A stretch of 64,000 nucleotides of DNA from a virus. The DNA lies in the IMG/VR virus record IMGVR_UViG_3300042301_003932, one strand, 5' to 3'. Below the pieces are notes generated by a model. It saw only the letters and a list, made by a program, of their open reading frames with translations, ran no database searches and was not told the origin of the DNA. The position numbers and the translations under genes were made by a program. Below are positions 1-64,000 of the stretch, piece by piece (the first letter of the stretch is position 1; each line of letters starts with the position of its first letter).

Positions 1-31
1 TACATTTCTTTTATTTATTTGTTAAACGTTT

Positions 32-139
32 TTAACTCATAAGTGAAAATACCCTCGACGGTTTAGGCGTAATATAACTAAACGACCACTGATTGTTCGG
101 TTTGTTACAAAGGACCATATGTCTAAGGTTTGTTTTCAT
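32..139 (-). CDS. Possible 35-aa small ORF (MKTNLRHMVLCNKPNNQWSFSYITPKPSRVFSLMS)
   Basis: Manually translated; TATTTAT motif just upstream; precedes an ATG at position 5 that runs off the window. Confidence 0.3.
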   Translation of the reverse strand: MKTNLRHMVLCNKPNNQWSFSYITPKPSRVFSLMS

Positions 140-222
140 TTTTTGTTATAAATATATCGTTGTTTACTAAAAGTTTAAATTCTTATACAAATATACGTGT
201 TTTATTTTAATTGACAAGTGTT

Positions 223-498
223 TTAATCTCTTTTTTTATTTTTTCTTCTTGATAATCCTTCATTATAAATTTTTTGTAAAACCGCACCAACATTTGATCC
301 ATAATTATCAACGGTTTTTCCTAAGATGTCTTCAACATCTGAAAATTCTTTCATAACCATAATACGACTTATTTTTTTGAATACATCATCAAAAAATTCA
401 TCTGAAATATCATTCATTGATTTTTTATCTTCTTTTTCTTCGTTTACCACACGTCTAACAATACGTGATAAATCTCTTTCTGTTAATCTATTTCTCAT
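223..498 (-). CDS. Hypothetical protein with LTE(S/R)DL leader
   Basis: N-terminus MRNRLTERDLSRIVRRVVNEE. Confidence 0.8.
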   Translation of the reverse strand: MRNRLTERDLSRIVRRVVNEEKEDKKSMNDISDEFFDDVFKKISRIMVMKEFSDVEDILGKTVDNYGSNVGAVLQKIYNEGLSRRKNKKRD

Positions 499-518
499 TT
501 TAATTGTTTTTTTTTATT

Positions 519-1298
519 TTATACAAATTCTTCATCATCAAATTCTTCAAAATCATCATCATCAAAATCTGAATCATAGTATGGATTATACATACTTAAA
601 TCTTTATATTCATCAAATGGGTCTTCTTCCGGCCCCATTAACTCTGTTCCTTCAAAATCTCTCATTCCTGGTCTTAAAGCACTTTTGTAATCGTCTTTTT
701 TAATTCTTCTAAATTCTCTTGGATCATAGTCTTTGAATCTTTTTTTGGTAATAAAATCATCAAATCCTTCACCTAACTCTTCATCTCTTCCTTTTGTTTT
801 TGCAAAAGCTCTCTTTAAATCGTTTACTGAATGTCCACCTATTGAATCGTATGGTTCATCAAAATCAGCAAATCCTTCTTGATTCATTAATTCTTGAATG
901 TCGTTAGCTAAATCATCATAACCTTCATCATTTAACGCACCAACTATATCCGATTCATCCATTTCATTAATTTCATCAATTGAATAATCACATTCATTTT
1001 CCAAAATATCTCTTGCTTCTTCAATTAAATCTTGAAGCTCCTCTTCACCTCTATCAGTTTCTCCCCACTCTTCATCTTCTTCCTCATCGTCAAAAAATCT
1101 ACCTCTCATGGTTCTATCATCTTCGTCATCTAATCCATCATACATGGTATTATCAAAATCGCTGAAGTCATCTTCTTCTTCGTGATCGTCCCAATTTTTA
1201 TCAGCACCTCTCATGAAATCTTCATCTTCCATTTCGTTGATGCTTTTTTGAATGATTCTTCTTAAATCACTTTCTGTTAGTCTTATTACGTTTTTCAT
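519..1298 (-). CDS. Highly acidic hypothetical protein with LTESDL leader (putative internal head protein)
   Basis: [22 protein letters not shown]; D/E-rich; TATTTAT upstream. Confidence 0.8.
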
Positions 1299-1328
1299 TA
1301 TTTTTTTATTTATAAATAGTTTCTTATT

Positions 1329-2288
1329 TTAAAACTTTATCTCGTATCTATAATTTTCTAATTTGTATGCATCAATTATTTCAACAAAGTCGTCATCCAA
1401 ACCAACCCTTTCTTGTCTTTCTTCTTTTGTTATATCATCATCTGGAAAATATCTTTTATTTACAGTAAAAGAAAATGGTACTTTTTCATCATCACCATCT
1501 ATTTCTTCAAAGTCACTTAATAACATTTCCCGCCCTTCAAATTCAGATAATTTATTTCCAAGTGTTATATATGTTACTCTTGTGATATTATACTTGTATG
1601 TACCACTATCTTCTTCACCGTAACCATCACAATATCCACAAGTGTATGATCCATAACCTCCGCAATCTTCACAAGTTTTACCACCCGATCCTTCACACTC
1701 TGGACATTCATAATCACCTTGTCCACCACAATTTCTACAATCTTCTTTTCCAGAACCTCCACAACCACCACAATCCACTTCAACTTCTACTTCTTCACCT
1801 TCATCATCTTCTTCTGTGTCAGTTTCAGTTCCTTTACCATCACAATGCCTACATTCTTCAGTTCCTTCACCATAACATTCGTAACATTCAATTTTTCCTT
1901 CACCATCACAATATCTACAATCTTGATTACCCGTACCGTCACATCTACTACATTCTTCATCACCACTACCATAACAGTTACTACATTCTTGTTTTATTTC
2001 TTCTGTATTGTCATAAAAATCAATAACGTATAAAAAAAGACGTGAAGATAAACCAATAATAGTTTCTTTTTTATATCTACCTGTAATAATAAGATAGGAC
2101 ATAAAAACAAGTTTAACTTTGTCTGCAGGTGTTGATACTCTTGATAATAAAAGTAATGCAAAATGATTAGTTCTACAAATATTAACTATTTTATTAAAAC
2201 CAATAAAACCGTTTTCTCCGTATTCGTCTTTTGCAACTTCAGCTAATGATTGTGCAATTCCATAAAGTTTGTTTGGATCTAATGACAT
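1329..2288 (-). CDS. Protein with ten DnaJ-type CxxCxGxG zinc-finger repeats, no J domain
   Basis: CSNCYGSG, CSRCDGTG, CRYCDGEG, CYECYGEG, CRHCDGKG, CGGCGGSG, CRNCGGQG, CPECEGSG, CEDCGGYG, CGYCDGYG. Confidence 0.85.
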   Translation of the reverse strand: MSLDPNKLYGIAQSLAEVAKDEYGENGFIGFNKIVNICRTNHFALLLLSRVSTPADKVKLVFMSYLIITGRYKKETIIGLSSRLFLYVIDFYDNTEEIKQECSNCYGSGDEECSRCDGTGNQDCRYCDGEGKIECYECYGEGTEECRHCDGKGTETDTEEDDEGEEVEVEVDCGGCGGSGKEDCRNCGGQGDYECPECEGSGGKTCEDCGGYGSYTCGYCDGYGEEDSGTYKYNITRVTYITLGNKLSEFEGREMLLSDFEEIDGDDEKVPFSFTVNKRYFPDDDITKEERQERVGLDDDFVEIIDAYKLENYRYEIKF

Positions 2289-2320
2289 ATTAAATAAATA
2301 TGATCATTTTAGAAAAAAGA

Positions 2321-2380
2321 AACCGTGATGGGAGTCAAACCCACACCAATTTTTGTGCTAACCAATTACACCACACGGAT
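2321..2380 (-). pseudogene. tRNA-like element lacking the anticodon arm
   Basis: Minus strand ATCCGTG-TG-GTGTAATTGGTTAGCAC-AAAAATTGGT-GTGGGTTTGACTCCCAT-CACGGTT: acceptor stem, D arm and T arm present, anticodon stem-loop absent. Confidence 0.6.
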
Positions 2381-2491
2381 TTCTTTGTTATTCTTAACTA
2401 CCGAGTTAATTTTTCTTTATTGCTTTTACGGCCGAGTATTAGACAAAAGGGTAAAAATAACAAAATCCCTGAGAGGTTATCTATAAATATC

Positions 2492-2785
2492 TTATAGTTC
2501 TTGAACTTGAAACATAACCCAATCAACCTCACCTTCAGTTAAATGACCCAGTACGTCATCAGTAATATGAGTGTTGTAAGATATTTCCCAAGTCTTTTCA
2601 TTACCATAAATTACAGCAACCTCCCACTCACTATCGTTTGATGTGTAAGATGAATAATTATTAACATCATAGGTAGCCTTATATCTAACAACAGATACAC
2701 CATAACCATTTTCAAAAAAGATTAGTCCATGAAGTCCTTCACCATATTTGTGTGGTTTAAATTTTATGTCCTTGAATGATTTCAT
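2492..2785 (-). CDS. Phage hypothetical protein
   Basis: FENGYGVSVV...WEVAVI...ITDDVLGHLTE pattern typical of a small phage family. Confidence 0.8.
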   Translation of the reverse strand: MKSFKDIKFKPHKYGEGLHGLIFFENGYGVSVVRYKATYDVNNYSSYTSNDSEWEVAVIYGNEKTWEISYNTHITDDVLGHLTEGEVDWVMFQVQEL

Positions 2786-3084
2786 TAGTTATTTAACATT
2801 GCGTATTGATCTTCTTCTAAACCTTTTAATCCAAGTTTTTCTAAGGCCATTTTTAATACGTGAAGTTGTTTTGCCACGTTATGTTTATTAACAAGTAAAT
2901 TTCCAAGACTTATACCTGTTTCTTTTTGAAACTTATTGAAGTTTAAAAGTCTTGATTCTAAACGTAGTCTTAATTCACAACCCGATATGTAAAATTCTAA
3001 AAGTTGTTGTTTGTTGAAAATTTCAATTAAATGGTCTGATTCATGTTCCATGGCGAAAAATAGTGTTATAAGTTCTTTGTTCAT
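2785..3084 (-). CDS. Hypothetical protein
   Basis: ORF coupled to next gene; TATCTTTG promoter motif upstream (~3099-3106). Confidence 0.7.
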   Translation of the reverse strand: MNKELITLFFAMEHESDHLIEIFNKQQLLEFYISGCELRLRLESRLLNFNKFQKETGISLGNLLVNKHNVAKQLHVLKMALEKLGLKGLEEDQYAMLNN

Positions 3085-3095
3085 TTTGTTTATTT

Positions 3096-3203
3096 CTACA
3101 AAGATACATATTTTTCTGAATATTCGTCAAGTTCTTTAAGATATTTTATGAACTCTTCACTGTTAATGAACTCGTCGTGGATTTGTTGGTGTGTGTCTTC
3201 CAT
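3096..3203 (-). CDS. Small acidic ORF (35 aa, MEDTHQQIHDEFINSEEFIKYLKELDEYSEKYVSL)
   Basis: Manually translated; fills the gap directly downstream of the tRNA. Confidence 0.45.
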   Translation of the reverse strand: MEDTHQQIHDEFINSEEFIKYLKELDEYSEKYVSL

Positions 3204-3216
3204 CTTTTTTGTTTTG

Positions 3217-3288
3217 TGATTCCGCCTGGATTCGAACCAGGAATAGAAGATTAGAAATCTACTGTGATATCCCTTTCACCACGGAACC
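3217..3288 (-). tRNA. tRNA-Arg (anticodon UCU), CCA not encoded
   Basis: GGTTCCG/CGGAATC acceptor stem, anticodon loop TTTCTAA, T arm CCTGG-TTCGAAT-CCAGG. Confidence 0.92.
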
Positions 3289-3294
3289 ATTTAG

Positions 3295-3471
3295 TTAAAT
3301 CTTTTTAACCTCGTATTTGTGACCTGAATCTGAGTTTAATTCAAATATGTCCCTCATTTCTTCAGCCTCCTTAATGGTGTCAAATTCCCAAATCTCACTA
3401 TCAGAGTTTAATAAGATTACAGGAACTTTCTTTTTACTGTCTGCTTTAATATGTTTAATAATTACGTACAT
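3295..3471 (-). CDS. Hypothetical protein (start revised to MYVII)
   Basis: ORF track 3295..3513; the upstream extension overlaps a terminator. Confidence 0.7.
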   Translation of the reverse strand: MYVIIKHIKADSKKKVPVILLNSDSEIWEFDTIKEAEEMRDIFELNSDSGHKYEVKKI

Positions 3472-3495
3472 AGTTTTTTTAATAATTATACAAAA

Positions 3496-3529
3496 TAAAA
3501 ATCCCCCAGTCAATTAAGAAAGGGGGATT
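3496..3529 (-). terminator. Intrinsic terminator
   Basis: AATCCCCC...GGGGGATT inverted repeat followed by T-run on minus strand. Confidence 0.6.
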
Positions 3530-3547
3530 AATCTATATTTTATTTTT

Positions 3548-3847
3548 TTAAGTTCCGATAATTAACCCACCCAAATCAAGACCAGCACTACCTTTTAATC
3601 TATCTTCAACTTCTCCATACATGTAAGTTTTAACAACAGCAGTCACTGATTGTTCAGATTGGGCAATTTTTGTTTCCATCCAATCTTCCAATTGTTCACC
3701 TTCTTCCATCATTTCCCACATTTTATATGCCAAAGTTGCGATTGTAAAAAGTTGTTGTTTTGCCATATAAGAACCATCATCATGATTCTCATTTAAAAAC
3801 TTAACCATTTTTTCTAATTGGCTCTCTGTTATGATAATTTTACTCAT
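3548..3847 (-). CDS. Hypothetical protein with ITESQL leader
   Basis: MSKIIITESQLEKMVKFLNE; MAKQQL...WMETKI segment. Confidence 0.8.
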   Translation of the reverse strand: MSKIIITESQLEKMVKFLNENHDDGSYMAKQQLFTIATLAYKMWEMMEEGEQLEDWMETKIAQSEQSVTAVVKTYMYGEVEDRLKGSAGLDLGGLIIGT

Positions 3848-3853
3848 ATTTTT

Positions 3854-4411
3854 TTACATTTTCATAAACTTAGGATTAAAGTCTAAAATTGTTTTTTGTA
3901 ATTCATCAATTTTTTTTGTTAAAACACCAAGACTGTTTCTTAATTGTTCATTTCTTCCTTGGTAATTCTGAGTTTTTGTATTAAGTCTATCCAATTTTTC
4001 CGTTTCTTTTGCCAATTTTTCTTGTAGTTTTTCTTTTTTATTCTCATCAGTCTCTGAATCAACTTGTTTTTGTAAGTTATTAACTATGTTTTGTTGTTGT
4101 TCGGCGTTTCCTGATGTTTTTTGTATGGAGTTATACATCTCTCTTTCTCTATCGGTAAAGGTTTTTTGAAGGTCTGTTGAGTAGTCTGTTAAACTATTAT
4201 ATAATTGATCACTCTTAGCCTTTATTCTTGCAAATGCTGCTTCTATTGCTGGTGATCTATCTTGATCGGCACCTGTAAATATGTTACCAAGTGATGCACC
4301 AACTCTAGCCTTTAATCCCGCAAGATTTGCGTTTTGTTCATTTAAAAAATTATTCTCCAATCTTTGGTTGGATTCTTGCATGTGTCTAATTTTACTATAA
4401 CTTCTACTCAT
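3854..4411 (-). CDS. Coiled-coil hypothetical protein
   Basis: MSRSYSKIRHMQESNQRLENNFLNEQ leader, then heptad-rich sequence. Confidence 0.8.
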   Translation of the reverse strand: MSRSYSKIRHMQESNQRLENNFLNEQNANLAGLKARVGASLGNIFTGADQDRSPAIEAAFARIKAKSDQLYNSLTDYSTDLQKTFTDREREMYNSIQKTSGNAEQQQNIVNNLQKQVDSETDENKKEKLQEKLAKETEKLDRLNTKTQNYQGRNEQLRNSLGVLTKKIDELQKTILDFNPKFMKM

Positions 4412-4432
4412 TTTGTTTTATTTTTTATTTTA

Positions 4433-4783
4433 TTAAAATTTATGTTTTCCAGGTTTTCCAATAAATCCAGGAGGTTTTGAAAAATTCTTAATTAAAGAAG
4501 GTTTTTTTCTTTTATATCTAAAATCAAAATCTGGTTGTTTGTTTAATATCCTCATAAATTTTTCTCCTCCACGTCTTAGTTTTTTTACAAAATCTTCAAC
4601 GTTATGACCAGCATTTTCAATTTTATCTATTATTTTTTGAAGAATCCCCGGATCAGGATCTGAGTCATCAATTAAATTAATATCTGATTCAATTGATCCG
4701 ATGACAGCATCTTCTTCTTCTTGTATTACTCTTCTTACAATTCTTGTAAGATCTGATTCTGTTAATCTAACTATTCTTTTCAT
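4433..4783 (-). CDS. Hypothetical protein with LTESDL leader
   Basis: MKRIVRLTESDLTRIVRRVIQEE. Confidence 0.8.
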   Translation of the reverse strand: MKRIVRLTESDLTRIVRRVIQEEEDAVIGSIESDINLIDDSDPDPGILQKIIDKIENAGHNVEDFVKKLRRGGEKFMRILNKQPDFDFRYKRKKPSLIKNFSKPPGFIGKPGKHKF

Positions 4784-4804
4784 TTTATTTATTTATTTAT
4801 TTTA

Positions 4805-5200
4805 TTACCATGTTCTACAAGCCCAATATCTAGGTTTCCATCTTGGACCGGGATTATCACAATTATGTCTTGCTCTAAAAGACTTTCTTCTTTCAGGGTT
4901 ATTTTTCTTTATAACCATTCTTTTACCTTTAGCCGATTTACCACCAAAACCAAAGTTTACTTTAACAACTTTACCTTTGTCGTTTTTAACATAAACTTTG
5001 AATTTTTTAATGTCACCCTGCATGATTTTTCCAAGTTGGACTTTTCTTCCTTGGTACTCGGCTTCATTTAAAAAGTAATTTTCTTCAAATTTTGTATTTT
5101 CAACTGAACCATATATGTCTTCATATATATAATTGTTGTTATTATTAGTAACATTTTTAATTACATTTATTAATTGTGATTCTGTTAATTGAATTATCAT
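4805..5200 (-). CDS. Basic phage protein with LTESQL leader
   Basis: MIIQLTESQL...LNEAEYQGRKV...RRKSFRARHNC...YWACRTW. Confidence 0.8.
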   Translation of the reverse strand: MIIQLTESQLINVIKNVTNNNNNYIYEDIYGSVENTKFEENYFLNEAEYQGRKVQLGKIMQGDIKKFKVYVKNDKGKVVKVNFGFGGKSAKGKRMVIKKNNPERRKSFRARHNCDNPGPRWKPRYWACRTW

Positions 5201-5228
5201 ACATATAAATATATCAATAATAAAAAAA

Positions 5229-5248
5229 AGGTGAGGATTACCTCACCT
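5229..5248 (-). terminator. Intrinsic terminator
   Basis: Perfect AGGTGAGG-ATTA-CCTCACCT hairpin flanked by A/T runs. Confidence 0.75.
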
Positions 5249-5316
5249 ATTTTCGGGTCGACACAAGATGTGTGCGAACTGCCACCACTTTGTTTTAAAG
5301 ATTAACAAAGAAACTA

Positions 5317-5580
5317 TTACTCCAATTTAGATTTTGCAAGTACCACCTCAGCCATTGATACTTCTTTTGTCTTACCAATAACTAATGACTCTTTCAGTAT
5401 TGAACTTGGTATGTGAACCAAAAAGTCCTTACCGTTGAAGGTTGAAAGGTTTTGATTCAACTCTATTGAAGAGTGGACCATATTTAAAAATATTTTGAAC
5501 TGAACCTCATCCATAAAAGTTTCATTTAAAACTTCCCCAAACTTAGGATGAACTATCATTACGTGTTTATGTGTTGCCAT
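5317..5580 (-). CDS. Hypothetical protein
   Basis: 87-aa ORF in gene-dense strand. Confidence 0.75.
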   Translation of the reverse strand: MATHKHVMIVHPKFGEVLNETFMDEVQFKIFLNMVHSSIELNQNLSTFNGKDFLVHIPSSILKESLVIGKTKEVSMAEVVLAKSKLE

Positions 5581-5618
5581 ATTTTTTATTTATTGTAAAG
5601 TTAAGAATAAATTTTGAA

Positions 5619-6002
5619 TTAAACAATTTCTTTGTAAGTTATTTTTTTAACAACTAAATCATCTCTATGTAGATCAAAACCAAAATATTTAAATTCGTGT
5701 TCTAATATTCTTGTAATTTTACGTCTGTAATATCCATTACATCTTACTTTGTATTTTTCACAATATCTGTTTGAGTATACCCAACATCCGACCATTTTCA
5801 TATCTACCACTACGTCAACTTCAAATATAAAACTTCCATTCCATACCTTTTTATACTTTCTTACGTTAACCATTTTTAAAACCGCGTCTGTTAATTCCTC
5901 ATAACCAGAATCAGCCATTGGTTTCATATCAAAACATGTGTCTTTAAAAATTGTTTTGATTGCTTTTATTTGTGTGTCTTTAATTGCCCTACCATCTTTC
6001 AT
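5619..6002 (-). CDS. Hypothetical protein, paralog of 6030..6440
   Basis: Shares IKAxK, (V/I)RKYK, (F/Y)EVDVxVDM, YSNxYC, RCNGY, KYF motifs with neighbour. Confidence 0.8.
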   Translation of the reverse strand: MKDGRAIKDTQIKAIKTIFKDTCFDMKPMADSGYEELTDAVLKMVNVRKYKKVWNGSFIFEVDVVVDMKMVGCWVYSNRYCEKYKVRCNGYYRRKITRILEHEFKYFGFDLHRDDLVVKKITYKEIV

Positions 6003-6029
6003 GACACAAAGATAGTGATTTTATTTTGA

Positions 6030-6440
6030 TTATGAAAAACTTTTGTACTCAATTTTTGAAATATTCACATCGTCACGACCATCTATTGAAAAATATTTCA
6101 ATTCTTGTAACACCGTACCTAAGATACCATTTCTGAAATATCCGTTACATCTTCTTGAATGTCTTGTACAATAATCATTACTATAATAGTAACTACTATT
6201 TCTCATGTCTACAATAACATCAACTTCGTATACATATTGTTCTTGGTTGTCAGTCCAAGCGGTTCTTCTGTGTTTATATTTTCTAATGGATTTAATTTTA
6301 ACCACCGCACCTTTTAAGTCGTCGTCAAAATAGTAACCCTCATTTTTATAAAATTTAATTTCAGTATCTTTAGTTAATTTTTTAACTGCCTTAATATGAT
6401 TGTCCAAGATGTGTTTTCCGGTTTTATATTTGTTTTCCAT
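6030..6440 (-). CDS. Hypothetical protein, paralog of 5619..6002 (start revised to MENKY)
   Basis: Same motifs; identical 17-bp promoter/start context CATGACACAAAGATAGT. Confidence 0.8.
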   Translation of the reverse strand: MENKYKTGKHILDNHIKAVKKLTKDTEIKFYKNEGYYFDDDLKGAVVKIKSIRKYKHRRTAWTDNQEQYVYEVDVIVDMRNSSYYYSNDYCTRHSRRCNGYFRNGILGTVLQELKYFSIDGRDDVNISKIEYKSFS

Positions 6441-6472
6441 GACACAAAGATAGTAAAAAAAATTAAATGCAC

Positions 6473-6504
6473 AAAAAAATGGATACAAATTTTATTGCAT
6501 CCAT
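6473..6504 (-). terminator. Probable terminator of the large ncRNA
   Basis: Minus ATGGATGCAA...TTGTATCCAT followed by T-run. Confidence 0.55.
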
Positions 6505-6540
6505 CAATTTTTTTTTACCAGTAATCATGTTTTAAAAAAA

Positions 6541-7358
6541 AGGTTGAGATTACACCTGTTATTGAGAACCTTTAGAGTCATTATTTATTCTACTCTTATC
6601 CACTTCCTTTTGAGAAGTATTCCTCAGTGACGATTATTTAGGTGAATCACTCCTTGAGGTTTGAATTACTCTCATCTTACTTGACTCTTTCCGAGGATGC
6701 CTCCCCAGTTCGTCCTTGCGGGACTAAAGGTTTTTCGGATAATTACACTCAGACTTGGGATCCTTGTGTGCAATGAACGGCTCATTACTATGTAGTCACC
6801 TTTCATCCAAACCTGACAGACACTTTTCCTTTTTGTAGTTAATAATTTAGTTTTATTACTTTCCATAAAGTGTTTGTGTTGTGGATTGTCAAAGTAGTGG
6901 TCTGCCAACCGAGCCAACCCATCTTTTGGACGAATCGATACTCAACTACTCTGTGAAATGTCCCCATTTCCATACATCAAGATTACTTCAAAACAATTCC
7001 TTTGGTAAGGAATCATTAGGGTTGGTAACAGCACCACCTGTACACGAACATACCTTTCGGTTTTAAGTACCCTATCATAATGGAACTCGCAATAATAAAA
7101 TTGGATAATCTTATTTTTTGCATAATTCCTACGGGTTATTCCTCTTGGTGTTCCCACCTCAAACTGACAACCCACATTGCCAGTTCGTCGAACCACTTTC
7201 CCTACAGCGTTGCCCTCGGTACTAAAGGTTAAACGGTATCCCGCTTGTGTACTCGACCTCGACAAGTCCGAAGACTCACCAAGACGCAAACCCATTACAC
7301 GTTAGGTTCACTTTATCCCACTTTCGTGGTTTATTTTAATGGACCATACACGGCCCAA
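6541..7358 (-). ncRNA. Large structured ncRNA, GOLLD-like (~820 nt)
   Basis: GC-enriched island with no credible ORF; tetraloop hairpins CCAC-GAAA-GTGG, AGTC-TTCG-GACT, ACC-GAAA-GGT, GAAATG-GGGA-CATTTC and AACTGGCAA/TTGTCAGTT helix; 3' end ...GTGGATAAGAGTAGAATAAATAATGACTCTAAAGG...AGGTGTAATCTCAACCT resembles GOLLD as I recall it; size and phage/tRNA context fit. Confidence 0.75.
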
Positions 7359-7442
7359 TGACTTAATTTAGTTTCACACTTAAAGAAAGGGAGGTGTTAA
7401 TTCGCTTTTTATAATTGTGACGACAATTTCAGTCGGTTTTAG

Positions 7443-7456
7443 TTTTTCAAAGAACG
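7443..7456 (-). promoter_or_regulatory. boxA-like antitermination element in the ncRNA leader
   Basis: Minus CGTTCTTTGAAAAA resembles rrn boxA; lies between promoter and RNA. Confidence 0.45.
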
Positions 7457-7510
7457 TTTTTTAGACTTGACAACGAGTATCTTTCATCTCCTTTAGTTTC
7501 AAATCTTTTA

Positions 7511-7518
7511 CAAAGTTA
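7511..7518 (-). promoter_or_regulatory. Bacteroidota-type -7 promoter (TAACTTTG) for the ncRNA
   Basis: Matches TAnnTTTG; TTGTC about 20 nt upstream. Confidence 0.6.
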
Positions 7519-7549
7519 AGTCTTTTTTTTCAATTAGACAAGTACTTTG

Positions 7550-7690
7550 TTAATTTTTTTCTACGTACACCTTGTCAGTTCCGTATTTTTTAGCCATGAT
7601 ATCAGCAAACTGATAATTAGGTGTATATACTTTCTGACCTTCGTTATTGATGTAGGCGTAAATTTCATTTACAACTTGATCTTCACTCAT
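7550..7690 (-). CDS. Small hypothetical protein (46 aa, MSEDQVVNEIYAYINNEGQKVYTPNYQFADIMAKKYGTDKVYVEKN)
   Basis: Manually translated; TAGATTTG promoter motif upstream (~7740-7747). Confidence 0.65.
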   Translation of the reverse strand: MSEDQVVNEIYAYINNEGQKVYTPNYQFADIMAKKYGTDKVYVEKN

Positions 7691-7838
7691 GTCTTAACAT
7701 TATTTCAATTTATTATTAGGACGTTTCCTAATTGTTTTACAAATCTAAAACATTTATTCTAAACTGTCAATTGTTTTTTTAAAAAATAATGAATTTTGTC
7801 AGAGGTATTTTATAAATATATAAATATGTTACAAAAAA

Positions 7839-9578
7839 CTAGTAATTTGATAAATTTTTTAATAATTCTATTCCAAGAGTTTTGTGTTTTCCTTGAAGTG
7901 GGATTTCAAAAACGTTATTACCTGGAAAATTATACGATTTTTCTGGTAACATTAGTTTAGTATGTCCCGTATCATCAATACCTAATAATGGGTATGGTAC
8001 GTTTTTCATAGTTATAGAATTACTTTCAATCATTGTACATTTTTCAGGGTGATCCCATTGTCCTCTATTATCAACAACACAATCTAATTTTTCCATTATA
8101 TAATCCCATTCACTCTCAGATAAAGTTTTACTACCTTTTATATGGTTTTTTAAAAGTGATTCAACACCTTTTTTATTACTTTCTTTAGATTCTTTTAGAT
8201 TAGTTGGTGATCCTATTTTTTTATTTAATATATCAACAAATGTTTTTTGAATGTCCTTTAATAGATCAACATATTTTCTATCACCTTCTTGTTTTTTACC
8301 ACTATATAAAAAATTAATACCTGATATATTTGTAATACATTTATGTCCTCCTGAATTAGCCCTTATAACATCTAACCCATTAACCGAAACTTTATCTAAT
8401 AACATTCTTTGTTTTTCACTTAAACTTCTATATAGTCTAGATGATATATTAGATAAAATATCTCTTAAACTACCATAATCGCCTTGTATTTTAAATGAAG
8501 GTGAATTTCCATATATTGCCATCATATCTTTAAATGTAAACCCAACAGATCCATATTCCGTTCCCATTTCAGATAATCTTTTTAGGGTACCAAATGTTAT
8601 TTTTTGTGAAGTTAATTCGCCCTTAAAAACATCTAAAACCTCATCTTTTATCTCACCTAAATCAACACCTTTTAAAGCTCTTTCTTTTTTATATGGGTTG
8701 CAAGAGGATTGAACCAACCCTTTAGGCCAAGCCATTACAATAAAATCAGCATCAGGATTATTTCTAAATGGTGTATACCTATCATAAGATCCCGACTTTA
8801 CCATTGATCCTCCTCCGTATTGAACAATCACATTACCTTGTACATCAATATTTTTATAATTTTTCATTTTAGAAACGTAGTCTTCTTGATTTTTTACTAA
8901 ATCATCTATATTCGCATAACCTTTTTCTTTTATAATCTTTTTAATCAAATTTAATATACTCAAAAGTGATGGTTTTGCTTCTAAAACAAGTTGCTCTAAA
9001 AATTTTGGTTTGTTTTTAAATGCTAATAGTAGTTTGTTTGTTACAAGCCCCATTAACATTTTATTTCTTTTCAATGATTCATTTTTATCATATTTGAAAA
9101 GATAATTCATTACCATTTCTGGCGTTATGTCATTTACTGCAAAATTTGCAGAATCAACTGTTGATATTAGGTGTATGTCTTCTGATGTAAATATTTCTTT
9201 TGGTGATATACTTTGTGAAATTGTTTCAACGTTTGATCTTGATGCTTTGAAGTTTGTTGCGGTGTCCTTTTCTACTCCCGCTTGACTGTCGTGATGGTCT
9301 GTATGAATAACAAACATTGGTTTCCCGTGTGCAAAATCAACTAATACTGGCATAACTTCACCACTACCTTCAGGTTTTTTTATTCCAAATTCTTTATCTC
9401 CGTATTGAATAATTTCAGCATCAACAACATTAATACCGTTTTGTTCAAGGTAGTTTTTCATTGCAATTGCCGTAGTAACTCCGTCTAAATCTTGGTGAAA
9501 GTATATTTTAGCTTTCTTGTATCTTTTTGCCAGTAAATTAATATCTCTAATTCCTGATTCTTTGATTAGTCTTTTCAT
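7839..9578 (-). CDS. DHH-family phosphoesterase with extra C-terminal domain
   Basis: HQDLDG, VDFAH, TDHH and SGGH motifs; C-terminal GQWDHP...ITMKNVPYPLLG domain. Confidence 0.8.
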   Translation of the reverse strand: MKRLIKESGIRDINLLAKRYKKAKIYFHQDLDGVTTAIAMKNYLEQNGINVVDAEIIQYGDKEFGIKKPEGSGEVMPVLVDFAHGKPMFVIHTDHHDSQAGVEKDTATNFKASRSNVETISQSISPKEIFTSEDIHLISTVDSANFAVNDITPEMVMNYLFKYDKNESLKRNKMLMGLVTNKLLLAFKNKPKFLEQLVLEAKPSLLSILNLIKKIIKEKGYANIDDLVKNQEDYVSKMKNYKNIDVQGNVIVQYGGGSMVKSGSYDRYTPFRNNPDADFIVMAWPKGLVQSSCNPYKKERALKGVDLGEIKDEVLDVFKGELTSQKITFGTLKRLSEMGTEYGSVGFTFKDMMAIYGNSPSFKIQGDYGSLRDILSNISSRLYRSLSEKQRMLLDKVSVNGLDVIRANSGGHKCITNISGINFLYSGKKQEGDRKYVDLLKDIQKTFVDILNKKIGSPTNLKESKESNKKGVESLLKNHIKGSKTLSESEWDYIMEKLDCVVDNRGQWDHPEKCTMIESNSITMKNVPYPLLGIDDTGHTKLMLPEKSYNFPGNNVFEIPLQGKHKTLGIELLKNLSNY

Positions 9579-9614
9579 ACTAAATAAATATGAAACAAAA
9601 CAAAAAAACCAACA

Positions 9615-10463
9615 TTACTGTTGGTCTTCTTTTATCTCTTCTAACTTTTGGAAGTATTCTACTCTCGTTTTTGCAATTTCAGTATAGTTTGGTGATAATT
9701 CTATTCCTAACCACCTTCGTCCGAGAACTTCAGCAGCAACTAAACTAGTACCACTACCGGTGAAAGGGTCTAATACAATGTCATTTTTATAGGACAATAT
9801 TTTAATAGCTTTAGTTGGTATGTCCATTGAAAAGGTTGCCTTGGTCAAAGACTTTGTATCTGCAAAATATTTCCATTGGGCAAATACTAGATCCATAAAC
9901 TCTTTTTTATCTTGTTCCTCATAGACCACTTTCTTTTTTATGGTTCCGTCTTCCTGTTCAATTTCAGTTGGTGTCCCCTTCCATTGTGGCTCCCCTTTAA
10001 CCTTTTTAATATGAAATTTTTTGTATGCAAGTATTACACACTCCTTTGGGTTATAGATATATGGTGATGATGGTGACATCCAAGAACCCCATGCAGTTGT
10101 TTTAAGTCTATGTGGGGCATCTTCTTCTAAATCAACTAAACCAAAAAATCCGTAACCAATTTCTTTCATCAACTGATACATCTCAGAAACAAATAAAATT
10201 CTCCCACCCTTTTTTTGTCTGTTAACTTCGTATGGTATATTTAATGCAATACGACCATCATCTTTTAATACTCTATAAGCCTCTGTAAGCCAGTTTCTAG
10301 CAAAAACAAGATAATCCTCAAACTCAACATCATCTTCATGTACGTCATACGCAATACCTACACCATAGGGTGGTGAGGTCACAATTAGGTCAATACAACC
10401 TTCAGGTAATGTTTTCATGACCTCAACGCAGTCACCATTTATAATCTTGTTTGTCTCTATCAT
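9615..10463 (-). CDS. DNA methyltransferase, N4-C/N6-A beta class
   Basis: TSPPY catalytic motif N-terminal, DPFTGSGT SAM-binding motif C-terminal. Confidence 0.92.
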   Translation of the reverse strand: MIETNKIINGDCVEVMKTLPEGCIDLIVTSPPYGVGIAYDVHEDDVEFEDYLVFARNWLTEAYRVLKDDGRIALNIPYEVNRQKKGGRILFVSEMYQLMKEIGYGFFGLVDLEEDAPHRLKTTAWGSWMSPSSPYIYNPKECVILAYKKFHIKKVKGEPQWKGTPTEIEQEDGTIKKKVVYEEQDKKEFMDLVFAQWKYFADTKSLTKATFSMDIPTKAIKILSYKNDIVLDPFTGSGTSLVAAEVLGRRWLGIELSPNYTEIAKTRVEYFQKLEEIKEDQQ

Positions 10464-11110
10464 TTTTGTAATTTAATTTTATTATCTAACAAGTTTTGAT
10501 TTATCAATAACATATCAGGACTAACTTTTATCATAAGAGCCATATTACTTTTAGACCTAATTGAATTTATGTTTTCAAATGTGTCTATTTTAGATGCAAA
10601 TCTTGTTATTGAAGTATAGGTACCTGTTTTTAACTTATCAATATCCTTATCACCAAACTTTCTAATATCATCTAAATAAAGTACCGGTGTCTTTCTAATT
10701 AAGGTTTTACCCTTGTAACATACCCAATCATAGTCGTACTCATTTGTTTGATATAACTTTGATACTGAACTTTTTAATGCTCTTTCTAATATTTCCACGT
10801 TTTTAAAATCACACTGAAGTCTTACAATATAGTTTTCATAATCTTCTGTGATAGTAACATTTGTGATACCTTCTTGTTCTTGTAATGTTTTTTTAAAAAA
10901 ACTAATTTTTTGTTTTATTTCAGATATTTCAGGAACTTTTTCACCATATAAACTATCAAGAGCAAGTATTGCTGAGGTTTTGGTTTTACTTTGACTAAGG
11001 TTAATTGAATGCTTAAAAGTTCCTGATCCGTCGGAGTTTAATTTTAAATCTTCAATTATTTCAATACAGGAAGTTAATAACAATATTAACAAAAAATAAA
11101 AATATTTCAT
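10460..11110 (-). CDS. Putative lipoprotein
   Basis: Signal peptide with lipobox LLTSC. Confidence 0.7.
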   Translation of the reverse strand: MKYFYFLLILLLTSCIEIIEDLKLNSDGSGTFKHSINLSQSKTKTSAILALDSLYGEKVPEISEIKQKISFFKKTLQEQEGITNVTITEDYENYIVRLQCDFKNVEILERALKSSVSKLYQTNEYDYDWVCYKGKTLIRKTPVLYLDDIRKFGDKDIDKLKTGTYTSITRFASKIDTFENINSIRSKSNMALMIKVSPDMLLINQNLLDNKIKLQK

Positions 11111-11328
11111 TTTTTCTCTAATGTATCAATATGATGTTGTAAATACCACAACGCCTTTTTTAGGTCCTCCAACTCCTTTTCTTTATTTTTTTTACCGGCT
11201 CTTGAAATATACTTTACAGTATTTCCTAAACTAAATCCAAGATCCCAAGCATCAATGACTTTGATTGCTTCATAAATGTTATCTTCACCTCCATAATGTT
11301 GGGGGTGATTTACTTGTTCATTACTCAT
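11107..11328 (-). CDS. DUF3310 (SaV-like) protein
   Basis: VNHPQHY...GNTVKYISRAGKK...EDLKKALWYL. Confidence 0.88.
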   Translation of the reverse strand: MSNEQVNHPQHYGGEDNIYEAIKVIDAWDLGFSLGNTVKYISRAGKKNKEKELEDLKKALWYLQHHIDTLEKK

Positions 11329-11515
11329 AAATTCCCAATTGGATTAAATAACCTCTCACTTTTTTTCCAAGCTCCATATCATTTGGGTTTTCTCTAACCA
11401 AATTGATTATATGTTGTGGGTCAACATTAATTTTTTTCTTTTGAACTGATGGGTGTTTATACCCAAACTCTTTTTCTTGTCTTAACTCGTTTAATGATCT
11501 TTGTTTTACTACCAT
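11321..11515 (-). CDS. Hypothetical protein
   Basis: PNDMELGKKVR motif; overlaps next gene by 8 nt. Confidence 0.7.
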   Translation of the reverse strand: MVVKQRSLNELRQEKEFGYKHPSVQKKKINVDPQHIINLVRENPNDMELGKKVRGYLIQLGIYE

Positions 11516-11541
11516 GACTTTTTTATTTCAATAATATAAAA

Positions 11542-12291
11542 CTAAATTTTATTTGTCAAATTTTTGTGTTTAATAATTTTTGATTGGATCATGTAGTTCA
11601 TTATTTTCCTTTTTGCAATAGGAATCAATGTTTCTTTGAGTGGGTAATTATTATTGTGGTTAATAGTGAATACTATCAATTTACTATGAACCTTTGGGTC
11701 CTGTAAATTTTTAATTAGTGGTTTTTTTACCTCTTTTAATTTTTCATCAAAATCTCCTTTTAGACATTCACATATTCTTTTTATATGACATTTTGTTTCT
11801 AAGTTTCCTTTCTTAATTGGTTTTATAATAAACTCATATAGATAAGTCTTACTACCATAATCTAAAAAGAAAAGACCTTGTTTTGGTTCAATGTTTTTTG
11901 GGTTTTGTACCGGGTCAATTGAAACTGTGTCATTTACAATATCCCAAATTGCCTTTGCATGGTTAAAGTAATCAGTCAGTTTTGTTGATGAGTATTTACA
12001 TATGTGGTATACATCAAGTATCTCTTCTTTTGTTAGTAAGGGACAATCAACAGGTATTAAATCTGAAATTAATATTTCATCATCAGGATCTTTGAGTGTT
12101 CTATTAAGTGTAAGTATTTGACCTTTTTCAATTAAAAGATTGATACTTGCAAGATGTAATGATATTTCTTGAAACTGTGGATATAGTTTAAAACTATTTA
12201 AGTTTTTATCTAATTTTTGTAAATAACCTAAAAGTACCAATTGTTTGTGTTCTAAATCAATCGGGTCTTGAAATAACCAGTCAGTTTTCAT
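11542..12291 (-). CDS. Hypothetical protein
   Basis: 249-aa ORF. Confidence 0.8.
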   Translation of the reverse strand: MKTDWLFQDPIDLEHKQLVLLGYLQKLDKNLNSFKLYPQFQEISLHLASINLLIEKGQILTLNRTLKDPDDEILISDLIPVDCPLLTKEEILDVYHICKYSSTKLTDYFNHAKAIWDIVNDTVSIDPVQNPKNIEPKQGLFFLDYGSKTYLYEFIIKPIKKGNLETKCHIKRICECLKGDFDEKLKEVKKPLIKNLQDPKVHSKLIVFTINHNNNYPLKETLIPIAKRKIMNYMIQSKIIKHKNLTNKI

Positions 12292-12329
12292 TAATAAATT
12301 ATAGTAAAAGAATTTGTAGGTGTAAATTA

Positions 12330-13511
12330 TTAATTATATCTCATAACATAATAATCATTCCCATTGACGGTGTATTCATTTTCTGTTCCGTCATAACTGT
12401 TTAAAACACTTCCATACCCATCAGATCTAATTACGTAGTCAATGGCGGCATCCACATCCACAAAATCTAAAAGATCTTGGTTATCATACCCTCTATTTTT
12501 TAATTCATTAAAGATATCATCTTTATTATCATCAACCATACCTTCTATGGTATCTTCAATTTCTTGTTCATTATAGTCACCTTCTGGATTTTCATTAATG
12601 TCATCTATTAGTTGTTGGTAGTCGTAAATATCACTTTCAATTTCTTCTTGTTCTTCATCGGTTAATCCACCATCTTCAAGTTTTTGATTTAATCTATCAA
12701 TATTTGCTTGGTGGATTTCTAAATACCTTTTTTGTTGATCTGTTAATTCTTTATTTATATTCCAATCTTCAGGGGCTTGTCTAACGTATTCACTATAATC
12801 ATCATACAAATAACGTCTAACATAATCTTCATCAATATGATTTTCCCAAACCCATTCTCTAAATGTATCAAAACCTGATTCCTCAATTTGTGATTCTAAC
12901 TGTTCTTTTGCCGCATCATATATTTTATCACCTTCATAAACAACATATTCACTTTCAAAGTTTTTTGATCCTAACCACAAATAAACACTTGAATTACCAT
13001 AATGATTATAATTCTCTTTAAATAAAAAATACTTATCTTCGCCTTCTTCTACGTTTCCACTTTCTTTTAGGTATTCAAAAATTGCTTCAGTTTCATTTGA
13101 TTCTTTGTCATCATTTTCAACATTCCAATAATCATCCTGTCTTAATACGTCTTGATGTGCAAGTCTTTGTTTATGGATTTTTAATTTTTCTAATCTTTGC
13201 ATTTCAGATCCCCAATAATCAAATCTACCTCTTACTTTATTTTTATCAAAATAAGAAACAGAACTATAACTGATATCTAAATCTCCTTCTACTAAATCAA
13301 CACTATCTATATTTGTCACATTTTTATTCCCTCTAAGATCTAATTCACCTGTAATTCTAATTTTTTTACCGGCATAGTCAGGAAGTCTTTTAATAAATGA
13401 ACCATCACCATTAACATAATCTAAAAGTTCTTTATACTCTTCAGGACTAACATCAACCCACTCTTCGGTTTCTTCTTTTATTATTTTTTTAATTAAGGAA
13501 TTTAAACTCAT
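12330..13511 (-). CDS. Acidic hypothetical protein
   Basis: 393 aa; LIKKIIKEE leader; TATTTAT 5 nt before ATG. Confidence 0.8.
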   Translation of the reverse strand: MSLNSLIKKIIKEETEEWVDVSPEEYKELLDYVNGDGSFIKRLPDYAGKKIRITGELDLRGNKNVTNIDSVDLVEGDLDISYSSVSYFDKNKVRGRFDYWGSEMQRLEKLKIHKQRLAHQDVLRQDDYWNVENDDKESNETEAIFEYLKESGNVEEGEDKYFLFKENYNHYGNSSVYLWLGSKNFESEYVVYEGDKIYDAAKEQLESQIEESGFDTFREWVWENHIDEDYVRRYLYDDYSEYVRQAPEDWNINKELTDQQKRYLEIHQANIDRLNQKLEDGGLTDEEQEEIESDIYDYQQLIDDINENPEGDYNEQEIEDTIEGMVDDNKDDIFNELKNRGYDNQDLLDFVDVDAAIDYVIRSDGYGSVLNSYDGTENEYTVNGNDYYVMRYN

Positions 13512-13597
13512 ATTTTATAAATAGTTTATGTTTACAAATGAATATTCATAGTTTATAAATATTTATATATAAAATAAACCTCTAAAAAATTTTAGTC

Positions 13598-13732
13598 ATG
13601 GGATGCGGTTGCAAAAATAAAAACAATGGTCAACAGGCACAACAACCTGTTCAAACACAACAACAATCTAATAACAATACTGTTAAGGAAGCGGTACAGA
13701 AAATTGTAGAAAAGTATTACAATAAGAAATAA
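13598..13732 (+). CDS. Small protein, 44 aa (MGCGCKNKNNGQQAQQPVQTQQQSNNNTVKEAVQKIVEKYYNKK)
   Basis: Manually translated; plus-strand TATTTAT ~30 nt upstream. Confidence 0.65.
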   Translation: MGCGCKNKNNGQQAQQPVQTQQQSNNNTVKEAVQKIVEKYYNKK

Positions 13733-13799
13733 AAAACTATTTAGTCATATATTAATTTTTTATAACATTAATTAAAAATAAAAAGTTAAAAAAATTAAT

Positions 13800-14666
13800 A
13801 TGATTGAAGTTTCAAGTTTTTTATCAGGTAAAAATCTATGTAATATTTTCGCGGACCTTATTGTTAAAGAAATTAATAAAGTATCTCCTGATGCCATAAC
13901 AGAAATAAAAGTTATAAACGTCAGGAGTTTTTTTATTGTTAAAGGTTTTACATCATCTGAAAAAATAGTAAATGTTTCAGATATTTTATCTGACTTATAT
14001 CAAGGTTATGATGAAAATTTAGTAAAAACCGTTAGGGTAATTGATGTGATCATTTATAACAAAAAAATAGATAGAAAGTTAAATATTAATGTTCAAAATA
14101 GTAATCAAACAAAAAAAATTAAAGATGATTTACTCGTAATATGTAACAAATTACAAAAAGAAGGGTTTTATTTAAATTTAAAAGTTCATGATAAAAATTT
14201 ATTTTATGATTTTGAACATAATGTAGAATATGACCATGATTATATTTCTTCTAACTTCAAAGATTACAATTGTGTAAAGGATGATTTTTCAAATGATGTT
14301 TATATTTCTGATTTAGTTTATGGTCTATCAGATAATGGTGAAAAATATTATCATTTTTTATTAAATAAAATTTCATTTAACCTATTAAATAGAGGGTTTT
14401 CAAGTGACTTAAACCTTTTAATCACATCTGAAAATGGTGTGGATGATATTGATTCTGAAAACATTAATCTTTCGGTCATTAATAAAACAACAATTAGTAA
14501 AGAAAAACTTGAAAGTCTAATTTTAGATAATTTTAGTTTTAAACTATCAGACATTAAAAATGAATTTGATTTATCTGAATTTAATTTACTATCTTATTTG
14601 TCTGAAGTTAACTACGTCCCAAGTTGGGAAAATTATCAAGGTACGGGGGATTTAATGTTCTTATAG
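13800..14666 (+). CDS. Highly diverged S-adenosylmethionine synthetase (MetK)-like protein, probably inactive
   Basis: N- and C-terminal segments align by eye with MetK, but GHPDK and GGGAFSGKD are missing. Confidence 0.5.
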   Translation: MIEVSSFLSGKNLCNIFADLIVKEINKVSPDAITEIKVINVRSFFIVKGFTSSEKIVNVSDILSDLYQGYDENLVKTVRVIDVIIYNKKIDRKLNINVQNSNQTKKIKDDLLVICNKLQKEGFYLNLKVHDKNLFYDFEHNVEYDHDYISSNFKDYNCVKDDFSNDVYISDLVYGLSDNGEKYYHFLLNKISFNLLNRGFSSDLNLLITSENGVDDIDSENINLSVINKTTISKEKLESLILDNFSFKLSDIKNEFDLSEFNLLSYLSEVNYVPSWENYQGTGDLMFL

Positions 14667-14945
14667 AACATATCCCTTTACTAACTCAACACCTTCAAAT
14701 ATATCTTGAAAATCTCTTTCGGGTGCAAGTAATTGGATGTTACTTGTATTATCTTTTTCATCTAACGTTAATAGCATTAATGCAGGTACGTACTCATTTT
14801 CCGTTAATTTAGTAAATTCATCGTATTCTTCTTCAAAATCATCAATGTCTCTTTCTATAAACGGTATGTTTTCTTTTTCTAATTCTTCTTTAATCATTGT
14901 ACAGAATGGACAACCCTTCATCGTATATACTACAGTTACTTTCAT
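14661..14945 (-). CDS. Glutaredoxin (NrdH-like)
   Basis: VYTMKGCPFC active site; YVP cis-Pro motif. Confidence 0.88.
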   Translation of the reverse strand: MKVTVVYTMKGCPFCTMIKEELEKENIPFIERDIDDFEEEYDEFTKLTENEYVPALMLLTLDEKDNTSNIQLLAPERDFQDIFEGVELVKGYVL

Positions 14946-14946
14946 T

Positions 14947-15291
14947 TTAATCTATTGTAAAATATTTATTTAATCCTTTTAATAAAAAAATTAAATTATC
15001 ACTATCTTTAAGTAAATATAACACGTTTAAATTATATATGTTTTCGTGGTCGACTTTTTTAAAATACAAAAAAATATCAGTTTTTCCGTATTTTATTAAA
15101 CCTTCTTTTAAAATAATATTAACACCATCATAATCAGAGTATAACCAAATAGATTCATTTTTTTCTTTTAGTAAATTAAACCCATCTTTAACAATATTTT
15201 TTGTTTTTATTATTGATGGATATATTTTATTTTTTGTTAAAAAAATATCTATAATATTATTAGGTATTAAGTTTTTATTATCTTTTTCCAT
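14947..15291 (-). CDS. Hypothetical protein
   Basis: ORF in tight operon. Confidence 0.65.
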   Translation of the reverse strand: MEKDNKNLIPNNIIDIFLTKNKIYPSIIKTKNIVKDGFNLLKEKNESIWLYSDYDGVNIILKEGLIKYGKTDIFLYFKKVDHENIYNLNVLYLLKDSDNLIFLLKGLNKYFTID

Positions 15292-15293
15292 GT

Positions 15294-16991
15294 TTAAGGT
15301 AGATCCATAAATAGTTCTTCAAAATAATTATAATCGTTATTATCAATAATAACTTTCTCATTTACTTCATTAACCCATATTGGGTATATATCGTAAATAG
15401 GTTTTGTTTCATCAAATTCTTTAAATTTTGCAAAAGTCCTTGTTGTTTTACCATTTTTATATTTTTTAACCATAATGGGTAATTTTATAAATTCTTTTCT
15501 AAAAAGGTGATCAACTCGTCTATCTAACTCATCAACAGGTATAATCCATTCATCTAAAAGTGGCATGTTATACTTACCTAAAGTTTGTGATCTTCTTAAC
15601 CCGTCTCTTGTAAATTGGTATTCTATTGTTGCTCTTTCAATTCCATCTTTATCTCCCTTTCTTAATGAAACGATAAAACAGTATGGTTTTTCAGAGTATG
15701 TCCTTACACAGTTGTGCTGGTGAATTGATTCTCCTTGGTATTGTTCTGTGGTTTTAAAAAGTATTGGAAAGTATGTATTGTCGTGGGTAAATATTGGGTC
15801 TTCAACTAAAACCGAATCTTCTCCATAAAATCTTGTGATGTGACCATTACTATAAGAATCAATAAGTGTTGCCCATTCAGAGTGTTCATTATTAAATTCA
15901 TCTCTATTTTTGGCCAATAATTTAACATTTTCACCATAATTTTCTAATTTAATTTTAAATCTGAGATGGTCTATCAAAGAATTCATAAAATATTGTGATG
16001 ATGTATCATTTAAAACACTTACAATATTTTCTTTTTCTTTTTTTGTTAAAAAAAGATCTGCTGGTATTCCTTCATAAATGGGATTATAATCTGAATAAAT
16101 TTTTTCAGTTATAAAAACTTCATCTTTAATTTTATTAAATAAGTCTTGTCCTAAAAAATGGTATAATTGAACAACACCATTAAGGTCAATATTATCATAT
16201 CTATTAAGTAGTGATTTTATTTTTCTACCTTTTAAATTGTATTTTTTCATTAACCATGTAACCAAGTTTGCGTCGTGTTTTCTAACATCTTTAAATGGTG
16301 CAAACATTTCAGAAAACTTTAAAAATGCGTTTGGGTATTTGATTTTTCCGTTTTGAAGAATAATTTCATAATACTTCTCCTTTGGTTTTTTATTTGATTC
16401 AATATTAAGACCTAATTTTTCAATAATTCTATTTAAAAAAATGTTAAAAACAGTATCACTATTCCCTTCGGTATACCGTTGGGACAGTGGCGAATAAACA
16501 AACGTGTTAAATAAATTTGTTATATTTATTTTACATTTGAACCCTATTTTTTGTTTTCTTTTAAATGCTGCTTCCCCAGTATAAAATAACTTTCTCTTAT
16601 AATTAAATGTTAGATAATAAATTGTTTTTCTTGTCTTGAAATACCTTTTACCGACTTCTCTATTGTTTCTGTAATTAAAAACTTTTAATGCAATCTTATC
16701 ATCATTTTCTTCAATAACATATAAATTTCTATTTAAATAACAACTAGTTAATAAATTGGAGTAGTTTTTTAAATATACTTCCTCACCATGCTCACAACCA
16801 TCTCTTCCATGTTTACATGTGAAATTACCAACATAGGACTTATGTGGGTTAATTGGTACATAATGCCGACGTGTAGTTATTTTAAAAGGATCTTCATCTT
16901 CACCTTCTACATTTATTGAATTAAAATCTTCATAAAAGTAAGTTTCGTATAGTTTAACCTCTTCTTTAAAAAGGACTGTCATATCTGACAT
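15294..16991 (-). CDS. PcfJ-like domain protein
   Basis: C-terminal ESIHQHNCVRTY...RATIEY...QTLGKYN. Confidence 0.7.
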   Translation of the reverse strand: MSDMTVLFKEEVKLYETYFYEDFNSINVEGEDEDPFKITTRRHYVPINPHKSYVGNFTCKHGRDGCEHGEEVYLKNYSNLLTSCYLNRNLYVIEENDDKIALKVFNYRNNREVGKRYFKTRKTIYYLTFNYKRKLFYTGEAAFKRKQKIGFKCKINITNLFNTFVYSPLSQRYTEGNSDTVFNIFLNRIIEKLGLNIESNKKPKEKYYEIILQNGKIKYPNAFLKFSEMFAPFKDVRKHDANLVTWLMKKYNLKGRKIKSLLNRYDNIDLNGVVQLYHFLGQDLFNKIKDEVFITEKIYSDYNPIYEGIPADLFLTKKEKENIVSVLNDTSSQYFMNSLIDHLRFKIKLENYGENVKLLAKNRDEFNNEHSEWATLIDSYSNGHITRFYGEDSVLVEDPIFTHDNTYFPILFKTTEQYQGESIHQHNCVRTYSEKPYCFIVSLRKGDKDGIERATIEYQFTRDGLRRSQTLGKYNMPLLDEWIIPVDELDRRVDHLFRKEFIKLPIMVKKYKNGKTTRTFAKFKEFDETKPIYDIYPIWVNEVNEKVIIDNNDYNYFEELFMDLP

Positions 16992-17012
16992 AAAAAAATT
17001 ATTTAAGTGTTA

Positions 17013-17294
17013 CTAATTCATACAAATTAAACCCATGTGATGTTGCATATGTGGCATTACTTTATCTACACCTTTTTTGTCACCATTGAGTTTTACTATT
17101 AAATCTATAAGTTGTTTTCTTGTTGGTTCTAATGGTTTTTCGTCGTCTTCTGAATTAAATTCAACTATTTTTTTAACACCATTAAAAAACTTTTTGGGGT
17201 CTATATCACCTATAAGTTGTCTTAACTGATCGGGGTTCTTATCAAAAAACCCCTTAAAGTTTGTCATATATATTTCAATATCTAAATTTCCCAT
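17013..17294 (-). CDS. Hypothetical protein
   Basis: 93-aa ORF; TATCTTTG upstream. Confidence 0.75.
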   Translation of the reverse strand: MGNLDIEIYMTNFKGFFDKNPDQLRQLIGDIDPKKFFNGVKKIVEFNSEDDEKPLEPTRKQLIDLIVKLNGDKKGVDKVMPHMQHHMGLICMN

Positions 17295-17346
17295 AACTTT
17301 ATTTTTTATTCAATAAACAAAGATAAGAAATTTATTTGAGACTTTT

Positions 17347-18723
17347 TTACTTTTGGTCAAAAATAAAGAAGTTTCCGTCTCTTTCTGCTCTTTGTCTTAA
17401 TGCGTCAGGAATAGTTCCATCAAGTTTGCTATTTTTAATATTAATAATTGATAGTTTAGGTAATTCTGCTAAACATGCTGGTAATGGTTGTAAGTTTGGA
17501 TTATCAGGTAAAGATAAGAACTTCAACTCTTTTAAGTTACAAATACTATCAGGTATTTTAGATACACAACCAACAAGGTGTAATGCGCTTAACTGTTTAA
17601 AGTCTCCGATTCTTTCAGGTAAATCTAAATTAAATGCCTGACCTCCTCCTTTATGTGTAAATTCTAATCTTTTAATGTTTTCAGGTAATGTATCAAAGAA
17701 CTCTTCAAAACCATATAATGCAATAAATTTAGATGCTGAATCACCCGGATAATTAACAGATACTTTTTCACCATTATTTTGTGAAAGACCCATCATGAAT
17801 TGAGGTTTAAAGTATTCTCTAAGCCCTTCTTCACTATCTTGTAAAAATTTAACCAAATCAATTTGTCTATCGGCAGGGTCCATATATTGATTAGATGGGA
17901 AGTGGAATTGGTATCTTAATGCCGGTAATCCTGTTTTTTCACCAACTTCCATACTTCCTGTGAATTTTGTAGGTGAATTAGGTATTACAACATATAAAGG
18001 ACCATCTTTAATGTATCTATCAAACCAAGTAAGACCAGGTGATGATGTACACCATCTTGTTTCACCTTTTTGTGGTTCTAAATAATATCCACCATAAAAA
18101 CATGCGGCGTCTTTACCTATCTGTCCTGTATTTGAAATTTTAACAACCGTCCAATTACCAAATCTTTTAACTTCTTCAGCACCTGGATGTTGGTATGATG
18201 TTGATGCCTCTTTTTTCTCGTCAGCAGTTGCCTTAGTTTTTTCTAAACTAAAATCTTTTACTTGATCATAAAGTGTTTCAGGAGTTAACTTATTTATATC
18301 TCTATATTCTTGTGGTAATCTATTTTTAAATCTTTCAAACTTCATTAAGTCACCTGTTACTTTGTACAAGTCTTCTAAAAATAATGCCTGATATTCTTTA
18401 ATAGCTTGTTTAACCGCAGGACTATTAGGGTCTGTAATACCACTACTTAATTCAACATTAGGGTTAGTGAAGTTTTTAAGTAACCATTGGGTGTATTTAC
18501 CAATTTTTACTTTTTCCATATCTTCGGGTTTAGCGTTAATCGCCTCCATTCCTTCCGGAACTCTTGATGTTGGGTCTGCAGCAATTATTTCAAACAATAC
18601 ATGAAAAGGCATCATACCTTTTCTTGTTTCTTTGTTTGGTTTAACGTATTTGTCAAATAATACTTGGAATCTTGAGCTTTCAACAATTAAATCTCTTAAA
18701 ATACTCGTAAATCTAATAGCCAT
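17347..18723 (-). CDS. Phage protein with TRWCT domain and C-terminal leucine-rich repeats
   Basis: LPERIGDFKQLSAL, IPDSICNLKELKFLSL, LPACLAELPKLSII LRR units. Confidence 0.8.
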   Translation of the reverse strand: MAIRFTSILRDLIVESSRFQVLFDKYVKPNKETRKGMMPFHVLFEIIAADPTSRVPEGMEAINAKPEDMEKVKIGKYTQWLLKNFTNPNVELSSGITDPNSPAVKQAIKEYQALFLEDLYKVTGDLMKFERFKNRLPQEYRDINKLTPETLYDQVKDFSLEKTKATADEKKEASTSYQHPGAEEVKRFGNWTVVKISNTGQIGKDAACFYGGYYLEPQKGETRWCTSSPGLTWFDRYIKDGPLYVVIPNSPTKFTGSMEVGEKTGLPALRYQFHFPSNQYMDPADRQIDLVKFLQDSEEGLREYFKPQFMMGLSQNNGEKVSVNYPGDSASKFIALYGFEEFFDTLPENIKRLEFTHKGGGQAFNLDLPERIGDFKQLSALHLVGCVSKIPDSICNLKELKFLSLPDNPNLQPLPACLAELPKLSIINIKNSKLDGTIPDALRQRAERDGNFFIFDQK

Positions 18724-18769
18724 AATTAAAGTTTTTATTAATAAATATCACAAATATAAGAAAAATATT

Positions 18770-19609
18770 TTAATAATTCATAATCAATAACTCTTCTCCC
18801 ATATTTTGTTTTTCACCTTTCTTTGCAGAAGCGGCCTTAGCGAACTCTTTTTTAACCCAACGGTAACTATCTTCAGGAAACCATTCGTGCAATAATTCAA
18901 AATCATAATAAGATAAAGAAAATTTACCCTGAACACCATGTAGAACTTTTGCTAACCTTTCGTGATCTTGTCTATCAAAGTCGTGGTTTGAGTAATAGTT
19001 TTCTGTTTTCCAATATGGTGGATCCAAATAGATATATGTGGATGGTGAGTCGTATTTATCAATAACGTCAGAAAAATCCATGTTTTCAACATCAGTGATT
19101 TTTAAAAAGTGGTCTACCCAATCAGGTTTTGATAACTTATCTCTGAATGTTAGATACTTTGACTTATACTTACCTTTAAGGTCAATAAAATTAGATGTCT
19201 CGGGTTTTGATCCACTAAATACTTGCGTAAGAATATAGACGTATTTGGCGGCTACTTCATAATCACCAGGGTTTACGCTGAAACCTTGACTGAAAATTTC
19301 AGTCTGAAACCTTACAAATTGTTCTTTATACATTTCAGGAGTTACGTCAACTCCCTGTTTTTGACAATCTATTGAATTAATCGCCCTTAACAATTCAGAA
19401 GGGTTTTGTACGCACTTGAATAAATTGTAATTTAATGGATTAAAGTCGTTATAAACAACTTTCTTTAGGTTAGGGTATTGTTTTAGGTCCATGTTATAAA
19501 AACACCAATACATACCACCAAAAGTCTCTAAATAGACCTCCATATCTTTATCATAGAAAGGGACTATCCACTTTCCAATCTTACTCTTACCTCCAATATA
19601 ACTTAACAT
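18770..19609 (-). CDS. DNA adenine methyltransferase (Dam/D12 class)
   Basis: SYIGGKSK, ETFGG, YNDFN, YLDPPY. Confidence 0.92.
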   Translation of the reverse strand: MLSYIGGKSKIGKWIVPFYDKDMEVYLETFGGMYWCFYNMDLKQYPNLKKVVYNDFNPLNYNLFKCVQNPSELLRAINSIDCQKQGVDVTPEMYKEQFVRFQTEIFSQGFSVNPGDYEVAAKYVYILTQVFSGSKPETSNFIDLKGKYKSKYLTFRDKLSKPDWVDHFLKITDVENMDFSDVIDKYDSPSTYIYLDPPYWKTENYYSNHDFDRQDHERLAKVLHGVQGKFSLSYYDFELLHEWFPEDSYRWVKKEFAKAASAKKGEKQNMGEELLIMNY

Positions 19610-19668
19610 AATACAAATATAGTGTTTTAAATATTTATTTTCAAACCGAACTTAATTAAAATATAACT

Positions 19669-19830
19669 ATGAAACAAAAAAAAGCAACACAAGTTACAGG
19701 ATGTAGGACTTGTAAACAAAGATTATCAGTAACACAAAAATCATTCATTTTTTTAGGTATATTCATGTTATTTACCTCTATTTACGGAACTATAGAGTTA
19801 ATTAGAGACCTCATCTCTCTTTTGAAGTAA
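19669..19830 (+). CDS. Small membrane protein with CxxC (53 aa)
   Basis: Manually translated MKQKKATQVTGCRTCKQRLSVTQKSFIFLGIFMLFTSIYGTIELIRDLISLLK. Confidence 0.55.
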   Translation: MKQKKATQVTGCRTCKQRLSVTQKSFIFLGIFMLFTSIYGTIELIRDLISLLK

Positions 19831-20799
19831 TTCTTTAATCTTAACCCTAATATCCTGATCAATTTCACTATTTTTTTGGATTGACAGTTTTATGTAAAAA
19901 TTACCATTTCCTTGTGGTGTTTTATACCCTTTACCTGGTATTCTTAATGGTTTGTCTGAATCCAATGTTTTTGGTATTGAAATCCTTAAAGTACCTTCAG
20001 GATGTTCAATATCTATAGTATCGTCAGTGATTATATTTAATACGTCTAATTTTTTGTTATAAATTAAGTCATACCCACTTTTTTGAAAATCGGTATTTTC
20101 ATTTAAATTAATTTTTAATATTAAGTCCCCATTAGTGTTGGTACTATTTGAATAATCACCTTTACCTCTTACTCTCATAAAATCCCCATTATCTGAATTT
20201 GGTGGTATTGATACGTTAATTTTTTGTGGGTTTCTAGTTCTACCATTACCGTTACATGTACCGCAATGTTTAACAATTTTACTACCCGCACCATTACAAA
20301 CATTACAAGCCATCTGAATTTGTTGTTTAAACATTCCGGTACCAAAAATCTGATAAATAAACCCGTTACCGTTACAATTATTACAAATGTGTCTATCACC
20401 ACCAGAACCATTACAGGTTACACAATTTTCTAAAACATCTACATTAATTTCTTTTTTAACCCCAAAAAAAGATTCTACAGGTGTTATTTCTAAATTTATA
20501 ACTTTGTCAGGAGCCCTTCTTTGTTGTCTTTGTCCGTTCACCATTTGTTCAAACATACTATGTATGTCAAAACCACCACCACCCATTTCAGAAAAAGGGT
20601 TGTTACGTCTCATATTATATTCTTCTCGTTTTTTTGCATCTCCGATATTATCGTAGGCCTCAGCAATGTCTTTAAACTTTTCTTCACCTTCAGGGTTTAC
20701 ATCTGGGTGGTATTGTTTACTTAATTTTCTATAGGCCTTTTTTATTTCATCTTGTGATGAATCTTCTGAGACACCTAAAATTTCATAATAATTTTTCAT
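19798..20799 (-). CDS. dnaJ: DnaJ chaperone
   Basis: J domain with HPD, four CxxCxGxG repeats, C-terminal domain. Confidence 0.95.
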   Translation of the reverse strand: MKNYYEILGVSEDSSQDEIKKAYRKLSKQYHPDVNPEGEEKFKDIAEAYDNIGDAKKREEYNMRRNNPFSEMGGGGFDIHSMFEQMVNGQRQQRRAPDKVINLEITPVESFFGVKKEINVDVLENCVTCNGSGGDRHICNNCNGNGFIYQIFGTGMFKQQIQMACNVCNGAGSKIVKHCGTCNGNGRTRNPQKINVSIPPNSDNGDFMRVRGKGDYSNSTNTNGDLILKINLNENTDFQKSGYDLIYNKKLDVLNIITDDTIDIEHPEGTLRISIPKTLDSDKPLRIPGKGYKTPQGNGNFYIKLSIQKNSEIDQDIRVKIKELLQKRDEVSN

Positions 20800-21439
20800 G
20801 AAGCGTAACTATTTAATTGTATTATTCAAAAATAAGAAAAAAAGAAAAATTATCAATTCATATGCAACAGAAATGAATGCAAAAAAGAAATTTGATGATA
20901 TAATAAAAAATAATAAAATTGTTTTTGAAAAAGTTATAGAGAACGCAACCCCTGTTGAGTATGAGTTGGGTCTACTTACTAACACAAGTAATGTCCAAAA
21001 AAGTTTATTTATTACCGATGATCTGGGTAGAAATAATCCTGTTAATTTAGAAGATCCTGATTATGTTTTTTTAGATTTAAAAAAATACTATGTTGAGGAA
21101 AAGGTTTTTGATTGGCAAACACAAAATAAAATATCTTTTGGTGAAATAATTAACACCTACTGCAATAATACCGAACTAAAAAATATATTCACTTTACACA
21201 ATAAAATTTGTATTCAATTGGACTCAGATGTTAGTTTATTTTCATTGAAGGATAAAACGGATTCCGAAAGGCTTTTAAATAAAATTGAGGAGTATTTTTA
21301 TGAGAAAAAAAGGCTTGATGGTATTTTTGTAAGAGATGTTTCTTCAGCACAAAGGAAATGGTTATATGAGTTATTAGAAAAGAAAGGATATGACAAAAAA
21401 AGGTTATATAGATTAAAAACTACTTTTTCAAAAAGGTAA
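20798..21439 (+). CDS. Hypothetical protein
   Basis: 213-aa ORF divergent from dnaJ. Confidence 0.75.
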   Translation: MKRNYLIVLFKNKKKRKIINSYATEMNAKKKFDDIIKNNKIVFEKVIENATPVEYELGLLTNTSNVQKSLFITDDLGRNNPVNLEDPDYVFLDLKKYYVEEKVFDWQTQNKISFGEIINTYCNNTELKNIFTLHNKICIQLDSDVSLFSLKDKTDSERLLNKIEEYFYEKKRLDGIFVRDVSSAQRKWLYELLEKKGYDKKRLYRLKTTFSKR

Positions 21440-21641
21440 AATCAACACTCCCTATTGATATAACAACTTTATCTTCTTTATTTTTATTTTTAAGGTTATC
21501 CATCAAACTTAAAAAGGTGTCTTCGTCTAAAGACACCTTTATTTCAATATTACCTTCATTTAAAAACGTGTTTTCTAAAATTTCAACAGATTCGGCTAAC
21601 TTAGTTAATTGATCCCTAAAGTTTTCAATATTCTTTGCCAT
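21420..21641 (-). CDS. Hypothetical protein
   Basis: ORF in operon. Confidence 0.65.
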   Translation of the reverse strand: MAKNIENFRDQLTKLAESVEILENTFLNEGNIEIKVSLDEDTFLSLMDNLKNKNKEDKVVISIGSVDFTFLKK

Positions 21642-21823
21642 AAGGTATATTTTTTTTCAACTAAAATCGTATTCTTAATTTCTTTTGGATCCATTTTTTT
21701 AAGTTCTTCAGAAAACTTTTTTTTGTAATTTTCTGAAAAGTTTTGTATACTCTTATCTTCATCCTCTAATATTTTCAGTTGTTTCTGTAATTTCGTCAGT
21801 GAGTTCTTTTGATTCATTTTCAA
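21605..21823 (-). CDS. Hypothetical protein
   Basis: Short ORF overlapping both neighbours. Confidence 0.55.
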   Translation of the reverse strand: MKMNQKNSLTKLQKQLKILEDEDKSIQNFSENYKKKFSEELKKMDPKEIKNTILVEKKYTLWQRILKTLGIN

Positions 21824-22199
21824 TTAGTTTTGTTAATTGTTCAATATCAAACTTTAGTCCCTTTAAACTTTCAAGATTTTCATTTTCAAAAATATTTTTT
21901 AGTTCTTGGACTTTAGATTTGAATAACCTTTCTTTTTCTTCTCTTTCAATGTTTGTTTTAATAATAGCATCCACAATATTTTCAAGTTTATTTATAAGTT
22001 GTGTGTTATTTTCGCAAACAAATGATGTTATTTTAGATCCATCTCCATTATCGTTTTGAAGTATTTCAACCCCTTCTGGTATTTTCTTTAACATTATCCA
22101 TGTGCTTGGAAATGTAAGATCAAAACTTACGTAATTTTTTAATATTCTAACAGAATATAAGTATTTATTTATTTTGTTAATGAACTGTCCAAAAATCAT
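21759..22199 (-). CDS. Hypothetical protein
   Basis: 146-aa ORF. Confidence 0.75.
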   Translation of the reverse strand: MIFGQFINKINKYLYSVRILKNYVSFDLTFPSTWIMLKKIPEGVEILQNDNGDGSKITSFVCENNTQLINKLENIVDAIIKTNIEREEKERLFKSKVQELKNIFENENLESLKGLKFDIEQLTKLIENESKELTDEITETTENIRG

Positions 22200-22200
22200 G

Positions 22201-22392
22201 TTAAAAGTAAATTAAATATGAAATGATATATGATAATAAAAGACCGTATGTTAATCTTTCACCTATTGTCATTTCAAAAGGTTTAGGTGGGGTTGAGAAA
22301 AAGGCACTTATAAATGAGACGGCCAACCCTATTATTGCAATAATAGAAAATATAAATACAAACCCCGTCAATTGTGAGTATAAATTAATCAT
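22201..22392 (-). CDS. Small membrane protein
   Basis: Two hydrophobic segments. Confidence 0.65.
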   Translation of the reverse strand: MINLYSQLTGFVFIFSIIAIIGLAVSFISAFFSTPPKPFEMTIGERLTYGLLLSYIISYLIYF

Positions 22393-22570
22393 TTTTTTCT
22401 TTTTTAGTTTCTTCTAAAATTTCATTTCTAAGTTTTTGCATCAAACCTTTAAGTTCTTGTGCTGCCTTTCTTGCTCTAGTACCTGCAGAATTATTCCCTT
22501 TACTATAAAATTTAGCAGTTTCAGCAGTTAAAGTTTCTGTTAATGTTTTTATTTGTTCTAAAGTTTCCAT
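22385..22570 (-). CDS. Histone H1-like (Hc1 family) small protein
   Basis: KFYSKGNNSAGTRARKAAQELK matches the Hc1-like core seen in Bacteroidota. Confidence 0.75.
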   Translation of the reverse strand: METLEQIKTLTETLTAETAKFYSKGNNSAGTRARKAAQELKGLMQKLRNEILEETKKEKND

Positions 22571-22634
22571 TTTTTTATTTATTAAAATTTATTTTAAAAA
22601 AAACTAATTATGTCTTATATAATGTCAATAGATA

Positions 22635-23132
22635 TTAAGTGTTTTTTAAAGATCTTTCAAGTGTTTTATATATATCTGTAAAAATTTCAATATCTGATTT
22701 ACTTTTCTTACTTTCATATCCAAATATTTGAACAAAAAAATCAAAAGCATTTTCTTGTCCTTTTTTATCATTCTGATTATAAAACACATCATAGAAAAGA
22801 TCCTTCAAAAATATAGTGTCTTTTTCATTGAAAAAAAATAAAACATTTTCTTTTTGAAAGTTACTTATGGTTTTTTCCCAACACCATTTTAAGTGATCTT
22901 TTTTTTGTTGTTCGGTCATACCGACTTTAGTATCATTAGAATTTTCATATTCATCCCCCAAATAAGTTTCCTCTAATAATTTTAGAAATGATACACAAAA
23001 ATCCCTAAACAACTCTGTAAGTTCTAAAGTTATGTTATTGGCTAAATACCAAGACGTTATGTCTTCTTGGGACATTGGCTTGACCAACCACTCTAAAAAT
23101 TGGTCCATATTATTATTAGTAGACATAAACAA
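22635..23132 (-). CDS. Hypothetical protein
   Basis: 165-aa ORF. Confidence 0.75.
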   Translation of the reverse strand: MFMSTNNNMDQFLEWLVKPMSQEDITSWYLANNITLELTELFRDFCVSFLKLLEETYLGDEYENSNDTKVGMTEQQKKDHLKWCWEKTISNFQKENVLFFFNEKDTIFLKDLFYDVFYNQNDKKGQENAFDFFVQIFGYESKKSKSDIEIFTDIYKTLERSLKNT

Positions 23133-23165
23133 ATAATAATACTGTTAATTTAAAAACGAAAGATA

Positions 23166-24314
23166 TTATTGTGTTTTTTTCTGATAACCAATAAGTTTTT
23201 TTATTTCCATTATATTATTTTTAACGTTTTCGTTAATTTGGAAATTTTCTTTAACTGTTTTAGTTTTTTTCTTACTTGACTTTAACATATCAATTAACTT
23301 ACTTGTTCCATCACCACTTCCTTCCCCTGTTGTGTCGTTTTTAACAGGTTGTGGGTCTTTTTGGTATGCCTTTCTTTGTAGAGCTCTTAACAAATTATCT
23401 TTTCTTATTTGATTTCTTTTCTTATTTGATGGTGTTTCTACAGCATTAGCCCACTCAGGATTGTTTCCGGTTCTAGAAGAACCTTGCAATAAATCATCCA
23501 TCCACTCTTCATTTGGGTGTATGTCGTCAAAATCAAGATTTTCAAGTCCTGCCGCAGTAAAGTTGTCAATATATTCTTGCGTGGTGTCTGAAGGGGTATA
23601 GGCATGTTTAGACATTTTAGCCAATTCACCATTACCTTTTGGGAAATGTTTAGGTTCCATTTCATAATCACCTTTTGATGCGTCTTTCAAGTAGTCTTTC
23701 ATTTTCTTAACAACATCACCTATATAATCATCATTTTGTTTTTTTGATTTTTTTTGGGCGTCTTTGAAAACGTCTTTGGTTTTAGATTTATTTTTACTGT
23801 TAGATTTTTTCTTTTCTTCAAGTATAATGTTTTCTATTATATTTATAATTTCATTTTCAGTAAAAATAAATTTCTCTCCTGTTTCATCAAGAACTAACTC
23901 ATATGACTCTTTTCTTAACATTTTAAAATCTTGACTATCTAATTTACCGTTTTTGTTCTTATCTAACTTATATTGTTTTCCATGTAATTTTTCTTCTATT
24001 TCGCCCTCAGTCATACCGCACTCCATGCATTCTCCTTCTTTCATATACCCACCACACTCACACATGTTTTCAGACCCTTCTTTCATTTCGGATTTTTTTC
24101 TTCTAATCATTGCAAAATCATTTTTATCAAGTCTACCGTTTTTGTTCTTATCTAACTTATATTGTTTTCCATGTAATTTTTCTTCTATTTCGCCCTCAGT
24201 CATACCGCACTCCATGCATTGACCTTCCATCATTCTTCCACTACATTCTGAGCACATTTTGTCTGAACCTTCAGCCATTACTCTTTTTACTATATTCATA
24301 ATTTTTCTGTCCAT
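23166..24314 (-). CDS. Protein with repeated CxEC(G) knuckles and EF-hand-like DKNKNGxLD loops
   Basis: Two copies of CMECGMTEGEIEEKLHGKQYKLDKNKNG. Confidence 0.8.
   Translation of the reverse strand: MDRKIMNIVKRVMAEGSDKMCSECSGRMMEGQCMECGMTEGEIEEKLHGKQYKLDKNKNGRLDKNDFAMIRRKKSEMKEGSENMCECGGYMKEGECMECGMTEGEIEEKLHGKQYKLDKNKNGKLDSQDFKMLRKESYELVLDETGEKFIFTENEIINIIENIILEEKKKSNSKNKSKTKDVFKDAQKKSKKQNDDYIGDVVKKMKDYLKDASKGDYEMEPKHFPKGNGELAKMSKHAYTPSDTTQEYIDNFTAAGLENLDFDDIHPNEEWMDDLLQGSSRTGNNPEWANAVETPSNKKRNQIRKDNLLRALQRKAYQKDPQPVKNDTTGEGSGDGTSKLIDMLKSSKKKTKTVKENFQINENVKNNIMEIKKLIGYQKKTQ
23945..24220. repeat. Exact 87-bp direct repeat (23945-24031 and 24134-24220), 189-bp period
   Basis: TACCGTTTTTGTTCTTATC...CTCCATGCATT occurs twice, in frame. 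Confidence 0.9.
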
Positions 24315-24334
24315 ATTAATAAATATCTTATTGT

Positions 24335-24805
24335 TTATAAATTACCAATTGTTTTATTTAATATAATCTTTTTTATCTCATCTTCTGTAAGTCCAGTCCT
24401 TAAAGACACGTTATAAATTGCTTCGGATATTGGTGAATTTTTTAAATATTTTACCGGTTTATCTTTACTATTACCCTGACTACAATACGGGAATGTTTTA
24501 CATTTTTTATCTATTTGAACAAAAGAACCTCCAGGTATTTGTGTTTTTTTCCAAGATCTACCTCCACCTTTTAAATTGTTACCTTTCATTTTAACATCTT
24601 CAAATCCAGGAGCATCATATGATCCAACTGAAGAACTACTTGTTGCCTCTTTAAATTCACCCTCAACTTTATTTTTTTTGTATTCTTTTTTTGCTTTCTT
24701 GTCATCTGAAAACATACTAAATAAAGGGGCCGAAAATCCACCGGCAGATGCTGCACCTGTAGCTTCTTTAGTTTCATTTTCTAAAATTTGTTTTTTTGTT
24801 ATCAT
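24335..24805 (-). CDS. Hypothetical protein with repeated KEAT-xxS-G-xxAP units
   Basis: KEATGAASAGGFSAP and KEATSSSSVGSYDAP. Confidence 0.75.
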   Translation of the reverse strand: MITKKQILENETKEATGAASAGGFSAPLFSMFSDDKKAKKEYKKNKVEGEFKEATSSSSVGSYDAPGFEDVKMKGNNLKGGGRSWKKTQIPGGSFVQIDKKCKTFPYCSQGNSKDKPVKYLKNSPISEAIYNVSLRTGLTEDEIKKIILNKTIGNL

Positions 24806-25218
24806 GGTGTAAAAAACTGTAAATAGGTTATTGACATTACAAAAAATCCAGCAACTATTTCAATAATAGTGTTTTTTGTTTTTAACTTATGGATATCGCT
24901 TCTTAAATTTTTATTTTCTTCACTAACTAAATTAAATTTTTCGTCTTTGAACCCGATGATTTTTTGATAAGTAGTGTCTTTTTGCTCCATAAATTTAATA
25001 ATTCCATCTTTTTTATTTATTATCAAATTAAGTGTATCAATTTCATTTTCACTTAATTTAAGTAAATCTTTAACTTTATCATAATCATTTAAATCAAGTA
25101 ATATTTTTTGCCCAACATGATAAGGAAAACATATTTCAGAGCTATCAGTTTCAGGAGTTTTTTGACCAAAAACGGTTAAAAAATTAAAAATAAAAAACAA
25201 AAGTATTATTTTTTTCAT
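24802..25218 (-). CDS. Secreted/membrane coiled-coil protein (possible spanin component)
   Basis: Signal peptide, coiled coil, C-terminal TM. Confidence 0.6.
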   Translation of the reverse strand: MKKIILLFFIFNFLTVFGQKTPETDSSEICFPYHVGQKILLDLNDYDKVKDLLKLSENEIDTLNLIINKKDGIIKFMEQKDTTYQKIIGFKDEKFNLVSEENKNLRSDIHKLKTKNTIIEIVAGFFVMSITYLQFFTP

Positions 25219-25219
25219 A

Positions 25220-25573
25220 TCAATATTTATATCTTTTTCTTAATGTACTGTCAACTTGTTTTGCTGTTAGTACCTTTATTTCATTAGCCTTTTCATCGTA
25301 ATAGTTATTAACTACTTTTTTTTGAATTCTAATATTATTGATTGATGAATCTAATTTTTCTATGTCTTTTTTATAAGAGGATATTGAATCGTTATATTTG
25401 TCTAAATTAGTATTTAAATCTTTAATTTTATTATCAATAGCGTCTAACTTATTTTGTAAATCTTTTGGGTTACTTGTGTCCTCAGTAAATGTCCTTACTA
25501 ATAAAAAAATTAAAAGTGACCCAAATATTACCATCAATATATATTTAAAATTGTTTGTTAAAAAATCTTTCAT
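25220..25573 (-). CDS. N-terminal TM plus coiled-coil protein (i-spanin-like topology)
   Basis: YILMVIFGSLLIFLLV followed by heptads. Confidence 0.6.
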   Translation of the reverse strand: MKDFLTNNFKYILMVIFGSLLIFLLVRTFTEDTSNPKDLQNKLDAIDNKIKDLNTNLDKYNDSISSYKKDIEKLDSSINNIRIQKKVVNNYYDEKANEIKVLTAKQVDSTLRKRYKY

Positions 25574-25575
25574 AA

Positions 25576-26127
25576 TTATTTTGTTTCTTCCTTCTTAAAT
25601 TGGGTTTTTCTTCTCGTTGATATGACCTTAGCCCATTTTGTTTTAAACTTTTCATAATAAGTTGTTAATTTACCGATTAACTCAGTAAGTCTTTCGTCCA
25701 ATTTAATCATGTCTCCATTAATATAAACTCCGTTTGTTTCTCCAATTGAAAAGAAAAATTCTAAATCAAAGTCAATTACTTTACCACTCCACTGTACTTC
25801 ATTTGGATAAACGTTCAAAATCCCAAAGTCAGATAAATCAGATACGTCCGCAACAAATTCATCCATAGTTTCTTGATAAGATGTTTTTTCATCTGTAGTT
25901 AGTTCTAAATCCTTTTTTTCTTTTCCGTGTAAAGTTAATAAACCGCCGGAAATTCTATAAGTTTTACTTTTATCTTTTTTTACTTTTTCTGGGTCTATTT
26001 CTTTTCCTGTGGTTTCATCACTAATATTATCTTCAATGCTTTTTGCAATGTTTAGTGGTCCAGACTGTTCCATCAACATTCTTGATTTTTTAAGTAAATT
26101 TTTTATTTCATCATATTGGTTCATCAT
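25576..26127 (-). CDS. Hypothetical protein
   Basis: 183-aa ORF. Confidence 0.75.
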   Translation of the reverse strand: MMNQYDEIKNLLKKSRMLMEQSGPLNIAKSIEDNISDETTGKEIDPEKVKKDKSKTYRISGGLLTLHGKEKKDLELTTDEKTSYQETMDEFVADVSDLSDFGILNVYPNEVQWSGKVIDFDLEFFFSIGETNGVYINGDMIKLDERLTELIGKLTTYYEKFKTKWAKVISTRRKTQFKKEETK

Positions 26128-26716
26128 TTTCTATATTTTTTTTTAAAAGTTTAAAATCAAAAGATGGGTTAACATCTCTATATATAAAGTTAAAATTACT
26201 TTTAGTGACAATTCCGTTAAAATTTTCAACCCCATCTTCTTTAACGTTGTGTCCTAAACATTTTTTTGGGATATTAAAATCATCACAAAGTTCAATTATT
26301 AGTTCGGATAACTTATTTATTTGTAATTCTTTATGTGGGTCCCAAAAAAAATAGTCTCTCCACTTTTTTTCGTACACTTCTTTTTTATAAATATCACCAA
26401 CCCAATTAACAAACGTATTATCTAAAGGATTTTTTTTGAACCATCCTAAATTTTCAATACTGATAATAATTGCGTTTTCGTCAACACTTTTTTGACCCAT
26501 GTAATTTGAATAATTTTCAGGCCTCATAATTTGATAAATTTGACCTGTTTTTTCTATTACATAGTTAGGTAAATACGGATTTTTTTTATTATATCTGTAT
26601 TTTAAAGAATTTATGTAGTTTCTAAGCGATCTTTTTGTTTCAGTTAGTATAATTTGTTTTTTTTTACTATTTGAACCTAAAGGACTAAAATCTGTTAAAT
26701 CGTAAAGATTTTCCAT
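26111..26716 (-). CDS. Amidase_2 (N-acetylmuramoyl-L-alanine amidase)-like protein, degenerate Zn site
   Basis: YVIEKTGQIYQ, IISIENLG, CLGH, DVNPSFDF match the fold; expected IxIHHT reads IILTET. Confidence 0.6.
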   Translation of the reverse strand: MENLYDLTDFSPLGSNSKKKQIILTETKRSLRNYINSLKYRYNKKNPYLPNYVIEKTGQIYQIMRPENYSNYMGQKSVDENAIIISIENLGWFKKNPLDNTFVNWVGDIYKKEVYEKKWRDYFFWDPHKELQINKLSELIIELCDDFNIPKKCLGHNVKEDGVENFNGIVTKSNFNFIYRDVNPSFDFKLLKKNIENDEPI

Positions 26717-27872
26717 TCCTGTTTGAGTAGGATAAACGTTTAGGTTCTTCTTGAACATTTGATTCTTGTTCTATTTGTGGTTCTACCACTTCATCAGTTT
26801 CTATTTTTTGTAAATCAATCAAATCTTCTTTTCCAAAATACTCTTCTATAGGTGATCCTCCTTTTTCAACATAAACAGGGACCTCAACTATCTTTTCAAT
26901 AATTACCGGATCTACTTGGTCGGTACTTGGTCGGTAGTTAGTCGGTACTTGGTCACTTACTTGGTCACTTACTTGGTTACTATCATGTACGGTATCATGT
27001 ATGGTATCATGTATGGTAACTTGAGGGGTAATTACGGGGTACTTGTGGGGCACTTGTGGGGTGTCATTGTCTTTTCTTTTTCCTTTAAACGCTTGGTTTG
27101 TTGCAATTACAAGTGTGATTGCTAATGGATCAAAAACAAATATTAAAATCAGTATAAATAAATTTGCGGTTCTTTTTATATCCCAACCTAAAACCTCACT
27201 CAAATATTTAATGGCTCCCAATTCACCAGCACCGATTTCTTTAGACTCCATATTCAAAATATCAACATCCAATTTTGTAATACTATCGTTAAACACATCA
27301 ATTTTCTTTGCTATTGTGTCCCTTCTTGTTTGAGCATCTTTTAGTTGTCCTTCAAACGATTTTCTATTGTTATTATTTTCCTTTGTGATTAATTGTCCTG
27401 TCTTACGATCTACAGATTGTGTTGTGGTGTTATTAGAAAGACCATCTCTTAATTTTGTTATATCACCATCAAGTGTTGTTTTTTCTTTTGTTAATTCAAT
27501 TTTTATTTCTTCAAATCTTTTTTTCTTAACTTCAACATTTTTAACTTGTTTTTCACCGATTTCTAATTTTGATATGTTACCTTGAAATCCAGTACTTAAT
27601 AGTCCATATATTCCTAATGATGTTATTAAAGATAATGTGATGAGAGCGATTGTTAAATAAATTTTTAACACTCCATAGGTCTCTTTCCACTTGTCGTGTA
27701 GATATGTTGCAATTGCAATCTTAGACACCTCTAAAAACGACCCCATAATAATTACAGGTAATGCTACCCCAACAAAAACCACAGATAAACCAACAACACT
27801 ATAATACGCAGCAGTTCCCGATAGGCCAAGAGCACAAAATAATAAAAACCAAGGTAAAAATTTTTCCTTCAT
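26685..27872 (-). CDS. Multi-TM membrane protein with long coiled coil and low-complexity tail
   Basis: Three N-terminal TMs, coiled coil, FVFDPLAI TM. Confidence 0.8.
   Translation of the reverse strand: MKEKFLPWFLLFCALGLSGTAAYYSVVGLSVVFVGVALPVIIMGSFLEVSKIAIATYLHDKWKETYGVLKIYLTIALITLSLITSLGIYGLLSTGFQGNISKLEIGEKQVKNVEVKKKRFEEIKIELTKEKTTLDGDITKLRDGLSNNTTTQSVDRKTGQLITKENNNNRKSFEGQLKDAQTRRDTIAKKIDVFNDSITKLDVDILNMESKEIGAGELGAIKYLSEVLGWDIKRTANLFILILIFVFDPLAITLVIATNQAFKGKRKDNDTPQVPHKYPVITPQVTIHDTIHDTVHDSNQVSDQVSDQVPTNYRPSTDQVDPVIIEKIVEVPVYVEKGGSPIEEYFGKEDLIDLQKIETDEVVEPQIEQESNVQEEPKRLSYSNRNGKSLRFNRF
26914..27062. repeat. In-frame short tandem repeats encoding PQV, IHDT and SDQV units
   Basis: TACTTGGTC and GGTATCATGTA units visible. 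Confidence 0.7.
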
Positions 27873-27912
27873 AATAATAAACTATAATTAATAAATACTT
27901 ATAATAAAGGTT

Positions 27913-28341
27913 ATGAAAAGATCATTATTAAGAGAGACAATATTAAAACACTTATTATTAGAAGAAGTGATTTCAGATGTGATCACAAATATTGATATTG
28001 AATTTAGAATTTCAAAGCACGATACCGGTGTTCATTTAAATAAAAGACAATCAAGACACGATGATTACATATATCTTGAAAATATTGAAAGACTGGTTAC
28101 AAGTGCTTTAGATGAAATCGCAACACAAATTGTTTCACACAATATAAGAAATAAAAAACGATTTGCGATTAGTAGGGAAGGTGGTGATTTTCTTAATGTG
28201 ATAATAGAACCGACTTTACGCGGGTTAAACTCTTGGAACTTAGCGGTTGTTACTGTAATGAAAAAAGAAGATTTTGGTTTACTGCCAGGTCAAATGAGAA
28301 TTGTCGTACCAAGCACAGAAGAAGACGAAGATTATTATTAA
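27913..28341 (+). CDS. Hypothetical protein (isolated plus-strand gene)
   Basis: 142 aa; TACTTAT late-like motif upstream. Confidence 0.75.
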   Translation: MKRSLLRETILKHLLLEEVISDVITNIDIEFRISKHDTGVHLNKRQSRHDDYIYLENIERLVTSALDEIATQIVSHNIRNKKRFAISREGGDFLNVIIEPTLRGLNSWNLAVVTVMKKEDFGLLPGQMRIVVPSTEEDEDYY

Positions 28342-28347
28342 AAAAAA

Positions 28348-28371
28348 AACCACACCGCCGTGAGTGTGGTT
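28348..28371 (-). terminator. Intrinsic terminator
   Basis: AACCACAC...GTGTGGTT hairpin followed by long T-run on minus strand. Confidence 0.65.
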
Positions 28372-28452
28372 GCCTATAAGTATGAAGACAAATAGGTCTT
28401 TTTGAATACATTACAAAGATATACTCTTTTTTTTAATCTGCCAAATTTTTTA

Positions 28453-29268
28453 TCATAAATATTCAAATAAATCTGAACATTCGTTTCTTAACTTACGAAG
28501 AGCCTTTTCTTTAATTTGTCTAACCCTTTCTTTTGTTAGTCCAAAATCGGTTCCAATGTCTTCTAAAGTTCTTGGTGTTCCGGTTATTCCATAATAGTCT
28601 TCAACAATTAACTTTTCTCTGTTATCTAACACACTCATTATTTTTATCATTTTTTCTTTCAAGATGTCTTTTGTTGAGAATATTTCATCAGGCGATTCAA
28701 CATTATTGTTTTTAATGATGTCTATTAAAGTGTCTCCGTCTTCATTAATATGCATATCAAGATCAACCATTCTTGGGAGGGAAGCAAACTTGTCGGAAAG
28801 TTCTTTATTAGTCTTTTCGTTTTCTTTTTTTTCTTTTTGCATATCCTGAACAACATTAACCGGAAGCCTTATTGTTCTTGAATTTTCATTAAGAGATTGT
28901 AAAATTGATTGCTTAATCCACCATACAGCATATGATATAAAACGGTTGTTTTTAGTCCAATCAAAGTTTTTAATTGCCTTCATAAGCCCAAAGTTTCCTT
29001 CAGCTATCAGGTCAGACAAGTCAATACCTTGATTTTGGTATTGTTTTGCTACAGTAATTACAAAACGTAAATTACCTTCCAACATTTCTTTCTGAATCTG
29101 TTCTCTTTCTCTTTCCGTACAATCATTTGATGCTATACGTTGTGATAAGAATTTTTCTCTTTCAGGTGTCATAACCTTCAGTTTTCTAATGTCTTTTAAA
29201 TAAATTTGAATCTCATCCTGATTCAAAGGGTTTGACGACTTAATGTCCTCCATCTTTTCTCTTTCCAT
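28453..29268 (-). CDS. RNA polymerase sigma-70 factor (Bacteroidota RpoD-like, no region 1.1)
   Basis: YLKDI, NLRFVITVAKQY, DLIAEGNFGL, FISYAVWWI, TLEDIG...TKERVRQIKEKAL. Confidence 0.95.
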   Translation of the reverse strand: MEREKMEDIKSSNPLNQDEIQIYLKDIRKLKVMTPEREKFLSQRIASNDCTEREREQIQKEMLEGNLRFVITVAKQYQNQGIDLSDLIAEGNFGLMKAIKNFDWTKNNRFISYAVWWIKQSILQSLNENSRTIRLPVNVVQDMQKEKKENEKTNKELSDKFASLPRMVDLDMHINEDGDTLIDIIKNNNVESPDEIFSTKDILKEKMIKIMSVLDNREKLIVEDYYGITGTPRTLEDIGTDFGLTKERVRQIKEKALRKLRNECSDLFEYL

Positions 29269-29821
29269 AATTGTCTAAAATCTCTTTTTCTTTCTCTGTT
29301 AATGATTCAATTCCGTTCTCTGATATTTTGTCTAATATTTCATCTACCGTTGGTGAATAATCAGGTTCGTTTTTTTGAGCCATTTGATTAAAGTCCGTTG
29401 GCATTAAAAATTCAAACGTAAAATTTCTTAATTCTTCTTTTCTTTCTTTTAATTTACTTTCTACATTTATTTCTCCTGTTTTTGTTTCTTTCTTTTTTTC
29501 TTCTCCGTCAATATTCAAAAAATCTTTCTTTAGTTTTCTTGGCATTTTTATATCCACGTTCTTAGTTACTTCCATTAAAAAGTATTGTTCGGTGATTTCT
29601 GACATACCCATATCAATATACTCTTTGAGGTCAGAAAAAACTTCTTTACTTCTAAAATGAAAAACAACACCGTACTCACCATAAGTAAACTTTAAAAATG
29701 GTGAAGATACGACTGTTAATAACTGAGACGACAAATTTGTTGCCAAGTTTTCTTGTTCATCAAAATCTCCAAAAATAAATAACATATAAGAGGGATCTTG
29801 TTTTGGTTGTCTTTTTCTCAT
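29240..29821 (-). CDS. Hypothetical protein with C-terminal DUF6576-like motif
   Basis: VDEILDKISENGIESLTEKEKEIL; start revised to MRKRQ behind a TAACTTTG motif. Confidence 0.7.
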   Translation of the reverse strand: MRKRQPKQDPSYMLFIFGDFDEQENLATNLSSQLLTVVSSPFLKFTYGEYGVVFHFRSKEVFSDLKEYIDMGMSEITEQYFLMEVTKNVDIKMPRKLKKDFLNIDGEEKKKETKTGEINVESKLKERKEELRNFTFEFLMPTDFNQMAQKNEPDYSPTVDEILDKISENGIESLTEKEKEILDNYGKRKDGGH

Positions 29822-29882
29822 TAATTTACTTTTTATATATAGTACAAAGTTATATATTTTTTTTGATATTCCTAGCATGTTA

Positions 29883-30416
29883 TTATAAATATTCTTTATT
29901 TGATTTGTACCAATCTTCTCTAATTTTAGAGACAGACACTTTTTGGTTTGTTTCGTTACAAACTAATTCTGTAATACCAACTGATTCTAATTTTTTATCC
30001 CAATTTATACATGATTCAATATCATCATAACTAAAACTCCACTGGTGTTTAAAAACTTTACTATTATTTAAACTTTTTTCTATTGGTAATAATACATTCA
30101 AAGCCTTTAATGTTTTTTTAAAGTCTTCAACATTATTCCACTTATTGTGTAACCCCCTTTTATACATATATAAAACAATATTACTAATTCCTATTAAATG
30201 ATCTTCAGTTTCTTGATTCATATTTTCAATATAATAAGGTAGTCTTGTTTTGACTACCTTAACATTATTATCAAATATGATGGGATTTCTTAACATTGTT
30301 GCACAAGTCTCTAATATTTGATTATTACCTTCAAAATCATTAGAAAGTAAATCCATCACAGACATTAATCGTTTGACACACTGATACCTATTTTCCCACT
30401 CTTCTTTTGTTCTCAT
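29883..30416 (-). CDS. Hypothetical protein
   Basis: 177-aa ORF. Confidence 0.7.
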   Translation of the reverse strand: MRTKEEWENRYQCVKRLMSVMDLLSNDFEGNNQILETCATMLRNPIIFDNNVKVVKTRLPYYIENMNQETEDHLIGISNIVLYMYKRGLHNKWNNVEDFKKTLKALNVLLPIEKSLNNSKVFKHQWSFSYDDIESCINWDKKLESVGITELVCNETNQKVSVSKIREDWYKSNKEYL

Positions 30417-30425
30417 TATACAAAT

Positions 30426-32759
30426 TTATTGAAAAACTTTTGAAATATTATCTTCTTTTGAAATTTTTATTGTGTTGTCACTCCAGGCATTAACTATCGG
30501 GTTATGACTTATTAGTAAAATAGTTGGGAAGAAATCTTTAATCCCCATGAAGAAATTATGGACCATTTCTAAGTTTTCATTTGAGATTTTACCAAATACC
30601 TCATCAAAAACAATTAAGTTTGGTTTTGGTAAACTACATATCTTACTTAACACCGAACGTAAAGCAAGTGAGGCAATTGTTCTTTCATATCCACTTCCTG
30701 AAGACATTAGCTTTTCAACACCAGTACCATTATCAATCATACTAAATTCAACCTCATTTTTATCATTAATTTGAATCTGAAGTTTGAAGTAAGCACTTTC
30801 TTCCATCAATCTTTGTAGTTCTGAGTTAATTAACGGTATCATTGTTTTCATTATGATTTTAGAAATACCATTTTTACCGTAAGCTTCCAAATATATCTTA
30901 TATATCCTTTCTTTTTCTTCCTCTTCAGTAATTTTAATGATGTTATTCAAGTTTGTTTTGATTTTCTCTTCTAACGTTTTAATTGAATACTCATCACCAT
31001 TAATTTGGTTTTGTTTTTGTGTTTTTTGTCTTTCTAAATCTTCAATTCTTAAGTTAGCTTTAATTAGCATACCATCAATATGTTCATTTTCTTTTATCTT
31101 ATCAAGCATCTTATCATATTGAGTAAGTTTTGTTTGAAGTCCTTGTATTTTTAACTGATAGTTTTCAATTGTTGCATCGTATTTTTCTTTAATAAGTTTG
31201 TTTTTTTCATATTCATCAAAATCCTTTTTCAACCTCACAAACGTTTGTTCTATGCCTGATAAAACCTGCATTGTGGTCCAAACATTGTCTTTTTGCATGA
31301 TATAACCATCAAGTTCAAATATTTTTTGTTGTGTAATACTAGCACTCATTAAATCTATTCCACAATGTTCACATTTGATTCCACCCTGAACAGAACTCTT
31401 TAGTTTTTCAACTTCTTCTATTTTTGTTTCAATCTGAATTAACTCTTTATTAAGTCTTGAATATTCTTCTTTAGTTTTATCGTGTTCCTCCTCTTTGTAA
31501 TATTCTTTTGGTTCAACAACCTTAAGTTCGTTAAGTTTTAGTTTTGTTTGTTCAATCTGATATTCATGTCCTTCAATTTCTTGTTTAACTTGACTTGGGT
31601 TCAATCTACTTAATTCAACATCAATATCTGTATGTTTTTTAGACATCATGTCATCGCGATAATCCCTACCTTTTGTTAGATTTGCATCAATATTTATCAA
31701 TTCAAGTCTATATGATTCAATATTAGACTTCAGTTCAGTTATTTTTATCTCACTATTTTCATTATCAGTTTTTAACTGTTCAGTGTTATAGATATTAGAC
31801 AACATTGATTTAGAAAAGTCTGAGTAAATTGATTTTGCAACATCTTCTTTTCTTCTTAAAAAATCAAGTCCCATAAATCTTGAAAGTACCTGACCTCTTG
31901 CGGTTGGCTTTGAATCAATTAGTTCTTCAAGATTTGTTGCGGTTGTAAGTATTGTCATTAAGAAATCTTCTTTTGTTCCAATAGACTCTTTGATAAACTT
32001 TTCGGTTTCTCTTCTTTGTTCCCCTGTAAAGTTTTGAAGTGTTCCGTCAGATAGTTTTTTAAAAAAGTCTAGTTCGGTTTTAACATTCCATTCACCTTTT
32101 TTAGACATTTTTCTTTCAACATTTCTAACAATAATATACTCATCACCATCAATAACAATTTCACCTTTTACTGTTACTTTATCTTTATCAGTAAATCTAT
32201 TGAATATCTCTTCGGATTTTGTTGTTTTTGTTGTTTCATTAAAGAATAAAAACAATAATAGATCAACAGACAAGACAGTTTTTCCTCCGAAGTTTGGTGG
32301 GTTTGATTCAATAACTGTTAGTCCTCCTGTTTTTTCAAAATCTACTTTTTGATTTTCACCGTATGACAGGAAGTTAGAAAACTCAATATTTTTAATAAAC
32401 CATTTTTTAAAAACCGCAGTATCCGTTTCAGTTTCTTGCATTTTATTTTCAACCATCTTATTATGGTTTAAAATATCATCCAAATGTTTGTCGTAGTTTT
32501 TACTTGTTAGAAACTGTCTAAGTAACTCAACTTGGTAGTTTGTGTCCATGATATTCACAGACACATCTACTGTTTGCTCACCCTCTTCTTTTTCTACTTT
32601 CGCCTTTGTTATTACATTGACGTTTGTTGTGTTATACTTTTTTTGAAAGTAATGTTTAACACTTTTGATTTTGTCTTGGGTGAAATTTTCATTATAATCT
32701 TCCCATACCACTTGAATAGTAGGGTTATCAAATTTTGAAAATTCTATATCTTTTGTCAT
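30426..32759 (-). CDS. SbcC/Rad50/gp46-like recombination ATPase
   Basis: NFLSYG, Walker A NFGGKT, coiled coils, CEHC hook, SGSGYE signature, IVFDE Walker B, ISH. Confidence 0.92.
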   Translation of the reverse strand: MTKDIEFSKFDNPTIQVVWEDYNENFTQDKIKSVKHYFQKKYNTTNVNVITKAKVEKEEGEQTVDVSVNIMDTNYQVELLRQFLTSKNYDKHLDDILNHNKMVENKMQETETDTAVFKKWFIKNIEFSNFLSYGENQKVDFEKTGGLTVIESNPPNFGGKTVLSVDLLLFLFFNETTKTTKSEEIFNRFTDKDKVTVKGEIVIDGDEYIIVRNVERKMSKKGEWNVKTELDFFKKLSDGTLQNFTGEQRRETEKFIKESIGTKEDFLMTILTTATNLEELIDSKPTARGQVLSRFMGLDFLRRKEDVAKSIYSDFSKSMLSNIYNTEQLKTDNENSEIKITELKSNIESYRLELINIDANLTKGRDYRDDMMSKKHTDIDVELSRLNPSQVKQEIEGHEYQIEQTKLKLNELKVVEPKEYYKEEEHDKTKEEYSRLNKELIQIETKIEEVEKLKSSVQGGIKCEHCGIDLMSASITQQKIFELDGYIMQKDNVWTTMQVLSGIEQTFVRLKKDFDEYEKNKLIKEKYDATIENYQLKIQGLQTKLTQYDKMLDKIKENEHIDGMLIKANLRIEDLERQKTQKQNQINGDEYSIKTLEEKIKTNLNNIIKITEEEEKERIYKIYLEAYGKNGISKIIMKTMIPLINSELQRLMEESAYFKLQIQINDKNEVEFSMIDNGTGVEKLMSSGSGYERTIASLALRSVLSKICSLPKPNLIVFDEVFGKISNENLEMVHNFFMGIKDFFPTILLISHNPIVNAWSDNTIKISKEDNISKVFQ

Positions 32760-32769
32760 GATATTATAA

Positions 32770-33021
32770 TTAAACGGTCTGATCTCCTGAAATAGGTTCT
32801 GTTGATTCGGATTCTTCTTGTATTGTTTCTTTCTCATCTTCTAATAATCCAGTTAATCCCGACATAGTGTCTCCTGACATTGATGCAAATTTCTCTTTCA
32901 TTGCATTCATTTGTTCTTCAAAAGCCTCTTGCCAAACTTTTTGCATTCTTTTTTCTTGTACTTTCATGTTAGCGTTTCTTTTTGCTACTTTTGCTCTGTG
33001 TGCTTTTGCTGCTTTTCCCAT
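32770..33021 (-). CDS. Hypothetical protein
   Basis: Basic N-terminus, 83 aa. Confidence 0.7.
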   Translation of the reverse strand: MGKAAKAHRAKVAKRNANMKVQEKRMQKVWQEAFEEQMNAMKEKFASMSGDTMSGLTGLLEDEKETIQEESESTEPISGDQTV

Positions 33022-33070
33022 TATTAGTTATTATTAGTTATTATTAGTTATTATTACTTGTTATTACTTG
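33021..33070. repeat. 10-bp tandem repeat (TTATTAGTTA x3, TTATTACTTG x2)
   Basis: Directly visible. Confidence 0.85.
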
Positions 33071-33404
33071 GTCTATTTTCTTCAAACCATTCTATTATTG
33101 AATTAATTGCCCATACCAATCCGGCAGATAACATCCCGTCAAAGAATACGGATAAAATTTTATTAAGTCCAATCAAATCCGCGTTTGGTGAAAAATACGC
33201 TAATGATAAAAAGAAACCAACCCATGTTGATGTGCATAAAACACAGGAAATAAGACCAGATAGGAATTTACCTAAAAAGTTAAATGGAGATAATGGGTTA
33301 TTACCCCAATTGTGTATGGATTGTCTTAATCCACCGAATATTGATCCATAGACCAATATGTTTGTCATTCCGTAGGCAACCATTGCCCAAATTACTAAAT
33401 TCAT
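33054..33404 (-). CDS. Membrane protein with CxxC (DUF1360-like)
   Basis: LISCVLCTSTWVGF; three hydrophobic segments. Confidence 0.7.
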   Translation of the reverse strand: MNLVIWAMVAYGMTNILVYGSIFGGLRQSIHNWGNNPLSPFNFLGKFLSGLISCVLCTSTWVGFFLSLAYFSPNADLIGLNKILSVFFDGMLSAGLVWAINSIIEWFEENRPSNNK

Positions 33405-33405
33405 A

Positions 33406-34020
33406 TTATTTGTATAAGTCATCGTTTAGGTTAGATCCACCATGAAACTTGGCAGGAACATCTACAAGTTGTTTTGGTTTTTCTAACAATTTTTTTTCTA
33501 ATTCTTCAATTTTCTTTTTTAATTCCCTTATTTCTGTGTTAAGGTTTTGTATTGTCTGTTGTAACATTTTTGTTTTATTATCATCTACAGGAATGTCTAA
33601 ATTACGTCTAAGTTCATCTAAAGTTTGACTAAGTTTATCTATTTCTTCGTCCTTTTTAGTTATTGTTTCATTTAAATCATTTTCAATCTTTTTGTCACTA
33701 ATGTATTCTATTTTTGTGACAATCTTTTCAACAGGGACCTCTTTAATAACTTCAACAATCTTTTCAACTTCCTTAATTACCTCAACAGGTACTTCTACCC
33801 GTATTTCACGGATTACCTCAATTTCTACCTGTTTTTCACCAACAATACCCGTTTTTAAGTATTTTTCATCTTCATTAAGTGTTTTTCCCAAAAGTCCGTA
33901 CTTCTCAATATTAAATCCTGACTGAAAACATTTTTTAATAAACCCATCTACATCTTCAATATTATTAAGTTTACAATATTCAGAAACTGCCTGTGTTATC
34001 TTTTTATCCTTCAATTCCAT
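33406..34020 (-). CDS. Protein with EVPVEVIKEV repeats and coiled coil
   Basis: Repeat pattern in translation. Confidence 0.75.
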   Translation of the reverse strand: MELKDKKITQAVSEYCKLNNIEDVDGFIKKCFQSGFNIEKYGLLGKTLNEDEKYLKTGIVGEKQVEIEVIREIRVEVPVEVIKEVEKIVEVIKEVPVEKIVTKIEYISDKKIENDLNETITKKDEEIDKLSQTLDELRRNLDIPVDDNKTKMLQQTIQNLNTEIRELKKKIEELEKKLLEKPKQLVDVPAKFHGGSNLNDDLYK

Positions 34021-34831
34021 TATAGTTATAAATCATAATTTCTTGACTATTTTTTGAGTTTTTCTTTCTAGCAACTTTTTCGTAGTCAAATTCTAAAATT
34101 TTATGGTTAAAACCATCTTCTAATAATTTATATATAATATCAGATTTTTCTCCATTTTTATGTTCACCAAGTACACCACTTAACGCAAATGAATGTCCCA
34201 ACCTATCAATTTCAAGTATGTAATCATACAACTGACTTTCTTTTGTTTTGGACCAATAAGAATTATAACCCGCTTCTGTGTTTGTGTATGGTGGATCAAT
34301 ATAAATCATGCTTGGATTTTGTGGTTTAATTTCTGTAAAATCTTTTGACGTGAAAAATAACTTTTCTTTGTACTCTGAAATGTGTTTTACAAAATCATTA
34401 ACTTTTTTTTCTGTTGAGTCGTTCCATGATCTTTTTCCAAAGGTTTGATTAAACTCAAATTTTTTGTTAAATCTCATCATGTTATTAGTACAAGACAACA
34501 TCAGTGCCCATAATTTTTCAGGACTCTTTTCGTTATTAAAACTTTTTCTTAATTCTAAAAACCCATCAACATCATTTTTATCTACAACTATTGATTTGGT
34601 TTTTTGTATTATTGTTTCAGAGTCATTTACTAAACCTTTTTGGATTTCCACTAATTCACCAATAATATCATTAACTAATATCTTTTCATAGTCTTTTACA
34701 ATGTTAGTATAAACAGACCCTCCACCACAAAACAAATCAACAAAATATTTTTTACTATAATCAAAATTTGGTATTAGTTGTTCTAATAACATAAATTTTG
34801 ATCCAGTATAGTTAAATGGTGTATTAATCAT
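34004..34831 (-). CDS. dam: DNA adenine methyltransferase (T4 Dam-like)
   Basis: NYTGSK, DLFCGGGSV, YIDPPY. Confidence 0.9.
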   Translation of the reverse strand: MINTPFNYTGSKFMLLEQLIPNFDYSKKYFVDLFCGGGSVYTNIVKDYEKILVNDIIGELVEIQKGLVNDSETIIQKTKSIVVDKNDVDGFLELRKSFNNEKSPEKLWALMLSCTNNMMRFNKKFEFNQTFGKRSWNDSTEKKVNDFVKHISEYKEKLFFTSKDFTEIKPQNPSMIYIDPPYTNTEAGYNSYWSKTKESQLYDYILEIDRLGHSFALSGVLGEHKNGEKSDIIYKLLEDGFNHKILEFDYEKVARKKNSKNSQEIMIYNYNGIEG

Positions 34832-34832
34832 T

Positions 34833-35612
34833 TTACAAATTTACGAGTTTTTCTACACCATTTTCAATATCTTCAAAAGATTTTATTGAGAACTTTAAAA
34901 ACGGTTTTGGGTTTTCAAGGTCCGTATAGATATATTCTTTAGTTCCGAAATCGTAAGTTCCGAAACCGTGATTTCGGATACTCTCTCCGATGTTCTGTTG
35001 AATTGGTGATCCAATCATATAACCTTTACCTGTTTTAAAACTAAATTCCTGTCTTTTGTGAATATCTCCACATAATACAATATCTAATCCATCAAACTTT
35101 TCAGTGTCGTATGCATGGTCTCCAAAGTCATAACCTAAGTCAGTTGTCATTCCTTGTATTGGTCCGTGAAATAAACCAACTTTAATACCTTTTGCTTCTG
35201 AAATGTCAGGTGGAATATTTCCTTGATACTGTGAGTAAACACACCAACTAATATTATCATCTTCATAAACGCCTCTGTCTTTGTAATAAACAATGTTTTT
35301 GTTATTTAATGAGTCGATAATCGGAGATAATGCGTCTAACCTATCAATATTATTCACTAAAAAGTCGTGATTACCAGGAATGATTATTGTCTTTGCAATA
35401 TATGAACATTCTTTTAAAATCCAACTAACCATTTCAATAAGCTCAGGTGTCATTTGGTTTTTAGAATGTACAAGGTCTCCTGTAAAAACAATTCTATCAG
35501 GTTTAATTTCTTTCCATTGATTGATTGCGTCTTCAAGTATTGACCGGTAAAGGTCGTGGTCTTTAAATAATCTGATGTGTAAGTCAGAAAAGTGTACAAG
35601 TTTTTTTATCAT
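34833..35612 (-). CDS. Mre11/SbcD/gp47-like metallophosphoesterase nuclease
   Basis: SDLH, GDLVH, GNHD, FHG, GDIH motifs. Confidence 0.9.
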   Translation of the reverse strand: MIKKLVHFSDLHIRLFKDHDLYRSILEDAINQWKEIKPDRIVFTGDLVHSKNQMTPELIEMVSWILKECSYIAKTIIIPGNHDFLVNNIDRLDALSPIIDSLNNKNIVYYKDRGVYEDDNISWCVYSQYQGNIPPDISEAKGIKVGLFHGPIQGMTTDLGYDFGDHAYDTEKFDGLDIVLCGDIHKRQEFSFKTGKGYMIGSPIQQNIGESIRNHGFGTYDFGTKEYIYTDLENPKPFLKFSIKSFEDIENGVEKLVNL

Positions 35613-35854
35613 TACATTACAATTTTTGGTGGTCTCCCTAAATCATCATATCCATCGTCTTTGAATGGGTTTGGGGGTATTGGTACTGGTTCAAATCTAG
35701 GTACGTTAATTTTAGGGTTCGGGAAAAAAGGGTCAACATCTTTAACTTCGTGCATTTTTTCTTGAATGGTTTCAATATCAATCTGTTGAATAGCTGTCCA
35801 ACGTCTATTGGTCATAAATCCATCTAACCATATATAAAATTCTTTGTGTGTCAT
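35612..35854 (-). CDS. Hypothetical protein
   Basis: EFYIWLDGF pattern; translational coupling. Confidence 0.7.
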   Translation of the reverse strand: MTHKEFYIWLDGFMTNRRWTAIQQIDIETIQEKMHEVKDVDPFFPNPKINVPRFEPVPIPPNPFKDDGYDDLGRPPKIVM

Positions 35855-35856
35855 AT

Positions 35857-36057
35857 TTAATCCTCCTCAATACTAAAATCATATTCATCTTCGTCTTGGA
35901 TTTTATCCCACTCTAATTCTTGGTCACCCCTAAAGTCCACTTCTTCGTAAAACTTCTCTTCATCTTCTTCAAAAAGTTTTGCTTCTTCATCTGTTAACTC
36001 TGTAGAATACTTACAGATTGTTGTGTAAGATTCATACCATACTAATTTTTTTCCCAT
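35857..36057 (-). CDS. Small acidic hypothetical protein
   Basis: ORF in operon. Confidence 0.7.
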   Translation of the reverse strand: MGKKLVWYESYTTICKYSTELTDEEAKLFEEDEEKFYEEVDFRGDQELEWDKIQDEDEYDFSIEED

Positions 36058-36061
36058 AATT

Positions 36062-36208
36062 TTATATTAATTCACGATTATAAAGATTTGCTAAAATAAT
36101 TCTAGCAAACTTAAATTCTTTAGATCTGTTCAATTTTAATCCATAAGCATTAGCAATCACTTTAAGGTGAGGATACGCTTCACTTATGGTCATCTTACCT
36201 ATTTCCAT
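36062..36208 (-). CDS. Small hypothetical protein (48 aa, MEIGKMTISEAYPHLK...NRELI)
   Basis: Manually translated; TAATG coupling with upstream gene. Confidence 0.6.
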   Translation of the reverse strand: MEIGKMTISEAYPHLKVIANAYGLKLNRSKEFKFARIILANLYNRELI

Positions 36209-36423
36209 TACTTATCAAATAATTTAAAGTCTTCATTTACGTTTCCACAATCATTACACATATAAGTTGGGAATGGTACAATAGTATCTTCTGGACTTCC
36301 GGTTAATAGTTTTGGTACTCTTTTTAACATGGTGACTTCTTTAAAGAATGTTGATTTACATTTTTCACAATCAATGGTTGGTTGATCTCTTAGATTGATT
36401 TTTGGTTTGATGATTTCTTCCAT
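36208..36423 (-). CDS. Zinc-ribbon protein
   Basis: CEKC...CNDC. Confidence 0.75.
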   Translation of the reverse strand: MEEIIKPKINLRDQPTIDCEKCKSTFFKEVTMLKRVPKLLTGSPEDTIVPFPTYMCNDCGNVNEDFKLFDK

Positions 36424-36522
36424 TTTGTTTTATATTTTACTTTTATTTTTCCTACTTCTTTATCCCAAGTGGTATTATACCACCAAGCAATTGTTATCTC
36501 TGGTTTCATATTACATTATAGT

Positions 36523-37389
36523 TTAATTTTTTAAGTTTGTCAAACGTTCTTTAATATCCATGTTTATTATCTCATCAATTACCTTTCTTTCTACTCTATA
36601 CTCGGTAAAATCTTGTTCTTCCGTTAAGTGAACAATTACACAACCATAAAATGGAATATCACCATATTTTGTTCCTTCCAACATTTTTAATAACACCTTC
36701 CCATATAAAGGTAGTTGTGTGTTGTAGTGACCAAGAGCGTTGTTTGGTAGGTATTTAAATGGTTCTCTCATTGGTTTTGTGTAGTCGTTAGATTCCATGT
36801 TTTTCTTTTTATTGGTTTTCCAATCGGTAATAACAATACCAAACCCTGTTTTTAGTTTATTAAACATTAACCAAACTTTATCGGGTTGACCGGTATACCC
36901 TAACTCCGGATGACCTAAAACTATCTCAGTATCTAATAGGACGGCACCTCTATCTTCCATGAGTTTCAAAAACTTATAACCCGCCTTAATCATACGATCA
37001 CCTTTCATAATCATAGCCATATCACACTCATAAAGTGGTTGTCTAACCTCTTTTTTGATTCCATGTCTTTTGATTGTTTCAATCTCCAATTCATAATGGA
37101 CTCTACTTCCCATATTGGTTGATATTCTACCGGCCTCTTCCCATTCTGCAAGTAGTGTTTGCATAACGTATGGATCTCCTTTTGCCTTATTTCTTGCTGC
37201 TTCCTCAGTGGGAAAATCATCATAAAATAACTTCATTACTTTTGATACGGACGGAAAATCATCTCTGATTGTTCCATCAATATCTTTCATGGTGTATCTA
37301 TGTTTATCTTCTTCAAAAGTTAATTCTAACTCTTTTTGTCTTTCTGATAAGATATCTCGTATTTCTTTTGCTATTTCTTTTAAGTTCAT
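36523..37389 (-). CDS. PD-(D/E)xK superfamily exonuclease
   Basis: PSVS, GSRVH, TGQPD, TDWKT, QLPLY; start coupled (ATGA) to primase stop. Confidence 0.85.
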   Translation of the reverse strand: MNLKEIAKEIRDILSERQKELELTFEEDKHRYTMKDIDGTIRDDFPSVSKVMKLFYDDFPTEEAARNKAKGDPYVMQTLLAEWEEAGRISTNMGSRVHYELEIETIKRHGIKKEVRQPLYECDMAMIMKGDRMIKAGYKFLKLMEDRGAVLLDTEIVLGHPELGYTGQPDKVWLMFNKLKTGFGIVITDWKTNKKKNMESNDYTKPMREPFKYLPNNALGHYNTQLPLYGKVLLKMLEGTKYGDIPFYGCVIVHLTEEQDFTEYRVERKVIDEIINMDIKERLTNLKN

Positions 37390-38306
37390 TCTTTTTCTTC
37401 TACTATGTATTCGTTTATTTGACCTCTTAGGTCGCAAACGTCTTTATCTTTTGGTAGTTTCATCAACTTAACCCTACCATAAAGTTTTCCTCCGTTTAAT
37501 TTGTCGTATATATTTTTAGCATCTTCAAATGCGTCTCCATCAAGACAAACAATTATATCTTTTTTTGCCTTTTCGTATAATTTTTCCCATAGATTATCAT
37601 TAACGTATTTACCTAACAATGCAATTGAATTGTCTAAAAAGAAAGAATCAAACACACCCTCAACAAGGTATATGTCTTTTTTCCAATCAATTAAACTTTC
37701 GTTAAATATAAGGAAGTCTTTGGCTGCTTCAGGATTTTTGTATTTTAATTTTGATTTTGGGTTCCACGACCTTGATACAAAAAAGTTTAACTCTCCCTTT
37801 TTATTAAATGACGGAACAATAATACGACCGGCATAATCACCCTCAACACAAAGACCAATATTATACTTATCTATTGTTTCTTGAGTTATACCTCTTTTTT
37901 TAAGGTAATTAAACGCCTCTTTTCTTGGTACGTGTAGTGGGTGTATTTCCTCAAACTTTTTATACTCTTTTGGTAATTCTAACTCTTTATATACTTTTTG
38001 TTTTTTTTCTACCTTATCAGGTCTGATGAGATTATATGTTTTTTTATCTTTTTTTGATCCAAACTGTTCAATTAACCTACCCAAATGCCCGTGAGTGTCG
38101 TGTGTTTCAGAACAACTCCAGCATTTATAAATGTGATTAAAATAATTTATTTCTAAATTTCCCTTACCATCGGTTTTTGATAAACCTTTTATCTCATAGG
38201 AACAAACTGGGCAGTCAACAGATATTTGACCACTATATTCATTTACGTTTTTCGGTTCACCAAAAATATTCTCAATAAGGTCAACTAATAGTGACTCTTC
38301 TTTCAT
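37386..38306 (-). CDS. DNA primase (DnaG-type)
   Basis: CPVC..CWSC zinc finger, YLKKRGI, KYKNP, TOPRIM EGVFD and LDGD. Confidence 0.92.
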   Translation of the reverse strand: MKEESLLVDLIENIFGEPKNVNEYSGQISVDCPVCSYEIKGLSKTDGKGNLEINYFNHIYKCWSCSETHDTHGHLGRLIEQFGSKKDKKTYNLIRPDKVEKKQKVYKELELPKEYKKFEEIHPLHVPRKEAFNYLKKRGITQETIDKYNIGLCVEGDYAGRIIVPSFNKKGELNFFVSRSWNPKSKLKYKNPEAAKDFLIFNESLIDWKKDIYLVEGVFDSFFLDNSIALLGKYVNDNLWEKLYEKAKKDIIVCLDGDAFEDAKNIYDKLNGGKLYGRVKLMKLPKDKDVCDLRGQINEYIVEEKE

Positions 38307-38349
38307 ACATAAAAGATAAGAAATAAGGGTGAATAGTCAAACAACAAAA

Positions 38350-38372
38350 AACCCACCTTTATGGGGTGGGTT
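38350..38372 (-). terminator. Intrinsic terminator
   Basis: AACCCACC...GGTGGGTT hairpin with T-run on minus strand. Confidence 0.7.
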
Positions 38373-38394
38373 AATAATTTTAAATTTCTTTTAT

Positions 38395-38796
38395 TTAATA
38401 GTTTCTTCTTCTATAAGATTCCGTAGTTACAAATGCAATACTACCTAATGGATTTCTAGGTTCAGATAATTCTCCTTCTCCAAGATCCTTCCAATTATTT
38501 GTTGTTGTATCCCACTCAAACATACTCATAACTGAATTACCACTACCTAAATAAATATATCCTTTTTCCATACCAACTACACCGTTATTTTTTCTACAAC
38601 CACTAGCCATGTCTGGTAAAATCAAAACACCTCCATCGTTTGGTAATTGTAACGCCTTTTCAACTTTACACATTTTACCATTCAATTTAAATGTTTTTCC
38701 AATCATATCTGATTTAGGGGTTAATGTTTGTTCACTAATAACTCGTCTTACGATTCTTGTAAGATCTGATTCTGTTAATCTAATAATTCTTTTCAT
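38395..38796 (-). CDS. Hypothetical protein with LTESDL leader
   Basis: [23 protein letters not shown]; own TATTTAT motif and terminator. Confidence 0.8.
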   Translation of the reverse strand: MKRIIRLTESDLTRIVRRVISEQTLTPKSDMIGKTFKLNGKMCKVEKALQLPNDGGVLILPDMASGCRKNNGVVGMEKGYIYLGSGNSVMSMFEWDTTTNNWKDLGEGELSEPRNPLGSIAFVTTESYRRRNY

Positions 38797-38843
38797 AATT
38801 TTATTTTATTAATAAATATACAATAAAATAAAAAAAACTGTGA

Positions 38844-39449
38844 TTACCAAATCTTTTCTTGTTTCATATAACCTAAAACACAAGTATAAGAATCCGCCAT
38901 ATCAAAACATTCTTTTTTAAGTGTGTTGTTTTTTGTATAGTGCCAAGTGATTTGTGGTTCTTTGTCAGATACTTTTTTCCAAATTAATTCTTTTTTATCA
39001 ACATCTTTTGGTAAACCACCAAATAATACAAATTTTCCTTTATTGTTTACTTGAACAAAATCAGGCCATGCAAATTTTCTAGAATTATAGGTTGAAATGT
39101 ATGATGGTATTATTCCTAAAATGTCATAAATTGATTTTGTAATCATAGAATTGTATCTTAGTAACGTACCTACCGTCCAAACATTATTTGAGTTAAGTAA
39201 TGGTTCTTCAATAACAACTTTAGTAATTCCTAAATTTTTATAGTTGATTAGTTTTTCTTCAAATGCAACTACTTTTAATAGTAATTCTTCAATTTTATCT
39301 TCGGGTTTTGGTTTTATCACCGGAGAAAAATGAGTAAGTTCCAATAATTCTTGAGTTTTTATGTCAAAAAGACTCCAACCAATCGTTTTGGTGGATATGT
39401 CAAGTCCAAGAACTTTAGGTGTGTTCTTTAAATCTCTTTTTTCTTCCAT
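38844..39449 (-). CDS. RuvC-like Holliday junction resolvase
   Basis: VLGLDISTKTIGW, VVIEE, DMADS acidic motifs. Confidence 0.85.
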   Translation of the reverse strand: MEEKRDLKNTPKVLGLDISTKTIGWSLFDIKTQELLELTHFSPVIKPKPEDKIEELLLKVVAFEEKLINYKNLGITKVVIEEPLLNSNNVWTVGTLLRYNSMITKSIYDILGIIPSYISTYNSRKFAWPDFVQVNNKGKFVLFGGLPKDVDKKELIWKKVSDKEPQITWHYTKNNTLKKECFDMADSYTCVLGYMKQEKIW

Positions 39450-39455
39450 ATATAA

Positions 39456-41642
39456 TTAAAAATCAAGTTTAACAGGATACTGTTGAATCCCCTGTCTTTT
39501 TTGTGGAGATTGTATCTTAGAAATAACCATAAGTTCTTTATCTGCATTGTAAAGCCCAACTTCGGTTATGTAAGGAGGTGTTATTCCATCCCATGTCGGA
39601 TTTGATGATTTTAAAAACTGTGTCTGTCCTAAATTACAAAGATAATTCATAACATAAATTGTTGCTTGAATATCTGTCTGTAATGTTCCATAAAAATAGT
39701 ATTCCCCACCAAAATTTAAAGTTACTCCTGATTGATTAAGTGTTGGTAAATCAATGTAATTTGCTAAATTATATGTTGGTGCGTTATCATACATATCTTT
39801 TGTTATTTGGAATGTTGTGCCAGTTAAACCGCTTAAAGTAATAAATCCATTTACCGAATAACCTGATAATTGAGACATAACATCAATTTCTCTCCATTGT
39901 GTTGCAACCGGTCTTGTAGTTCCTGTACTTGTTTTTTGAACTAGAACTTTCATTTCATTAGCAGTAAATCCTGATGGTACTGTTAAATTGTTTGATTGTA
40001 AAAATGGAAATTCGTTACCAAATTTTAAAAATATATTATATGTTGATTGTGTTGGGTCATATAAAATCGGAGTTATGTTTGTATAATAATTACAGTGTAA
40101 TGTGTTTGTAAATGCACTACTATTAAACCTATAAGTAACAAAAACCTGTTCGGTATTTGCACTAAGTAACCCTTCAGTGTCTCCAAGAACACCGTCACAG
40201 GCATTTGGTATTATTGTACCTACTTTAGGCGCTGGTAACGTCCAACTTCGGTTTGTCTTGTAATTTAATGATGCAACAATTTCATCATCATCAAAAACCA
40301 CCATTTTCAAATCAGGAAATACTTTTCCAACTCTATTTGGGTATCCTGTTGATGTTACATGTGTGTCCCAAAGGTTATAGTATCTAATTCCCGGATTATT
40401 AAAATCAGCACTTCGTTTAGATTTTATGTAATACGTTTGAAACAAATCCGGTGTAAATCCACTTGGGTCAGTAAAGAAATATTCACCAATGGTTTTATCT
40501 GGATTTTTATGCCACATTAACCATGGCAAACCAATTTTAAGATTTCTTGCTTGTCCTGTTGCTCCTGGATTTGCAGGATCATATTCCTGTTGTGCAAACT
40601 TTTCACCATAAAAATTATCTATTGATTGATTTGTATAATGAACTATTGCGATCGCCTTTTGGTCTGATGGTGGTACTGTAATTTTATCACCTAATGAGTT
40701 ATTAAAATATACTGAACCAGTATCTACTTGACCTGCGTTTGTTTTATAACCTAAATATTCTTTTGTTCCGACATAGGTTCTACCGCTATATAGATTAAAA
40801 TCTTGGTTAGTATTATTAAAGACCCCTGCCGGTGATTCAGTCCAAGGAATGTTCATATTCCAAACTTTTACGTCTGATTGTGAAACATCGCAGTTTGTTT
40901 CAAAATTAAATACGTTTGTTGCCCAATATGGTTCAGGTGTTACTGAATCATAAATTACAGTCATACCTGATGGATAAAAAACAATGTTACTATTTCCACT
41001 ATAACCCATCGTAGAAAAATTAGGTACTTGTCTATCCAATTCTATCGTTACTGTTGTTGCTGATGAAGTGTCTCCCGTTACACCAACTACCACATATGTA
41101 AACATAGGTGTACTTGCAGTCATAGGACTATATCCACCCGTAAACAAAGTCATAAACATACCAGGTGTTACAGTTCCTGATACCGTTACATCAACAGTAT
41201 TTGCAGAAATTACAATAGTATTACCTGATGTTAAATTGGTGTTTGATATTGTAAAGTTGGGATTGATTGTATACGCAGATGATGTGTATAATGTATTTCC
41301 TGTGAAAAATCCTCTTGGTGCTGCCGAGTTGTAAATGTTGTCAACAAAAGACGAATCATAAGGAATACCAAAAGTACTACCTGAATTTGGATCAACAAAA
41401 AGTGGGTATTTAACGTTTAATCTATTATATTCAGGGGCTGGTACTAAATTGTCCGCATTATATTGTGGTGCCAAAACATTTAATTCAACGTAGTTTTGAT
41501 TTGTAATACTATTATAACAAACTTCACTATCTCCTACTTGAAAATAGGAAATGTCAAATTTACCTTGTGAAATCTTTTTTCTTGCGGCGTCAGTTAAAAT
41601 TGTATTAATTAAACCACTTGTTGTTTTAATAATGTATGACAT
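39456..41642 (-). CDS. Putative baseplate/tail structural protein
   Basis: LTDAARKKI..G..FQVGDSE N-terminus and YITEVGLYN...ISK C-terminus typical of jumbo-phage tail proteins. Confidence 0.65.
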   Translation of the reverse strand: MSYIIKTTSGLINTILTDAARKKISQGKFDISYFQVGDSEVCYNSITNQNYVELNVLAPQYNADNLVPAPEYNRLNVKYPLFVDPNSGSTFGIPYDSSFVDNIYNSAAPRGFFTGNTLYTSSAYTINPNFTISNTNLTSGNTIVISANTVDVTVSGTVTPGMFMTLFTGGYSPMTASTPMFTYVVVGVTGDTSSATTVTIELDRQVPNFSTMGYSGNSNIVFYPSGMTVIYDSVTPEPYWATNVFNFETNCDVSQSDVKVWNMNIPWTESPAGVFNNTNQDFNLYSGRTYVGTKEYLGYKTNAGQVDTGSVYFNNSLGDKITVPPSDQKAIAIVHYTNQSIDNFYGEKFAQQEYDPANPGATGQARNLKIGLPWLMWHKNPDKTIGEYFFTDPSGFTPDLFQTYYIKSKRSADFNNPGIRYYNLWDTHVTSTGYPNRVGKVFPDLKMVVFDDDEIVASLNYKTNRSWTLPAPKVGTIIPNACDGVLGDTEGLLSANTEQVFVTYRFNSSAFTNTLHCNYYTNITPILYDPTQSTYNIFLKFGNEFPFLQSNNLTVPSGFTANEMKVLVQKTSTGTTRPVATQWREIDVMSQLSGYSVNGFITLSGLTGTTFQITKDMYDNAPTYNLANYIDLPTLNQSGVTLNFGGEYYFYGTLQTDIQATIYVMNYLCNLGQTQFLKSSNPTWDGITPPYITEVGLYNADKELMVISKIQSPQKRQGIQQYPVKLDF

Positions 41643-41643
41643 A

Positions 41644-42498
41644 CTAATAAATACTTAAATCTTTGTTATTTTTTTTAATCGTAATTCCCTCTTCTAAAAG
41701 TCTATTTTTTATTTTTTTTTCTATGAGTGGGTCTCTTTTACTTGCAGCTATTAGGTGAGTATATCCTAATTTTTTTGCCAATTCTTCGGAAATAGTTCCC
41801 ATATATTTTTCATGACTTTCACCATAAAACGTTAATAAATCAACGTTATATTTATAAAATTTACAAATACAATATATACAAAATTGCTCATATATTAAAC
41901 AAGATAAATGGTGATCGTAGTTAAACTTTGACTCGTCTAAAAATTTTATGTAATTTAACGATTCCGTCCACCATTCTTGTATTACGTCTAATTTATTGAA
42001 CGCAATAACTCCGCAATTATATGCTTTGACTTTTTCGGTATCAAACCATTTTGGTTTACTTGTATAATTTTTTTCAGCATGATCTAATAACCATTTATAC
42101 CAATATTTTTGTGACTCAGTTTCTAAGTTTTGAAAAGCAGCATCTGATTTTAAAAATTTATCCGGAAGTGGTTTGAATAATATAACGTCAATATCTATAT
42201 GTATAAAAGGTTCTTTTTGTAGTTTGCACGCATAAATTTTTCCTAATGACCAATGGTTTTCATAAATACCCATCATAGCATGTTCCAAACTTGTATCAAT
42301 ATTATCAAAAGACAAACCATACTTTTCAACTAAGTCTTTACCTTCAAAATCGGTAACTAAATACACCTCATCAAACCATTTTTTTGTATAATGTAACGAT
42401 AAAGCAAAACACTCTATTAAATTTTTTTCAGTATTAAACCCTACGGTTTTACCGTTCATAGGTTTTGTCCATAAAGAATAAACTGCTCTTTTTATCAT
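41644..42498 (-). CDS. DUF6734-like putative glycosyltransferase (DxD)
   Basis: YSLWTKP, WSLGKIYA..LQKEPFIHIDIDV, NCGV, EQ, YTHL. Confidence 0.65.
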   Translation of the reverse strand: MIKRAVYSLWTKPMNGKTVGFNTEKNLIECFALSLHYTKKWFDEVYLVTDFEGKDLVEKYGLSFDNIDTSLEHAMMGIYENHWSLGKIYACKLQKEPFIHIDIDVILFKPLPDKFLKSDAAFQNLETESQKYWYKWLLDHAEKNYTSKPKWFDTEKVKAYNCGVIAFNKLDVIQEWWTESLNYIKFLDESKFNYDHHLSCLIYEQFCIYCICKFYKYNVDLLTFYGESHEKYMGTISEELAKKLGYTHLIAASKRDPLIEKKIKNRLLEEGITIKKNNKDLSIY

Positions 42499-44117
42499 AT
42501 GTTACCAACCCCTATACCTCCACCTAAACCGTAGTAAACAGTATTTGCTTGTTTTGAGACACCAAAAGTCAAAGTATTTATTGGTGGTATTACTGTTTCG
42601 CAAGGACCATTATTCAATAATATAGTACCATTTACGGTTATTGTGTCATTTATTTTAGCATATGGTGCACAAGTCGCATTTCCGTTTGGTGTTGTAACTT
42701 TCATAAAAACTTGCCCAGTCACTTTACCTGTGCCAACTATTTTTGCACTGTATATTCTTGTAATTCCTGTTGTGTAATAAATTGGGTGACATCCTACAGT
42801 GAGAGATGTGTTACTTGTTTGAGATACGTTAGATGTTAAAAATTGTCCTCCACCCGTAGTTCCTGTTGTTCCTACATATGTTAATGTTGGAACTGCATTA
42901 GAGGAAGTTCCACCAGATAAACTTGACGTGTGAATAATTGTAAAGTTTATTTCTCTGTTTGCAGGTAATGTTGGTGTTACTGATACCTCCCAATTATAAG
43001 TACATTCTCTTGAGATTGATGTGTTTGTTACTGTTGGGTTTGGTGGTACTAAATTCAACGTTACTTGGTAATTTGTTATTGGGTTTTGATTTGATAAAGT
43101 CACTAGTTTTGTACTAATATTACCAATCAAATCTTTTACATAAACCGTATATGTTCCATCAGCCAAACCTAAAAATATGTTTGATATTTGAAAAGTTATT
43201 CCATTTATTGAATATGTGTATGGAGAAGTACCCCCAACAACTGAATTTACAACAATTTTACCGTTACTAACCCCTTCACAAGTTGGGTTGATTGTGCTAG
43301 TTGTAATGTCAAAACTACTTACACAATCACCTTGTGTCACAATCGCAGTTCCTGGTCCGTTATACGTCCATATACCAATTGGTGGGGAAAGTGTTGATTG
43401 TAAAAGTGGTATACCCGTTTGAGTCCAACCTGAAATCATCCATTGTGTTGCACTATTATTATAATACATAGTTAATGTATTACTTGTCCAAGAAGGGTAA
43501 TTATTTATAGTATTAGCAGAATAAAATTGGTATTGTGTTGTTGCAATTGTTGGTGGTAAACCGGGTGTAATTATTTGTGATGTTAGACATAACCCTGATG
43601 TGTTTTCAAGTTGTGGTGTGATCGGTAAACAATCGGTACAGTTTAAAAATGGTCCTGATGTTGTTATAACATTATAATTATAATAACTTTGACCAGAATA
43701 CAATATAAGGCCGTTAGATATCCAACAACCAAGTTGAGAATTAAGTGTAAATGTTACTCCCGTTTGTGTTTGGTTTTCTAAATTAGCAACATAGTATAGT
43801 TTATTATTAAAGTCATTACAATCATAGAACTCCTCTAAATAAAACGTACTATAAGGGACGGTACATGTGGTTGTTGCTGTAAAATCTCCATAATAATCAG
43901 TTACTGTTGCGGTATAATCACCGGCAGCGACACCAGCCAAAAATTGTGTTTGTGCTCCGTTTTCCCAAGTCACACTATATGGAGGTGTTCCTCCTGTAAT
44001 GATTAATGAAGCAACACCATCAACTGTAAATGGTGTAAAAGCACTAATAGTACTACAAGTCACCCCTAAAGGGTACAAAGTTATAATATCACATGTATTT
44101 GCACTGTATCCTGGCAT
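42495..44117 (-). CDS. Thr/Cys-rich virion protein with SprB-like repeats
   Basis: GGTPPYSVTW...AGDYTATVTD; GGTSPYTYS...DGTYTVYVKD. Confidence 0.75.
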   Translation of the reverse strand: MPGYSANTCDIITLYPLGVTCSTISAFTPFTVDGVASLIITGGTPPYSVTWENGAQTQFLAGVAAGDYTATVTDYYGDFTATTTCTVPYSTFYLEEFYDCNDFNNKLYYVANLENQTQTGVTFTLNSQLGCWISNGLILYSGQSYYNYNVITTSGPFLNCTDCLPITPQLENTSGLCLTSQIITPGLPPTIATTQYQFYSANTINNYPSWTSNTLTMYYNNSATQWMISGWTQTGIPLLQSTLSPPIGIWTYNGPGTAIVTQGDCVSSFDITTSTINPTCEGVSNGKIVVNSVVGGTSPYTYSINGITFQISNIFLGLADGTYTVYVKDLIGNISTKLVTLSNQNPITNYQVTLNLVPPNPTVTNTSISRECTYNWEVSVTPTLPANREINFTIIHTSSLSGGTSSNAVPTLTYVGTTGTTGGGQFLTSNVSQTSNTSLTVGCHPIYYTTGITRIYSAKIVGTGKVTGQVFMKVTTPNGNATCAPYAKINDTITVNGTILLNNGPCETVIPPINTLTFGVSKQANTVYYGLGGGIGVGNI

Positions 44118-44132
44118 AATTTATAGTTTAAT

Positions 44133-44351
44133 TTATGGTGATAATTCATAATAAATGCATAAATTAGCATCTATAATTTTTAATGCATATGAAGGGTAAG
44201 TTTCATATACTGGAGGTAAAACAAACGGATATGGTAAAGATGTGACAGTATCGTAATAAATACAAGTGGCTGTCGCACCAGTACTATCACATATCCACAA
44301 ATTTAGTGGTAAGGTTCCTGTTGTTGCTGTTAATGTTACTAATGTTGGCAT
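44133..44351 (-). CDS. Small Cys-containing protein, paralog of 49764 and 50070
   Basis: P..LWICD...C...LP...KIID..C. Confidence 0.7.
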   Translation of the reverse strand: MPTLVTLTATTGTLPLNLWICDSTGATATCIYYDTVTSLPYPFVLPPVYETYPSYALKIIDANLCIYYELSP

Positions 44352-44355
44352 ACTT

Positions 44356-45987
44356 TTAACAATTTCCGTTTACGTTACATATTTCAGTTAATTTCCCATC
44401 AACGTCTACACTATATATTTTAGTTCCATATTTTATGTAGTCAACAATAACAGGTGTAGTTAATGTTTGATCTTCATAAATATATACCCCCGTTTGTATT
44501 ACAGAATCAGAAGATGAGGTATAGAATGTTATTACTGATCCACCATTTGTTAATTCACATACAGGACAAGAAAGTGAGAACTCACCCCTTGCTCTCCAAA
44601 TACTATAAGATAGTGTTGGTTGAGGTGTTGGTATTAAACAATTTACACAATTTGTATATGTTGTTGCGGTTGTTGCGGTAAATGTTTCAACATAAGACCA
44701 AATATATCCAACAGGTGGTGTATATGAATAATAGTTACCAATATAGGAGTAACATGCTCCTGATGTTGTTTTTAATATATCCCCAATATTAACATTATAT
44801 GGAGGGTAAGTGTATTGAATAATCATTGAGTTGTCTGTACATGATGTAAAAACAAATACTGTGTTTGGTGCGTATGTTGGTGTTATCACTGGCGTTGCGG
44901 TTGGTGTTGGAGTAGGTGTTGGTGTTGGAGTAGGTGTCGGTGTCGGTGCAGGAACTGTACAATATGAGCATCCACTTGTTGATGCGCTTATTACTCCTTG
45001 TAAATAATCGGCAGGACTACCAAATACGTTTTCGGTATATGTTAAACACTTATATTGGTCATTAATTAAACCTAAAATAGTTGTTCCTGTTACGATTGGT
45101 GATCCTGAATATATTATTGGTCCACTGACAAAGAATATATCACTACTATTACAATCCACTAATTTATTTACATTAACACAAACAAAATTACCACTATCAA
45201 TTACAAAAGTCACACCTGAAACTACATTATATGGATAAACAGGTGGTGTGGGTGTTGGTGTAGGGGTTGGTGTAGGAGTTGGTGTTATTGCCGAAAATGA
45301 AACACCTACAGTATACCCTGAACAAATATCTATTGTGGGGGTTGGTGTAGGGGTTGGTGTTACTGTCGGTGTGGGGGTTGGTGTTACTGTCGGTGTAGGT
45401 GTCGGAAACGCACATTCTAAAACAATATCAAAATCTAATATTGAGCACGGATCGTATGGTGTTGGTGTTGGGAAACAAACCCCCGAATAATATAAAGTTT
45501 CATCAATATCGGGACAACTTGACGTTGTTGGGTTAGGTCCATAAAATAGACATGTTGCGGTTAAACCTGAAGTTAAACACCACTTAGTATTATTAAAATA
45601 AAGGTATCCTGGCACAGTTCCACCCGTCCAATATGGGTAACTATTATAGTTCCCAGCAACCTCATATGTTCCATTGTACCCTGAATATGTGTTAATTGAT
45701 ATATTAATACATATGTCATTGCTACAACAATCACCAGTCAAACAAAGTGTATCAGAACAATCTGTTTGAATGGTATAAACACCGTCAAATATTGAAAATG
45801 TTGTTGCGGTAAAACCACTCGTAAATGCCGAGACAATAGTATAACAACCATCAGGAACAACGGGGTCACCTGAAAAATGATATGTTAAACCTGTTGTTGC
45901 GGTACCACCGGTAGCAACCCAAGCGGCGTCGTTAGTTACATATTGGTAACCATCATAACAACAACCTTGAAATCTTAAATCCGCCAT
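44356..45987 (-). CDS. Cys-rich virion protein with mucin-like (PT)n tracts
   Basis: Three long PTPTPT tracts between Cys-rich modules. Confidence 0.8.
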   Translation of the reverse strand: MADLRFQGCCYDGYQYVTNDAAWVATGGTATTGLTYHFSGDPVVPDGCYTIVSAFTSGFTATTFSIFDGVYTIQTDCSDTLCLTGDCCSNDICINISINTYSGYNGTYEVAGNYNSYPYWTGGTVPGYLYFNNTKWCLTSGLTATCLFYGPNPTTSSCPDIDETLYYSGVCFPTPTPYDPCSILDFDIVLECAFPTPTPTVTPTPTPTVTPTPTPTPTIDICSGYTVGVSFSAITPTPTPTPTPTPTPPVYPYNVVSGVTFVIDSGNFVCVNVNKLVDCNSSDIFFVSGPIIYSGSPIVTGTTILGLINDQYKCLTYTENVFGSPADYLQGVISASTSGCSYCTVPAPTPTPTPTPTPTPTPTATPVITPTYAPNTVFVFTSCTDNSMIIQYTYPPYNVNIGDILKTTSGACYSYIGNYYSYTPPVGYIWSYVETFTATTATTYTNCVNCLIPTPQPTLSYSIWRARGEFSLSCPVCELTNGGSVITFYTSSSDSVIQTGVYIYEDQTLTTPVIVDYIKYGTKIYSVDVDGKLTEICNVNGNC

Positions 45988-46043
45988 TAAACTTTAGACT
46001 TTATTATATAAATAATCATAAGTTTGTTTTATTGTATAGTAAC

Positions 46044-46835
46044 TCATTTGAAAATGTCAAAATATTGCCTCCAATCGGACTTTATGATATTATAATTTTC
46101 TTTATTGTCTAAATAACAGAAATCCAAATATTTTTCTTCGCTACCAACAAACTCCAAGTCTAAGTGGTTTTGTATTAAAGTTATAAAATGTTTAATAAAT
46201 GGATATATAACCCCATTATTAGGAACAAAAAAACAACCTCCATGAATATATCTAAATTGTGATAGTAAATGAAATGGTCTATCGGGAACTAAAAACTCTT
46301 CGTGATGACTAAAAAATGTTATTTTATCATTATATTTTTGATTAATTTTTTCAACATTCGGGAACCCTCGTTTAATTTCAGGGTTATCGTTTCTAAGAAC
46401 CCCAGCATCACACCAAATGAACATATCAGAATCAAAATGTTTCTTTTCTATTGAGCTTTTAATGAAGTATGGTTTATTGAAAATTACGATGTTGTATAAC
46501 GATTCTGTCATTTCGGGGACTTTGAAATGTATTTTAGATTTAAAATTTTCAGATATCATTAGATTAAAAACCTTTTCATGAAACATCTTATATGAATCTA
46601 AATTTTCAATTTTGTCTATGATTATGATCGTTTTATCTAAATTGGGGTCAACAACACTTCTTTGTTCTTTTATAAAACCTTCAAACTTTTCTTCCGTATA
46701 TATTACCATTTTAGAGTCAAACAAAAGTAAGTTTCTCATCCACATCATATATGTGTGGTAAGATAACCCATAGTTAGACCACTTGTCCCTTCCAATATCA
46801 AATAATGCGGTAACTATAGTTGGATTTTCAATCAT
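46044..46835 (-). CDS. HtrL/YibB (WlaTC)-family glycosyltransferase-like protein
   Basis: TIVTALFDIGR, YNIVIFNK, WCDAG, GGCF, SEE. Confidence 0.75.
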   Translation of the reverse strand: MIENPTIVTALFDIGRDKWSNYGLSYHTYMMWMRNLLLFDSKMVIYTEEKFEGFIKEQRSVVDPNLDKTIIIIDKIENLDSYKMFHEKVFNLMISENFKSKIHFKVPEMTESLYNIVIFNKPYFIKSSIEKKHFDSDMFIWCDAGVLRNDNPEIKRGFPNVEKINQKYNDKITFFSHHEEFLVPDRPFHLLSQFRYIHGGCFFVPNNGVIYPFIKHFITLIQNHLDLEFVGSEEKYLDFCYLDNKENYNIIKSDWRQYFDIFK

Positions 46836-48067
46836 ACGGCCCCTTCTAATTTTTCTAACCAATCTTTTGTTTTAGAATGAGCCCAAACAGTCCATGACTT
46901 GGGTTTTCTATATGTTAAAAATTGCCTTCTTATTGTTATTTCATTTTTTATGTAATTATTAATTTCCGATTCTGTTGCATCTTTTCTATAAATTTCTTGT
47001 CCGTTTTCGTCGTGATATATTACCGCCCAAAAATCATAATCATCTTGTGTGAAATTGTTTTTATCTAAACTTATTTCATGTTCAAACATAGATGAAAAAC
47101 TTTTTTCCCATTCTTTTTCGTTTTCTATTTCAGGATTTGGTGGGTAATTTTTTTGTAGTGTGTATTCTTGTACTGATCTTTTTTCAAACAACAATCCAGC
47201 GTATTTTTCATAATCCCTTAATGCCCTAACATTTCCTAAACCATATTTTCCAACATGTCCTTCTTGATTTTCACCATCCATACCAAAAAGTTTCCTATTT
47301 AATAAATGTGCACTTTCATTCTTTTTATACCATTCTTTATCGTCGTCCCACTGTTTTACTCTACCATTTCTTGTATATTCATGCCAAATAACCACTTTAT
47401 GGGGGTGAAATAAATCATATCCGTGAGTGAAGGCCCTAACTGCGATTGATATCTCTTCTCCATGAAAATAAAAATCAGGGTTGTGTTGAACTTCTTTACT
47501 AAATTGACCTAATGTAAAACAAAAATGGGCGGAATAAAATCTTGATGGTATCGGCGTATCAATATTTTGCCAATCAGGAATTGCTTCAGGTAAGAAGAAA
47601 ACGGCACCTTCAGGTATAAATTTGTCAAATACCATTCGCCAAGGCACTCTTACTCTTCCGTTTGGGTCGTTATTTGGGTCGTAAGAAGATACGTAACCTG
47701 TTAATAGTGGTTTTGGTATTCCTAAGTCTTGCAGTTGTTTAATCATACCTATTAGAGTCTCATCCCAATCTTTTTCAAATCTCATATGTGAATCTATCTG
47801 TAAGGTATATTCCTCGTCTTTATATAGTTGTTGTACTTGATTACGAGCCCAACAAACACCTTTTGATTCTTGGTGTGGTATGTTTAAAACTCTAAACCTA
47901 TCGTCAATTTCATATTCAGTAAGATCGTCAAACTTATCGTCAGGATGAAATTGTCTTGCAATTCCAAAAACTAAATTCTCAGGATGTTTAGAATTTTCTA
48001 AGCATGATTTGATTGTTGGTATTAATTCCGGATCTCTATAAGATGCGATTTGAATAAATATTTTCAT
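46832..48067 (-). CDS. GT60-like polypeptide GlcNAc-transferase
   Basis: IFIQIASYRDPE, GVCWAR, QIDSHMRF (DSH), FHGEEI, THGYD, WHEY. Confidence 0.82.
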   Translation of the reverse strand: MKIFIQIASYRDPELIPTIKSCLENSKHPENLVFGIARQFHPDDKFDDLTEYEIDDRFRVLNIPHQESKGVCWARNQVQQLYKDEEYTLQIDSHMRFEKDWDETLIGMIKQLQDLGIPKPLLTGYVSSYDPNNDPNGRVRVPWRMVFDKFIPEGAVFFLPEAIPDWQNIDTPIPSRFYSAHFCFTLGQFSKEVQHNPDFYFHGEEISIAVRAFTHGYDLFHPHKVVIWHEYTRNGRVKQWDDDKEWYKKNESAHLLNRKLFGMDGENQEGHVGKYGLGNVRALRDYEKYAGLLFEKRSVQEYTLQKNYPPNPEIENEKEWEKSFSSMFEHEISLDKNNFTQDDYDFWAVIYHDENGQEIYRKDATESEINNYIKNEITIRRQFLTYRKPKSWTVWAHSKTKDWLEKLEGAV

Positions 48068-48108
48068 AATCTAAAAATAGATTTTTGAAAATAGTTTGTA
48101 AATAAAAA

Positions 48109-49731
48109 TTAAGATTCTAAATTACTAATTCTTACCTTTAGTTCCTCAATAATTTTTTGTTGTTCCTTGATTGCTTCAACCAAAACCGCGGTTATGTTGT
48201 CCATATGTATTCCTTTAATTTTATCTTCAGTATTATTATTAATGAAGACTAACTCAGGTATAACTTTTTCAACTTCTTGAGCAATAAAACCAATTTTTTT
48301 TCCTTCTTGACCAATCCAACTATAAGTAACACCTGAAAGTTGTAAGAGTTTTTCTAACGAATTAGTTAATGGTTCAATATTTTCTTTTAATCTAATATCA
48401 GAAGTTGCGGTTGTTAATGTACCGTCTGAGGTAATATTAAGATTGGCAAAAAATGCCGTCGCTCCAACAGTCCTAAATCTACCATTACCATCCACATCTA
48501 TATTTGTTGATGGTTGTTCCGATGATGTGTAAAAGGCAGATCCTATACCCAATCTAGCTCCAGTGGTTACTACTGCGGATGTTGGTGTTGGTGTTGAGGT
48601 TCCACTAAATCTAAATCCAGATCCTACACCTCCAGCACCAATCACTAGACTTCTACCTCCAGTAGCAACAATAACCGTATCACCTGAAATTGTATTATAA
48701 TTATATGAATCATCATCTGCCGTAGGAATTATTAACACACCTTTAGGTGTTGATTCATTATTTACCGCCCTAATTGCAATTTCGTCAATAACAAAATCAC
48801 CTGAATTCACGTCTAATTTATATGATGGTGAAGACGTTCCAATACCTACATTACCACTACTATCAATTCTCATTCTTTCACCAACAGTTGTCCCTCCTGT
48901 TAGTGAACCGGTTGCTCCTGTTGTTCCAAATATTAAACTCCCTTCAGATGCTGTGTTTGTGACACCTCCTATATAACTTTTAACTCCGACACCACCAGTA
49001 TCGTTACTATAAAATTCTATTTTTCCTTTAAATTGGTTATTCGCGGATATAGTATCCGTGTCGGTAAATCTTAAAGTATTATTCACCGCAGAGGAGGTAT
49101 TTGATGATGTTATATCTAATCTTGTACTTGGTGAAGACGTTCCTAATCCTGTATTACCTGTTACCGATAGTTGTCCATTCACCGTTAACCCTGTCACAGT
49201 ATTAAATAATACACTATATGTTCCACCAGTGTTATTTGTGTATGTAAATGCGTTATTAGAGTATGTTGCTCCTGTTACTCTAATGTCTGTTGGTAAATTT
49301 TGGTATGTTGTTGCAGATATTGTGTTTGATGAAGTCGTGCCGGTAACTGTTAAATTTCCATTGGTTGTTAGTCCTGTTACGGTATTGAATAATACTGAAA
49401 ATGTTCCTCCCGTATTATTTATATACGTAAAACTGTTATTTGAATATGTTGCCCCTGTTACTCTAACATCCGTACTTCCCGTAAAAAAGCCTGTAACGTT
49501 AAACGTACCTCCAGTACTATTTGTAAATGTTGCTGTGCCCGAACTATAAGTTCCTCCGGTAACAAAAGTATCTTTAAATATTGTTAACAATTGTTGTAGT
49601 TCCGCCTTATAAGAAGATCCTGCAGGATTTTGTGAAGGGTCTCCGGTGTATACAATATGTATTAGTGTTGTCGGTGTTATTGCCGATGTTTGTGCTAATG
49701 TTCTATCAGTAAGTAATTGATATGTTGGCAT
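48109..49731 (-). CDS. Tail fibre with C-terminal intramolecular chaperone (peptidase S74-like)
   Basis: GNVGIGTSSP repeats, SDIRLKENI, GFIAQEVE, LVEAIKEQ; internal TGATYSNN duplication. Confidence 0.88.
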   Translation of the reverse strand: MPTYQLLTDRTLAQTSAITPTTLIHIVYTGDPSQNPAGSSYKAELQQLLTIFKDTFVTGGTYSSGTATFTNSTGGTFNVTGFFTGSTDVRVTGATYSNNSFTYINNTGGTFSVLFNTVTGLTTNGNLTVTGTTSSNTISATTYQNLPTDIRVTGATYSNNAFTYTNNTGGTYSVLFNTVTGLTVNGQLSVTGNTGLGTSSPSTRLDITSSNTSSAVNNTLRFTDTDTISANNQFKGKIEFYSNDTGGVGVKSYIGGVTNTASEGSLIFGTTGATGSLTGGTTVGERMRIDSSGNVGIGTSSPSYKLDVNSGDFVIDEIAIRAVNNESTPKGVLIIPTADDDSYNYNTISGDTVIVATGGRSLVIGAGGVGSGFRFSGTSTPTPTSAVVTTGARLGIGSAFYTSSEQPSTNIDVDGNGRFRTVGATAFFANLNITSDGTLTTATSDIRLKENIEPLTNSLEKLLQLSGVTYSWIGQEGKKIGFIAQEVEKVIPELVFINNNTEDKIKGIHMDNITAVLVEAIKEQQKIIEELKVRISNLES

Positions 49732-49763
49732 ATTTTATTTTATAAATATATTATTAATATTTT

Positions 49764-50051
49764 TTATTGAAACGAAAATGGTATTCCGTCCATAAAATCA
49801 AAGAATATTCCATCTTGGAAAGCCTTGAAATTAACACAATCTATTGGATATAATTTTATGCATCCGATAGTGTCAATAATTTTTAAATATAAAAAAGTTT
49901 CGTAAGGAAAATATGATTGTGTGTCAATCACAATTGTTGCCGGTATTGAAGTTAGCCCTGATATATAAAAACAACCTGTATTTGTTGGGTCGCATAAATA
50001 AACGTCATATGGTTCAACTCCACCAGTATCTCCTGTTATATTAATTATCAT
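49764..50051 (-). CDS. Small Cys-containing protein (paralog set)
   Basis: ITGDTGGVEPYDVYLCD...C...KIIDTIGC. Confidence 0.7.
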   Translation of the reverse strand: MIINITGDTGGVEPYDVYLCDPTNTGCFYISGLTSIPATIVIDTQSYFPYETFLYLKIIDTIGCIKLYPIDCVNFKAFQDGIFFDFMDGIPFSFQ

Positions 50052-50069
50052 AATAATAAATATGTATAA

Positions 50070-50357
50070 CTACCAAACTAACGCGTCCCCACCTTCTGTT
50101 GTTAAAAAATCACCTAATTCTGTAAGGATAAAATAATCATCTTCAGGAGCACAAGAAATAATTTTGAAGTAAATACAACCCGTACTATCAACCGATTTAA
50201 CCATAATGGTAGTTGCGGTCTGTAATAATGTTGGTAAAACATATATTCCGGGTGCGTAACCTAAAAGTGTGCAATTATTCCCATATTCATCACAAGCATA
50301 GAACGCTATTGGTGCGGTCCCCCCTGAAACTCCTGTTATGTCTATTGAATACGGCAT
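50070..50357 (-). CDS. Small Cys-containing protein (paralog set)
   Basis: ITGVSGGTAPIAFYACD...C...KSVDSTGC. Confidence 0.7.
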   Translation of the reverse strand: MPYSIDITGVSGGTAPIAFYACDEYGNNCTLLGYAPGIYVLPTLLQTATTIMVKSVDSTGCIYFKIISCAPEDDYFILTELGDFLTTEGGDALVW

Positions 50358-50358
50358 A

Positions 50359-53115
50359 TTAACACTGATAAACGTTTAAAACATTAGCACTAGCACCTAC
50401 TTGAACAACGTATCTAAGTCCAACCACAGGACAGTCATTTGATAAGTAATTTCTACCCCAACCACCACCAGACGATCCTAAATTATATACCCATCCTGTT
50501 GCAGGTATTGTAAGATTTTGATCAACATAAATTATAGTACCCACTGTAATTGTTGGTGTTGCCGTGTAAAAAGTTTGTGAACTACATCCCGCTGCGGCGT
50601 ATGCACTACAAGGTACGGTTGATGAAGATGGGTAGTTAAATGGTCCATTAGTAAACCAAGCATAATTGACCGTTGTTGGTGCAGGTGTTGGGCTCGGAGT
50701 TGGACTCGGAGTTGGTGTTGGACTCGGAGTTGGTGTTGGACTCGGAGTTGGTGTTGGTGTTGCGGTAGGAGTTGGGCTCGGAGTTGGTGTTGGTATAACA
50801 TCTTGACAAGAAATATCGTAATCAATATTTAAAGATAGGTTAAACCCTGCGTTACCTAATGGGTCAACACCTCCTTGACAATTAGATTTTATTTGTATTG
50901 TGTTATTCAATAGATTCACACTATATTCACCAACTTCGGGTATTGATGATAATATTGTCTCAATTGCCGATTGCCATCCAGCATCGTTTTCAACAATAAT
51001 AGTTTGAGTAAACGCACTTCCATTCAAATTGATTTCACATTCTAAAATGTAACTATTTAATAAACAATTAGTATAACCTGACGTTAAATCCAAAAACCCT
51101 TCAGACACCATTTCGGTAATACCTCTTTTTGTACCTGAAGTTGTTGTAAAATTATTATCTGAACAAATACTGTACCTTGTAAAACCTGTTATTTGTGTGA
51201 AAGTACAGTCAATAACAAAAGAAAGGTAGTTTGTACATCCACTATTATCAGTAACCGTAACAGTATACGATCCACCCGATAAACCAGTTACAGTACTACC
51301 CGTTTGTAGTGGTGGTACATTATCTGACCAATCGTATGTAAATGGTGGTGTACCATCAAAAATAGACACATTTGCGGTTCCATCATTACCAAATACACAA
51401 TTATTCACAAAAACTGCACTGTCAAGTTGTGGTGTTGTTCCTATTGTAAATGTATCTGAAACAATACAATCATCTTCGTCCCTTACTTGTATTGTGTATA
51501 TACCGGGAGCCAAATTACTAAAAGTCATTGAGCTAAGAGTTGTATCAATAATTGGTGGTGTTCCTGTTAAAATATAATCTAATTGTCCTCCTGTTTGCCA
51601 ATTAGTGTATCCCGTTCCAACATTTACAGTAATTAAACCATTACTCAATTCGCAAGTCGCATTAGTAACGGAAACATCAACACTAAATTTTTCATCTGAA
51701 TTAACAACCAAAGTTTCAGCATAACCACAACCCGAACTTTCTCCTGATATTGTTAAAACATAAGTATCATTTTGTAGATTTGGAAATGTAACATTTTGAC
51801 TTTGTGTGTAAAAAGTGTAAACTTGATTTGTAGATAAACCGGTTAATGTGTATAAATAAAATCCAATTAATCCACTTATTGTTGTTGTTATTGATCCGCT
51901 ACTTTGATTACAACTTGAATTTGTTATATTGTTTCCAACAACGTTAAATCCTCCAACAGTATTTAATGAAGTATTAACAATAATTGGGCAGTAATTTGCG
52001 TCTCTTACTAAAATAGAGTAACTACCCGCAGGTAATGAACTTATAGTAAAAGTATTTGATAATGTGTAACCAACTTGTCCAGTATTTGCCGAATAAAAAT
52101 AAGGTCCGGTACCACCTGACATTGTTATTTGTAATGATCCATTTGACGTAAAACAATTTGGTTCTGTTGGGGTTATAGAAAGTACTCCAAGTGGTTGTGC
52201 AATCCCAACTGTCGCTTGTTTTGTGACTTGACATCCATAAAAATCGGTAACAGTTACTGAGTAGTTACCGGCAGTTAAACCTGTAGCCAACTGTGTGGTT
52301 TGACCATCTGACCACAAATACGTATAAGGTCCTGTTCCAGTTACCCCTGTAACCGCAACTTTACCAGTATTAATAACACAAGTTCCGGCATCAACAACCC
52401 AAAAACCATAATCAATATTTGTGCTAGCACTTATAACAACATTTTCAGTTATCGCAGTAGCCAAACCATAATCATATACAACCGCATGATATATTGATGG
52501 TGGTAAACCGTTAATTTGGTATGGGAATGTTATTGCATTAAAACTTCCAACATAATCAGATACACCACTATAAACAAGTATGGTGTATGGTGCATTTACC
52601 GATGTACCACTAACCTCAAAACTACCATTATTTTCTCCACATAAAGTTCCTGTTGTATTTAAAATATTTGCAGAAAAACAATCAGAAACTAATAAATTTA
52701 TAAAAAGTTCGTTATTTTGAAGACCTAATGAGTCATTCAATCTAAACACATATGTACCACCAGTCAGACCTGTGAATGTTATTTGACCTGAACTTGTTTG
52801 GGCACTTAAACCGCTACCTAAAGGTGTGATATTATCTATAGTATAAGGTGATACACCTCCAAATGATGAAAATGTAACCGCACCCGTGGGGTTATCACAA
52901 ACACCTGTTACTGAAAAAGTATAACTTAGTGGTCCCGTACTACAGTCTTGAACACAAACACTTATAGGATCTAAAATAAGTCCAATAGATGATCCTGAAA
53001 ATGCCGTATCAACACATACCGTATCCAATCCACCGGCAAAACCAACTTGTAATACACCACAACAATCGGTATAACTATAATAACCACCAGTAGTAAATCC
53101 AGTAATACAAGCCAT
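50359..53115 (-). CDS. Large virion protein with multiple SprB-like repeats and a (PT/PS)n tract
   Basis: Repeated [25 protein letters not shown] units; PTPSPT tract near the C-terminus. Confidence 0.85.
50675..50795. repeat. Tandem 6/18-bp repeats encoding PTPSPT
   Basis: GGACTCGGAGTTGGTGTT units. Confidence 0.85.
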
Positions 53116-56100
53116 TATCCACAATTAATTTGTAAATCTAAACCAACATATAGGTTTAGAAGTTTATTTGTAAAATTATCATAACAACTAGAATTACTAA
53201 TCGTTAATACCCCACCTGAAAAATAATAATTTAATCCGTACTGATATAAATACTGAAGTTTAGAATCAATAGCATTTATTACTTGAAAATAATCAATCGG
53301 TAATCCTGTTGTTATGTCAACCGCATTCTGACCGTAACCAACATAAAAAGGTTCAAAAACCAAAGTATCTTCAATATTTGTTATAGTATCTTTTAATGTT
53401 AATTCAATATACCAAGTTGATACCATAGAGGAAGAATCACAATTAGCACTTGTAAATCCACTACTTGTATATAACTGATTTATTTTTTCATTTAAAACAG
53501 CAATTGGGTCAAAAGTGGGTAAAGAACATTGTGTTGTTTGATCAATACAATCATAAGTATAGGGTTCTCCATTATATTCACAAGGCAAACAATCGGTATT
53601 TTTTAAATCGCCTAATATAAAAGTACAACCTCTTTGTCTTCTCCAAACAAATTTTTGTCTATGAAATACTGAATTATCTAATTTCTGCCCTGTATTCCAA
53701 ATAGTTGTTGCCGGTACAAATTGTTCAACAAGTCGTATCCAATAATCACCTAACCCCAAAGTAAAATCTATCATTTTTTGATAGGTAAACTTATTGTTTG
53801 GTATATTCAAAACTTGGTCAGTTTGTAAATATTTCCAAAATATTGACTGTAACGCAGGATAACCTCCCGTTTTTCCATCTGATATTGTTTGCCTATTTCT
53901 TACATTAATTAAATTGTTGTAAAAAGTTTGAGCAAACTCAAAAAACGTTTTTTTATTTGGTTTGGGGTCTATTATTGTCCAATCATTAAGACCTGGTGAT
54001 GGGTATGGTGCAGTTAATCCCGAATTTGGGATTGGGTATCCATATCTTGAAGACATTTCCCAAATATCATAAGTTATACCTTGTCCCATGTTAAGATATA
54101 ATTCCATGTTTTTTACGTTTATAACCTGTCCTTCATTTTCTAAGAGGTAATTTGTTGGTGCCGAACTTTGTGTATTTTTTCTAAGTCCGACCTCATCTTT
54201 TTTCCATGATTTTTTATTATCTATAGTTTTTGTTAATCCGTATCCAATATCCATTGTTGGAAATTTTTCATATCTATTTAAATAGTCCTGCCCATAGGTA
54301 AAAGGCTTCAATTTTGTAACTATTATGGATGGTGATACGGTAAAATTTGATAATGTAAAATCTATTTCTTCTGTTGATCTATGATCGGGAGTGGTTTCAA
54401 ACCAACCCGCACCTTTTTGAAAGAAAAATGAATCACTTTCAGTTGGCATTTCGGGGTATCCGGTATCTATATTAATTGGGTAATTATTTAAATCAGGTAA
54501 TGTTGATTTTATGACTCCTGATGTTGTAAATCCGGTATATTGTGTTCCTAAAATTGAAAACACATTAGTTGAATCTAGTGTTGGTGATTCTATGTAAGTA
54601 GTACCTCCTGATATTTTTGCATATTTTTCATAAAAATCGTCTAAAGAAATCTTTTGATCGGCTAAATACACATACTCATTAAATTCTATTAGGGCATCAG
54701 GTGCACCAATCATTCTCATAATATATTCAATTGAGGTTCTAGTTCCTTTTGATCTAAATAAAAAACCAGAATTAAGAATTAAATTCCTATAGTATTGATA
54801 ATTTAGTTCTGCGGGGGTATCTTCTTTACCTTGTCCAGGATATATTATATCGTTTGTCGTTGAAAAAACTGATTGTAGTAATGAGTCATTAGTTATTGGT
54901 GATATGTTTGGGTCAATCCCTAAAGTCGCAGCTAAGTTTGCTAATAGAGCGGATGGTATATCATTTTTTACAACATAATTTACAGATATTATGTTAGCCA
55001 AAGCATCTATAAATTTTTTAGTCTCGTCAAAACTTCTACCGTAAATTTGTAAAGTTTTTTCTATTTTCTGATCATTTGTATCAAATTCTTTTAATGATCC
55101 TGAAATTAAAAATCTACTTACTAAATTTGTTTTGTATTCGTCTAATCTTTCTGTTATATATTGCAAATTTGTTAAATATTCATCAAACTGACTTGTTCTT
55201 ATATCCAAATTCCATAAACCATCTAGTGACCATGTTAAAATTTTATTTATGATAATATAATTTCCATTATCATCATAATCCGGATAACTAAACTTAGTAG
55301 TATATTGCGGATATGCATATCTATTTAACAAATAATCTTCAACTTCATCAAAATCATCTTGAAATATTTTTTCCGTTATTAATTTGTTAGGTTTTAATAA
55401 AATTGTTTCTGTAGTGGTGGTTGAGGAAAACGGGTTTCCTTGTACTGTAATTGTTACGGTACCCCCGGTTACTGAACTTGTTGGTATTAAATCTACTATT
55501 TTGTATTCGTTATTTGTTTCTCCTACAAAAACAGCAAAGTCTTGGTAATTACTTGTGAGGTCTCTATATTTAGAAACTTTTATAGGTCTGTTTTTAACAT
55601 TAGAGTTTGCATTAATTGAAAAATCAATGTCAAAAGGATTTCTAAAAAAGTTTGAGTCAATATTAAATGTTGTTTCATTGTCAATAACATCATATGATAT
55701 ATTAAATGCGGTGTTACCTGTTTGTAGAATTAAATTAGTAAAGTTTACCTCAATTGCTGCAGGAAAATAATTAATAATTTTATTTATAGATGATGAAATT
55801 CTTTTACTTAAAGAACCATATAGAGAAAAACTAGTTATTTGTGATAAATCAAAATTTGGGTAAACTTTAAAGTTTTTTTCTATAATTTTTTTTGATTCTT
55901 CTAAACTTTGTATATTTAAATTTTCTAAGTTGAATGGGTCAGAAAATATTCCAGTACTAAAAGTTCTACTAACTTTTTCGTAAACCGATCTTGTGAACTG
56001 AAAATTCCCAAGAGTCAGACCTCCTCCCGATACTAATTGTACTCCGACCAAATCATCAGAAAAAGTACCCGAACCTACAGGTGGTGGTGTTGGACATATG

Positions 56101-56117
56101 AATTTAGTTTTAGCCAT
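53115..56117 (-). CDS. Putative baseplate wedge/tail protein
   Basis: LANLAATLG...LFRSKGTRTSIEYIMRMIG motif. Confidence 0.65.
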   Translation of the reverse strand: MAKTKFICPTPPPVGSGTFSDDLVGVQLVSGGGLTLGNFQFTRSVYEKVSRTFSTGIFSDPFNLENLNIQSLEESKKIIEKNFKVYPNFDLSQITSFSLYGSLSKRISSSINKIINYFPAAIEVNFTNLILQTGNTAFNISYDVIDNETTFNIDSNFFRNPFDIDFSINANSNVKNRPIKVSKYRDLTSNYQDFAVFVGETNNEYKIVDLIPTSSVTGGTVTITVQGNPFSSTTTTETILLKPNKLITEKIFQDDFDEVEDYLLNRYAYPQYTTKFSYPDYDDNGNYIIINKILTWSLDGLWNLDIRTSQFDEYLTNLQYITERLDEYKTNLVSRFLISGSLKEFDTNDQKIEKTLQIYGRSFDETKKFIDALANIISVNYVVKNDIPSALLANLAATLGIDPNISPITNDSLLQSVFSTTNDIIYPGQGKEDTPAELNYQYYRNLILNSGFLFRSKGTRTSIEYIMRMIGAPDALIEFNEYVYLADQKISLDDFYEKYAKISGGTTYIESPTLDSTNVFSILGTQYTGFTTSGVIKSTLPDLNNYPINIDTGYPEMPTESDSFFFQKGAGWFETTPDHRSTEEIDFTLSNFTVSPSIIVTKLKPFTYGQDYLNRYEKFPTMDIGYGLTKTIDNKKSWKKDEVGLRKNTQSSAPTNYLLENEGQVINVKNMELYLNMGQGITYDIWEMSSRYGYPIPNSGLTAPYPSPGLNDWTIIDPKPNKKTFFEFAQTFYNNLINVRNRQTISDGKTGGYPALQSIFWKYLQTDQVLNIPNNKFTYQKMIDFTLGLGDYWIRLVEQFVPATTIWNTGQKLDNSVFHRQKFVWRRQRGCTFILGDLKNTDCLPCEYNGEPYTYDCIDQTTQCSLPTFDPIAVLNEKINQLYTSSGFTSANCDSSSMVSTWYIELTLKDTITNIEDTLVFEPFYVGYGQNAVDITTGLPIDYFQVINAIDSKLQYLYQYGLNYYFSGGVLTISNSSCYDNFTNKLLNLYVGLDLQINCG

Positions 56118-57025
56118 TAACTAATAATATTTGTAAAGTTTTTACTAAAATCAATATTCAAACCTCTATCTTGTCTTACTTCATAAAGTAATTCGTTAAA
56201 TGTGTCTCTAACCTCAAACAAGTTATATTGTTTGTAAATATTTCCAGCAGTATCATAAAGAGTGTATATTCCATCCTCAATACTCTTAGTTTGATTACCA
56301 TAAAGAGCGATTGCCAATGTATCAATATCGTGTTCAGCAATTTGTATATCAACAGTAAATGGATTAAAATACGTATTACTAATTATAATTTCTTGGTTTG
56401 GTTGACCAATAAATGGTGTTGCGTTAGGTTTATTTGTTGGTGATGCGGATGGCGATAAAGTGCAAAATAATAAATCACTTCCCGTGTCTAAATACCTATA
56501 TCTAATAGATTTTTGTGATGTGTTTGTTTGATCAGTAACCACAGGTTCACAAAAAAATGAAGATGTGATTATTCTATAAAAATTAGGTATTTTTGTACCA
56601 TCAGAATTTAAATATTCAACTCTAAACCCAACTAAACCTTGTGCTGTAAATTTATTTCTGAATTCTGCAGGGACATCATTTAAATCAACAATTATTCCTT
56701 TTACATTAGGTAACGCAGATAGAACTCCACAATCAGTAATTGTTGTTCTAATCTCTGCAGGTCTTATATATAAAGTATAGATACCTATTTGATTAAATTC
56801 GTTTGCGGGTAATCTTAAATTATACAACCCACCTAATATTTCTTTACCATTAACACCACCTGTTTGTGAATTGTGAAAATATGGTGTAAGAATATTTGTA
56901 CTATTTAATTTTTTTAACACAAAATTATTTGTTACATCCCTTGATGGTGTGTAATTCAGAATAATGTCAACATCTTGTGGTGACACATCTGCGGGTCTAA
57001 CTGTACCGTATGCTCCTAATGCCAT
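56117..57025 (-). CDS. Putative structural protein
   Basis: 302 aa; TATTTAT upstream; in tail module. Confidence 0.7.
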   Translation of the reverse strand: MALGAYGTVRPADVSPQDVDIILNYTPSRDVTNNFVLKKLNSTNILTPYFHNSQTGGVNGKEILGGLYNLRLPANEFNQIGIYTLYIRPAEIRTTITDCGVLSALPNVKGIIVDLNDVPAEFRNKFTAQGLVGFRVEYLNSDGTKIPNFYRIITSSFFCEPVVTDQTNTSQKSIRYRYLDTGSDLLFCTLSPSASPTNKPNATPFIGQPNQEIIISNTYFNPFTVDIQIAEHDIDTLAIALYGNQTKSIEDGIYTLYDTAGNIYKQYNLFEVRDTFNELLYEVRQDRGLNIDFSKNFTNIIS

Positions 57026-57056
57026 TTTTATTTATAAATAGAGTTTATATTGTTTT

Positions 57057-58139
57057 TTATGTATTATTAATTTTAAAATAACCATATCCATATCTTATTA
57101 AATCACCCAAATTATCAACCTCACCTAATCTTTGTAATCCCTCAACAGCACTGTATTTACCTCTTTCAACAAATACGTCAGATTGTATTTCAGGATCCAT
57201 TACAAAATCTAAAAGTATTTCATCTTTAGTTATTGCGGATACAACTAAATCATTAGCAGTTAAACCTGATGAATTAACCAAGAACAAAGTTTTACCATTA
57301 TTGAAATCAACATAATTAATATCATTAACCGTATATGCTGTGTACGTTGGGTTAATTTCAGTAACATATCCAATCACTCCTTTTATTGGGGTTAATATGT
57401 ATCCAACCGTATATGGGTTAGGTCCCCATCTTCTAAGGAGTGCCAATCTTGAATTAGTATACCCTGAAACCACAAAAGGTACTTGTAAATATGAACTTGA
57501 TATTTGTGAGGGAATATTATTTTCACTATCTCCTGTAAATATGTAATCGTAACTAATTGGTATTCCGGACCAATTTCCTCCTTGTTGTGTGAATGTTATA
57601 TTACCTGGTTCATTATCAACGGTAACACCTGTAAAAGGTAATGTTATTGTTTTTTGTATTTCAGTTATCCCCCAGGGGTTACTCTGAACCATTTTAATTG
57701 TATAATTTTGTGGTGTTGGTGAATACGTGTGATCTAAACTACTTTGATTAACACTCAAATATTGACTAACTAAACCATCTCCCCAATCTACTTTGTAATT
57801 TGACAATTCCAAAAAACTATTATACGTATAACCTGCACTATTATAAAGTCTGACATTATATTGTGAAGTTGGGTTACCTGATATGACAAAGTTTGTGACA
57901 ACATCTAATTGGTTGGATAGTCCGTCAAACGTACTATAATAACCTAAATCATTATATGATTGTGTAAATAAAATAGGTATAGTTAATCCAGTTAATAATG
58001 ATTCTCCATTTGTTCCTCCACTTAAAACTTGAGACAATCCCGAATAAGACCCAAAAGTTATTCCGTTATAAGTAATATTAAATATGTCACGATTTAATAC
58101 TTCAGGTGATATTATTATATTAATTCTTTCTGATTCCAT
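57057..58139 (-). CDS. Putative structural protein with PKD-like motif
   Basis: VDWGDG...HTY. Confidence 0.7.
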   Translation of the reverse strand: MESERINIIISPEVLNRDIFNITYNGITFGSYSGLSQVLSGGTNGESLLTGLTIPILFTQSYNDLGYYSTFDGLSNQLDVVTNFVISGNPTSQYNVRLYNSAGYTYNSFLELSNYKVDWGDGLVSQYLSVNQSSLDHTYSPTPQNYTIKMVQSNPWGITEIQKTITLPFTGVTVDNEPGNITFTQQGGNWSGIPISYDYIFTGDSENNIPSQISSSYLQVPFVVSGYTNSRLALLRRWGPNPYTVGYILTPIKGVIGYVTEINPTYTAYTVNDINYVDFNNGKTLFLVNSSGLTANDLVVSAITKDEILLDFVMDPEIQSDVFVERGKYSAVEGLQRLGEVDNLGDLIRYGYGYFKINNT

Positions 58140-59056
58140 TATGGGTTAACATATTCATACCATTTTATAGGTAAAATACCTGTTCCGACTCTTTGTGCGT
58201 TTTGAAAGTTATTATTGTAAGTGTAAACTTTATATTCGTTTGTGTTATAATCAATAACATATTTGTAATAAAAATATAATGGTTTGTCTAAATTAAACAT
58301 GTTTTGACCAATGAATGTTGACTGTGGTCTATTCATCATTCTAACAAATTGACCTGTTTTTGCATTAAAGAATTTCGCACCAACGTAAAATTCTGTAATG
58401 TTTAAATAATTTTTATCTTTTAACCAATATATATAAAACCCTTCTTTATCTGCCCCTGTGTAGTCCAAAACAAATTTAGGTTTTTTTACTTGTACCGCGG
58501 TTTGGTTTAATGGTGGTCCTATTGTTCCCGGTTCTTTAAGTCCTTGTTGTGTTGGTAAAATAACACTTAATAATAAAGTTTGATTTTCATTTTGTGGTGA
58601 GTCATAAAAATCTAATTTAAAAAAACTTCCTTTGAATGAATTTGCAAAATAATAAATTTCGCTGTCGGTAAATGTTGCGTTTTCATAATCTGTCGCCCAA
58701 TTTGTTGTTGTTGATGCTGTAACCCCAGTTAAATAATCAAAAAAATAAAACTCGTAATTTGTGGAGGTTTTTTGTACATTTGTAATATTAATTGGTAAAT
58801 TAACTACACTTTGTTGTCCTGTATTTGGATTTATTATTACAACTTGTGTTGTTGTTGTTATTACTTCATCGTATTCTGAGTGTGCAAACTTTGTTATTTC
58901 AAAATCAGAGATTGGATTTAATATTTCAGAAATTACTTCATTTTCAAAACTTGCAACACCGTCTTCTCTTCCAAGCATATCAAAATTAATTTCCAAAGGA
59001 ATATCTAAATATTGATCCTGAGCTGTGATTGTTTTTCTAAAATATTTATTATTCAC
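58139..59056 (-). CDS. Putative structural protein
   Basis: SFFKLDFYDS...AKFFNAKTG. Confidence 0.7.
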   Translation of the reverse strand: MNNKYFRKTITAQDQYLDIPLEINFDMLGREDGVASFENEVISEILNPISDFEITKFAHSEYDEVITTTTQVVIINPNTGQQSVVNLPINITNVQKTSTNYEFYFFDYLTGVTASTTTNWATDYENATFTDSEIYYFANSFKGSFFKLDFYDSPQNENQTLLLSVILPTQQGLKEPGTIGPPLNQTAVQVKKPKFVLDYTGADKEGFYIYWLKDKNYLNITEFYVGAKFFNAKTGQFVRMMNRPQSTFIGQNMFNLDKPLYFYYKYVIDYNTNEYKVYTYNNNFQNAQRVGTGILPIKWYEYVNP

Positions 59057-60806
59057 AAGTATCGTTTGTTGGAAGATTTATTTCATTATAAATAAAAGAT
59101 GTATTTCTTTTGGTTGGAAAATGTATAAAATTTATTGTTTTGAACGGATAGTGAGCTCCGTTCATAAAGGGCATATCTAAACCAATACCCTCACTATCAA
59201 CAAATCCATAGTTATATATATCTCTCCAATAAAATTGTCCATTAGTGTTAGAATAATAAGAGTGAAAAGGTACGTTATCTATATCTTCAAGTGCCGCATT
59301 TTCAATATAATCACTAAAGGTTCTTATAGGTATTGAATAATGTGGTTTATAAAGATACCCAGGAGGGTATAACACTGTGTTTGTATAATTTGAAACAGCA
59401 ACGGCAATTGCCTGACCAAAATTAGCAGGTATTGGTTGTGATATATTAAAAACATCAGGATTGTATGAGTACTTATGGTATATTGGTGATAACACGTATT
59501 CTTTTTGTTCAATATCATTGTATTCGCAAAAATCCCCTTTAATAACATCATCAACGTTCAAAAAATTATTATAATAAAAAGTGAATCCGGCCATTTGATA
59601 CGAACTTACTGTTATGTTTTCTTTGTTATCTGTTGATGTATGATTCCACCAGGGGTCTGTTGTATTTTGTAAAAAGTTAAACTCCCACCCTATGTCAATT
59701 GATCTTTGTAAAGATTGTGGTGGTTTATTAAACCATCCCATGTAACCTCTATTCACTATTGTAACAAAAAGTTCGGTAATGGGTTTTCCGTTATTATCTA
59801 ATAAATTAAATGTGTCAATATCTTTATTAACTGTAAACCCATAACTTTGCGTGCCATCTTTAACTGAAATTCTTTGTTGGTTATTTGGTGTCAATGCGGA
59901 ATACTCCAATTTTCTTTTAATAGGAAATGCGTTATTTTCAAAGGCCATTTTTGTTAAAAATGTCTCATTATTTGATGTTAAAATTTTATGTAACCTAACA
60001 TAGTATCTAGAAGTCGTATCTCCAGTATTATTTAAATCTACTATTCTTTTAAAATTTCCATAAGTTCCGTCAATAATATCGTTATCAGGAAACTTTAAAT
60101 TATATATCGCAAAAACCCTAAGTTCAGACCTATATGTGTCATCGCCCAAACTATAAACTTGAAATGTGTCTTTACCGTCTATTGTTATATTTAATTTTAC
60201 GTACTGTCCTACAGTTAAATTATGGTTTGTTGCACAATAAAAATAAACTAAATTTTTTCCATTTTGAGTTTTGTTTTTTATAACAAATGGTATTCCATCC
60301 GCAACATTAAAATTAGCATTTGTTACATTAAAATCTTCATCAACAAATGACATTGTTTGTGCGGTTGTACTACTAAAAGCATATGACACGTATGTCATCC
60401 AATTATATGTTGTTGCACTTTTTGGAACAAAACTAACATGTCCAGGTATTGCGCTATCTCTTATGATTGAAAATTCATCGTATTGTGGATATCCTTTCCA
60501 TACTCCAGTATTAATAGAATTAACAGGATCTAAATAATAAAGATAGTTTTTAAATGGTGTATAATCTGTTTTTCCTGAAGTTACATTATCAAAAATATTT
60601 ACAATTTTACCATTCAATCTAAAAATACTTGAGTTTTGTCTTTCACTATCAAATATTTCTCTAAGGTTTATTAAAGTGGCTCGGTCGCCTTGTACCATTT
60701 CACGTCTTTCACCAATAAGGGGTAATTGTATTTGCACAGGTTGATTAGACGAACCAGCAAAACGCTTGTTACCTAAAACTATTCTTATTTCATCTTGCTT
60801 TCTCAT
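59049..60806 (-). CDS. Putative structural protein
   Basis: 585 aa in tail module; FYWRDIY, PFMNGAHY. Confidence 0.7.
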   Translation of the reverse strand: MRKQDEIRIVLGNKRFAGSSNQPVQIQLPLIGERREMVQGDRATLINLREIFDSERQNSSIFRLNGKIVNIFDNVTSGKTDYTPFKNYLYYLDPVNSINTGVWKGYPQYDEFSIIRDSAIPGHVSFVPKSATTYNWMTYVSYAFSSTTAQTMSFVDEDFNVTNANFNVADGIPFVIKNKTQNGKNLVYFYCATNHNLTVGQYVKLNITIDGKDTFQVYSLGDDTYRSELRVFAIYNLKFPDNDIIDGTYGNFKRIVDLNNTGDTTSRYYVRLHKILTSNNETFLTKMAFENNAFPIKRKLEYSALTPNNQQRISVKDGTQSYGFTVNKDIDTFNLLDNNGKPITELFVTIVNRGYMGWFNKPPQSLQRSIDIGWEFNFLQNTTDPWWNHTSTDNKENITVSSYQMAGFTFYYNNFLNVDDVIKGDFCEYNDIEQKEYVLSPIYHKYSYNPDVFNISQPIPANFGQAIAVAVSNYTNTVLYPPGYLYKPHYSIPIRTFSDYIENAALEDIDNVPFHSYYSNTNGQFYWRDIYNYGFVDSEGIGLDMPFMNGAHYPFKTINFIHFPTKRNTSFIYNEINLPTNDTCE

Positions 60807-60807
60807 T

Positions 60808-63800
60808 CTATTCAGTACCTATAATATACTTAGTTATAAATCTGTTTAATGCGGTTTTTCCTTTACCAAGACCAAAATAAAAATGATATGGTGCACCTAC
60901 AACAAAATTTGGTTTATTTTGATTACTTGGGTTTGACCATACATAATCTCTTTCTCCCAAATTGTTGTAATTAAAAATATACCCAGTACTAGGACCGTTA
61001 GTCGCTTTAAAATAATCGGCACCTGTAAACGACATGTTTTGATAAGGTACAGAATACATTTGATTAGTATTTAATGGAATGTCGGTTAACCAATCATTTT
61101 TTTCGGTTCCAAATATAGTACTTGGGGTTGTAGTTGCCTGACCTTGATCATTTCTTATTTCCCAATTATACATAGGGACTACTTGTGTTTTAGGGTACCC
61201 TACAAGTTGTTGGATGTTCCCAAAAGTGGCGAATCCTGGAGTTAAAGCGACTCTATTTTGTGTGATAGCTGAGAACAACACACCATAAAATATCTCATTA
61301 GGTGTTCCTAAAACTATATCATCATTTCCGTAGAATTGTTCATTAAATGGTATGATTCCATATTCTGAATTAATACTAAACATTTGAGCCACATCACCAT
61401 CAATTCTATCATCTGATCTTGAAAAAAGTTGGTTAATTGATGCGTCACCTCTACTAAGTGCCAACTCCCAAAAACCTGTATTAACTAATCTTGACACTAT
61501 AAATAATAAAAGTAGATCACTTGTATCATTAAACGATGTTGATTGTATTGTTTCTACTAGATAATTTTCTAATTGTGGGTTCAAGCAAATTTCTTTTGCA
61601 AATTGGTCTCTTGGTCCCAAATCCATAATAGTCGTAGGAAAATGTAAATTTCTTTGGTTGACTCCTTTTCCATAAATATTTTTAATGTGGTTTCCATTAT
61701 ATTTTGGTTCTTGACCAATAAAATAACCTATCACGTTTGTTCCGTTTTGTTGTAAAACGTATGGTGTGGATCTATAATAAAAAGTATTTGTTTGATCATC
61801 TAAATAAATTGGTCCTTGATTTTGTCTTCCTGGTACTAAGTCAAAATCTTTTGACCCACAAAAGACGTATTTTTTAGGATTATTTTGTGCATCAAATATA
61901 GTTTTCTTTTTAAACGCATAAGAATATAAAGTACCATTTACCCAATTATTTTGAAATACGTGACTTATCACACCTCTACATGCCCCAAATAATAATCTAA
62001 ATCTTGATTTCCACTCAAAGAAATTATTATAATCTCTTAAAATAGCACCATTATTTAAATATGGTTCTTGAATTAACTTATAACACCCTTTTGTTATTCT
62101 TGTTGGATTTTCATTTTCGGGACATGGTGATTTTACACCAAAATTATCTCCTGATCCGCTATAACAAGGTAATGGAACCATCCCTTCACAACTAAATGTT
62201 GAAAGTACTGATGTTGTTCCTGAAATAGCGTCTTCAGCATAATCATCAGAGTTTCCTGTATAATCAGTTTGTATCCCTCCCAATTGTACAACATCCCCAC
62301 TATCTAAAATTCTATATATTGTAAAATTATCGTTTTGATACAATGCGTAACCATTGTTACCATTTGTTTGTGTTGTGTCAGATGTTGGGAGTCTATCTGA
62401 CCTTATAATTATTCTAGCATTATCAACATTCGTATCAAATGTCATTGTTTTAGATAAGTTAGGTGTTTCTTTAAAATATGCCGGGGCAAAAAGTCTTGGT
62501 TTTCTGTGTCCATTTCCAAAACCATTACTTCCACCATTATTTGCACCACTTGCCGAATTTACATAATTTGTAACAGTTTGTTCATTTAAAAAATCCATAT
62601 CGGCAATATAATCTCCATTATTATTTACAAAATTAATATTAGTGTATAAAAACGACCCCCCTTCAACGTTTCCTTGAAATACCTGTTCGTCTTGATTTTG
62701 TGCGTTCCTAACTTGCATTTTGTATGTTTGTTGCGTCCCATAAAAAGACCAATCAGTTAGTCCGTTATCAATGTATAAACCACCAAAATTATTATTTGCA
62801 ACTACAAGGCAATTACTTAAATCATAATCATCAGTAGAATAAACTTTGTATGGTGTATATAATATTCTTTTTTTGTCTAATGCCGAATAGTATTTTATTG
62901 ATGTTGTAGTAAATGCCGAAAATAAATTTGGGTCGGGTCTAAAATTAAATGGTTTGTGATATAATGTAGACAATCCACTATCAAATGGAAAATCAACTTC
63001 GTGTGATTCAGGTGTTTTGGCATTTATCCACCAATCAGCACCAGGTCCTCCACTATTTGGTTGTATAGGTATGTTTAAATAAAATTTACCTTTTACTGTT
63101 TGTGAGTTATTAGCATATCCGAATAATTTAGACAAATCATATTTAATTACTTGTTTTTCACTAAAAGGGTCCACCCCTCTTACTAAAATTAAAACATTCA
63201 AATTTTCCCATGAATTTCCATTAATTGTTAGTGGATTTATTAATGACTTTACCGTTGGTTCTCCGCCACAACTTTGTCTATAATATATCCAAGTGGTTGC
63301 CCTTGTGAAAAAAGTTCCTATGAAATTAAAAGGATATTGTCCTGATGGTACAGATCCATTAACTAATTGTGCGGCTTTGAGTGCTGTCATTCCGGTAATT
63401 ACTTGAAAGTATTCTAATCCTCCTTTAAATTTATATTCTCTTTGTGTTGTTGATCCAGTTAAATATAAATTTGCAGTCCCTACTGAGGAATCTGATTTAA
63501 TGTATGTTAAAGTAACGGTTGTTGCAGTTTGTGATGTTCCTGTTATTCCTTTACCCCCAAATTGATTTTCTGTAACGCCACTTACGTTATACCCATCTTT
63601 ATTTTTATCGTCAACATTATCAGGGTTGGTAAATGTTAAAAGTGAACCTGAAGGTAAACTATCAATTGTACCAGTATCACACAATAAAACCATAACATTA
63701 TCGGTGAACGGTTGGGAAGTGTACCCATCATTTTCAATTGTTGTTGTTATTATATTTTGGATAGATGGTGTTTGTGTATCAAAATATCTTTGTCTTATAT

Positions 63801-64000
63801 TTGCCAAATTTATTCTTTGTGAGTACGTTATACCGGTTTGAAAGAATATTCTTCCTTGAGGAAAGAATAATCTGTTTATTGGTGTTCCTTGTACTGTTCC
63901 ATTTGGGTAACCAGCTAATGAGTATTTTATTCCGTATGAGTTTAATGTATATTTTTGTCTCTCCAACAACGCACCTCCATTAAATGCTTCTGTCCTCAAA
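60808..64000 (-). CDS. Large putative structural protein, 5' end beyond the window
   Basis: Open frame over 1060 aa to window edge; NNWVNGTLY, PYHFYFGL. Confidence 0.75.
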   Translation of the reverse strand, partial: LRTEAFNGGALLERQKYTLNSYGIKYSLAGYPNGTVQGTPINRLFFPQGRIFFQTGITYSQRINLANIRQRYFDTQTPSIQNIITTTIENDGYTSQPFTDNVMVLLCDTGTIDSLPSGSLLTFTNPDNVDDKNKDGYNVSGVTENQFGGKGITGTSQTATTVTLTYIKSDSSVGTANLYLTGSTTQREYKFKGGLEYFQVITGMTALKAAQLVNGSVPSGQYPFNFIGTFFTRATTWIYYRQSCGGEPTVKSLINPLTINGNSWENLNVLILVRGVDPFSEKQVIKYDLSKLFGYANNSQTVKGKFYLNIPIQPNSGGPGADWWINAKTPESHEVDFPFDSGLSTLYHKPFNFRPDPNLFSAFTTTSIKYYSALDKKRILYTPYKVYSTDDYDLSNCLVVANNNFGGLYIDNGLTDWSFYGTQQTYKMQVRNAQNQDEQVFQGNVEGGSFLYTNINFVNNNGDYIADMDFLNEQTVTNYVNSASGANNGGSNGFGNGHRKPRLFAPAYFKETPNLSKTMTFDTNVDNARIIIRSDRLPTSDTTQTNGNNGYALYQNDNFTIYRILDSGDVVQLGGIQTDYTGNSDDYAEDAISGTTSVLSTFSCEGMVPLPCYSGSGDNFGVKSPCPENENPTRITKGCYKLIQEPYLNNGAILRDYNNFFEWKSRFRLLFGACRGVISHVFQNNWVNGTLYSYAFKKKTIFDAQNNPKKYVFCGSKDFDLVPGRQNQGPIYLDDQTNTFYYRSTPYVLQQNGTNVIGYFIGQEPKYNGNHIKNIYGKGVNQRNLHFPTTIMDLGPRDQFAKEICLNPQLENYLVETIQSTSFNDTSDLLLLFIVSRLVNTGFWELALSRGDASINQLFSRSDDRIDGDVAQMFSINSEYGIIPFNEQFYGNDDIVLGTPNEIFYGVLFSAITQNRVALTPGFATFGNIQQLVGYPKTQVVPMYNWEIRNDQGQATTTPSTIFGTEKNDWLTDIPLNTNQMYSVPYQNMSFTGADYFKATNGPSTGYIFNYNNLGERDYVWSNPSNQNKPNFVVGAPYHFYFGLGKGKTALNRFITKYIIGTE

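Follow-up and report, generated by a model that had tools for sequence, protein, structure and literature searches.

The window, by which we mean the whole stretch of 64,000 nucleotides that was analysed, belongs to a 112,067-bp linear virus contig of IMG/VR that CheckV rates as 37% complete, and nearly all of its genes lie on the minus strand. Among these protein genes is a GC-rich RNA gene that we assign to the GOLLD family, with a leader and a predicted promoter ahead of it and a predicted terminator behind it, all on the same strand. Directly upstream of the promoter is a 46-aa ORF (7550..7690, minus strand), a neighbour that lies outside the RNA, and beyond it come a 579-aa protein (7839-9578, minus strand) and a DNA methyltransferase (9615-10463). 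The 579-aa protein has a weak, sub-threshold match to DHH (RecJ/nanoRNase-like; E 8e-4, 20.1 bits vs a cutoff of 28.1), and PHROGs/Pfam searches on the neighbours yielded no family beyond this weak match and the methyltransferase. The protein recurs in at least 117 IMG/VR stretches (56–99% identity among the best 80 listed), and the only GenBank phages that carry it are two uncultured ones of 634–642 kb. Downstream, a tRNA-Arg(TCT) gene called by both ARAGORN and Rfam (3216..3288, minus strand) lies 3.25 kb beyond the GOLLD.

GOLLD has been a family in Rfam since 2009, and its model (RF02032) spans the conserved 3′ half of GOLLD only. The model matches the window at 6541-6953 on the minus strand with 315.7 bits (E 1.5e-89), about twice the gathering score of 150, and the alignment runs through the full model, positions 1–416 of 416. 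At the gathering threshold the whole-window Rfam scan returned two matches, one tRNA and this GOLLD, with no match to ROOL in the window. The Rfam search around the locus that the earlier note had proposed, run permissively over 6300-7700, gave GOLLD alone at E ≤ 1, with no hit to ROOL, introns, RNase P or tmRNA. The sequence outside the model was compared with env-38, a GOLLD whose structure has been solved, using, from its 5′ domain, fragments of 116 and 120 nt (i.e., the first ∼236 nt of env-38) taken from Supplementary Table 4 of PMC12286853. One fragment aligns to 7355..7237 with 83% identity (score 74 vs 30.5±4.0 for shuffles) and the second to 7225..7120 with 76% identity (score 57 vs 32±4.1); both are collinear with the window, both score above all 200 shuffles, and together they place nucleotides ∼3–230 of env-38 on 7355..7120.

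The 3′ end of the Rfam match, at 6541, and the beginning of the env-38 homology, at 7355-7357, delimit a core of 817 nt (7357..6541, minus strand), so that the span of 6541-7358 originally proposed for the RNA turned out to be essentially exact. The core divides into a 5′ domain (6954..7357, minus strand), defined by the env-38 homology, and a 3′ domain (6541..6953, minus strand), defined by the full-model match to RF02032. Within the latter, an AU-rich internal linker (6817..6889, minus strand) corresponds to the unpaired model positions ∼62–136; conservation among relatives dips to 0.53–0.58 there, and ARAGORN found no tRNA inside it. Because a full-length Rfam match to the 3′ domain is accompanied by a 5′ domain homologous to that of env-38, we consider this a full GOLLD of env-38 type, and the locus is almost certainly a two-domain GOLLD gene in a large uncultured phage. 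The other option raised in the earlier note, a new large RNA class, or else another known one (ROOL, group I/II intron, RNase P or tmRNA) that is merely GOLLD-like, draws on size and phage setting and nothing more, and its probability is negligible with GOLLD the sole Rfam family at E ≤ 1 in 6300-7700, the model covered entirely, and the stretch outside the model related by homology to the env-38 5′ domain.

Relatives were collected from IMG/VR by searches with a 17-base motif of the 3′ domain and with the neighbouring 579-aa protein, which yielded 198 loci. When the window's 1,061-nt promoter-to-terminator stretch was used as an nhmmer query against 199 loci (these 198 and its own), 158 matched and 126 of the matches covered the core from close to the 5′ end through to the 3′ end; there are ∼100 distinct GOLLD relatives in IMG/VR phage contigs. 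An alignment of the 74 sequences below 97% identity, which are 66–100% identical to the window, was folded with RNAalifold, and the consensus recovers the Rfam 3′ structure together with an elaborate 5′ domain. Standard pairs occupy 96.1% of paired cells, as compared to 84.8% in shuffled alignments and ∼40% with the partners slid, a percentage that is inflated by the derivation of the structure from the same alignment, the counts of double changes being the stronger evidence. Both sides are altered in 146 of 238 pairs, and none of 500 shuffles reaches the observed values. In helix 30, the long-range helix annotated as a pseudoknot in Rfam, all nine pairs have double changes; the 3′-domain helices 27–43 are 91–100% paired, and helices 5–26 of the 5′ domain covary as well. 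Compensating base changes across ∼74 distinct relatives preserve the fold of both domains, the kind of covariation that the earlier note had proposed to seek in homologs.

Among GenBank phages, blastn found only short 3′-domain matches, in LR745206 and in Acinetobacter phages. One of the latter, phage Bestia, a cultured phage of Acinetobacter baumannii, carries an unannotated GOLLD (MW316733.1 26116-26903, L216; 221.8 bits with Rfam) that fills a 788-nt gap between tRNA-Asn and tRNA-Asp in a tRNA array. In four related GenBank phage records, blastn gave this match at the equivalent position. Ten matches of bacterial contigs to the 17-base GOLLD pattern were also obtained, none of which is a GOLLD by nhmmer or Rfam; since all ten are chance matches, the species-representative genomes gave no sign of the lineage as a prophage.

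The description of the region as a GC-enriched, non-coding island with GNRA/UUCG-capped hairpins was borne out. The GC content is 0.39–0.47 over 6600-7400 vs 0.25–0.30 in the flanks, and the core has a minimum free energy of −233.1 kcal/mol vs −202.7±7.8 for shuffles (z = −3.9; 0 of 20 shuffles equally stable). Hairpins with a UUCG cap in GAGUCUUCGGACUU, GAAA caps in CCACGAAAGUGG and ACCGAAAGGU, and a GCAA cap in CCCGCAAGG can be read directly from the minus strand. The RNA strand (minus) also contains two internal ORFs, one of 117 aa (7295..6942) and one of 81 aa (6917..6672), in which the earlier note had thought a conserved coding signal might be looked for. Each is intact in 3 of the 74 non-redundant relatives, the near-identical ones; the remaining relatives show 1–14 in-frame stops and lost start codons, and frame-shifting length changes affect the two ORFs in 29 and 40 of the 74, respectively. 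Because the ORFs are intact in just these three relatives, we conclude that the stretch is non-coding. That the island encodes one or both small proteins has in its favor the presence of both ORFs in the window, and there is next to no chance of it when stops, frameshifts and start loss break them everywhere else and substitutions track base-pairing, not codons.

The −33/−7 promoter consensus of Bacteroidota derives from promoters of Bacteroides and Flavobacterium. Upstream of the core, a predicted promoter (7511..7541, minus strand) consists of TTG at 7541..7539, a 20-nt spacer, and TAACTTTG at 7518..7511, the very place at which a promoter motif had been noted (7511-7518). TTG-N20-TAACTTTG fits the Bacteroidota −33/−7 type, from which we infer a promoter, and the same letters can also be read as TTGTCT-N17-TAACTT. 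The block cTTGaca-N17-TAACTTTGTAAAAC is invariant or nearly so in the 74 relatives and is the best-conserved element outside the RNA: alignment columns T10, T11, T38 and T39 do not vary, and G12, T33, A34, T37, G40 and T41 are conserved at ≥90%. With a strict regular expression, TTG-N17-22-TAnnTTTG, the block was recovered ahead of the core in 57 of 74 relatives, where 86–197 nt (median 127) separate the −7 box from the core. The promoter 8-mer is not enriched window-wide (127 found vs 119 expected), and its significance comes from its near-invariance in relatives rather than from its frequency. TAnnTTTG does, within 60 nt upstream, precede 10 of 61 genes vs 3.7±1.9 at random positions.

Two further features of this block were observed among relatives. 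Short inverted repeats in the spacer (7519-7541; GTC...GAC, GACA...TGTC, GGAA...TTC) covary, and they might constitute a putative regulator binding site. Some relatives (L157, L073, L089, L072 and L060; alignment columns 1–100) have a second, upstream copy of the promoter block with a long GAUUUGAAAC...GGUGAUGAAAGAUACUC hairpin and an A-run; this second block looks like a tiny separate unit, which in the window would be fused to the GOLLD leader.

At the other end, a terminator scan predicts an intrinsic terminator (6470..6505, minus strand) made up of an 11-bp stem (6505..6478) followed by TTTTTGT, in agreement with the terminator first placed at 6473-6504. A run of eight U residues (6540..6533) also follows directly after the last GOLLD hairpin. 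The relatives' consensus keeps both T-runs and an ATGGAT...ATCCAT-type hairpin, and by a crude test 34 of 74 relatives have a hairpin and T-run downstream.

GOLLD would thus be transcribed alone from a host-type (Bacteroidota −33/−7) promoter at 7541..7511, yielding a primary transcript of ∼1.03 kb that would start at ∼7504 with a leader of ∼148 nt and end either at the U-run (6540..6533) or at the terminator (6505..6470). Because of the leader and the downstream terminator, the predicted transcript is longer than the 817-nt core. The stand-alone transcription unit of ∼820 nt envisaged in the earlier note is plausible as to its independence, with a conserved promoter and a predicted terminator, but not as to its extent, since the unit exceeds that span by the ∼148-nt leader. 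We regard it as distinctly improbable that GOLLD is read through from the upstream 579-aa/46-aa ORFs or cut from a longer precursor, in which case the TTG...TAACTTTG block would be a protein-binding or processing site and not a promoter. Such an arrangement would accord with the neighbouring genes all being on the GOLLD strand, with the absence of terminator predictions between the block and the 46-aa ORF, with the covarying repeats of the spacer (GTC/GAC, GACA/TGTC), and with the GOLLDs of LR745206 and Bestia, which follow tRNAs and have no promoter of their own. However, the block matches the Bacteroidota −33/−7 promoter in both sequence and spacing while being the best-conserved non-RNA element, and the same box precedes genes of the window more often than random positions (10 of 61 vs 3.7±1.9). 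Stand-alone transcription, which we prefer, would then be a trait of this lineage and not of the family, because GOLLD lacks its own promoter in LR745206 and Bestia.

The leader (7358..7505, minus strand) runs for ∼148 nt from the predicted start (∼7504) to the core, and it is the only part of the GOLLD here that is absent from published and solved GOLLD. Its length varies among relatives, conservation falls and indels appear between promoter and core, and when folded alone it does no better than shuffles (z = −0.3). Three features stand out in it, namely a small 5′ hairpin that covaries and has an expanded form in the window, the motif GUUCUUUGA (7447..7455, minus strand), and a helix enclosing a variable insert. 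Columns G96–T102 of the motif are invariant in the alignment, and GUUCUUUGA is found in 84 of 86 distinct upstream regions, 60–120 nt before the core and with a small covarying hairpin ahead of it. In LR745206, a 634-kb uncultured phage, it occurs after a tRNA and without a promoter (L217 1717-1727), and for this reason we assign it to the RNA and not to the promoter; the GOLLD of Acinetobacter phage Bestia does not have it. RNAalifold pairs GUUCUUUGA with a near-invariant UCAAGGA of the 3′ domain (6657..6651), a pairing in which the alignment has one-sided changes only, zero compensating double changes, and an uncompensated G-to-A variant. Bestia, without GUUCUUUGA, has UCUAAGA where the window has UCAAGGA. 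GUUCUUUGA (7455..7447) might dock on UCAAGGA (6657..6651), or it might mark a processing site.

The surroundings of the gene are partly shared among relatives. Of 103 distinct loci found by RNA motif alone, 53 have, by tblastn, the 46-aa ORF ahead of GOLLD and on its strand; the 579-aa protein is likewise upstream in 43, and the DNA methyltransferase in 41. This arrangement is, in our view, lineage synteny, and we take it as no sign of a functional partnership between GOLLD and the 579-aa and 46-aa genes. The closest relatives have tRNA-Arg(TCT) 1.6–4.6 kb downstream of the matched stretch. A same-strand tRNA lies within 5 kb in 42 of 98 distinct relatives and within 500 nt in 15, and in more distant relatives a tRNA-Met abuts GOLLD, either 0–17 nt downstream or ∼145 nt upstream.

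Cryo-EM of the env-38 GOLLD has revealed a protein-free, 14-mer cage of D7 symmetry and ∼38 nm, in which each half-cage is capped by 5′ domains, the rings are built from 3′ domains, and the AU-rich linker, which is disordered, occupies the interior (Kretsch et al. 2025, PMC12286853). The window RNA resembles env-38 in its two-domain layout and its length (817 nt here vs 833 nt), in a 5′ domain that is 76–83% identical over the ∼230 nt compared, in a 3′ domain that fits RF02032, and in its internal AU-rich linker and nearby tRNA genes. The two differ in setting, as env-38, from a marine metagenome, lies downstream of tRNA-Met, whereas here the nearest tRNA is the Arg(TCT) gene 3.25 kb downstream; the tRNA-Met adjacency seen in more distant relatives echoes the env-38 site. 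They also differ in that the window gene has its own conserved predicted promoter and ∼148-nt leader, whereas the solved env-38 construct has no leader. From the homology to env-38, we infer that fourteen window RNAs would build a closed, protein-free D7 cage ∼38 nm across, whose caps would consist of 5′ domains and whose rings of 3′ domains, the AU-rich linker (6889..6817) pointing inward. With low confidence, we suggest that such a cage may act on the translation machinery during infection, by retaining or sequestering cargo such as tRNAs or parts of ribosomes, a guess prompted by the family-wide link to tRNA genes and by a ribosome pull-down that is cited in PMC12286853.

GOLLDs are also found in tRNA arrays, as in Bestia and, according to Morgado et al. 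2020 as cited in PMC12286853, in Mycobacterium. These share with the window gene the Rfam family, a phage or prophage setting and the tRNA link; however, they sit so tightly between tRNA genes that neither a promoter nor a leader would fit, whereas the window gene stands among protein genes, and the Bestia GOLLD lacks the GUUCUUUGA that the window has. ROOL is a further RNA of phages and prophages found near tRNAs and forms an RNA-only octameric cage (PMC12286853). It is like the window RNA, for which a cage is predicted too, in being a large, ornate phage RNA near tRNAs, but is unrelated to it in sequence and fold.

One part of the leader bears a likeness to ribosomal RNA. The 3′ tail of 16S rRNA is the anti-Shine-Dalgarno region, which in Bacteroidota ribosomes is covered by bS21. 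In the leader's variable insert, the 15-mer AACACCUCCCUUUCU (7384..7398, minus strand) resembles the Bacteroidota 16S rRNA 3′ tail AACACCUCCUUUCU with one extra C, a likeness that was spotted by eye and post hoc and is to be taken as a curiosity. The sequence is specific to the window's subclade: the exact 15-mer is found in 32 of 209 loci examined, and a sister phage subclade has AACCCCCUUUUCUUU in place of AACACCUCCCUUUCU. On the bacterial side, a 16S tail of ...GGCUGGAACACCUCCUUUCU was read in one genome of Chryseobacterium's phylum (L214), of 151 genomes sampled from this phylum, 15 contain the 14-mer of the tail, frequently more than once each, and a different sampled genome carries AAUACCUCCUUUU in place of the 16S-tail sequence. 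Any function for the look-alike is speculative. We consider it very unlikely that the leader is a working part of GOLLD, overlooked with the leader-less constructs in print, whose 16S-tail loop would, in phages with bS21-encoding relatives, tie the cage to the capture of ribosomal or anti-Shine-Dalgarno-binding factors; if true, this would be the first testable handle on GOLLD function.

Because CheckV rates the 112-kb record as 37% complete, the genome should be roughly 300 kb, and GOLLD-bearing relatives of 76–100% completeness measure 229–304 kb; this phage is likely of jumbo size (>200 kb). In four of five GOLLD-bearing relatives of 229–304 kb, bS21 scores above the Pfam cut-off. GOLLD and bS21 occur together in the near-complete relatives L211, L212 and L213 (the records of L073, L163 and L014). 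Freshwater phages encoding bS21 have been described with genomes of 293–331 kb and 31–34% GC and were assigned to Bacteroidetes by one CRISPR spacer and gene taxonomy (Chen et al. 2022, PMC9723584); that paper makes no mention of GOLLD. In the window, a Shine-Dalgarno core lies upstream of 2 of 61 genes vs 6.4±2.3 at random positions. An A/T-rich, TATTTAT-like motif that is not a Shine-Dalgarno sequence stands before many genes (e.g., 9578, 13511, 18723, 27872, 38796 and 57025). Several TAnnTTTG boxes end just 5 nt before the ATG at 6002, 6440, 19609, 30416 and 34831, a spacing that suggests leaderless or near-leaderless mRNAs.

By analogy with the bS21 phages, the host is probably a member of Bacteroidota, the −33/−7 promoters and the lack of Shine-Dalgarno use being suggestive of this phylum and not exclusive to it. 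The Bacteroidota jumbo phage of the earlier note is therefore supported indirectly, by the absence of Shine-Dalgarno use, the promoter type, and the 229–304-kb relatives that encode bS21. A host outside Bacteroidota is unlikely, though of the alternatives weighed here it fares best. An Rfam model search found no GOLLD in 151 sampled genomes of Chryseobacterium's phylum, TAnnTTTG is not enriched window-wide, and the 112-kb record, itself 37% complete, has neither a bS21 gene (PF01165) nor a T9SS sorting domain (TIGR04183), all of which would fit a host from elsewhere. Against this stand the Shine-Dalgarno cores, fewer (2 of 61 genes) than the 6.4 seen at random positions, the −33/−7 type of the GOLLD promoter, and the presence of bS21 in four of five relatives, matching the 293–331-kb Bacteroidetes-assigned phages of PMC9723584; the restriction of the 579-aa protein, among GenBank phages, to the two uncultured ones of 634–642 kb likewise counts against another host.

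The GOLLD instance itself is already known in kind, an ordinary member of a catalogued family with a structure solved in 2025, and what goes slightly beyond print is confined to the conserved promoter and leader and to the host clue. It belongs to a very large, lake-type GOLLD clade (>100 distinct loci) in phages of ∼300 kb, several of which encode bS21. Promoters of Bacteroidota type and the lack of Shine-Dalgarno use hint at the host group behind GOLLDs that had lacked a host assignment. The genes of this clade bring with them their own predicted promoter and a conserved leader that structural work has omitted, and if the leader is functional, it would offer a handle on the function of the cage.
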